From the IMG/VR virus record IMGVR_UViG_2603880147_000004: a stretch of DNA of 8,331 nucleotides; one strand, written 5' to 3'. Below the pieces are notes generated by a model that worked only from the letters and a program-made list of their open reading frames with translations, made no database searches and was not told the origin of the DNA. How positions within the stretch are numbered: the stretch's first letter is position 1; the number at the start of each line of letters is the position of its first letter. The stretch is from a virus (taxonomy: Duplodnaviria > Heunggongvirae > Uroviricota > Caudoviricetes). Of this stretch, positions 1-8,331 are shown one piece after another. The position numbers and the translations under genes were made by a program.

Positions 1-309
1 AGTGAAACCCGGTATGGATGTGGCTTCGGCCCCTTCCGTAAGAAAGTGCGCTTTGGTGATGGCTATTCCCAGCGAGCGCCTGCCGGGCTGAATGCCGACC
101 TGAAAACGTACAGCGTGACGCTTTCTGTTCCCCGTTGGGAGGCCACGGCGCTGGAGTCGTTTCTGGCTGAGCACGGGGGCTGGAAAGCCTTTCTGTGGAC
201 GCCGCCTTATGAGTGGCGGCAGATAAAGGTGACCTGCGCAAAATGGTCGTCGCGGGTCAGTATGCTGCGTGTTGAGTTCAGCGCAGAGTTTGAACAGGTG
301 GTGAACTGA
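1..309 (+). CDS. M: Tail tip protein M, 3' portion (5' end lies upstream of the window); reading frame appears to shift at an A-run near 40-45
   Basis: Frame 1 from 46 to stop TGA 307-309 translates to VRFGDGYSQRAPAGLNADLKTYSVTLSVPRWEATALESFLAEHGGWKAFLWTPPYEWRQIKVTCAKWSSRVSMLRVEFSAEFEQVVN, matching my recollection of the lambda gpM C-terminus. Bases 2-45 match gpM only in frame 2 (VKPGMDVASAPSVRK). Stop overlaps the L start (TGATG). Confidence 0.8.
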   Translation, partial: SETRYGCGFGPFRKKVRFGDGYSQRAPAGLNADLKTYSVTLSVPRWEATALESFLAEHGGWKAFLWTPPYEWRQIKVTCAKWSSRVSMLRVEFSAEFEQVVN

Positions 310-1007
310 TGCAGGATATCCGGCAGGAAACACTGAATGAATGCACCCGTGCGGAGCAGTCGGCCAGCGTGGTGCTCTGGGAAATCGATCTGACAGAGGT
401 CGGTGGAGAACGTTATTTTTTCTGTAATGAGCAGAACGAAAAAGGTGAGCCGGTCACCTGGCAGGGGCGACAGTATCAGCCGTATCCCATTCAGGGGAGT
501 GGTTTTGAACTGAATGGCAAAGGCACCAGTACGCGCCCCACGCTGACGGTTTCTAACCTGTACGGTATGGTCACCGGGATGGCGGAAGATCTGCAGAGTC
601 TGGTCGGCGGAACGGTGGTCCGGCGTAAGGTTTACGCCCGTTTTCTGGATGCGGTGAACTTCGTCAACGGAAACAGCGAAGCCGATCCGGAGCAGGAGGT
701 GATCAGCCGCTGGCGCATCGAGCAGTGCAGCGAACTGAGCGCGGTCAGTGTCTCTTTTGTACTGTCCACACCGACTGAAACGGATGGCTCTGTTTTTCCG
801 GGGCGTATCATGCTGGCCAACACCTGCACCTGGACCTATCGCGGCGATGAGTGCGGTTATAGCGGTCCGGCGGTCGCGGATGAATATGACCAGCCGACGT
901 CCGATATCACGAAGGATAAATGCAGCAAATGCCTGAGCGGCTGTAAGTTTCGCAATAACGTCGGCAACTTTGGCGGCTTCCTTTCCATTAACAAACTTTC
1001 GCAGTAA
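309..1007 (+). CDS. L: Tail tip assembly protein L (lambda gpL family)
   Basis: Intact 232-aa ORF, the same length as lambda gpL. ATG at 309 overlaps the M stop; SD-like AGGTGG at 296-301. Protein MQDIRQETLNECTRAEQSASVVLWEIDL...CSKCLSGCKFRNNVGNFGGFLSINKLSQ with a C-terminal cysteine cluster, consistent with the Fe-S cluster reported for gpL. Confidence 0.93.
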   Translation: MQDIRQETLNECTRAEQSASVVLWEIDLTEVGGERYFFCNEQNEKGEPVTWQGRQYQPYPIQGSGFELNGKGTSTRPTLTVSNLYGMVTGMAEDLQSLVGGTVVRRKVYARFLDAVNFVNGNSEADPEQEVISRWRIEQCSELSAVSVSFVLSTPTETDGSVFPGRIMLANTCTWTYRGDECGYSGPAVADEYDQPTSDITKDKCSKCLSGCKFRNNVGNFGGFLSINKLSQ

Positions 1008-1011
1008 TCCC

Positions 1012-1755
1012 ATGACACAGACAGAATCAGCGATTCTGGCGCACGCCCGGCGATGTGCGCCAGCGGAGTCGTGCGGCTTCGTGGTGAGAGCGCCGGAGGG
1101 GGAAAGATATTTTCCCTGCGTGAATATCTCCGGTGAGCCGGAGGCGTATTTCCGTATGTCGCCGGAAGACTGGCTGCAGGCAGAAATGCAGGGTGAGATT
1201 GTGGCGCTGGTCCACAGCCACCCCGGTGGTCTGCCCTGGCTGAGTGAGGCCGACAGGCGGCTGCAGGTGCAGAGTGATTTGCCGTGGTGGCTGGTCTGCC
1301 GGGGAGTGATTCATAAGTTCCGCTGTGTGCCGCATCTCACCGGGCGGCGTTTTGAGCACGGGGTGACAGACTGTTATACGCTGTTCCGCGATGCCTATCA
1401 TCTGGCGGGGATTGAGATGCCGGATTTTCATCGCGGGGATGACTGGTGGCGTCACGGTCAGAATCTCTATCTGGATAATCTGGAGGCCACAGGGCTGTAT
1501 CAGGTGCCGTTGTCAGCGGCACAGCCGGGCGATGTTCTGCTGTGCTGTTTTGGTTCATCGGTGCCGAATCACGCCGCCATTTACTGCGGCGACGGCGAGC
1601 TGCTGCACCATATTCCTGAACAACTGAGCAAACGAGAGAGGTATACCGACAAATGGCAGCGACGCACACACTCCCTCTGGCGTCACCAGGCATGGCACGC
1701 ATCTGCCTTTACGGGGATTTACAACGATTTGGCCGCCGCATCGACCTGCGTGTGA
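1012..1755 (+). CDS. K: Tail tip assembly protein K (lambda gpK family), two-domain JAMM/MPN + NlpC/P60
   Basis: Intact ORF. ATG at 1012 lies 4 nt after the L stop (MTQTESAILAHARRCAPAESCGFVV...). JAMM-type motif HSHPGGLPWLSEAD (HxH-x7-S-x2-D) with an upstream Glu (PAESCGF). NlpC/P60-like Cys (GVTDCYTLF) and His (NHAAIYCGDGELLHH) follow. Start is uncertain: the track offers TTG 970 inside L, and the classical lambda annotation uses the internal ATG at 1156. Confidence 0.88.
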   Translation: MTQTESAILAHARRCAPAESCGFVVRAPEGERYFPCVNISGEPEAYFRMSPEDWLQAEMQGEIVALVHSHPGGLPWLSEADRRLQVQSDLPWWLVCRGVIHKFRCVPHLTGRRFEHGVTDCYTLFRDAYHLAGIEMPDFHRGDDWWRHGQNLYLDNLEATGLYQVPLSAAQPGDVLLCCFGSSVPNHAAIYCGDGELLHHIPEQLSKRERYTDKWQRRTHSLWRHQAWHASAFTGIYNDLAAASTCV

Positions 1756-2324
1756 AAACGGGGGCCGAAGCCATCCGCGCACTGGCCACACAGCTCCCGG
1801 CGTTTCGTCAGAAACTGAGCGACGGCTGGTATCAGGTACGGATTGCCGGGCGGGACGTCAGCACGTCCGGGTTAACGGCGTAGTTACATGAGACTCTGCC
1901 TGACGGCGCTGTGATTCATATTGTTCCCAGAGTCGCCGGGGCCAAGTCAGGGGGCGTATTCCAGATTGTTCTGGGGGCTGCCGCCATTGCCGGATCATTC
2001 TTTACTGCCGGAGCCACTCTTGCAGCATGGGGGGCAGCCATTGGGGCCGGTGGTATGACCGGTATCCTGTTTTCTCTCGGTGCCAGTATGGTACTTGGTG
2101 GTGTGGCGCAGATGCTGGCACCGAAAGCCAGGACGCCCACGGCAGCAAGTACAGATAACGGCAAACAGAACACCTATTTCTCCTCACTGGATAACATGGT
2201 TGCCCAGGGCAATGTTCTGCCCGTTCTGTACGGTGAAATGCGCGTGGGGTCGCGGGTGGTCTCTCAGGAGATCAGCACGGCAGACGAAGGGGATGGTGGT
2301 CAGGTTGTGGTGATTGGTCGCTGA
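1653..2324 (+). pseudogene. I: Tail tip assembly protein I (lambda gpI family), interrupted by an in-frame TAG at 1881-1883
   Basis: ATG at 1653 overlaps the K 3' end by 103 nt in another frame, as in lambda. The frame is open for 76 codons (MAATHTLPLASPGMARICLYGDLQRFGRRIDLRVKTGAEAIRALATQLPAFRQKLSDGWYQVRIAGRDVSTSGLTA), then TAG, then the same frame continues with no further stop to TGA 2322-2324 (LHETLPDGAVIHIVPRVAGAKSGGVFQIVLGAAAIAGSFF...GGQVVVIGR). Total length 672 bp equals a 223-aa gpI plus stop. In lambda the position is Gln (CAG) as I recall. Confidence 0.85.
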
Positions 2325-2342
2325 TGAAAAACATTTTATGTG

Positions 2343-2370
2343 AAACCGCCTCCGGGCGGTTTTATCGTTT
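2343..2370 (+). terminator. GC-rich hairpin followed by a T-rich tract in the I-J intergenic spacer (terminator-like or RNA processing/stability element)
   Basis: AAACCGCC (2343-2350), loop TCCG, GGCGGTTT (2355-2362), then TTTTATCGTTT. Sits between the I stop (2324) and the J start (2385). Confidence 0.4.
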
Positions 2371-2384
2371 ATGGAGCATGACGA

Positions 2385-5300
2385 ATGGGTAAAGGCAGCA
2401 GTAAGGGGCATACCCCGCGCGAAGCGAAGGACAACCTGAAATCACCCAGATGCTGAGCGTGATAGACGCCATCAGCGAAGGGCCGATTGAAGGTCCGGTG
2501 GACGGATTAAAAAGCGTGCTGCTGAACAGTACGCCGGTGCTGGACAGTGAGGGGAATACCAATATCTCCGGCGTCACGGTGGTGTTCCGGGCAGGTGAGC
2601 AGGAGCAGACACCGCCGGAGGGATTTGAATCCTCCGGCTCCGAGACGGTGCTGGGTACGGAAGTGAAATACGACACGCCGATTACCCGGACCATCACGTC
2701 GGCAAACATCGACCGTCTGCGCTTTACCTTCGGTGTGCAGGCACTGGTGGAAACCACCTCAAAGGGGGACCGGAATCCGTCGGAAGTCCGCCTGCTGGTT
2801 CAGATACAGCGTAACGGTGGCTGGGTGACGGAAAAAGACATCACCATTAAAGGCAAAACCACCTCACAGTATCTGGCATCGGTGGTGGTGGATAACCTGC
2901 CGCCGCGCCCGTTCAATATCCGGATGCGCAGGATGACGCCGGACAGCACCACAGACCAGCTGCAGAACAAAACGCTCTGGTCGTCATACACCGAAATCAT
3001 CGATGTGAAACAGTGCTACCCGAACACGGCACTGGTCGGCGTACAGGTGGATTCGGAGCAGTTCGGCAGCCAGCAGGTGAGCCGTAATTATCATCTGCGC
3101 GGGCGTATTCTGCAGGTGCCGTCGAACTATAACCCGCAGACGCGGCAATACAGCGGTATCTGGGACGGAACGTTTAAACCAGCATACAGCAACAACATGG
3201 CCTGGTGTCTGTGGGATATGCTGACCCACCCACGCTACGGCATGGGGAAACGTCTTGGTGCGGCAGATGTGGACAAATGGGCGCTGTATGTCATCGGCCA
3301 GAACTGCGACCAGTCAGTGCCGGACAGCTTTGGCGGCACGGAGCCGCGCATCACCTGTAATGCGTACCTGACCACACAACGCAAGGCCTGGGATGTGCTC
3401 AGTGATTTCTGCTCGGCGATGCGCTGTATGCCGGTATGGAACGGGCAGACGCTGACGTTCGTGCAGGACCGACCGTCGGATAAGGTGTGGACCTATAACC
3501 GCAGTAATGTGGTGATGCCGGATGATGGCGCGCCGTTCCGCTACAGCTTCAGCGCCCTGAAGGACCGCCATAATGCCGTTGAGGTGAACTGGATTGACCC
3601 GAACAACGGCTGGGAGACGGCGACAGAGCTTGTTGAAGATACGCAGGCCATTGCCCGTTACGGTCGTAATGTCACGAAGATGGATGCCTTTGGCTGTACC
3701 AGTCGGGGGCAGGCACACCGCGCCGGGCTGTGGCTGATTAAAACGGAACTGCTGGAAACGCAGACCGTGGACTTCAGCGTGGGTGCTGAAGGGCTTCGCC
3801 ATGTACCGGGCGATGTCATTGAAATCTGCGATGATGACTATGCCGGTATCAGCATCGGCGGGCGCGTGCTGGCGGTGAACAGCCAGACCCGGACGCTGAC
3901 GCTCGACCGTGAAATCACGCTGCTATCCTCCGGTACTACGCTGATAAGCCTGGTTGACGGAAGTGGCAATCCGGTCAGCGTGGAGGTCCAGTCCGTCACC
4001 GACGGCGTGAAGGTAAAAGTGAGCCGTGTTCCTGACGGCGTTGCAGAATACAGCGTGTGGGGGCTGAAGTTGCCGACGTTGCGCCAGCGCCTGTTCCGCT
4101 GTGTGAGTATCCGTGAGAACGATGACGGCACGTATGCCATCACCGCCGTGCAGCATGTACCGGAAAAAGAAGCCATCGTGGATAACGGGGCGCACTTTGA
4201 CGGCGACCAGAGCGGCACGGTGAATGGCGTTACGCCGCCAGCGGTGCAGCACCTGACCGCCGAAGTCACCGCAGACAGCGGGGAGTATCAGGTACTGGCC
4301 CGCTGGGACACGCCGAAGGTGGTGAAGGGCGTGAGCTTCCTGCTCCGTCTGACCGTAACAGCGGATGACGGCAGTGAGCGGCTGGTCAGCACGGCCCGGA
4401 CGACGGAAACCACATACCGCTTCAGGCAGCTGGCGCCAGGGAACTACAGGCTGACGGTCCGGGCGGTAAATGCGTGGGGACAGCAGGGCGATCCGGCGTT
4501 GGTATCGTTCCGGATTGCCGCCCCGGCAGCGCCGTCGCGGATTGAGCTGACGTCGGGCTATTTTCAGATAACTGCCACGCCGCATCTTGCGGTTTATGAT
4601 CCGACGGTACAGTTTGAGTTCTGGTTCTCGGAAAAGCGGATTGCGGATATCAGGCAGGTTGAAACCACAGCACGCTATCTTGGCACGGCGCTGTACTGGA
4701 TAGCCGCCAGTATCAATATCAGGCCGGGCCATGATTATTATTTTTACGTTCGCAGTGTGAACACCGTTGGCAAATCGGCATTCGTGGAGGCTGTTGGTCA
4801 GCCGAGTGATGATGCATCCGGCTATCTGGATTTTTTCAAAGGCGAGATAGGGAAAACCCATCTGGCTCAGGAGCTGTGGACGCAGATTGATAACGGTCAG
4901 CTTGCGCCTGACCTGGCTGAAATCAGGACGTCCATTACGGATGTCAGCAATGAAATCACGCAGACCGTCAATAAGAAACTGGAAGACCAGAGTGCGGCAA
5001 TTCAGCAGATACAGAAGGTTCAGGTTGATACAAATAATAACCTGAACAGCATGTGGGCTGTGAAGCTGCAGCAGATGCAGGACGGACGCCTTTATATCGC
5101 GGGTATTGGTGTCGGTATTGAGAACACCCCTGACGGCATGCAGAGTCAGGTGCTGCTGGCGGCGGACAGGATTGCGATGGTTAATCCTGCGAATGGCAAC
5201 ACAAAACCGATGTTTGTTGGTCAGGGCGATCAGATATTCATGAACGACGTGTTCCTGAAACGCCTGACGGCCCCCACCATTACCAGCGGTGGAAATCCAC

Positions 5301-5863
5301 CGGCATTTTCCCTGACACCGGACGGAAAGCTGACTGCTAAAAATGCGGATATCAGTGGCAGTGTGAATGCGAACTCCGGGACGCTCAACAACGTCACGAT
5401 TAATGAGAACTGTCAGATTAAGGGGAAACTGTCAGCCAATCAGATTGAAGGCGATATTGTCAAAACAGTGGGTAAGGCTTTCCCGCGGGACTCCCGGGCA
5501 CCGGAGCGGTGGCCATCAGGGACCATTACCGTCAGGATTTATGACGATCAGCCTTTTGACAGGCAAATTGTTATTCCAGCGGTGGCATTCTGCGGCGCTA
5601 AACATGAGCGGGAGAATAACGATATTTATTCGTCATGCCGCCTGATAGTGAAGAAAAATGGTGCTGAAATTTATAACCGTACCGCGCTGGATAATACGCT
5701 GATTTACAGTGGTGTTATTGATATGCCAGCTGGTCACGGCCACATGACGCTGGAGTTTTCGGTGTCAGCATGGCTGGTAAATGACTGGTATCCCACAGCA
5801 AGTATCAGCGATTTGCTGGTTGTGGTGATGAAGAAAGCCACCGCTGGCATCAGTATCAGCTGA
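2385..5863 (+). pseudogene. J: Tip attachment / host specificity protein J (central tail fibre), with a frameshift about 20 codons from the start; the long open frame is 2450-5863
   Basis: ATG at 2385 with GGAG at 2373-2376 encodes [20 protein letters not shown], the gpJ N-terminus as I recall it, and hits TGA at 2454-2456 after about 22 codons. The 1137-codon ORF 2450-5863 is in another frame, begins [32 protein letters not shown] (lambda gpJ residues about 23 onward) and has no SD before its ATG. This implies a net 1-bp deletion near 2440-2448. The rest is gpJ-like to about 4840, then divergent. Confidence 0.88.
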
Positions 5864-5881
5864 ATTTTATAACCCATATAC

Positions 5882-5909
5882 GGGCGCCAGAAATGGCGCC
5901 TTTTTTATT
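5882..5909 (+). terminator. Rho-independent terminator downstream of J
   Basis: Perfect palindromic stem GGCGCC (5883-5888), loop AGAAAT, GGCGCC (5895-5900), then TTTTTTATT, 19 nt after the J stop. Confidence 0.75.
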
Positions 5910-5930
5910 GCAGAAAAGCGAGAGGTAATT

Positions 5931-6530
5931 ATGCGTAAAGTTTGTGCAGCCATTTTGTCCGCAGCCATCTGTCTGGCCGTATCCGGTGCGCCTGCATGGG
6001 CGTCTGAGCAGCAGGCCACACTGAGCGCAGGGTATCTTCATGCCCGTACGAACGCTCCCGGCAGCGATAATCTGAACGGGATTAACGTGAAATACCGTTA
6101 TGAGTTTACGGACACGCTGGGGCTGATTACGTCATTCAGTTATGCCAACGCTGAAGATGAGCAAAAAACGCATTACAGCGATACCCGCTGGTATGAAGAT
6201 TCCGTGCGTAACCGCTGGTTCAGCGTGATGGCGGGGCCGTCTGTGCGCGTGAATGAATGGTTCAGCGCGTATGCGATGGTGGGTGTGGCTTACAGCCGTG
6301 TGTCGACTTTCTCCGGGAATTATCTGCAGGTGACCGACAATACGGGGAAAACGCACGATGTGCTGACCGGAAGTGATGACGGTCGCCACAGCAACACGTC
6401 TCTGGCGTGGGGGGCTGGCGTGCAGTTTAACCCGACCGAATCCGTGGCCGTTGATGTCGCTTATGAAGGCTCCGGCAGCGGTGACTGGCGTACCAACAGT
6501 TTCATCGTTGGTGTCGGTTATAAATTCTGA
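5931..6530 (+). CDS. lom: Lom-like outer membrane protein (Ail/Lom/PagC/OmpX 8-strand beta-barrel family), prophage moron
   Basis: 199-aa ORF with SD GAGAGG at 5920-5925 five nt before the ATG. Signal peptide [24 protein letters not shown] then SEQQ. C-terminus [22 protein letters not shown] ends in the aromatic residue typical of OMP barrels and closely matches the lambda Lom C-terminus as I recall it. Internal [12 protein letters not shown] and SVMAGP motifs are also shared. It sits between J and stf as in lambda. Confidence 0.9.
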
Positions 6531-6556
6531 TTAGCCAGGTAACACAGTGTTATGAC

Positions 6557-6583
6557 AGCCCGCCGGTTCAGGCGGGCTTTTTT
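6557..6583 (+). terminator. Rho-independent terminator downstream of lom
   Basis: Stem AGCCCGCC (6557-6564), loop GGTTCA, GGCGGGCT (6571-6578), then TTTTTTGTGG, 27 nt after the lom stop. Confidence 0.75.
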
Positions 6584-6594
6584 GTGGGGGGAAT

Positions 6595-8331
6595 ATGGCA
6601 GTACGGATTTCAGGTGTACTGAAAGATGGCGCAGGTAAGCCGATACAAAACTGCACCATTCAGCTAAAGGCCAGGCGCAACAGCACCACGGTGGTGGTGA
6701 ACACAGTGGCCTCAGAAAACCCGGATGAAGCCGGGCGTTACACAATGGACGTCGAGTATGGTCAGTACAGCGTCAGTCTGTTGGTGGAGGGATTCCCGCC
6801 GTCACACGCCGGGATTATCACCGTATATGAGGACTCAAAGCCGGGCACACTGAATGATTTCCTCGGTGCAATGACGGAGGATGATGTCCGGCCAGAGGCA
6901 CTGCGCCGTTTTGAACTGATGGTGGAAGAGGTGGCGCGTAACGCGTCCGCAGTGGCACAGAACACGGCAGCCGCGAAGAAGTCAGCCAGCGATGCCCGCA
7001 CCTCAGCCCGGGATGCGGCGGCCTCAAAAGAGGCAGCGAAATCATCAGAAACGAACGCATCATCAAGCGCCAGTAGTGCCGCTTCCTCGGCAACGGCGGC
7101 AGGAAATTCCGCGAAGGCGGCAAAGACGTCCGAGACGAACGCCAGGTCTTCTGAAACGGCAGCGGGACAGAGTGCCTCAGCTGCGGCAGGCTCAAAAACA
7201 GCGGCTGCATCATCAGCCAGTGCCGCGTCAACAAGTGCCGGGCAGGCCTCAGCCAGTGCCACCGCTGCCGGAAAGTCGGCAGAAAGTGCTGCATCGTCTG
7301 CTTCAACAGCCACAACGAATGCTGGCGAAGCCGCTGTACAGGCCAGCGCAGCAGCGAGGTCAGCTTCCGCAGCGAAGACATCCGAAACGAACGCGAAAGC
7401 GTCGGAAACCAGCGCAGAATCCTCAAAAACGGCTGCCGCATCGTCCGCCAGTTCGGCGGCGTCATCGGCATCATCTGCGTCTGCTTCAAAAGATGAGGCG
7501 ACCAGACAGGCGTCAGCAGCGAGGGGCAGCGCCACGACGGCATCCACGAAGGCGACAGAGGCTGCTGGCAGTGCGGCAGCGGCAGCACAGAGCAAAAGTA
7601 CGGCAGAATCCGCAGCAACGCGCGCTGAGACAGCGGCAAAACGTGCAGAGGATATTGCATCCGCCGTGGCGCTTGAGGATGCGAGCACGACGAAAAAGGG
7701 GGTAGTACAGCTCAGCAGTGCGACCAACAGCACTTCCGAGTCACAGGCGGCAACGCCAAAAGCCGTTAAGGCCGCGTATGACCTGGCTAACGGGAAATAC
7801 ACCGCACAGGATGCAACGACAGGACAGAAAGGGATAGTTCAGCTCAGCAGTGCGACTAACAGCACTTCCGAGTCACAGGCGGCAACGCCAAAAGCCGTTA
7901 AGGCCGCGTATGACCTGGCTAACGGGAAATACACCGCACAGGATGCAACGACAGGACAGAAAGGGATAGTTCAGCTCAGCAGTGCGACTAACAGCACTTC
8001 CGAGTCACAGGCGGCAACGCCAAAAGCCGTTAAGGCCGCGTATGACCTGGCTAACGGGAAATACACCGCACAGGACGCTACGACAGCACAAAAAGGAATT
8101 GTCCAGCTCAGTAGTGCAACCAACAGCACATCTGAAACGCTTGCTGCGACACCGAAAGCAGTGAAAGCAGCTAATGACAATGCGAATGGTCGGGTACCTT
8201 CTGCCCGTAAGGTGAATGGTAAGGCGCTTTCAGCGGATATAACACTGACGCCGAAAGATATCGGTACGCTTAACTCAACAACAATGTCATTCAGCGGTGG
8301 TGCTGGTTGGTTCAAATTAGCAACGGTAACC
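6595..8331 (+). CDS. stf: Side tail fibre protein Stf, 5' partial (open to the window end, 579 codons, no stop)
   Basis: I translated frame 1 by hand from ATG 6595 to 8331 and found no stop. The ORF track omits it, presumably because it has no stop in the window. N-terminus MAVRISGVLKDGAGKPIQNCTIQLKARRNSTTVVVNTVASENPDEAGRYTMDVEYGQYSVSLLVEGFPPSHAGIITVYEDSKPGTLNDFL resembles lambda Stf as I recall it. An Ala/Ser/Thr-rich low-complexity region follows, then repeated KGIVQLSSATNSTSE..AATPKAVK tail-fibre motifs. G-rich SD-like run at 6585-6590. Confidence 0.9.
   Translation, partial: MAVRISGVLKDGAGKPIQNCTIQLKARRNSTTVVVNTVASENPDEAGRYTMDVEYGQYSVSLLVEGFPPSHAGIITVYEDSKPGTLNDFLGAMTEDDVRPEALRRFELMVEEVARNASAVAQNTAAAKKSASDARTSARDAAASKEAAKSSETNASSSASSAASSATAAGNSAKAAKTSETNARSSETAAGQSASAAAGSKTAAASSASAASTSAGQASASATAAGKSAESAASSASTATTNAGEAAVQASAAARSASAAKTSETNAKASETSAESSKTAAASSASSAASSASSASASKDEATRQASAARGSATTASTKATEAAGSAAAAAQSKSTAESAATRAETAAKRAEDIASAVALEDASTTKKGVVQLSSATNSTSESQAATPKAVKAAYDLANGKYTAQDATTGQKGIVQLSSATNSTSESQAATPKAVKAAYDLANGKYTAQDATTGQKGIVQLSSATNSTSESQAATPKAVKAAYDLANGKYTAQDATTAQKGIVQLSSATNSTSETLAATPKAVKAANDNANGRVPSARKVNGKALSADITLTPKDIGTLNSTTMSFSGGAGWFKLATVT
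7699..8193 (+). repeat. In-frame tandem repeat inside stf: three 132-bp (44-codon) units plus a degenerate partial fourth
   Basis: Units 7699-7830, 7831-7962 and 7963-8094 are almost identical at the nucleotide level. Units 2 and 3 differ only in their last ~24 nt; unit 1 differs at a few positions near its 5' end. Each encodes G(V/I)VQLSSATNSTSESQAATPKAVKAAYDLANGKYTAQDATT(G/A)QK. A diverged copy follows at 8095 to about 8193 (GIVQLSSATNSTSETLAATPKAVKAANDNANGR). Confidence 0.9.

Follow-up and report, generated by a model that had tools for sequence, protein, structure and literature searches.

The closest described counterpart of the gene considered here is M of phage lambda (J02459 13100..13429), which encodes the tail tip protein gpM of 109 aa. 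We compared it with a stretch of 8331 nt, referred to here as the window, which is the whole contig JNRO01000056.1 of the Escherichia coli 3-020-07_S1_C1 draft genome (GCA_000704685.1). The window begins 20 nt inside M and runs through L, K, I, J and lom to the start of the side tail fibre gene. The start of M lies off the contig, and window base 1 corresponds to lambda position 13120. Over 330 nt of the window the nucleotide identity to lambda M is 96.1%, and the gene order M-L-K-I-J-lom-stf, including the ATGA overlap of M with L, is that of lambda. Unlike in lambda, however, a G is missing after codon 22 and gpM is not encoded in one frame; in addition, the repaired protein of the window differs from lambda gpM by six amino-acid substitutions.

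A second comparison is offered by the prophage M gene of the complete genome E203449 from Mali (NZ_CM128603.1, ACU5TS_RS13765), which PGAP annotates as "frameshifted". It is likewise a lambda-type M that has lost one base within its first fifth, and it contains the same 87-aa downstream ORF starting from the same GTG as in the window. It differs in that a C was lost from GGCCCCTTCC (CCCC to CCC), 15 nt upstream of the site in the window and on the allele GTCAGGAAAGTG. Moreover, this frameshift is present in at least three independent assemblies, namely two IGS drafts and E203449 (positions 5936-6264 in L023, 2204-2532 in L024 and 1491-1819 in L042), while that of the window is found in one draft contig only. 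An 87-aa, 5'-truncated M was also seen in contig BDRR01000061.1 (L022, 4331-6264), where M-L-K' is directly followed by this second M and then by L-K-I-J. An N is located at the junction, and the arrangement could reflect a tandem duplication within the tail module or a join made during scaffolding.

The third system is the programmed -1 frameshift site G/GT of lambda. The sequence A-AAG is shift-prone in E. coli, as in dnaX and at the lambda G-T site G GGA AAG. Like the G/GT site, the site in the window ends in A-AAG, and a -1 shift there restores the downstream frame. In contrast to G/GT, it lacks the heptamer X XXY YYZ, is not conserved and is not followed by a stimulatory structure, and while the two-frame arrangement of G/GT is kept in all relatives, that of the window is unique to one contig.

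On the plus strand, bases 2..46 of the window translate in frame 2 as VKPGMDVASAPSVRK, which corresponds to gpM residues 8-22; this 5' part of M is identical to that of a sister-colony contig (L009). From base 46 on, frame 1 (46..309, plus strand) encodes VRFGDGYSQ...EQVVN, the remaining gpM (residues 23-109), and its stop codon TGA at 307-309 overlaps the ATG of L. When frame 2 is continued past the switch, it meets a premature TGA at 89..91 (plus strand). A sequence-only reading of the window had assigned the two pieces of gpM to these frames and had placed the end of frame 2 at this TGA, and both assignments agree with the translations and, for the two pieces, with the lambda alignment. The deposited sequence does contain the frame switch, and the 3' part of M was annotated in it as KDZ18279.1 (87 aa, "phage minor tail family protein"). 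A real deletion would leave this M with a peptide of 36 aa as its product, MKTFRWK followed by VKPGMDVASAPSVRK and CALVMAIPSERLPG, with MKTFRWK taken from the sister-colony contig.

The alignment of positions 1-309 with lambda M, which the sequence-only reading had proposed as a check, confirmed a single one-base gap, and alignment of the window with J02459 and two other, closer phages gave exactly one gap in the window. The identity and the position of the missing base have to be corrected, though. The A-run in AAGAAAG, which according to the same reading is one A longer in lambda, is the same in the window, in lambda and in all relatives, and in lambda and the relatives it is followed by GTG. 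The A-run is unchanged, and the missing base is one G of a GG pair: at 40-51 the window has AAGAAAGTGCGC where the relatives have AAGAAAGGTGCGC, so that the lone G at 46 corresponds to GG. Furthermore, the site had been placed near the 3' end of M, but it is located at codon 23 of 109 and thus in the first fifth of the gene, with 264 nt (80% of M) lying 3' of the deletion. The suggestion had been that either M is frameshifted or a homopolymer sequencing error is present. The one-base deletion and the premature TGA in it are correct, while loss of an A as their cause is not. A homopolymer error also does not fit the data, which are from Illumina sequencing, and within the first 2.5 kb of the window, none of the runs of 5-6 identical bases is disturbed.

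Once the G is put back, the protein can be aligned with residues 8-109 of lambda gpM (PDB 8iyk_M) with no gap at all (E = 1.2e-62). Its score against the profile PF05939 (Phage_min_tail; gathering cut-off 39) is 120.6 bits, compared to 107.5 bits for the 87-aa ORF. We also considered the frame-1 translation with the N-terminus SETRYGCGFGPFRKK. Homologues matching this N-terminus would have spoken against a frame switch, but it found no support from any homologue; the profile match of this translation begins only at residue 12, and its score is 110.9 bits, below that of the repaired protein. The genomic position is also that of a lambda-type M. The genes L, K, I and J follow within the window, and the tape-measure gene H, which is off the contig, lies ahead of M in the sister contig L009 as well as in all relatives. 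A single uninterrupted frame of approximately 109 codons is not present in the deposited sequence and is obtained only when one G is restored.

The strain originates from a collection of stool swabs of Tanzanian children, from each of which up to three colonies were sequenced with Illumina HiSeq (100-bp reads) and assembled with MaSuRCA 2.3.2 (PMC6222053). The colonies C1, C2 and C3 of the swab in question (biosamples SRS568135 for C1, SRS568201 and SRS568390 for C2 and C3) all belong to phylogroup A, ST1139 and O8:H9, and C1, from which the window is derived, has the most fragmented assembly (177 contigs, 5.09 Mb, compared to 121 contigs for C2 and 155 for C3; PMC6222053). Two more contigs of the C1 assembly, JNRO59 and JNRO76, carry a K-I-J module, and thus the genome holds several (at least three) near-identical lambda-like tail modules. 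In the three sister assemblies, the allelic segments of these modules are joined differently. The contig JNRP01000057 of sister colony C2 harbors an intact M of 109 aa and equals window 1-388 except for the G. The similarity extends to position 1005, with two substitutions (389 and 680) plus the M deletion in window 1-1005, while window 1006-3388 represents a different allele. From 3500 to 7750, the window once more matches the C2 and C3 contigs exactly over the part that they cover (to approximately 5180), and it is also identical there to a prophage of strain 1297KP. The window starts 36 nt before the polymorphic site 37, and JNRO59 and JNRO76 start 36 nt before the SNP at 1255. An estimate of the assembler k-mer size from these contig ends was not used, since it is ambiguous due to position 1218 being polymorphic as well.

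The one-base deletion is an indel relative to intact homologues, and it is private to one assembly, close to a contig end and located in a multi-copy region. All 85 phage matches listed span 331 nt, in comparison to 330 nt in the window, and the same is true for the top-listed matches among 3553 E. coli genomes. In every fetched relative carrying GG that was compared over the deletion site, the gap is on the side of the window. A 66-nt probe centred on the deletion was compared with 5426 complete E. coli genomes, and none of the 3212 matching M sites in them was an exact match. Exact scans with a 31-mer and a 22-mer spanning the junction showed that it is absent from the GTDB species representatives, IMG/VR and the JGI metagenomes. 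The versions of the M site are told apart by the k-mers CCGTAAGAAAGTGCGCTTTGG and CCGTAAGAAAGGTGCGCTTTGG. Other assemblies of the strain or its lineage do not reproduce the lesion: the C2 contig has GG, and the complete genomes provided no exact match. The distance between the deletion and the contig end is 46 nt, which is less than one read length.

The 36-aa truncated product was found once more, in contig JBQMUV010000009.1 (L021), where it is encoded by a different allele (GTCAGAAAGTG). This 279-kb contig looks like an unpolished long-read assembly, and one-base deletions in C4, G4 and G5 runs break every one of its prophage genes. In view of the different allele and the abundance of homopolymer deletions, we set it aside as independent support for the deletion in the window and treated its 36-aa product as a coincidence caused by sequencing error.

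Several other sites in the window differ from the relatives. Directly downstream of M, L (309..1007, plus strand) is intact and encodes a protein of 232 aa with a PF05100 domain; its allele is shared with L032-L041. In the spacer between the L stop and the K start (1005-1011), the window has TAATCCCATG and its closest relatives have TAAATCCCATG, which amounts to a change from TAAA to TAA at 1006. We considered this as a third private lesion and rejected it, because 688 complete-genome records match it exactly and L032-L041 have the same allele; it is a widespread natural variant. K (1012..1755, plus strand) is also intact (247 aa), and its allele was seen nowhere else. Between 1255 and 1395 it has eight or nine substitutions that are present in no fetched relative, with 97.8% identity to the best complete-genome match. 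Since eight of the nine private substitutions are synonymous, they are not noise and point to a natural allele that was so far not sampled elsewhere. By exact protein look-up, the 247-aa K protein of the window was found nowhere else in a collection of 15 billion proteins, and the J fragment was likewise unique to this contig. The fragments of I are common to all copies and do not discriminate between them.

The tail assembly gene I (1752..2324, plus strand) contains an in-frame TAG at 1881-1883, where ATCC 8739 has CAG. This stop codon is common to the sister-colony contigs, to strain 1297KP, in which PGAP reports an "internal stop", and to other genomes, and therefore it is a real, inherited lesion. 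A different picture emerged for the host-specificity gene J (2385..5863, plus strand), which is split by a second private one-base deletion. Here a lone T is gone, changing ATCATCCC to ATCACCC at 2441-2447 (codon 20). The reading frame is shifted after 19-20 codons, and the first 23 codons (ORF 2385-2456) end at the TGA 2454-2456; the remainder (ORF 2450-5863) was deposited as truncated J, KDZ18284.1. The T-containing natural allele of J is widespread and present, for example, in Nissle 1917 and WAT. The deletion version of the window had no exact match among 6549 matching sites, the versions being distinguished by the k-mers AAATCACCCAGATG and AAATCATCCCAGATG.

At the other end of the window, the side tail fibre gene contains a 132-bp tandem repeat at 7699-8129 (3.3 copies, 95% identity), with one copy more than in 1297KP and other relatives. 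An antisense ORF on the minus strand (6762-7802) lies inside the tail fibre gene. It comprises 346 aa (277 aa in the database), does not match any Pfam profile and is probably a spurious call.

These data suggest that the missing G is probably an artefact of the assembly consensus in a multi-copy prophage region. For its consensus, MaSuRCA relies on the Celera assembler, which works on gapped pile-ups of "super-reads", and super-reads derived from near-identical prophage copies could be piled together. Where two alleles differ by clustered substitutions, an alignment with one gap in each allele may be just as good, and if both gap columns were dropped, the consensus would become one base short. 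The real gene would then be an intact, ordinary lambda-type M of 109 aa in the order H-M-L-K-I-J.

We determined for which positions of the window allele at least one optimal alignment with another allele, under unit costs, places a gap opposite. For J, the comparison was made with the JNRO59 allele of the K-J patch from the same assembly. Only 4 of 2382 positions qualified, and the missing T was among them; the probability that it coincides with such a gap-ambiguous position by chance is approximately 0.002. In addition, the J sequence of the window is what results when both gap columns of the alternative alignment are dropped. For M, the comparison with the natural allele GTCAGGAAAGTG gave only positions 46-47, i.e. 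the GG, out of 331. Such a placement of both private deletions is not expected from random mutation, while an overlap consensus of co-resident alleles does predict it, and we infer that both deletions were probably made at the consensus step of the assembler. The misalignment model for M needs an allele of the GTCAGGAAAGTG type in the same genome, and such an allele is presumably present there; it is natural elsewhere but only postulated for this genome, which speaks against the model at M. A source of the deletions in vivo was also considered, namely heteroduplex repair between the prophage copies. Strand-directed heteroduplex repair converts whole tracts to one allele, and therefore it is a poor alternative.

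Alternatively, the deletion could be real, and M would then be a frameshifted pseudogene in the decaying tail module of one lambda-like prophage. A ribosome starting at M would terminate after 36 aa, so no functional gpM would be expected from this copy. We regard this as possible but less likely, although several observations are in line with it. The nonsense codon in I, which the sister colonies, 1297KP and other genomes have inherited too, implies that the module was probably already defective, and with a stop already in I, M may be under relaxed selection. Frameshifts of M do occur naturally, as exemplified by the CCCC to CCC deletion, and loss of one base in a short run is a frequent spontaneous mutation. 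Illumina assemblies, including those made with MaSuRCA, usually have few indels and seldom invent them, and four other fetched contigs of the sister assemblies (approximately 25 kb) are without frameshifts of their own. Finally, the substitutions at 389 and 680, together with the unique K allele and the naturally diverged patch in K and 5' J, mark the window as a distinct prophage copy. Thus, the sister contig with the intact M may represent a paralogue and not the same locus.

On the other hand, a genuine mutation is difficult to reconcile with the occurrence of the deletion in just one of thousands of M copies, that of a draft contig, with the contig end only 46 nt away, and with the location of both private deletions at the rare equal-cost gap positions, which would be unexpected for random mutations. 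The mutation spectra of E. coli show roughly one deletion per ten substitutions. The M-L stretch of the window, when compared to the sister contig, has only two substitutions beside one deletion, far from the expected ratio. Taken together, the evidence leans to an assembly-consensus error.

It is also conceivable that the single G is genuine and that the gene is nevertheless leaky. At a site resembling programmed ones, tRNA-Lys could re-pair on AAA and slip by -1 at the AAG 44-46, and such low-level slippage on A-AAG would yield wild-type gpM. Formally, the reading works: frame 2 is GTA AGA AAG, and after a -1 shift it continues with GTG CGC, giving the wild-type ...SVRK-VRFG..., and the A-AAG motif itself is shift-prone. 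However, A AGA AAG does not conform to the heptamer pattern X XXY YYZ, and the Arg tRNA in the P-site cannot re-pair. The downstream 74 nt do not fold better than shuffled sequences (minimum free energy of -20 kcal/mol against an average of -21.0 for the shuffles, z = 0.37; a fold at least as good was obtained for 121 of 200 shuffles). Furthermore, M is in a single frame in every intact homologue, with one ORF in the 85 phage matches and in the listed complete E. coli genomes, and thus there is nothing conserved to mark a programmed site. We therefore consider slippage very improbable. Re-initiation at the GTG at position 46 as a designed feature was rejected, since a Shine-Dalgarno-like sequence at usable spacing is not present.

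If slippage did occur, a "dead" tail gene would be partly functional, and a frameshift mutation would be rescued at a non-canonical slippage site. If the deletion is real without such a rescue, it adds one more decaying tail gene beside the stopped I, which is commonplace in E. coli. Whether M is an artefact or an ordinary dead prophage gene, nothing biologically new is implied. If it is an artefact, the finding calls for caution in annotation: KDZ18279.1 (87 aa) and KDZ18284.1 (truncated J) are then probably not real products, and in short draft contigs from multi-copy prophages, consensus indels can sit exactly where co-resident alleles differ by clustered substitutions.

Follow-up and report, generated by a model that had tools for sequence, protein, structure and literature searches.

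The stretch of DNA analysed here (the window, 8,331 nucleotides) is the entire contig JNRO01000056.1 of GCA_000704685.1, a draft of 177 contigs of Escherichia coli 3_020_07_S1_C1 that was assembled from 100-bp Illumina HiSeq reads by using MaSuRCA 2.3.2. Drafts of two sibling colonies from the same stool comprise 121 and 155 contigs, and ST1139 and O8:H9 are common to all three isolates, whose read samples are SRS568135 (C1), SRS568201 (C2), and SRS568390 (C3). Without chromosomal flanks, the contig carries a lambda-type series of genes on one strand, M'-L-K-I-J-lom-stf' (Table 1). Comparison of the open reading frame (ORF) map with the lambda annotation gave the same order and strand throughout (M-L-K-I-J, followed by lom and stf), and the Pfam families also agree with those of lambda: PF05939 (in the intact, 109-aa M of the sibling contig L006), PF05100, PF14464 with PF00877, PF06805, and the J domain set. 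Once the lesions described below are repaired, BLASTP supports orthology to lambda gpM, gpL, gpK, gpI, and gpJ at 83-98% full-length identity (M, 94%; I, 98%; J, 83% over its full length).

The window is the tail-tip module of an ordinary lambda-like E. coli prophage, probably of the Qin family, on an 8.3-kb short-read contig. It has been reported that, in the lambda tail tip, gpM forms the distal ring, while gpL and gpJ make up the conical tip (PMC10721106). The window differs from lambda in being a prophage copy in the E. coli chromosome, in the nonsense codon of its gene I, and in carrying other lom and stf-tail alleles.

The Qin cryptic prophage of E. coli lies between rspB and ydfJ and carries dicABC, relBE, hokD, cspB/F/I, pinQ, and tfaQ. 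In the chromosome-level genome of 1297KP, the prophage between rspB and ydfJ contains the dicA/dicB/relBE/cspB-F-I/pinQ/tfaQ set and is thus a Qin element; it keeps the whole head-tail module, which the Qin of K-12 is not known to have. 1297KP is the closest complete relative. From position 3475 to its end, the window differs from the tail end of the 1297KP Qin locus by five sites and one stf repeat unit, whereas positions 751-3460 depart from Qin and bear the alleles of other prophage types. 1297KP is an unrelated Czech isolate, and its Qin-family prophage holds further pseudogenes and an IS remnant.

Table 1. Genes, sequence elements, and haplotype blocks of the window
Feature	Position	Strand	Description
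Gene M, 3' 102 codons	1-309	+	Distal tail protein; contig opens at M codon 8; G missing at 45/46, frame shifted
Gene L	309-1007	+	Tail tip hub protein; intact, 232 aa; 98% identity to lambda gpL; Pfam PF05100
Gene K	1012-1755	+	JAB/NlpC-P60 tail assembly peptidase; intact, 247 aa; 96% identity to lambda gpK; PF14464 and PF00877
Gene I	1653-2324	+	Tail tip insertion/plug protein; TAG at 1881-1883; PGAP-style start at 1752; called fragments 1752-1883 (43 aa) and 1911-2324 (137 aa)
Gene J	2385-5863	+	Central tail fibre / host specificity; base missing at 2444/2445; ORFs 2385-2456 (23 codons) and 2450-5863 (1137 codons)
Terminator-like hairpin upstream of lom	5882-5901		Terminator scan
lom	5931-6530	+	Ail/Lom outer-membrane protein; intact, 199 aa; PF06316; 42% identity to lambda Lom
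Terminator-like hairpin downstream of lom	6557-6578		Terminator scan
stf, 5' 579 codons	6595-8331	+	Side tail fibre gene; open to contig end; N-terminus 61% identical to lambda
stf repeat	7699-8129		132-nt repeat, 3.3 copies; 1297KP and ECamp52 have one unit fewer
'D'-type block	751-1766		Alleles of the second prophage type (2.80-2.82 Mb of 1297KP); includes the 4-nt L-K spacer
J 5' block, third haplotype	2327-3460		Identical to the CFT073 type locally around the lesion; best complete-genome match 98.1%
Qin-locus block	3475-8331		About 99.9% identical to 1297KP; 5 substitutions (3475, 3478, 3937, 4500, 5112) and an extra stf repeat unit

Lesions in M, I, and J

The sequence-only reading had described small lesions in M, I, and J next to open L, K, lom, and stf genes. 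All three lesions are present in the deposited sequence at the sites it gave, and the ORF map and the called genes bear out the open frames (stf up to the contig end). In M, a G is absent relative to every homologue, which changes GTAAGAAAGGTGCGC to GTAAGAAAGTGCGC only 45 nt inside the contig. Translation in the true N-terminal frame (VKPGMDVASAPSVRK...) hits a stop at about position 90, and the C-terminal 87 codons run in another frame from a GTG at 46; the sequence spanning the lesion is CCGTAAGAAAGTGCGCTTTGG, and its intact counterparts are CCGTAAGAAAGGTGCGCTTTGG and CCGTCAGGAAAGTGCGCTTTGG. In I, TAG stands in place of CAG; this is codon 77 of the 223 in the lambda-style gene, or codon 44 in the PGAP-style model. 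In J, the loss of one T changes AAATCATCCCAGATG to AAATCACCCAGATG, so that reading from the ATG at 2385 ends at the TGA at 2454-2456 and the long ORF resumes at the ATG at 2450; the lesion-spanning sequence is CTGAAATCACCCAGATGCTG, with CTGAAATCATCCCAGATGCTG and CTGAAGTCCACGCAGCTGCTG as intact counterparts. One lesion had been assigned to a homopolymer, which does not agree with the sequence: the T of J was lost between A and CCC, and no homopolymer slip is involved.

A fourth one-base difference lies at 1005, where the L-K spacer has 4 nt instead of 5. This is a natural allele, common to the second prophage of 1297KP. An argument from an excess of indels, which counted three private one-base deletions, was therefore dropped, since the one at 1005 is this natural allele, which belongs to the D prophage.

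Inheritance of the stop codon in gene I

The TAG of gene I recurs within the present assembly, in the contigs L008 and L012, and in the sibling colonies, in the contigs L006 and L009. It is also present in the Qin element of 1297KP (L001), where PGAP/RefSeq annotates a 'tail assembly protein, internal stop'. Among 2,229 records, 1297KP is the sole carrier of this allele. I is the only one of the three genes whose lesion is reproduced in independent sequencing and assembly, and because it recurs in three separately sequenced colonies (C1, C2, and C3) as well as in the unrelated 1297KP, the amber codon is a real, inherited defect. The proposal that everything is an artefact, this stop codon included, could appeal to the I block being a repeat that is placed in three contigs of the assembly; it is next to impossible, and effectively refuted already, given the identical substitution in the three colonies and in a PGAP-flagged, chromosome-level Czech isolate. 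Fragments of I with 137 aa and 43 aa are widespread (10 and 8 contigs, respectively); this was also considered as support for the amber codon and was set aside, since most of them come from contig-end truncations or other causes and have CAG at the site; among the fragment carriers inspected, TAG occurs there only in the sibling trio and 1297KP.

Residues 135-223 of lambda gpI form a plug in the lumen of the tail tip and are bound to gpJ (PMC10721106). A gpI truncated at codon 77 of 223 would lose this C-terminal plug domain, and therefore the Qin-type prophage very probably cannot make infectious tails without help. The view of the locus as a decaying cryptic prophage that no longer makes infectious tails is thus supported by I, which has a genuine inherited stop and a decaying relative in 1297KP, and gains no support from M and J.

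Frameshifts in M and J and co-resident prophage copies

No carrier of the M or J frameshift was found outside this contig. In 5,426 complete genomes, the M frameshift was seen at none of 4,728 homologous places and the J frameshift at none of 6,835; likewise, the M deletion is shared by none of 3,531 complete-genome records and the J deletion by none of 3,853. Probes spanning the two lesions had no exact complete-genome match, and hundreds of records match them except for the single gap. In a set of 15 billion proteins, the 87-aa M fragment and the 1137-aa J occur in this contig only, and the repaired J protein has no occurrence. Other assemblies from the same centre also have M products of 87 aa. 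The K protein, which is intact, is likewise a singleton of this contig in that collection, with no second exact occurrence. Moreover, the start of J is intact in the sibling contigs L006 and L009 as well as in the sister contigs L008 and L012, and L006 also has an intact M, so that neither frameshift is reproduced in the same lineage. An apparent sharing of the J frameshift with 1297KP was rejected: the J of its second prophage also has 1137 aa, but it has a normal ATG start and a different allele, and the equal length is a coincidence.

At least three closely related lambdoid prophages reside in the strain, and the window alternates between haplotypes. Within the D-type block, Qin-type sequence appears at 1429-1455, 1587-1590, and 1745, and sites 1436, 1521, 1536, and 1572 fit neither type. 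The Qin-locus block matches the sibling contigs exactly up to their ends at about 5180. No near-identical reference was found for the haplotype of the window, the best matches reaching 98.0% (1-2500), 98.1% (2327-3460), and 97.5% (L protein). Within the one assembly, K'-I-J is covered by three contigs, and L008 and L012 start at the same base and are identical over 2.1 kb. Among the three clonal sibling assemblies, the K sequences lie 23, 25, and 6 nt apart, in patches that match the alleles of co-resident prophages. The three assemblies take different paths through related prophage copies in a multi-copy region that short reads do not resolve, and their contigs end at shared branch points. 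The possibility that the entire middle block is a mixture of Qin and D made by the assembler was rejected for 2486-3388, because switches 2-3 nt apart cannot come from reads and the alleles fit a CFT073-like third haplotype.

Further analysis indicated that both lesions can be derived from pairs of alleles by one specific consensus error. For M, collapse of the sibling allele GTAAGAAAGGTG with the D allele GTCAGGAAAGTG gives GTAAGAAAGTG, the sequence of the window; for J, the CFT073-type TCATCCCAG and the Qin-type TCCACGCAG (present in L008 and L012) collapse to TCACCCAG, again the sequence of the window. The D-type M allele used here was taken from 1297KP and not from the present strain, which counts against the derivation for M, but other parts of the window itself do bear D-type alleles. 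Positions 1-3460 allow 2,593 distinct one-base deletions, of which only 18 are such gap-collapse products. Both lesions belong to these 18, which by random deletion would happen with p ~5e-5 in a test that is post hoc, having been devised after the data were seen.

The two one-base losses in M and J are probably consensus errors from merged near-identical prophage copies, a reading suggested by their being private to one contig, by the multi-copy region, by the discordant siblings, and by the exact gap-collapse products. In this process, sequences of two co-resident prophage alleles would be piled together at the MaSuRCA/Celera consensus step. Each gene has one spot where an alignment of the alleles with two compensating one-base gaps is as good as one with mismatches (three or two), and if both gap columns were dropped, the sequence would come out one base short. 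Both columns would be dropped only if the consensus caller met a tie or favoured gaps, and the D-type M allele would have to be present in the strain. No documentation of the exact gap-collapse behaviour was found for MaSuRCA 2.3.2, and that the assembler took this route is what we infer from the sequences. The examination of four related contigs revealed no other private indels, which counts against an assembler artefact. The pattern resembles that of collapsed-repeat consensus errors in being confined to one assembly, in lying in a multi-copy region with dense allele differences or at a contig end, and in the discordance of clonal isolates. An artefact had been offered as the alternative to a decaying prophage; it fits M and J and fails for I, and its mechanism would be the collapse of paralogous copies instead of a homopolymer error.

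If all three lesions were real and lay in one cryptic lambdoid prophage, I would have been lost first, with M and J then decaying under relaxed selection. Several observations fit such a history: the I amber is genuine, the Qin relative in 1297KP has pseudogenes besides I and an IS remnant, additional decay in M and J is biologically expected once I is dead, indels rarely arise from Illumina data with de Bruijn-based super-reads, and the third-haplotype J 5' block must physically exist in the strain. It is nevertheless unlikely, as the M and J lesions are missing from the siblings, the sister contigs, the 5,426 complete genomes, and the 15 billion proteins, and both fall at rare gap-pair sites (p ~5e-5), one of them 45 nt from a contig end.

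It is distinctly improbable that the contig is a chimera of co-resident prophages in which one or both frameshifts are real and belong to a different copy from that with the I amber, all three lesions never being united in one element. The alternation of Qin-type, D-type, and third-haplotype sequence in the window would agree with such joining, as would the finding that, in the siblings and 1297KP, the right-hand J/lom/stf block adjoins a Qin-type middle instead, and the end of the sibling contigs at about 5180 indicates a branch in the graph. However, lambdoid phages are naturally patchy on a fine scale as well, so that chimerism itself is not proven, and the gap-collapse coincidence speaks against real deletions. 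A gap-collapse pattern in real deletions would be possible, with a very small chance, if the frameshifts were born of out-of-register heteroduplex between diverged co-resident prophages and both one-base bulges were repaired to a deletion. In that case, prophage-prophage recombination would act as a site-specific frameshift generator and hasten the decay of co-resident prophages. In a lesser variant of this improbable reading, the lesions could be leaky and some tails could still be made: the ATG at 2450 from which J restarts lies across the stop codon of the 23-codon leader, and read-through of the I amber would put back the wild-type Gln.

Taken with the genuine I amber, the consensus-error explanation of M and J implies that the window probably contains one ordinary, already-annotated prophage pseudogene and two consensus artefacts. 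Three independent lesions in a single element, as had been proposed, are thus not upheld, the M and J changes being private to one short contig in a multi-copy repeat and bearing a mixed-allele signature. In E. coli O157 Sakai, several related lambdoid prophages of one genome are reported to have long near-identical tail-gene segments in common, and many of these prophages to bear small inactivating defects (PMC2669165). The present strain is like that prophage pool in its near-identical co-resident copies, and unlike it in that a single defect is trustworthy here.

Annotation of the lesions

The deposited record annotates fragments as genes, namely the 87-aa M, the 43-aa and 137-aa I, and the 1137-aa J. 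A correct annotation would label I a pseudogene interrupted by an internal stop, and M and J as frameshifted, flagged as possible consensus errors. There is nothing biologically remarkable in a dead I gene in a Qin-family prophage. Since two of the three lesions here appear to stem from merged paralogous copies, pseudogene counts used as a measure of prophage decay will be too high in short-read drafts of multi-prophage E. coli. Lesions that lie exactly where alleles align with compensating gaps form a simple pattern for which such drafts could be screened.

Source contig and condition of the tail-tip genes

The window is the complete contig JNRO01000056.1 of GCA_000704685.1, from Escherichia coli 3-020-07_S1_C1, an ST1139, phylogroup A, O8:H9 isolate assembled into 177 contigs and 5.09 Mb (Table S1, PMC6222053). 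The project used HiSeq 2000 reads of 100 bp and MaSuRCA 2.3.2 as assembler; the infant stool that yielded this isolate also gave two sibling colonies, C2 (JNRP, 121 contigs) and C3 (JNRQ, 155 contigs), of identical ST and serotype (PMC6222053). Gene order is the same as in phage lambda. With the lesions repaired, protein identity to the lambda counterparts is 94% for M, 98% for L, 96% for K, 98% for I, and 83% for J. The window is a standard lambda-type tail-tip module, and all of its features are of known kinds.

Genes of the tail-tip module in the window
Gene	Coordinates	Strand	State
M, last 102 codons		+	
L	309-1007	+	open
K	1012-1755	+	open
I	1653/1752-2324	+	TAG 1881-1883
J	2385-5863	+	frameshift 2444/2445
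lom-type gene	5931-6530	+	open
stf, first 579 codons		+	open

The sequence-only reading had proposed three small lesions in M, I, and J with L, K, lom, and stf open, and the deposited sequence and the window ORFs bear this out. One G is absent from M at 45/46, CAG is replaced by TAG in I, and J lacks a T that is present in the CFT073-type allele, otherwise identical at this place; J is thereby split into a leader ORF of 23 codons and an ORF of 1137 codons beginning again at ATG 2450. In the frameshifted J (2448-2456, AGATGCTGA), the leader stop TGA 2454-2456 overlaps the 1137-codon ORF at its ATG 2450; if the lesion is real, coupled re-initiation could give a J protein lacking only the first 22 residues. 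The window also departs from the closest genome by one base in the L-K spacer, at 1005; this fourth difference is a natural allele.

The inherited stop codon in I

Over the whole window, no complete E. coli genome exceeds a 98.8% match, and 1297KP comes closest. The matching region of 1297KP belongs to a Qin-family prophage, flanked by rspB and a disrupted ydfJ, which carries dicA/B/C, relBE, hokD, cspB/F/I, pinQ, tfaQ, and a full head-tail module, together with an IS remnant and several pseudogenes. Window 3475-8331 differs from it at five positions and by one extra 132-nt stf repeat unit. Its I gene is labeled by PGAP as 'tail assembly protein, internal stop', so that the stop is already known from RefSeq annotation.

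An 80-nt probe over the TAG (2,229 records) matched exactly only in 1297KP, all others having CAG; among the fetched loci, those with TAG are the window, 1297KP, the sibling-colony contigs L006 and L009, and L008 and L012, two further contigs of the window's assembly. Since three separately sequenced colonies and an unrelated chromosome-level genome share the stop, it is not an artefact, and that explanation is effectively excluded. I fragment proteins from other assemblies were considered as further carriers and rejected, as CAG is present there and they are short because of contig ends or other disruptions. Residues 135-223 of lambda gpI form a trimeric plug in the tip lumen that binds gpJ (PMC10721106); truncation at codon 77 deletes this domain, and loss of tail function would therefore be expected.

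Seven contigs (L018-L024) of unrelated isolate, metagenome, and Logan assemblies terminate 0-3 nt from I codon 43/44, which suggests that in lambdoid I genes the amber position (1878-1883) marks a mosaic boundary or a point at which assembly graphs very commonly branch. In the second lambdoid prophage of 1297KP (L025, the D prophage, 2.80-2.82 Mb), an internal deletion fuses portal and head-tail joining genes that are both truncated; the tail fibre assembly gene is truncated too, an iss gene is present, and the element is clearly a decayed copy co-resident with the Qin-type prophage. In strain CFIAFB20190172, an IS110-family element lies between L and K of an otherwise similar tail module, which is another inactivation route at the L-K spacer.

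The M and J frameshifts in a multi-copy region

The frameshifts in M and J are private to this contig. Probes spanning the lesions gave no exact match in 3,531 records (4,728 places) for M or in 3,853 records (6,835 places) for J, and in many records the one gap is the sole difference from the probe. Among ~15 billion proteins searched, no other contig supplies the 87-aa M fragment, the 1137-aa J, or the K protein, and the repaired J was absent altogether. The J start is intact in L006, L009, L008, and L012, and L006 has an intact M of 109 aa.

Several observations indicate that similar prophage copies were assembled inconsistently here. K'-I-J is covered by three contigs of the window's assembly, of which L008 and L012 have a common first base (window 1219), are identical for ~2.1 kb, and then enter two further J types. 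Window 1-1005 equals L006 save for 389, 680, and the single-base gaps at 45 and 1005; 3475-5180 agrees with both siblings, whose contigs end at about position 5180. Between these stretches, 1090-3388 has ~45 sites unlike all of L006, L009, L008, and L012; 751-1395 and most of 1578-1766 equal the D prophage, including the 4-nt L-K spacer, while 2327-3460 is a third, locally CFT073-like haplotype to which no complete genome exceeds 98.1%. The alleles across 1090-3388 are natural. Comparison of K across the three clonal assemblies gives differences of 23, 25, and 6 nt, and the C3 contig is Qin-type where those of C1 (the window's isolate) and C2 are D-type. These differences imply that the three assemblies thread differently through co-resident prophage copies, and single-base detail in this region is unreliable.

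The M site is GTAAGAAAGGTG in the sibling allele, GTCAGGAAAGTG in the D allele, and GTAAGAAAGTG in the window; the J site is TCATCCCAG in the CFT073-type allele, TCCACGCAG in the Qin-type allele (carried by L008 and L012), and TCACCCAG in the window. Each allele pair can be aligned in two ways of equal unit edit cost, ungapped or with two one-base gaps that compensate each other, and removal of both gap columns with the primary allele's bases kept yields the exact window sequence. A scan of window 1-3460 with the alleles of Qin type, L008, and D covered 2,593 distinct products of one-base deletion, of which only 18 had this property, both lesions among them; the chance that two random deletions would do so is ~5e-5, in a post hoc test with the D allele taken from 1297KP. 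Even so, random mutation is a poor explanation for this coincidence. The result is what one would get from a consensus called column by column over mixed paralogous sequences, and the M lesion lies 45 nt from the contig end.

The earlier choice between a decaying prophage and an artefact thus divides by gene: the I stop is real and inherited, while M and J, being private and of gap-collapse form, are most likely consensus artefacts. A real nonsense mutation in a Qin-type prophage combined with two consensus errors is probably the correct account. Its main rival, progressive decay with all three lesions real, would leave the gap-collapse coincidence to chance, and is unlikely. A chimeric contig joining real lesions from different prophage copies would suit the mixed haplotypes, would face the same gap-collapse coincidence, and is more improbable again. 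Small tail-gene lesions, similar copies per genome, and inter-copy recombination are well documented for defective lambdoid prophages of E. coli (e.g., PMC2669165). The one mildly useful general point is methodological: apparent frameshifts in collapsed prophage repeats can fall exactly where co-resident alleles allow gap-pair alignments.

An 87-aa M product from the same GTG (window 46-309) is annotated in other assemblies of the same centre (proteins P0097 and P0089), the carriers being E. coli 2-177-06_S3_C2, Shigella dysenteriae 225-75, and KEO04328.1. This could reflect recurrence of the same one-base loss (pipeline artefact or hotspot) or merely start-codon choice.

Additional features of lom and stf

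Terminator-like GC-rich hairpins with T runs flank lom just upstream (5882-5901) and just downstream (6557-6578), which is the usual moron layout; a simple scan for a sigma-70-like promoter found none. In stf, a 132-nt (44-aa) unit is tandemly repeated 3.3 times at 7699-8129, with one unit fewer in 1297KP and ECamp52; since the array exceeds the 100-nt reads, its copy number in this draft is uncertain. Opposite the Ala/Ser-rich N-terminal part of stf runs an ORF of 346 codons from GTG (6762-7802, minus strand), where the record calls a 277-aa antisense gene; the corresponding stretch of lambda is annotated with the hypothetical orf206b. The window ORF probably arises as a by-product of composition.

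Follow-up and report, generated by a model that had tools for sequence, protein, structure and literature searches.

Gene content of the window

The window analysed here is a stretch of 8331 bp that makes up the whole of contig JNRO01000056.1, from the draft assembly GCA_000704685.1 of Escherichia coli 3-020-07_S1_C1, and it holds the distal tail module of a lambda-like prophage. The gene order L–K–I–J was found, with JAB and NlpC/P60 domains in K, and the 5′ end of I overlaps K by 103 nt. No complete E. coli genome matched the window at 100%; the best match was strain 1297KP (98.8%). The following features were assigned:

46–309: M, 3′ end
309–1007: L
1012–1755, plus strand: K, 247 aa, JAB and NlpC/P60 peptidase, intact (from Pfam domains and gene calls)
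1653–2324, plus strand: I, 223 codons, tail tip assembly or plug protein gpI, amber-interrupted pseudogene
1653–1880, plus strand: upstream fragment of I, 76 codons, truncated ubiquitin-like beta-grasp domain (PF06805 match)
1767–2326, plus strand: 560-bp block including the TAG, shared at 100% identity by the window, 1297KP and four sibling contigs
1911–2324, plus strand: downstream open reading frame (ORF) of I from a GTG, 137 aa, with the last beta-strand of the ubiquitin-like domain, the Gly/Ala-rich hydrophobic linker and the C-terminal plug domain
2385–5863, plus strand: J, central tail fibre and host specificity, with a 1-bp deletion near 2442 that breaks the frame
5931–6530: lom homologue
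6595 to window end: side-tail-fibre gene, 5′ part

Several further observations concern the neighbours of I. The K gene of the lambda reference NC_001416 is annotated as 199 aa, and one G is missing from it relative to both the window and the resequenced lambda PV340536.1 (GGAGGC[G]TATTTCC; window 1012–1160 compared with NC_001416 14133–14276). With the extra G, K comprises 247 aa and gains the N-terminal part of the JAB domain; judged by this alignment, the shorter K annotated in NC_001416 seems to stem from a one-base difference or an error in the old reference sequence. Between I and J, the spacer (2345–2375) holds a GC-rich hairpin, AAACCGCC-tccg-GGCGGTTT, and behind it a T-rich tract. This hairpin is also kept in lambda with a different loop, and it was not flagged by a simple terminator scan. 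The side-tail-fibre gene contains a 132-bp tandem repeat (7699–8129, 3.3 copies, 95% matches), the copy number of which appears to differ in 1297KP (a match of 8202 bp to the 8331-bp window).

Amber codon in gene I

Translation of I from ATG 1653 placed an in-frame TAG at 1881–1883, i.e., at codon 77 after 76 sense codons, with 146 further sense codons before the TGA at 2322–2324. A previous reading of the letters alone, the sequence-only reading, had described this TAG as splitting a frame that is open on both sides into pieces of 76 and 147 codons; translation agreed with the split and with the first figure, whereas the second includes the stop. The stop excepted, the readthrough product of 223 aa and the gpI of E. 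coli ATCC 8739 share 100% identity. Lambda I (NP_040599; PDB 8IYK, 8IYL, 8K35, 8XCG and 9E7M) has the same 672 nt, the same position between K and J, the same overlap with the end of K and the same Pfam domain, and its protein differs from the readthrough product only in a four-residue patch (163–166) and at codon 77. This codon is CAG (Gln) in lambda NC_001416, in the resequenced lambda PV340536.1 and in ATCC 8739; thus, a single C-to-T change at 1881 explains the TAG, as had been proposed in the sequence-only reading. A deamination hotspot at a Dcm site (CCWGG) was considered as the origin of the change and rejected, as the context GGCGCAGTT contains no such site.

The classical lambda sus (amber) I mutants form no tails in sup0 hosts and defined I as an essential tail gene. 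The window allele likewise places an amber codon in I; unlike those mutants, which were selected in the laboratory and kept on suppressor hosts, it is natural and lies in a host without evidence of a suppressor.

Domain organisation of gpI and position of the stop

The readthrough protein matched PF06805 (Lambda_tail_I) at residues 14–97 (E 1e−28, 100 bits against a cut-off of 23.8). In phmmer searches of PDB, chain 8iyk_I aligned with it over residues 1–223 (E 5.5e−139) and the 9e7m chains over residues 133–222. In the protein, a ubiquitin-like beta-grasp domain (ca. 14–97, with AKSGG at its end) is connected through a hydrophobic linker rich in Gly and Ala to a C-terminal domain (134–223). 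This agrees with the description of the N-terminal domain of gpI as a ubiquitin-like beta-grasp with a conserved terminal glycine, joined to the C-terminal domain by a Gly-rich linker (Iyer et al., PMC1779556). The same study predicted that the ubiquitin-like domain is cut off by the JAB domain of K. In lambda cryo-EM structures, gpI was modelled only at residues 134/135–223; as a trimer, these plug the lumen of the tip and touch gpJ and the C-terminus of gpH, with three copies of gpI per virion (PMC10721106, PMC12617516). Gene I has been scored as essential in lambda (PMC10695390).

The amber codon falls inside the ubiquitin-like domain, ahead of its last strand (AVIHIVPRVAGAKSGG) rather than at a domain boundary, and upstream of the entire virion-resident part of gpI. 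The 76-residue fragment retains a PF06805 match at residues 14–75 (profile positions 2–60 of 83). Because both halves are homologous to one protein, with the PF06805 match spanning the stop and 8iyk_I aligned from end to end, a chance break between ORFs does not account for the arrangement, and the earlier view that the downstream piece is still gpI holds. The codon at the stop is a sense codon in close orthologues and homology continues on both sides of it; as a result of the TAG at codon 77, the two domains of gpI are not encoded by one uninterrupted frame. Judged by this homology, the I of the window is a gpI and PF06805 member by descent, and a pseudogene as written.

Distribution of the amber allele

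The same TAG was found on two more contigs of the same assembly (JNRO01000059 and JNRO01000076), in the sibling assemblies GCA_000704745.1 and GCA_000704765.1, and in the complete genome of E. coli 1297KP (NZ_CM173856.1), which comes from another country. In 1297KP, the gene (ACX2DB_RS11440, ‘tail assembly protein’) is a RefSeq pseudogene for which PGAP gives ‘internal stop’; the amber in I is therefore already flagged in the closest complete genome. Its TAG lies at the same codon, and its I differs from that of the window at four synonymous sites, all upstream of 1767. The 3′ part of J, lom and the side-tail-fibre gene are nearly identical between the two, whereas K and the 5′ part of J belong to a different flanking haplotype, and J of 1297KP is intact. 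The TAG was also present on metagenome contig OHAS01021650.1 in a different I haplotype (differing at 1801, 1904, 1952, 1965 and further sites). As a very large collection was searched for one specific allele, this second background is not evidence of a mutation hotspot.

Allele frequencies were obtained with a 30-mer ending in the TAG, for which every 28-base seed includes T1881, and with the corresponding CAG 30-mer as control. Among 5426 complete E. coli genomes, the TAG allele occurred at a single place (1297KP) and the CAG allele at 2456 places in 2076 genomes, which puts the TAG at about 0.04% of these alleles. The TAG 30-mer was absent from all of 50,697 phage records, and a TAG 30-mer centred on the codon was absent from IMG/VR and from the GTDB species representatives. 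This rarity fits a deleterious or recent lesion and not a conserved recoding signal. Programmed readthrough or a naturally split gene was accordingly rejected, given one of 2457 alleles, no phage carrier, a stop inside a Pfam domain and no ribosome-binding site for the second part. The sequence-only reading had named homologues that end naturally at this point, followed by a separate downstream gene, as what would speak against a mutation; exact-match look-ups with the products of 43 aa and 137 aa gave none, and in them the split occurred only in this lineage.

The same look-ups brought up two kinds of sequence that resemble the amber allele. Contigs with a 43-aa product that end two bases after codon 76 (in GCGCA) proved to be CAG alleles and were not counted. 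Several unrelated assemblies (metagenome and Logan contigs) break exactly two bases into codon 77, which hints that assembly graphs branch repeatedly at this point of divergence among lambdoid I haplotypes; in protein databases, the resulting 43-aa ‘proteins’ look like the amber product. Five other loci with the 137-aa ORF were rejected as carriers because their codon 77 is CAG. In these, I is broken by unrelated +2/+1, −1 or 22-bp indels, deletions or rearrangements, and some of these lesions may be long-read errors. GenBank labels the 137-aa ORF ‘putative tail assembly protein I’ (KDZ18283.1 and others).

The 560-bp block shared between haplotypes

The TAG lies in the 560-bp block at 1767–2326, which is identical in the six sequences compared; on either side of it, upstream (1255–1766) and downstream (2327–2701), a divergence of ca. 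4% separates the window from the remaining five. Extrapolation from these flanks predicts about 24 differences within the block (Poisson P about 5e−11). The block is not intrinsically invariant, given that lambda and the window differ at ca. 30 sites within the same 560 bp. The nearest SNPs specific to the window are C1766 and A2327. These findings point to sharing of the block between prophage haplotypes, most simply through homologous recombination of co-resident lambdoid prophages. In E. coli O157 Sakai, co-resident Sp prophages have near-identical tail modules, and complementation and recombination among them have been described (PMC2669165). The 1297KP prophage at att-lambda was tried as the recombination donor and rejected, as the flanks of the window showed no particular match to it.

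The same pattern could have arisen in the assembly. If the TAG belonged to another lambdoid prophage of the strain, a collapsed 560-bp repeat could have placed it in this contig while the prophage itself carried CAG. Identity of the block despite diverged flanks is what such a collapse would leave, three contigs of the assembly carry the block, two of them with a common start at window 1219 that points to repeat boundaries, and an assembler could copy the TAG from another prophage into a draft contig as short as this one. However, C1766 is only 115 bp from the TAG and reachable by one read or read pair, the window contig was reported in three samples, no CAG version was present among the contigs retrieved from these assemblies, and recombination of co-resident lambdoid prophages explains the block equally well. 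An assembly origin is therefore considered unlikely, while being the most serious of the alternatives. Whether the block was shared by gene conversion or by repeat collapse, the TAG exists in the genome of the source strain.

Prophage context and a possible lesion in J

A second lesion was found in the adjacent gene. Near 2442, J has a 1-bp deletion (AAATCA-CCCAG in the window versus AAATCATCCCAG in E. coli WAT, which has the closest haplotype in the 5′ part of J). Translation from ATG 2385 stops after 23 codons, and an ORF of 1137 aa resumes at ATG 2450, overlapping the stop (ATGCTGA). Among the six related sequences, the deletion was found only in the window contig, and it could be a second real lesion or an assembly error.

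In 1297KP, the amber-I prophage occupies the Qin locus, with ydfJ on one side and the cspB/cspF/Q region on the other; ydfJ, cspB/F/I, pinQ and tfaQ lie around it. The structural module of the window is otherwise complete, in contrast to the heavily deleted Qin of K-12. In the pools represented by the O157 Sakai Sp prophages and K-12 Qin, resident lambdoid prophages likewise carry point lesions in genes for morphogenesis. A second lambdoid prophage of 1297KP, at att-lambda beside ybhC (region examined: NZ_CM173856.1 3270000–3319999), is apparently complete, with intact L, K, I and J. This prophage could potentially complement the amber-I prophage at the Qin locus in trans or recombine with it; complementation of defective lambdoid prophages by co-resident ones is known from E. 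coli O157 Sakai (PMC2669165).

Translation starts and suppression

Among the candidate starts of I, ATG 1653 has the best Shine–Dalgarno (SD) sequence, with a predicted anti-SD pairing of −9.3 kcal/mol, compared with −7.2 for L and −7.1 for lom. The first in-frame start past the TAG is GTG 1911, for which pairing was only −1.8 kcal/mol; this agrees with the earlier remark that it has no evident SD and leaves the downstream part without an independent translation signal. Further downstream, ATG 2055 (Met135) is preceded by an SD-like GGUGGU (−6.0 kcal/mol) that directly touches the start codon. Start annotation of I varies among database records: PGAP places it at GTG 1752 (Val34, in a GTGA overlap with the stop of K) in 1297KP and ATCC 8739; for strain WAT, the annotated start is Met14. 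Since residue 14 is where the Pfam domain starts and the SD of ATG 1653 is by far the strongest, the 190-aa RefSeq models of gpI probably truncate the ubiquitin-like domain.

Suppression was considered for 1297KP, and a supE-type suppressor was rejected in this genome, as glnV and glnX both have the wild-type CTG anticodon. No tRNA genes were found in the window or in the 48-kb prophage region of 1297KP. A glnV with a CUA anticodon (supE44-type) was matched at 100% in 155 of the 5426 complete E. coli genomes. The 60 that were listed of these 155 appear to be K-12 laboratory or K-12-derived strains; some of the records are labelled by host or source (Homo sapiens, chicken, mouse gut). UAG followed by U is reportedly a strong, efficient termination context in E. 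coli.

A real stop might nevertheless leave a working gene, either through near-cognate or suppressor readthrough of UAG with insertion of Gln or through re-initiation at GTG 1911 or ATG 2055 to give the C-terminal plug part, in a prophage that would remain proficient for tails. The virion-resident part (134/135–223, three copies each) is encoded wholly downstream of the stop, the ubiquitin-like domain is predicted to be cleaved off (Iyer et al., PMC1779556), and the pairing at ATG 2055 is to some degree SD-like. If tRNA-Gln read the UAG through at a low level, the residue inserted would be that of the wild type. Documented cases of re-initiation past a nonsense codon include lacI and T4 rIIB. 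However, an allele at so low a frequency shows no sign of maintenance, supE is absent from 1297KP, as are tRNA genes from the window and from that prophage, there is no SD at GTG 1911, and at ATG 2055 the SD-like stretch sits directly against the start codon. The conservation of the ubiquitin-like domain across the family implies that it is needed, and J of the same contig is frameshifted as well. A functional I in this prophage is thus very improbable.

A related idea is that the amber allele is not null, with the plug supplied by leaky readthrough with Gln, by re-initiation or by gpI from a co-resident prophage, and that the spread of the block reflects down-tuning that is tolerated or even favoured. 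If so, the TAG block on two or three haplotypes in one genome and on a third in a metagenome would represent down-tuned tail production and not decay; we give this idea as little credence as a fully working gene. The sequence-only reading had offered a nonsense mutation or a base-call error, of which the first is upheld: a random base-call or consensus error in one assembly might be suspected in an 8.3-kb draft contig with a 1-bp deletion in J that is unique to it and could itself be an error, but the identical TAG in three sibling assemblies, in a complete genome from another country and in a metagenome contig makes this explanation barely tenable.

Probable decay of gene I in a resident prophage

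The observations are most probably explained by a genuine C-to-T change that turned Gln77 of I into an amber stop with loss of function, i.e., by ordinary nonsense decay of a resident lambdoid prophage. Translation from ATG 1653 would yield a 76-residue fragment without everything that ends up in the virion, and the downstream part, having no ribosome-binding site of its own, would not be expected to replace it. In a non-suppressing host, the prophage would make no functional gpI and hence no infectious tails of its own. A prophage under no selection for virion production would be open to ordinary mutational decay, in which the frameshift in J would be an independent event. Decay is favoured by this frameshift in the same contig, together with the unrelated breaks of I in other E. 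coli assemblies. The TAG is neither a recoding signal nor a natural gene split nor a new kind of element.

The finding has no bearing on questions of tail assembly, and its value is mostly one of bookkeeping. The I of the window and the adjacent J should be annotated as pseudogenes, and the label ‘putative tail assembly protein I’ for the 137-aa remnant is an overstatement. The prophage would not be self-sufficient for virion production. Beyond annotation, the TAG block in otherwise diverged tail modules provides a small, clean marker of exchange between co-resident lambdoid prophages (or of repeat collapse).

Follow-up and report, generated by a model that had tools for sequence, protein, structure and literature searches.

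Phage lambda needs gene J both to assemble its tail and to adsorb, whereas the side tail fiber gene stf is dispensable in the laboratory. The lambda J protein (gpJ; tip attachment protein J, or central tail fiber; PDB 8IYK, 8XCG, and others) is encoded after gpI, with a 60-nt spacer, a hairpin, and a Shine-Dalgarno (SD) sequence ahead of it. Its N-terminal region lies in the HDII-insertion domain, packed on gpL's C-terminal domain and on gpI (PMC10721106; PMC11101478). Phage 21 and Escherichia coli O55:H7 RM12579 carry a J allele that reads K-S-S-Q-M-L-S at residues 19 to 25, and J genes of this phage-21 type are elsewhere intact and annotated as full-length gpJ.

Lesions and frame changes in lambdoid tail genes have been described before. 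A single-base frameshift, verified experimentally, inactivates the tail-fiber gene stf of lambda PaPa (PMC10721106). Defective lambdoid prophages of E. coli, such as the Sp prophages of O157 Sakai, occur as several similar copies per genome with frameshift and nonsense lesions in their morphogenesis genes, and both the frameshift mutations and complementation by co-resident prophages are documented (PMC2669165). The lambda tail operon also contains a programmed −1 frameshift, that of G/G-T, in which two overlapping frames are joined at a conserved slippery heptamer in an arrangement conserved across phages.

The DNA examined here (the window) is 8331 bp long and constitutes the entire contig JNRO01000056.1 of GCA_000704685.1, a draft assembly of E. 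coli 3-020-07_S1_C1. Gene calls and Pfam matches give the gene order M (partial)-L-K-I-J-lom-stf (partial), which is the synteny of a tail-tip module and is collinear with an annotated prophage of strain 1297KP. This Qin-like prophage is the nearest complete relative (98.8% identical), and its gpJ is annotated as intact with 1159 aa. K-I-J is also found, each time with the start of J intact, on contigs JNRO01000059 and JNRO01000076 of this assembly, so the genome contains at least three copies of the region.

As in lambda, J in the window follows gpI after a 60-nt spacer with a hairpin and an SD sequence. The hairpin (positions 2344 to 2366) is GC-rich and leads into a T-run (AACCGCCTCCGGGCGGTTTTATCGTTT). 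Lambdoid phages show almost no variation in it, and the phage 21 record labels it a terminator. A simple terminator scan of the window did not call it. The SD sequence (GGAG, 2373 to 2376, plus strand) is located 8 nt upstream of the ATG at 2385 and has a calculated anti-SD duplex energy of −5.6 kcal/mol; the ribosome-binding site annotated for J of phage 21 is arranged in the same way.

Translation from this ATG is soon interrupted. The opening reading frame (2385 to 2456, plus strand; ATG GGT AAA ... AAA TCA CCC AGA TGC TGA) consists of 20 authentic gpJ codons, three out-of-frame codons (PRC), and the TGA at 2454 to 2456. Its first 20 residues are 100% identical to those of intact J proteins, lambda gpJ among them. 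The body of J, positions 2450 to 5863 on the plus strand, follows in the −1 frame as the sole long open reading frame downstream; it has 1137 codons and is otherwise intact. The Pfam domains FNIII-A_GpJ, Phage-tail_3, Ig_J, Ig_J_second, Phage_Tail_Tip, and Ig_GpJ_C, all of them common to lambda gpJ, match the 1137-aa body far above their gathering cutoffs, and gpJ domains are present through the C-terminal receptor-binding domain. An earlier note on this DNA had assigned the gpJ N terminus to an ATG with a proper SD at 2385 that stops at TGA 2454 to 2456, had placed the J body in another frame from 2450, and had held that full-length J could not be made by standard translation. The first two statements are correct, and the third is supported by the translation and by the frameshift-aware alignment that the note had proposed. 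We ran this alignment with tblastn and an intact J as the query, and J residues 1 to 20 and the remainder of the protein fall in two frames. Residues 1 to 20 align in frame 3 (2385 to 2444) with 100% identity, and identity returns in frame 2 from Q22 (CAG, 2447 to 2449) and is near-complete thereafter. The frame-2 segment pair begins at 2405, with the codons ahead of 2447 being out-of-frame mismatches. No uninterrupted reading frame of about 1130 to 1165 codons that includes the conserved N-terminal motif is present at the J locus as written.

The locus as written is therefore a gpJ pseudogene, a frameshifted gene spanning 2385 to 5863 on the plus strand as defined by translation, by the alignments, and by the reading frame that a restored T recovers. 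Because this frame structure is read deterministically from the sequence, chance is not at issue. While lambda J and every other J gene that we examined are continuous, J here is broken after codon 20.

Comparison with the phage-21-type allele traces the break to a single base. At this site phage 21 and O55:H7 RM12579 have AAATCATCCCAGATG and the window has AAATCACCCAGATG, so that, relative to these two, it lacks one T between positions 2444 and 2445 (plus strand). Within the allele the site is AAATCA[T]CCCAGATG, the bracketed T of codon 21 being the lost base. Phage 21, E. coli WAT, and O55:H7 RM12579 all read AAATCATCCCAGATGCTGAGCGTGATAGACGCC, and the window is identical minus the T after TCA. 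The earlier note had called a net 1-bp deletion at about 2440 to 2448, and the missing T indeed lies inside that interval. Restoring it yields a reading frame of 1159 aa with no internal stop, 99.3% identical and ungapped relative to gpJ of strain 1297KP. The in-frame ATG at 2450 is therefore no new start; it is simply the codon for Met23 in the phage-21-type allele (Leu in lambda).

To ask how widespread the deletion is, we searched 5426 complete E. coli genomes with an 86-base query centered on the site and obtained 6717 places. An exact match is not among them; the best matches are 86/87 and correspond to the window plus one base, that is, to the phage-21-type allele, which in many genomes has the same 86 bases around the site bar the missing T. 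Among phage records, the query spans 87 bases in all 15 listed matches of 181 records. The comparison with related strains suggested by the earlier note gives the same picture, as all 22 fetched relatives that cover the J site retain the extra base and none has the deletion. Scans for the exact pattern in contigs of viral, species-representative genome, and metagenome origin returned no gpJ with the deletion. Where they gave anything, it was chance matches of 20 to 26 bp in unrelated organisms (e.g., Rhodoferax and Corynebacterium), the 11 matches to the deleted 20-mer being 21 to 26 bp long.

Two sets of candidates for a shared arrangement or a sibling locus were considered and set aside. A few phages that span 401 rather than 402 bases, and so seemed one base shorter with a 401-base query, proved to differ by 1 bp in the I-J spacer and have an intact J. 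Contigs of GCA_000704745.1 and GCA_000704765.1, assemblies adjacent in accession number, are only 98.5 to 98.9% identical to the window and do not qualify as orthologous siblings; the start of J is intact in both, as is gpM in the one that reaches gpM. The deletion in J is thus found on this contig alone, indicating that the two-frame arrangement is not a conserved feature. Functional phages sharing this frame structure, which the earlier note had said would count against a lesion, are absent among the phages and genomes examined.

J is not the only damaged gene of the module. gpI (1752 to 2324, plus strand) contains an in-frame amber codon (TAG, 1881 to 1883; Gln in lambda) within its N-terminal Lambda_tail_I domain, which splits the gene into reading frames of 43 and 137 aa. 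The same amber is present in strain 1297KP, where gpI is annotated with an "internal stop" as a pseudogene, and in all three K-I-J contigs of the assembly; the 137-aa gpI fragment is present in exact form on 19 contigs belonging to several assemblies. Because it is present in independent assemblies, the gpI amber is certainly real. The 137-aa frame itself starts with GTG (1911 to 2324), corresponds to gpI residues ~87 to 223, and takes in the portion that lambda tail-tip structures resolve (from residue 101 or 135).

The 3' part of gpM (1 to 309, plus strand) carries a second 1-bp deletion, GG to G at positions 46/47, which changes AAAGGTGCG to AAAGTGCG and shifts the frame. All 17 relatives covering this site have GG, and the deletion is confined to this contig. 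The frameshift escaped the gene callers, since the frame downstream of it stays open up to the edge of the contig. Together, the J deletion, the gpM deletion, and the gpI amber on one contig indicate that the tail module is defective in several places. A 1-bp difference from strain 1297KP at about position 1006 was considered as a third lesion and rejected as a natural variant of the L-K spacer that is common to intact prophages. The spacer (1008 to 1011) measures 4 nt in the window, as it does in several prophages that are intact, and 5 nt in 1297KP and others, and the difference is a harmless length polymorphism in the A-run after the L stop codon. In a related prophage of another assembly (GCA_974490485.1, CDDJTG010000007.1, positions 1451 to 9519), the tape-measure gene is in four reading frames and J is truncated to 1014 aa, which suggests heavy decay or an indel-rich assembly.

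The remainder of the contig has several features of its own. Relative to its relatives, it contains 13 bases unseen in any of 29, of which 8 lie at 1255 to 1395 and 3 at 3302 to 3388, the others being at 1688 and 1748; these look like unsampled alleles. The patch of 8 bases at 1255 to 1395 falls within gpK (1012 to 1755) and may represent either an unsampled K allele or a mosaic made by the assembly. Near the other end, a 132-bp (44-codon) tandem repeat (7699 to 8129; 3.3 copies, 95% matches) lies inside an stf-like side tail fiber reading frame that runs past the contig end. The repeat has about one copy more than in strain 1297KP (8331 versus 8202 bases aligned) and probably explains why the contig breaks off. 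An Rfam scan of the window returned no family.

We next considered whether J might still be expressed, either by −1 frameshifting within 2405 to 2456 or by reinitiation at the AUG at 2450 to give a J without residues 1 to 22, and we regard this as very unlikely. In its favor, the leader UGA at 2454 starts 1 nt after the AUG at 2450, the overlap reading AUGCUGA, and stop/start overlaps of this kind can allow translational coupling and could permit some reinitiation. Further, the RNA from 2440 to 2540 folds better than its shuffles (z = −3.2), and P-site slippage on the CCCC run at 2413 to 2416 is possible in principle. However, intact J genes have this same downstream sequence and fold, which argues against a dedicated stimulator and means that the fold says nothing specific to a frameshift. 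The zero frame from 2385 to 2456 contains no X XXY YYZ heptamer, only the runs GGGG (2405) and CCCC (2413), and no SD precedes the AUG at 2450 (duplex, +0.4 kcal/mol), leaving programmed recoding unsupported. Although the site resembles lambda G/G-T in being located in a lambdoid tail operon with two overlapping frames, it has neither the conserved heptamer nor an arrangement conserved across phages, and none of the other J genes that we examined shows the two-frame structure. Slippage at CCCC would also swap out 10 conserved residues. As for reinitiation, the 22 residues that would be missing include a motif, G-S/G-x-K-x-H/R-x-P-x-E-x-x-D-x-[LV]-x-S, that is conserved in distant homologues and aligns with those of solved structure (F2-pyocin fiber, J-like gp24, PDB 9L9P), so a truncated J is unlikely to be fully functional. 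Less probable still is a scenario in which the deletion is real and reinitiation at AUG 2450, through its overlap with UGA 2454, produces a J lacking its first 22 residues; such a protein might join or poison tails built from co-resident intact J, altering the host range or yield of the released particles.

The weightier question is whether the T is missing from the cell or only from the assembly. We put about an even chance on a genuine, very recent deletion in J within an already nonfunctional tail module, that is, ordinary prophage decay. The competing account, to which we assign a chance somewhat short of even, is that the DNA of the cell keeps both the T in J and the G in gpM, that J is intact, and that the frameshift was made by merging short reads of near-identical prophage copies. 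The two make different predictions at the J site, a consensus error predicting AAATCATCCCAG and a real mutation AAATCACCCAG. Consensus error is favored by the setting: the window makes up the whole of an 8331-bp contig in a draft assembly, it covers a region present at least three times in the genome, and multicopy regions in draft assemblies are prone to such errors. It is also favored by the pattern of differences, as the two single-base deletions lie within 2.4 kb and are both private in the comparison with 29 relatives; leaving aside the unseen bases as likely unsampled alleles, the differences unique to the contig are deletions only, as expected of consensus errors. Other related contigs, with the exception of one (L032), show zero gaps in pairwise alignment, whereas the window shows 1 to 3 gaps against each of them. 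The 1137-aa J product (KDZ18284.1) is confined to this one contig, and the exact K and J proteins of the contig occur on no other contig in a 153-billion-gene index. Further, the best K-allele identity among 12,288 places in complete genomes is 97.9%, and a K allele no closer than this makes the contig an unusually fine mosaic. With the window being such a short draft contig from a multicopy prophage region, a consensus error is thus nearly as likely here as a true mutation.

Several observations nonetheless fit poorly with an artifact. The window differs by 65 to 124 mismatches from the two other copies in the assembly, which differ from each other by 10, and this rules out a chimera of those two J-bearing contigs. 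The missing T is a singleton outside any homopolymer, which is atypical for homopolymer-type sequencing errors. For J, it is conceivable that lambda-type (TCCACGCAG) and 21-type (TCATCCCAG) alleles were mixed to give TCACCCAG by gapped alignment, but the same explanation fails for the gpM deletion, where the relatives are without heterogeneity and no allelic differences lie nearby to cause a gapped-consensus artifact. The gpI amber is real, and further real lesions are therefore to be expected in the module. Consistent with a genuine pseudogene, intact orthologues exist without the lesion, the full reading frame returns upon restoring the T, and further inactivating lesions (the gpI amber and the gpM deletion) are present in the same module.

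In the reading that we favor, we infer that the T is absent from the DNA itself and not just from the consensus. The gene would then be the lambda-type J of a lambdoid prophage, serving tip attachment and host specificity, and the missing T of codon 21 would be what inactivated it. Ribosomes entering at the SD and the ATG at 2385 would make a 23-residue peptide and halt at the TGA at 2454. Because the 1137-codon body is without its own ribosome-binding site, no full-length J would be produced and probably little or no truncated J, and any truncated J is presumed not to be made or not to be functional. The shared gpI amber and the gpM frameshift would place the J deletion in a module under relaxed selection, in keeping with ordinary prophage decay. 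The assembly contains at least two more copies of J whose 5' ends are intact, and these could supply J in trans.

Such a lesion has clear parallels in the systems described above. It resembles that of lambda PaPa stf in being a single-base frameshift that inactivates a tail-fiber gene, but the stf lesion is experimentally verified and the J lesion is known from a draft consensus only. It likewise resembles the lesions of Sakai Sp-type prophages in its multicopy lambdoid setting, with the difference that the J lesion is seen on one draft contig alone.

The choice is thus between a frameshifted gpJ, in a lambdoid prophage region that is defective and multicopy, and an error of one base in the draft contig. 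Both readings are of an ordinary, well-known kind, and there is no support for a new mechanism. The importance of the finding is slight outside annotation. Should the frameshift be an artifact, it would be an example of short multicopy prophage contigs yielding false pseudogenes and "unique" database proteins. If it is real, J, M, and I are all broken, and this copy of the prophage is unable to build a tail tip by itself; any particle formation would then require help from co-resident lambdoid prophages, a situation already known from E. coli O157.

Follow-up and report, generated by a model that had tools for sequence, protein, structure and literature searches.

Mosaic distal gene J of a lambdoid element: a common recombinant allele, most likely carried by a decaying prophage

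Which parts of the tip attachment protein J differ from those of lambda in a lambdoid element, how did these parts come together, and what would the resulting protein recognise? The questions are raised by a stretch of DNA of 8,331 nucleotides (IMG/VR record IMGVR_UViG_2603880147_000004, Caudoviricetes), the whole of which is referred to here as the window. An earlier note, made from the letters of the window without database searches, had described the distal third of J as mosaic, with a different receptor-binding end and a lower GC content. Our analysis makes it highly probable that positions 4792–5863 are the distal part of a lambdoid J with its domains in the standard order and that they represent a recombinant and common allele, the carrier of which is most likely a decaying prophage. 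The features on which the argument turns are as follows.

1881–1883, + strand: gene I, a tail gene that precedes J, with Q77 changed to an in-frame TAG (amber), found by comparing the translation with lambda I.
2385–5863, + strand: gene J, encoding the tip attachment protein or central tail fibre, defined by three-frame translation, alignment with lambda, phage 21 and E. coli 1297KP, and synteny.
2450–4791, + strand: lambda-like J body (hub domains plus FNIII/Ig domains), defined by nucleotide identity to lambda and by the Pfam families FNIII-A_GpJ, Phage-tail_3, Ig_J and Ig_J_second.
4792–5230, + strand: first divergent segment, comprising the alpha-helical shaft with the uppermost part of the beta-prism, defined by nucleotide identities (domain names from PMC11101478).
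5231–5387, + strand: conserved island, the beta-sheet prism (central straight fibre), defined by nucleotide identity to lambda.
5388–5863, + strand: Ig-like receptor-binding domain (RBD) of 158 aa, ending at 5860, plus the stop codon (Pfam Ig_GpJ_C, 128 bits).
5882–5901, + strand: terminator-like hairpin with a T-run directly after J, from a consensus scan only.

Gene J and its identity to lambda

The gene order in the window is M-L-K-I-J followed by lom and stf, which matches the annotated order in lambda, E. coli 1297KP, PhiR55_1 and 434. The gpJ set of Pfam families is complete and in the canonical order, Phage_Tail_Tip and Ig_GpJ_C following the four families of the J body, and all six score 109–147 bits against cut-offs of 22–29. 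A phmmer search of the PDB returned A8 gpJ713 (9wca; E = 2e-123) and lambda gpJ (8xcj; E = 3e-101). Domain set, gene position and homology of sequence and fold thus all identify a lambda-type tip attachment protein J. By analogy with the gpJ mechanism described in PMC11101478, the protein would trimerise at the tail tip, where receptor binding would trigger DNA ejection. Downstream of the gene, the hairpin at 5882–5901 occupies a position equivalent to that of an annotated terminator in phage 21.

J is not open without interruption from its canonical start, the ATG at 2385: a 1-nt deletion near 2442 breaks the frame at codon 21. Three-frame translation shows the leader ORF ending early at the TGA at 2454–2456. 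The long J ORF (2450–5863, 1137 aa) begins at an internal ATG at 2450, without the first 21 residues, and the 1137 codons that follow this ATG are free of stops. The frameshift had been missed in the earlier note, and the 1137-aa ORF is not the full J gene.

Comparison with lambda J by segment gave nucleotide identities of 95.4% for 2450–4791, 55.8% for 4792–5230, 96.2% for 5231–5387 and 59.8–62.2% (about 61%) for 5388–5863. Identity to lambda is thus not uniform along J; chance does not come near to accounting for any of the three steps (Fisher p = 7e-96, 2e-24 and 7e-20), and the island is as lambda-like as the proximal part of the gene (p = 0.84). The protein is 95–100% identical to lambda gpJ up to residue ~760 and 88–90% identical for residues 761–800. 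Identity is only 15–55% for residues 801–920, where there is a net insertion of 28 residues, returns to 95% for 921–960 and is 30–60% over the last ~150 residues. The earlier description of a protein that tracks lambda to about position 4840, and is then divergent, conserved and divergent again, was therefore borne out close to the positions it gave. The peptides it quoted are all present, with PMFV starting at 5207 and NANSGTL ending at 5386.

The divergent segments had also been described as AT-richer than the rest of J. The distal third is indeed AT-richer (GC 0.506 for 4844–5860 versus 0.598 for 2450–4549), but the drop begins upstream of the swapped sequence. There is a single significant GC change point in J, at ~4559 (support interval 4527–4734), where GC falls from 0.60 to 0.50. 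This is ~290 nt upstream of the identity break and inside lambda-like sequence (GC 0.507 for 4550–4843), and the breakpoints expected near 4840, 5207 and 5390 do not exist. The GC of the conserved island (0.538, n = 186) did not differ significantly from that of its flanks. Lambda's own J has a corresponding fall in GC at codon 726, from 0.593 to 0.532. As the change point lies upstream of the identity break and is common to lambda J, the low GC is no evidence for a swap, and GC was rejected as a marker of swapped modules.

Discordant segments and the origin of the mosaic

The shaft segment, so different from that of lambda, is equally distant from that of 434 (56.3% nucleotide identity) and has 96–99% identity to those of phage 21, PhiR55_1 and 640R1. 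The distance from DFFKG to PMFV is 121 aa in the window, the long allele, versus 93 aa in lambda and 434; compared with the lambda shaft, that of the window is 28 residues longer and 34% identical. The Pfam family Phage_Tail_Tip covers aa 850–978. The same long shaft, with the same lom and stf neighbours, is present in the prophages of E. coli 1297KP, ECamp52 and ATCC 8739, in PhiR55_1 and in vB_EcoS-640R1. In all of these J is intact (1159 aa), in contrast to the window J with its 1-nt deletion at codon 21. E. coli 1297KP (WP_488914624.1) differs from the window by one SNP in 4792–5863 and by three SNPs in 3500–7700, the J-lom-stf stretch being nearly identical.

Read as protein, the island extends from PMFV to NANSGTL (5207–5386) and is 90–100% identical across all the J types compared. 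Its nucleotide identity is 84–89% to phage 21, PhiR55_1 and 640R1 versus the much higher value for lambda, PhiR55_1 and 640R1 (87–89%) carrying a different island allele.

Across nine J genes, the segment identities were discordant. Lambda (NP_040600; PDB 8iyk and 8xcj) has the same architecture and gene neighbourhood as the window J and 95% nucleotide identity in the first 2.3 kb and the prism. Phage 434 likewise combines a lambda-like body and the conserved island with a lambda-type short shaft; the two phages are 95–96% identical to the window in the J body and 56% identical in the shaft. Phage 21 J (OL657228) has the same long shaft allele (96.4% for 4792–5230) and the same gene start including Met22, while its RBD core has only 63.5% nucleotide identity. 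The reverse is seen in JLK-2012, with 68% in the shaft and 94% in the RBD core, on a different J body. The specificity region of the window J, its C-terminal ~170 residues, therefore behaves as a module. A survey of 1,207 J homologues had found residues 960–1132 to be an independently recombining module (PMC6646904, Maddamsetti et al. 2018), and modular exchange of the distal part of J is thus already documented.

Since its segments are common to other phages in discordant combinations, an origin of the distal J mosaic by recombination is well supported. This part of the earlier proposal, that the element acquired the module by recombination, holds as regards an exchange in either direction; the window alleles are common in E. 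coli and the lambda RBD is rare. An assembly chimera is ruled out, the same junctions being present in several complete genomes. Although fast evolution of RBD sites is seen in natural as well as laboratory settings (PMC6646904, PMC11336670), a recombination-free origin, in which point mutations accumulated in situ at an accelerated rate under diversifying selection, is scarcely credible given the sharp identity steps with a 96% island in between, the 28-residue change in shaft length and the occurrence of the same segments, 94–100% identical, on divergent J backbones beside different neighbours.

The window J combines a phage 21-like long shaft, a lambda-type prism and an RBD as in PhiR55_1 and O157 prophages, a combination that most probably goes back to homologous recombination between different lambdoid phages and prophages. 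The conserved prism is probably the homologous crossover zone between shaft and RBD. In the corresponding stretch lies the fusion point, lambda residue 964, of engineered gpJ chimeras (PMC11338833), and distal J exchange has been put to use for retargeting lambda particles (PMC11338833). The short lambda form of the shaft in the A8 gpJ chimera is a consequence of its engineered fusion at this residue.

The receptor-binding domain and its candidate receptors

The window RBD is a separate RBD type. Its protein sequence recurs unchanged (100% identity) in E. coli 1297KP and ECamp52 and is 92–95% identical in PhiR55_1 (95%), JLK-2012 and VT1-Sakai. Identity is 65% to phage 21, 64% to A8 gpJ (PDB 9wca; sequence rebuilt from the PDB alignment), 46% to 434, which has extra loop insertions, and 45% to lambda, where the RBD core has about 62% nucleotide identity.

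A8 gpJ (9wca, closed; 9wcb, open) is the best PDB match, with the same fold and domain order. The first 28 residues of its RBD are identical to those of the window and the last ~22 nearly so, giving a common framework; the differences, including indels, are mainly at four hotspots. Measured against A8 and lambda, divergence is greatest in the lambda-numbered intervals 1004–1019, 1038–1055, 1062–1084 and 1091–1108, and the published indel hotspots of the J specificity region are at lambda residues 1012, 1048, 1077 and 1107 (PMC6646904). An AlphaFold2 monomer model of prism and RBD was of mediocre quality (mean pLDDT 59.8), and the loops were accordingly placed by sequence alignment and not in three dimensions. 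When this modest model was used in Foldseek, the best matches were 9wca, 8xck, 8xcj and 9wcb (E = 8e-20 to 9e-16).

A literature search covering PhiR55_1, PhiR46_1, 640R1, PPompW and VT1-Sakai gave no experimental receptor for this RBD type. The nearest characterised relatives are split between OmpC (A8) and LamB (phage 21), and any receptor call is therefore a guess, for which the sequence comparisons make OmpC the best candidate and LamB the main alternative.

Recognition of OmpC by the RBD, perhaps restricted to some OmpC variants, would fit the earlier suggestion of a receptor other than LamB, and we favour it tentatively, at somewhat less than an even chance. A8 gpJ, the nearest solved structure, binds OmpC (PMC11338833), 9wcb being its open state with OmpC of E. 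coli EDL933. A second binder, 1A2, which derives from natural E. coli, is specific for EDL933 OmpC, and the window RBD type occurs widely in prophages of STEC, O157 included. However, the differences from A8 are concentrated at exactly those four loop and indel hotspots that have been tied to specificity (PMC6646904), and phage 21, which is equally close, is a LamB user (PMC11336670). Phage 434 is also an OmpC binder. Another OmpC binder, phi330, was set aside as it belongs to a different genus.

Continued recognition of LamB, with the divergence reflecting arms-race tuning and not a change of receptor, appears rather unlikely. The window RBD does not have close identity to that of lambda, loops L1–L4 included, and the putative contact loops are heavily changed. 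However, the RBD of phage 21 is itself only 46% identical to that of lambda while LamB is its native receptor, OmpC being added by a single mutation (PMC11336670); 45% identity thus does not exclude the use of LamB. In addition, of the four indel hotspots, three (near 1012, 1048 and 1077) have in the window RBD the length found in lambda, whereas indels occur there in phage 21 and A8. It is less probable still that the RBD binds some outer-membrane protein apart from LamB, OmpC and OmpF, or that the longer shaft alters the transmission from binding to opening.

By analogy with the solved lambda and A8 gpJ, the J trimer would dock on a trimeric porin of the outer membrane, with four RBD loops entering the porin's mouth. 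Following contact, the RBDs would spread, the prism would twist, the shaft would flip and refold, and the tail tip would open (domain map and opening mechanism in PMC11101478).

Integrity of the tail genes and abundance of the allele

As well as the frameshift in J, the tail module carries the amber codon in gene I, a gene likewise annotated with an ‘internal stop’ in E. coli 1297KP. Two 1-nt deletions, in M (position 45) and J (position 2442), are not found in the nearest relatives. With J frameshifted and I interrupted, the module most likely lies in a decaying prophage, and the element as sequenced may target nothing.

It is doubtful, though a real possibility, that the deletions in M and J stem from faulty sequencing or assembly and that the J of the prophage is intact and functional. 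Both are single-base deletions, both are missing from 1297KP, whose other differences are all SNPs, and the remainder of J is open. The amber codon in I is in contrast a substitution and not an indel, and as it is also present in another complete genome, the tail module is damaged in any case. A 41-mer spanning the frameshift had no exact match in genome contigs representing one genome per species, a search which is uninformative. For annotation, the point is that J and the neighbouring I are disrupted in the window. A J module in a decaying prophage could still serve as a donor in recombination.

The allele is not new, being already present in public genomes such as that of E. coli 1297KP. 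At identities of at least 90%, the RBD matched about 3,300 complete E. coli records; the long shaft, at identities of at least 95%, also matched about 3,300 E. coli records. Lambda RBD DNA was present in 98 of 5,426 complete E. coli genomes, and among the matches listed most were laboratory strains. The window J allele is therefore one of the commonest in E. coli and the lambda RBD is rare: the LamB-binding end of lambda is a rarity in natural E. coli prophages, among which the type found in the window dominates.

Stepwise identity along J

The window (8.3 kb) corresponds to the tail-tip end of a lambdoid prophage, in the gene order M (3′ part), L, K, I, J, a lom-type gene and stf (start). Positions 1–4880 are 95.1% identical to lambda. 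The nearest complete genome, that of Escherichia coli 1297KP, is 98.8% identical across the full window, with 3 SNPs from ∼3500 to 7700; in this genome tfaQ, pinQ and ydfK adjoin the element.

The long J ORF (2450–5863) codes for 1137 amino acids with 83% overall identity to the lambda tail-tip attachment protein gpJ. Identity along the gene is stepwise. Protein identity is 95–100% up to residue ∼760, 88–90% at residues 761–800, 15–55% at 801–920, 95% at 921–960 and 30–60% over the last ∼150 residues.

Nucleotide identity of J segments to lambda (RBD, Ig-like receptor-binding domain)
2450–4791, body: 95.4%
4792–5230, shaft segment: 55.8%
5231–5387, conserved island: 96.2%
5388–5479, start of RBD: 59.8%
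5480–5863, RBD core: 62.2%

The successive steps gave Fisher p values of 7e-96, 2e-24 and 7e-20, and the similarity of the island to lambda was indistinguishable from that of proximal J (p = 0.84). The last 30-nt block fully identical to lambda J is at 4760–4789, so the first junction lies between ∼4790 and ∼4850, where the earlier note had placed it. As protein, the island runs from PMFV (start at 5207) to NANSGTL (end at 5386). The description in that note of a J that tracks lambda, diverges, re-converges and diverges again is thus borne out almost to the base by the segment identities.

In the cryo-EM structure of lambda gpJ, the order is hub domains, FNIII-1, FNIII-2, alpha-helical shaft (residues 809–861), beta-sheet prism (the central straight fibre) and Ig-like RBD, which has four receptor-contact loops (PMC11101478). 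In window J, Pfam places Phage_Tail_Tip at residues 850–978 and Ig_GpJ_C, the C-terminal receptor-binding domain, at 1007–1137; the four proximal gpJ domains are present too, all far above cut-offs. Taken with the lambda order, this placement identifies the first divergent segment as the shaft and prism top; the island is the prism and the final divergent segment is the RBD. The spacing from DFFKG to PMFV is 121 amino acids compared with 93 in lambda, and the 28 extra residues are located in the helical part of the shaft segment.

Base composition and recombination

The divergent segments had also been described as AT-richer than the rest of J. This holds for the distal third as a whole, where GC is 0.506 (4844–5860) compared with 0.598 for 2450–4549, but GC does not track the swapped segments. 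The sole significant GC change point within J is at ∼4559 (support interval 4527–4734), ∼290 nt before the drop in identity, where the sequence is still 93–94% lambda-like; the GC of 4550–4843 is 0.507. GC in the island (0.538, n = 186) and in the flanking segments (0.512 and 0.489) does not differ significantly. In lambda J, GC falls from 0.593 to 0.532 at codon 726, the drop being slightly stronger in window J. Since the change point lies inside lambda-like sequence and lambda J shows the same fall, low GC is a general trait of the distal part of J genes, and we reject it as a footprint of swapped segments.

Nine J genes were compared segment by segment.

Identity to window J (body; shaft segment; RBD core; RBD protein)
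Phage 21: 96.1%; 96.4%; 63.5%; 65%
JLK-2012: 74.6%; 68%; 94%; 93%
VT1-Sakai: 77.7%; 92%; 92%; 92%
Lambda: 95.4%; 55.8%; 62.2%; 45%
434: 96.2%; 56.3%; 60.9%; 46%

The RBD proteins of lambda and 434 are 38% identical to each other. The island is itself patchy, that of the window matching the lambda type (96.2%) and not the type of PhiR55_1, phage 21 and 640R1 (84–89%). Within the RBD, the first 28 residues are identical to those of A8 gpJ (a chimera fused at lambda residue 964), and the core matches the PhiR55_1 type. This discordant sharing makes distal J a mosaic built from four or more pieces of 100–450 bp each. Divergence in place cannot give such discordance among the nine genes and is rejected; that the module was gained by recombination, as the earlier note proposed, is a sound inference. 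Exchange may have run in either direction. Among natural E. coli prophages it is lambda, not the window allele, that is unusual.

The discordance agrees with a survey of 1,207 J homologues (Maddamsetti et al. 2018), which concluded that residues 960–1132 circulate independently as a module, lineages being defined by indels at 1012, 1048–1049, 1077–1078 and 1107 (PMC6646904). The chimera fusion point at residue 964 was placed in the conserved stretch before the RBD (PMC11338833).

Alleles among 5,426 complete E. coli genomes
Window RBD DNA: 3,293 records at at least 90% identity; 3,365 genomes with at least 80% of the query covered
Window long shaft: 3,323 records at at least 95%
Lambda RBD (5425–5904 of L001, lambda NC_001416): 98 genomes, all at at least 99%
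Lambda short shaft: ∼2,600 genomes

Among the matches listed at the top, the lambda RBD carriers are laboratory and DE3 strains. The window RBD type occurs in 56 records of sequenced phages (90–95% protein identity), including PhiR55_1, 2G7b, JLK-2012, O157 PPompW prophages and several Stx2a phages. Both distal J mosaicism and the exact window allele are already known.

Predicted receptor

The earlier note considered a different receptor probable. Strong divergence from the lambda RBD, alone, is no predictor of a new receptor. The phage 21 RBD is 46% identical to that of lambda; its native receptor is LamB, one J mutation gives OmpC use and more mutations add OmpF (PMC11336670).

The top PDB match of window J, ahead of lambda gpJ, was 'A8 gpJ 713' (9wca, the closed state; E = 2e-123). 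A predicted prism and RBD model (mean pLDDT 59.8; RBD core ∼75–87) had 9wca, 8xck, 8xcj and 9wcb as its four best structure matches, 9wcb showing the open conformation with OmpC from E. coli EDL933 bound. A8, a gpJ C-terminus that occurs naturally in E. coli, retargets lambda to OmpC (PMC11338833). At the protein level, the window RBD shares 64% identity with A8 and 65% with phage 21. Between A8 and the window RBD, framework and both ends are conserved and differences cluster at lambda-numbered residues 1004–1019, 1038–1055, 1062–1084 and 1091–1108, which are the four published specificity hotspots. Our reading is that the window RBD would bind a trimeric porin as its relatives do, but that its specificity would be distinct. 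The likeliest receptor is tentatively predicted to be OmpC, with LamB as the second, less likely candidate. A literature search for phages carrying this RBD type found no direct receptor data.

Neighbouring genes and state of the tail module

The K protein (window 1012–1160 compared with L001 14127–14280) has 247 amino acids in the window and other lambdoid prophages; the 1297KP annotation calls it a C40 family peptidase. Relative to this longer K, NC_001416 is without one base at ∼14266, which puts the first ∼45 residues in a different frame; lambda K is annotated as 199 amino acids. The lom-type gene (5931–6530; Ail_Lom family, 408 bits), whose product is 43% identical to lambda Lom compared with 86% to the phage 434 Ail/PagC/OmpX-type protein, is a further swapped cassette immediately 3′ of J. 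In stf (side tail fibre), 7699–8129 holds 3.3 tandem copies (95% matches) of a 132-nt unit coding for the Phage_fiber_2 repeat; the region is ∼130 nt longer than in 1297KP, so copy number is variable.

Terminator-like GC hairpins with T-runs (consensus scan matches only)
5882–5901, after J
6557–6578, after the lom-type gene

The canonical start codon of J is the ATG at 2385. One base is missing near 2442 (phage 21 TCATCCCAG and lambda TCCACGCAG compared with TCACCCAG in the window), producing a stop at 2454–2456. The long ORF starts at the internal ATG 2450, the counterpart of Met22 in phage 21 J. As this ATG overlaps the stop (ATGCTGA), re-initiation giving J without its first 21 residues is conceivable. 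Compared with lambda and 1297KP, gene M lacks 1 nt at position 45, which shifts its frame near the 5′ end. The M and J indels are absent from 1297KP and could be sequencing errors rather than true lesions. Gene I has an in-frame amber TAG at 1881–1883 (Gln77). This change is no indel, and 1297KP carries it too, flagged there by the NCBI annotation pipeline as an 'internal stop'; the gene is intact in ECamp52 (an E. coli J carrier with a 100% identical RBD), lambda and the PhiR phages. A defective tail module is probable, and the distal J module would then matter chiefly as a source of DNA with which incoming lambdoid phages could recombine.

Follow-up and report, generated by a model that had tools for sequence, protein, structure and literature searches.

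We found that the lom gene of the 8,331-nt stretch of DNA analysed here (the window) lies between two hairpins followed by T-tracts, and, judged from sequence, both are genuine Rho-independent terminators at which ordinary RNA polymerase is predicted to stop. The original prediction had read this layout as a self-contained moron cassette that may be transcribed separately from the late operon, for example in the lysogen. In the reading that we consider probable, lom is instead a passenger insulated within the late operon, and the locus is not demonstrated to be an autonomous cassette of promoter, gene and terminator.

The window covers the tail end of a lambda-like E. coli prophage that sits at the Qin position, and its gene order is L (309-1007), K, I, J (to 5863), lom ORF (5931-6530) and stf (from 6595). 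The features around lom are as follows.

2450 to 5863, plus strand: J, tail tip gene (context), with Pfam J domains; its 5' end is frameshifted in the window.
5931 to 6530, plus strand: lom, Ail/Lom-family 8-stranded outer-membrane beta-barrel, 199 residues plus stop, from Pfam, PHROG and PDB matches.
5931 to 6002, plus strand: signal peptide of 24 residues with an A-x-A cleavage motif (ending AWA), followed by SEQQ, read from the translation.
6595 to 8331, plus strand: stf, side tail fibre gene, N-terminal part (context), with Pfam phage_tail_N and Phage_fiber_2; it runs off the window.

E. coli strain 1297KP carries a chromosomal stretch with 100% identity to window 5700-6800, and its prophage is located at the Qin position with tfaQ, pinQ, ydfK and ydfJ downstream. 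Similar DNA is present in 4814 of 5426 complete E. coli genomes (median two copies per genome) and in 222 phage records, and lom comes after J in most of the E. coli prophage copies. The prophage is probably defective, with lesions in I and J. Gene I (1752-2324) contains an in-frame stop at 1881-1883, and RefSeq flags an 'internal stop' in 1297KP as well. The J N-terminus (MGKGSS...) begins at 2385 in another frame, which is lost near 2442, where a run of C is one base shorter in the window than in 1297KP, and the long ORF restarts at 2450. The lom gene is intact although I and J carry these inactivating lesions. Within stf, secondary BLAST alignments revealed internal direct repeats that are ~90% identical (7676-7865 versus 7940-8129), in agreement with its four Phage_fiber_2 repeat matches.

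As originally proposed, lom belongs to the Lom/Ail/PagC family. Pfam Ail_Lom (PF06316) spans residues 1-199 of 199 (E 9.8e-123; 407.8 bits, cut-off 23), the PHROG match is to family 108, 'Lom outer membrane protein', with E 5e-106, and the lambda Lom structure (9wso_C) matches with E 1.4e-46. The PDB chains of OmpX (1qj8, 2m06) and Ail (3qra) match the mature protein with E ~1e-19 to 1e-20, and this homology begins at residues 25-29. RefSeq names the product of the identical stretch 'Ail/Lom family outer membrane beta-barrel protein'. The C-terminus reads GYKF, with a terminal aromatic F as for outer-membrane insertion. By homology, the product is thus a secreted 8-stranded outer-membrane barrel of the Ail/Lom/OmpX family. 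It shares 42% protein identity with lambda Lom, and the C-termini are nearly identical. The description of a divergent Lom therefore stands, whereas the likeness is confined to about the last 27 residues and a short patch at residues ~48-60 and does not extend over the whole C-terminal half. We also looked for lambda J beside Lom in PDB entry 9wso and rejected it, as the lambda J C-terminal domain gives no match to this entry.

The gene is under purifying selection, with a median dN/dS of 0.22 against 90 distinct relatives. The same PF06316 8-stranded barrel family includes Ail of Yersinia, OmpX of E. coli and Enterobacter, and PagC and Rck of Salmonella, but these are chromosomal or plasmid genes with their own regulated promoters while the lom gene of the window is in a phage late operon. 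Serum resistance, adhesion and invasion are known for Ail, Rck and PagC, and adhesion to buccal cells is cited for lambda Lom in PMC3594210. By analogy with these homologues, the lom product may have a role in adhesion or serum resistance.

The two hairpins and the leader between the upstream one and the start codon are located as follows.

5882 to 5909, plus strand: upstream Rho-independent terminator (predicted), stem GGGCGCCA/TGGCGCCT, loop GAAA, tail TTTTTTATT.
5910 to 5930, plus strand: leader with ribosome-binding site GAGAGGT (5920-5926), invariant, with a nucleotide diversity of 0.000-0.004 among 113 loci.
6557 to 6584, plus strand: downstream Rho-independent terminator (predicted), stem AGCCCGCC/GGCGGGCT, loop GGTTCA, tail TTTTTTG.

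The upstream hairpin (5882-5901) contains 8 pairs, 6 of them G-C, and folds with -15.7 kcal/mol (z -3.1), and the downstream hairpin (6557-6578) contains 8 pairs, 7 of them G-C, and folds with -18.2 kcal/mol (z -3.3). In a terminator scan of the whole window, 6557-6578 and 5882-5901 rank as the top two, both on the plus strand. The scan lists 16 terminator-like sites of all strengths, against 7.9 expected. When strict criteria are applied (at least 6 G-C among 8 uninterrupted pairs, followed by 8 bases with at least 6 T), the hairpins at 5882 and 6557 are the sole sites on either strand of the window, and the chance expectation at this strength is a mean of 0.003 per strand in 2000 first-order Markov simulations. 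Together with their conservation in relatives, described below, this bears out the claim that lom is bracketed by hairpin-plus-T-tract terminators. The gene also has its own good ribosome-binding site as stated there, GAGAGGT placed 4 nt ahead of the ATG. No Rfam family matches the window above threshold. Below threshold, Trp_leader scores 27.3 bits (cut-off 41) at 6503-6585 on the plus strand, over the downstream terminator, whose stem AGCCCGCC...GGCGGGCT we take to resemble the trp attenuator hairpin, and IsrG scores 19.9 bits (cut-off 100) at 7049-7294 on the minus strand, inside stf.

For comparison, viral contigs and species-representative genomes supplied 167 lom loci that could be used; since many of them are closely related, the counts are not independent events. 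A terminator-like hairpin upstream of lom is present in 161 of these loci, ending 25-29 nt ahead of the lom ATG, and one follows lom in 163. Most of the loci that lack these hairpins are distant ail-like genes on Proteus and Xenorhabdus chromosomes. At least eight variants of the upstream stem exist, among them GGGCGCC/GGCGCC, GGGCACC/GGTGCC, GGGCGTC/GACGCC, a stem from Citrobacter and that of lambda, CGTCCG/CGGGCG, which is unrelated. In an alignment of 18 sequences, 93% of the cells of this stem pair, 4 of the 8 pairs show compensatory two-sided changes, and the covariation score is reached by none of 500 shuffles. Among 113 loci, nucleotide diversity is 0.000 in the T-tract and 0.000-0.004 in the 10-nt spacer and ribosome-binding site, compared with 0.075 at fourfold-degenerate sites towards the 5' end of lom, 0.07-0.095 in the arms of the upstream stem and 0.19 in its loop. 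The T-tract also follows the unrelated stems of lambda, the Citrobacter locus and a second allele. The invariant T-tract and the compensating stem together argue for termination and not for a merely stabilising hairpin.

The apex of the upstream hairpin (window 5888-5897), CCAGAAATGG, is swapped for its exact reverse complement, CCATTTCTGG, in 7-8 related loci. The apex is inverted while the stem is kept, as expected from template switching at a palindrome. The downstream hairpin is conserved with little covariation; lambda has one G-U for a G-C. In about 25 loci, lom ends in a different 3' sequence and is followed by a lom-stf spacer of 148 nt that closes with an unrelated hairpin and T7, which sits ~100 nt further on than the downstream terminator of the window. 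In this alternative allele (locus L048 and ~25 others; positions 8638-8788 of locus L182, which is prophage PP6 of strain E2348/69), the last 70 nt of lom are 74% identical. Its spacer folds into two strong hairpins (-49.8 kcal/mol, z -3.65), the second of which is the predicted terminator. It could be a 3'-UTR RNA by its predicted fold, and it has no entry in the E2348/69 RIL-seq tables.

Where a promoter for lom could lie was also considered. Between the end of the upstream T-tract (5909) and the start of the ribosome-binding site (5920) there are only 10 bases, too few for a promoter downstream of the terminator. A scan for consensus promoters on the plus strand over 5600-5930 found nothing. 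The best match by weight matrix is weak.

5844 to 5873, plus strand: best promoter-like match (speculative), -35 CTGGCA, 18-nt spacer, -10 TATAAC, 8.1 bits.

On the same scale, lambda PRM, which is activator-dependent, scores 8.9 bits, bla 8.8 and lacUV5 14.4. Transcription from this candidate is predicted to start at ~5880, at the foot of the upstream terminator hairpin, and its -35 falls in J codons and is weaker in other alleles. Lambda has -10-like sequences (TATAAA/TATTAT) in its own T-tract region, TATAAA scoring 6.5 bits, which the allele of the window lacks. Taken together, these results do not support the promoter of its own that an autonomous cassette would imply for lom. A promoter that is weak, non-consensus, condition-dependent or activator-dependent is possible. 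For lambda lom as well, little is known of the promoter (PMC2147009).

A moron is defined as having its own promoter and usually a deviating G+C content (from Juhala et al. 2000, as reviewed in PMC3594210), and neither was found for the lom gene of the window. Its position does have the character of an extra gene, since J is followed by stf without lom in HK97, and cor follows J in HK022. The HK97 and HK022 morons (HK97 gene 15, HK022 cor) are, like lom, extra genes between conserved tail genes that are followed by a terminator, and lom has a downstream terminator of its own at 6557-6584, as in the 163 loci. The G+C content runs smoothly, with no base-composition anomaly across J, lom and stf (0.48-0.54 in the last 1.4 kb of J, 0.51-0.58 in lom and 0.53-0.62 in stf).

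Two further features of the window bear on the limits of the cassette.

6440 to 6460, no strand: mosaic junction versus lambda, inside lom, with a jump in identity at ~6450.
2340 to 2372, plus strand: hairpin of the I-J spacer, used as a comparator, just ahead of the J ribosome-binding site; weaker U-rich tail, 11-pair stem, spacer -19.8 kcal/mol, z -3.05.

Identity to lambda is ~40-65% before ~6450, 83-97% from 6450 through the terminator, and mostly 80-93% over the first 400 nt of stf, to ~6990. On the other side, alleles with different J C-terminal domains converge ~40-90 nt ahead of the J stop. These junctions lie inside lom and inside J, and consequently the units of exchange do not end at the hairpins. 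In addition, the I-J hairpin is clear on folding, though it was missed by the terminator scan and fails the strict test, and a putative terminator is annotated at the same I-J place in HK97. The I-J hairpin and the J-lom hairpin flank J as well, which indicates that flanking hairpins are not specific to lom; they seem to be a recurrent feature of late-operon spacers and not the mark of a moron. The self-contained moron layout was therefore upheld for the terminators, the accessory slot and the gene family, but not for the promoter, the G+C content, the junctions at the hairpins or, in relatives, the lysogen RNA.

HK97 and HK022 were also considered as a means to tell which terminator was acquired together with lom; in these phages J is followed by unrelated spacers, and no inference was drawn. 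In the HK97 J-stf spacer (4050-4065 and 4141-4157 of locus L185), we noticed the inverted repeats GGAAGGTGCGAATAAG and CTTATTCGCACCTTCC, whose sequence is that of the IS5 end where K-12 has its lomR::IS5 junction (~3600 of locus L181). From this identity, the repeats look like a small IS5-end remnant at the place where lambda has lom.

Published RNA data were available for relatives with the same arrangement. In EPEC E2348/69, the J-lom spacer of prophage PP6 is identical to window 5864-5930, and PP2 has the compensated GGGCACC/GGTGCC version. The values below are DESeq2 baseMeans pooling wild type and hfq mutant (table S2, PMC8550237) from DMEM 'activating' and static LB 'non-activating' cultures.

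PP6 I: DMEM 4.8, LB 1.6.
PP6 J: DMEM 15.0, LB 6.7.
PP6 lom: DMEM 2.0, LB 0.34.
PP6 stf: DMEM 7.0, LB 5.3.
PP6 cargo genes, a few hundred bases past the fibre genes: DMEM 205-455, LB 48-538.

The PP2 values, presumably those from DMEM, are 15.9 for J, 4.8 for lom, 6.2 for stf and 362 for nleH. The PP6 and PP2 lom copies are only 93% identical, and the loss of multi-mapping reads therefore does not explain the low counts. The prophage Perceval of AIEC LF82 has the same layout, a compensated leader and an 87% identical Lom protein. Its lom has 0-8 raw reads in all ten samples (LB, DMEM and macrophage; supplement of PMC9928086) and is not in the moron list of that study. The separate transcription of lom in the lysogen that had been suggested was thus not seen in these relatives: in the few laboratory conditions covered, lom RNA is at the background of the silent tail genes in both E2348/69 and LF82. 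In the last four of the ten LF82 samples, presumably macrophage-grown, stf has 93-264 reads and lom 0-4 (LF82 chromosome 1214920-1217567), and reads also rise on two small genes after stf. This suggests a transcription start downstream of the lom terminator in LF82.

Several other RNA sources were considered and set aside. The Rac lomR of K-12 offered mapped RNA ends, but its J-lom spacer is deleted and the gene is fused to a tape-measure fragment and split by IS5; for the downstream hairpin, the only one kept, the tables of PMC7815308 contain no 3' end at this silent pseudogene. The small RNA '24B_1' near lom of phi24B (PMC4426718) belongs to a different phage type with a different spacer and is irrelevant to the window. 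The Hfq-dependent small RNA PasB of EPEC E2348/69 (4262-4344 of locus L182, NC_011601 1466261-1466343, minus strand) lies antisense within the PP6 I-J spacer, and nothing in the window matches it; this spacer is 240 nt long in PP6, and in the window it is 60 nt to the J start at 2385. We also noticed that, at the J stop and the start of the J-lom spacer of PP2 (NC_011601 765228-765249, minus strand), RIL-seq recorded 14 chimeric fragments in which an antisense RNA piece is joined to RNA of the cueR-region spacer, which may be noise.

In lambda, RNA polymerase modified by the antiterminator Q overrides the intrinsic terminators in the late operon. Those terminators have the same G+C-rich stem and U-tract, on the coding strand and in late-operon spacers, as the hairpins predicted in the window. 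If lom is an insulated late-operon passenger, the upstream terminator, 10 nt from the ribosome-binding site, would stop ordinary polymerase leaving J before it reaches lom, and the downstream terminator would stop polymerase that crossed lom before stf. After induction, polymerase modified by Q would read through both terminators, and lom would be made together with the tail genes. In the repressed prophage, lom would be essentially silent under the conditions so far assayed. Read-through by Q-modified polymerase is proposed here by analogy with lambda biology, and the Q gene lies outside the window.

Lambda lom (NP_040601) is the closest known system, with the same family and the same J-lom-stf (orf-401) order. 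As in the window, lambda has a hairpin and T-tract ahead of the ribosome-binding site and a nearly identical terminator after lom, and from the final 80 nt of lom, across the terminator and 400 nt into stf, the DNA is mostly 80-97% identical, whereas the protein and the upstream stem differ as described above. Expression in lysogens is reported for lambda lom, a textbook moron (PMC3594210, PMC7067206 and PMC1151598; the last two citing Reeve & Shaw 1979 and Barondess & Beckwith 1990), but it was undetected in lysogens in one microarray study (PMC2147009). A lom orthologue of phi24B, in a different genomic context, is equally expressed in lysogens and induced cells (PMC3342100).

These reports give some weight to a classical moron, in which a weak or condition-specific promoter of its own lets lom be expressed while the prophage is repressed, as lambda lom reportedly is; for the window we regard this as doubtful. 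The promoter could overlap the J stop codon (5844-5873) or be activator-dependent, the downstream hairpin would be the terminator of the cassette, and the upstream hairpin an insulator or attenuator. The lambda and phi24B literature (PMC1151598, PMC3342100) favours it, as do the accessory genes that occupy the slot in other phages, the 8.1-bit match, which is similar to the activator-dependent PRM, and the -10-like TATAAA of lambda. The dN/dS of 0.22 and the intact lom beside the lesioned I and J fit a host-beneficial function, which would need expression without induction; purifying selection and an open reading frame kept intact in a decaying prophage thus count against a passenger and favour a weak or condition-dependent promoter. 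However, the candidate promoter starts at the foot of a strong terminator and its -35 is not conserved, there is neither space for a promoter after the terminator nor a G+C anomaly, lom RNA is at background in E2348/69 and LF82, and the lambda microarray study did not detect lom in lysogens (PMC2147009).

The upstream hairpin could also act as an attenuator, which we consider unlikely. Transcripts from the weak promoter at 5844-5873 over the J stop would then be attenuated by the covarying hairpin with its invariant U-tract, together with the equally invariant 21-nt leader next to the ribosome-binding site, and lom would be released only by antitermination through phage Q or an unknown host cue. 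If true, this would account for the early reports of expression in lysogens as well as for the silence in modern transcriptomes.

It is also unlikely that the hairpins are chiefly RNA elements, which would either stabilise the J and lom segments of the processed late transcript at their 3' ends or protect lom mRNA as a 5' stem-loop. Q-modified polymerase would ignore terminators and a role in lytic RNA decay is conceivable, compensation maintains the stems, and the predicted start of the weak promoter places the hairpin at the very 5' end. A stabiliser needs no U-tract, yet the T-tract is invariant over the 113 loci and stands behind unrelated stems as well, and both hairpins have the canonical geometry of strong terminators. 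That the hairpins are functionless chance palindromes is practically negligible as an explanation, as only the general abundance of weak hairpins speaks for it, while the strict-site count with both sites in spacers and on the coding strand, and the conservation and covariation across divergent alleles, refute it.

The gene family, the position, the textbook moron status and the flanking terminators are already known or annotated, and for lom as a textbook prophage accessory gene present in most E. coli genomes, our analysis adds practically nothing new. No promoter of lom has so far been defined (PMC2147009); in this common allele there is no room for one beside the conserved terminator, and lom RNA is at background in two pathogenic strains. 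In summary, the layout of this locus calls for caution in that a gene flanked by terminators is not for that reason an autonomous cassette, as the spacer ahead of J has a similar hairpin.

Follow-up and report, generated by a model that had tools for sequence, protein, structure and literature searches.

The stretch of DNA analysed here (the window, 8,331 bp) is the entire draft contig JNRO01000056.1 of assembly GCA_000704685.1, and its tail genes lie in the order M (partial)-L-K-I-J-lom-stf. J occupies 2385/2450-5863, upstream of stf, and lom (5931-6530) directly precedes stf among the tail genes of the window. The 5' part of stf, the gene for a lambda-type side tail fibre, is found on the plus strand at 6595..8331, where 579 codons can be read from the ATG at 6595 before the gene runs off the contig end. 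A Pfam search of this 579-aa partial protein identified the N-terminal domain PF08400 at aa 1-134 (239.8 bits), and a phmmer comparison aligned aa 1-94, over their full length, with the solved structure of the collar domain at the N-terminus of lambda Stf (9e7m chain Ta; E 1.5e-49). Judged from these matches, the collar domain is of the type that attaches to the tail tip, as is characteristic of the N-terminus of a lambda-type Stf. The same two matches, together with the tail-gene order, place the tandem repeat array described below in a phage tail fibre protein, and an earlier note on this DNA had correctly located it inside the side tail fibre gene.

Among finished genomes, that of E. coli 1297KP is the closest (98.8% over the whole window); in it, stf is followed by tfaQ and pinQ and the module adjoins ydfK/ynfT/ydfJ. 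Because of this position next to ydfK/ynfT/ydfJ, and the presence of tfaQ and pinQ, the window can be assigned to a Qin-like lambdoid prophage of E. coli. Near-identical relatives of the window allele encode an Stf of 888 aa, annotated as 'prophage tail fiber N-terminal domain-containing protein', with tfaQ and pinQ as the next genes. These 888-aa proteins carry distal Collar (PF07484) and Phage_fiber (PF03335) domains, the distal part of stf being beyond the window end, and the complete product of the window allele would be 932 aa long. A 191-aa Caudo_TAP/TfaQ gene is located 3' of stf in nine near-identical relatives; the window contig stops before tfa.

The shaft of the fibre begins with an Ala/Ser-rich low-complexity segment (6997..7698, plus strand), the counterpart of the 'proximal coiled coil' of Ur-lambda Stf in the scheme of PMC12617516. 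This segment is 98 aa (14 heptads) shorter than in O26 or K-12 StfR-type alleles, with the junction at about 7009, and the difference takes the form of a 294-bp in-frame gap, common to the window and the 1297KP lineage, with a short direct repeat at its flanks. Minus-strand open reading frames over the Ala-rich region, at 6762-7802 and 6818-7660, were rejected as by-products of GCN-rich coding and have no Pfam match. A search of the whole window against Rfam returned no family, and the window contains no Chi sites and so offers no evidence for Chi-stimulated recombination.

The integrity of the prophage also needs to be considered. Compared with 1297KP, three homopolymers are contracted by 1 nt, at positions 45, 1005 and 2442; the contraction at about 45 breaks M, that at 2442 breaks J after codon 21, and that at 1005 falls harmlessly between L and K. 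In addition, an amber codon in I at 1881-1883 is common to the window and 1297KP. Either the contig is of imperfect sequence quality, or the prophage is defective and unable to build tails, so that the fibre is not made. Were the prophage defective, fibre length would have no phenotype in this strain.

Downstream of the Ala-rich segment, Tandem Repeats Finder reports an array at 7699-8129 with a period of 132, 3.3 copies, 95% matches, no indels and a score of 771. The first unit, U1 (the 'A' type; 7699..7830, plus strand), consists of 44 codons comprising a PF03406 core and the linker YDLANGKYTAQDATTGQK, and is identical to unit 1 of 1297KP at 132/132 positions. The second, U2 (7831..7962, plus strand), is an extra hybrid unit with a U3-type 5' end and a U1-type 3' end. 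The third, U3 (the 'B' type; 7963..8094, plus strand), is 132/132 identical to both unit 2 of 1297KP and unit 3 of AR_0081. By direct comparison U1 and U2 agree at 129/132 positions, U2 and U3 at 128/132 and U1 and U3 at 125/132, far beyond chance. Each of the three is in frame and encodes 44 aa of the form G(V/I)VQLSSATNSTSESQAATPKAVKAAYDLANGKYTAQDATT(G/A)QK, such that the 132-bp unit corresponds to a conserved core of 28 residues (GIVQLSSATNSTSE..AATPKAVKAA) followed by a linker of 16 residues. The register of the repeat continues for about 23 nt ahead of U1, back to 7676, where 'EDASTTKK' parallels 'QDATTGQK'.

The fourth unit, U4 (8095..8226, plus strand), is of a different kind. Its core at 8095-8178, GIVQLSSATNSTSETLAATPKAVKAA, is joined to an unrelated tail, and overall it is identical to U1-U3 at only 73-76/132 positions. 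Within the first 84 nt, however, 61/84 positions are identical to U1-U3, and 19-20 of the 23 differences fall at third codon positions, leaving 3-4 amino-acid changes; the last 48 nt are unrelated to U1-U3, and a mosaic junction is found at about 8183. Since the core differences are mostly synonymous and the last 48 nt unrelated, U4 is an old paralogue of the other units, complete over the 28-residue core but ending in a different tail, and not a decayed partial copy of a recent expansion. Strong purifying selection acts on its core at the level of the protein, and it has escaped homogenisation with its neighbours. The earlier note had described three near-identical, in-frame 132-bp units at 7699-8094 followed by a diverged partial copy; the three units and the divergence of the fourth are borne out by the comparisons above, but the word partial has to be dropped, as the 28-residue core of U4 is complete and only its tail is unrelated.

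The units belong to a known family. PF03406 ('Phage tail fibre repeat', Phage_fiber_2) matches four stretches of the window Stf with 242 bits against a curated gathering cut-off of 22 (E 2.3e-73), the best of them being aa 408-448, which covers profile positions 1-41 of 42. U1-U4 can therefore all be classed by sequence as PF03406 repeats, and the Pfam search for tail-fibre repeat domains that had been suggested earlier thus gives four copies of a single family. One 44-residue unit used as a query found 1272 representative proteins (50%-identity clusters) with an E value of 0.001 or lower; a single protein can hold as many as 12 stretches that are near-identical (85% identity), or as many as 17 that are diverged. 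As such, a three-plus-one array is unremarkable for PF03406, a curated repeat that commonly occurs in arrays. Knowledge of the repeat family, of its occurrence in the fibres of lambda, Mu and P2 and of the mosaic way in which these genes evolve dates back to the early 1990s, according to the works cited as refs 72-74 in PMC3945230. Pf2 was later listed as a domain of EPclB and of lambda Stf, and its structure and function were described in 2012 as little known (Ghosh et al., 2012; PMC3368898). An AlphaFold2 monomer of aa 355-579, built from a 26-sequence alignment, was unusable (mean pLDDT 32, pTM 0.23); its one hint, that in each unit GIVQL forms a short strand and TPKAVKAAYDLA a helix, is not relied on here.

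The origin of the array is best approached through alleles that are otherwise the same. Between the stf genes of the window and 1297KP there is no difference in the 1104 nt before the array or in the 237 nt after it; U2 is all that sets them apart. Eight further assemblies with an identical Lom protein carry the same 888-aa allele, consisting of a U1-type unit, a U3-type unit and U4, and follow the U1-type/U3-type pattern at nine variable sites. U2 is thus absent from all nine near-identical alleles (1297KP and the eight assemblies), which show 0/1104 differences upstream; over the 237 nt downstream, eight have none and one has a single difference. The window is the sole carrier of the extra unit among these ten. 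As alleles with identical or nearly identical flanks lack U2, the change in copy number would be younger than any substitution in the gene. Only U2 is recent; the U1/U3 pair is older and also occurs in O26 prophages.

The composition of U2 points to how it arose. U1 and U3 differ at seven sites. At sites 3, 8 and 26 U2 has the base of U3, at sites 113, 116, 124 and 128 that of U1, and it has no private substitution; between unit sites 26 and 113, 86 nt are identical in U1 and U3. Furthermore, WCHEC025985 carries a single unit with A-type 5' sites and B-type 3' sites, which is the reciprocal product. With a chimeric unit, a known reciprocal product and a copy number that differs in whole units, the array has the hallmarks of a variable-number tandem repeat (VNTR) as far as sequence can tell. 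A hybrid of this kind is what a single unequal crossover, or a slip in replication, should yield in an A-B ancestor, and the pattern of sites strongly supports such an origin for U2. The immediate ancestor would have possessed two units (A and B) followed by the old paralogous core (U4). A single unequal homologous crossover or a replication slip between B and A, at a point within the 86 identical nt between unit sites 26 and 113, would have inserted a hybrid unit (H) with the 5' end of B and the 3' end of A, giving A-H-B-U4 and lengthening each chain by 44 residues. Events of this kind go in both directions and recur in other lineages, and related prophages carry 2 to 5 repeats as a result.

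Copy-number differences of this kind are indeed found among E. coli prophages. The number of PF03406 repeats is one in K-12 StfR, two in WCHEC025985, three in 1297KP, O26 and O157, four in AR_0081, NCTC9088, H10 and HH35, and five in ST95-32. AR_0081 and NCTC9088 carry an A*-H*-B array in which the hybrid has their own unit-1 variant at site 124, which suggests a separate event or a later conversion; H10 shows the same A-H-B arrangement with a few extra substitutions. A second lineage runs from three repeats in O157 E32511 to four in HH35 and five in ST95-32, where units 3 and 4 are 132/132 identical. The ST95-32 allele was obtained with a synthetic eight-unit BLAST query, for which coverage is uninformative about copy number as a genomic unit can be re-used. 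Taken together, the hybrids, the reciprocal product and the lineage with three, four and five repeats indicate that whole-unit gain and loss is recurrent among E. coli prophages.

The frequency of the different array lengths was gauged in finished sequences. A query of positions 7400-8331 (932 nt) matched 3824 of 5426 complete E. coli genomes. Among the best 60 of these 3824, four span 932 nt and have the same copy number as the window; the other 56, at 800 nt, are one unit shorter. In 60 records sampled at even intervals the whole query is covered over 932 nt in 2 and over 800 nt in 15, whereas 2 have a span of 668 or 648 nt, 9 match only to query position 784, within 520 nt, and the remainder share only the sequence up to the first core; the match lengths correspond to four, three and two repeats. 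From these spans it follows that three repeats are common in the allele family, four are a minority and five are rare. A literature search for copy-number polymorphism of stf found no paper describing it.

Two predictions of the earlier note bear on these results. It had read the near-identity of the units as a recent expansion by slipped or unequal recombination, which agrees with the nine alleles that lack U2 and with a chimeric U2 free of private bases, and it had anticipated copy-number variation between isolates, for which the comparison of stf alleles across related prophages that it recommended reveals alleles with 2, 3, 4 or 5 PF03406 repeats. The explanation that accounts best for these observations, and that is considered probable, is therefore an in-frame PF03406 array in the Stf shaft of a Qin-like prophage that has grown by a crossover or slip between A and B.

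The main challenge to this explanation concerns the sequence itself. It is possible, although rather unlikely, that the isolate carries the common 888-aa allele (A-B-U4) and that the assembler traversed the repeat cycle once too often, thereby creating U2. The window is a short, whole draft contig that ends inside stf, all nine of the nine near-identical alleles are A-B-U4, and one extra turn of the cycle from the 5' end of B through the common core and the 3' end of A to the junction would give exactly A-H-B with no private base. By our reckoning, a k-mer graph with k below about 88 cannot separate A-B from A-H-B given the 86-nt shared core. Moreover, the contig differs in the length of three homopolymers, a hint that its sequence is imperfect, and a Logan contig of a sister allele stops 57 nt into U1. 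The earlier warning that the repeat could collapse or be misassembled from short reads is thus plausible and relevant to a draft contig such as this one, particularly as the sister contig breaks within U1. Most of the 120 protein matches listed are also labelled 'partial', and many come from contigs of about 1 kb, although those listed are all at most 420 aa and so form a biased sample.

On the other hand, assemblers usually collapse or break at tandem repeats and less often expand them. The A-H-B architecture is also present in the finished chromosomes of AR_0081, NCTC9088 and H10, and the existence of the reciprocal deletion product and of alleles with five repeats implies that real events are frequent. 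Reads of at least 88 nt would directly contradict a false hybrid. That U2 lacks private substitutions does not discriminate between a real event of very recent date and an artefact of assembly. A real crossover or slip between A and B is nevertheless the reading preferred here, and what it would mean for the fibre is considered next.

[quoted passage not shown] The repeat of lambda Stf occupies residues 358-396, and comparison with these limits, which come from a low-resolution, AF3-assisted model (PMC12617516), therefore puts it in the last part of the proximal rod, adjoining the hinge. Each unit would then add a module to the trimeric fibre, by the hinge that joins its proximal coiled coil to the receptor-binding distal half, and gain or loss of a unit would alter fibre length or knee geometry with the reading frame intact. 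On this model the added unit is inferred to lengthen the knee region by 44 residues per chain.

The array also coincides with boundaries in the gene. Homology to K-12 StfR-type alleles stops at window position 7782 and homology to SPF_0923-type alleles at 8183 (query 784), as in many prophage and phage alleles, and both ends lie 84-89 nt into a unit, just past the conserved core. The core thus coincides with mosaic junctions where the distal modules differ, and may also serve as a homology patch for the exchange of distal fibre modules between phages. This coincidence fits the long-standing view of tail-fibre gene exchange for which PMC3945230 cites its refs 72-74.

It could further be proposed that the array is a contingency locus for length tuning, in which diversifying selection acts on copy number through fibre reach or the hinge and thereby on adsorption or host range. 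Copy number is polymorphic and always in frame, strong purifying selection acts on the protein sequence of the core, the lambda model has the repeat directly against the hinge, and the coiled coil varies too, by 98 aa or 14 heptads. However, any 132-bp step is in frame by construction, so that conservation of the frame is uninformative about selection; here I carries an amber codon and M and J apparent frameshifts, and many such prophages are cryptic. Selection of this kind is accordingly regarded as doubtful. A broader version, in which copy number and heptad-multiple coiled-coil indels together would form a fast, reversible, in-frame adjuster of fibre reach and knee while the core doubles as a homology patch for module swaps, is more speculative and best treated as a long shot. 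If it were true, temperate phages would possess a length-contingency locus, selected as the O-antigen or capsule thickness of the host changes.

That the triplication is old, and that gene conversion (concerted evolution) has kept its units alike, is very hard to credit. Tandem repeats within one gene can be homogenised, and the A and B types are stable across lineages with different flanks (O26 11368 and 1297KP). However, the middle unit is absent from nine alleles whose flanks differ at 0/1104 and 0-1/237 positions, U2 divides cleanly into two parts with no patchwork, and the core of U4 differs at 23/84 sites, mostly synonymous, which shows that conversion across the array is not pervasive.

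With growth by crossover or slip as the preferred account, the array is an ordinary member of a known repeat family that behaves as expected, and a feature of an already known kind, but it shows copy-number change unusually cleanly. It provides a tidy natural case of unequal crossover, for which sequenced strains supply the ancestor as well as the products of duplication and of reciprocal deletion. It also illustrates how the shaft of a tail fibre can grow or shrink in frame while swaps of the receptor-binding end take place at the conserved core of the repeat. For annotation, stf alleles are best compared by repeat count, with the proviso that copy number is untrustworthy in draft contigs that end in or near the array. 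Measured against the early 1990s work cited as refs 72-74 in PMC3945230, from which the family and its mosaic evolution have been known, the feature raises no new question.

Among the named fibre systems, lambda Stf (P03764; 9e7m covers residues 1-94) is the natural reference, since its gene follows J and lom as stf does in the window, and both proteins possess a PF08400 collar domain, an Ala-rich coiled-coil shaft and the repeat core GIVQLSSATNSTSETLAATPKAVK. They differ in that lambda Stf has a single PF03406 repeat, with one motif at aa 362 and one match at 358-396, as the earlier note had stated, against four in the window allele. Moreover, the DNA identity between lambda and window cores is only about 63-65/84, and beyond the repeats the distal part of the window's near-identical relatives differs from lambda Stf. 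Far closer are the Stf homologues of E. coli prophages (K-12 StfR/Rac, the Qin-type stf-tfaQ-pinQ modules and O26/O157), with 91-99% DNA identity upstream of and within the array and an identical domain order, including distal Collar (PF07484) and Phage_fiber (PF03335) domains, although K-12 StfR has one PF03406 motif compared with four in the window allele.

The repeat also extends to fibres of other phages. The tail fibre S of Mu (gpS; sequence of PDB 5yvq) has one copy, residues 99-156 aligning to the repeat with E 1.8e-8, while gene H of P2 (gpH) has 82% DNA identity to the window units, and the fibres of P2-like E. coli prophages carry at least five units with the same YDLANGKYTAQDATT linker as the window. 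The PF03406 arrays of Mu gpS, P2 gpH, the P2-like fibres and the collagen-like EPclB of EHEC share with the window a repeat of roughly 40-44 residues; some arrays in other fibres are instead built from a double unit of roughly 94 residues, unlike the 44 of the window. The arrays of these other fibres are furthermore joined to other N-terminal attachment domains, and the virion types differ too, with myovirus baseplate fibres set against siphovirus side fibres such as that of the window.

In the side tail fibre gene stf, DNA homology with the alleles of numerous other prophages and phages ends at positions 7782 and 8183 of the window, in each case 84-89 nt into a unit of the 132-bp repeat array and directly past its conserved core. 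The mosaic junctions that join different distal fibre modules coincide with the repeat cores. Besides the repeat array, the fibre has another part that varies in length, the coiled-coil shaft. Compared with the O26 and K-12 StfR-type alleles of related E. coli prophages, the Ala/Ser-rich shaft carries a 294-bp in-frame deletion (98 aa, or 14 heptads) at about position 7009, near stf codon 139, and this site is flanked by the short direct repeat ACxTCAGCCxGxGAxGCGGC, which codes for TSAR(E/D)AA.

For the K-12 StfR (L006 2902-6264), no PF03406 match was listed by hmmscan at E-values up to 0.01, despite a perfect copy of the repeat core motif, GIVQLSSATNSTSETLAATPKAVK, at aa 467; as this protein is Ala/Ser-rich, the match may have been dropped by the composition-bias filter of HMMER. 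A Logan short-read contig of a sister allele (L022, SRR25913437) extends 1161 nt into stf and ends there, 57 nt inside unit 1, and most of the 120 listed protein matches, a biased sample in that all are 420 aa or fewer, are 'partial' tail fibre proteins, many of them on contigs of about 1 kb. Both the contig end and, within that biased list, the 'partial' proteins are consistent with a repeat that breaks short-read assemblies.

Two long ORFs on the minus strand, of 346 aa (6762-7802) and 280 aa (6818-7660), overlap stf in its Ala-rich part. The source assembly calls one of the two as a gene, and a Pfam search with it returned no match; as genes, both were rejected as most likely by-products of the GCN-rich coding sequence.

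The window corresponds in whole (1-8331) to an E. coli draft contig, JNRO01000056.1 (GCA_000704685.1), whose 5' end lies within tail gene M and whose 3' end lies within stf, 237 nt past the repeat array. Relative to 1297KP, the closest finished E. coli genome, there are 84 differences, about 80 of them within 1-3500 and only three within 3501-7830, and this concentration suggests a recombination boundary within J at about 3500. Relative to 1297KP, the window has three 1-nt homopolymer contractions: GG to G at 45, which frameshifts M; AAA to AA at 1005, a harmless change in the gap separating the stop of L from the start of K; and CCCC to CCC at 2442, which frameshifts J (ATG at 2385) past codon 21 (the ORF list resumes at the ATG at 2450). 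These contractions could be either sequencing errors or prophage decay. Moreover, the tail assembly gene I (about 1752-2326) has an in-frame TAG at 1881-1883 that converts Gln to a stop ('GLTA*LHETLPDG'). This codon is common to the window and 1297KP, whose annotation lists gene I as a pseudogene carrying an internal stop; in other near-identical prophages gene I is intact at 190-210 aa.

Downstream of stf, relatives carry tfaQ and the Pin-type invertase gene pinQ, and in strain WCHEC025985, which has fewer repeats, tfa and the fibre-tip genes are inverted and adjoin a recombinase fragment (relatives' loci L001 15264-16527 and L004 6111-7181). These features are what is left of an invertible host-range segment that lies just past the window end.
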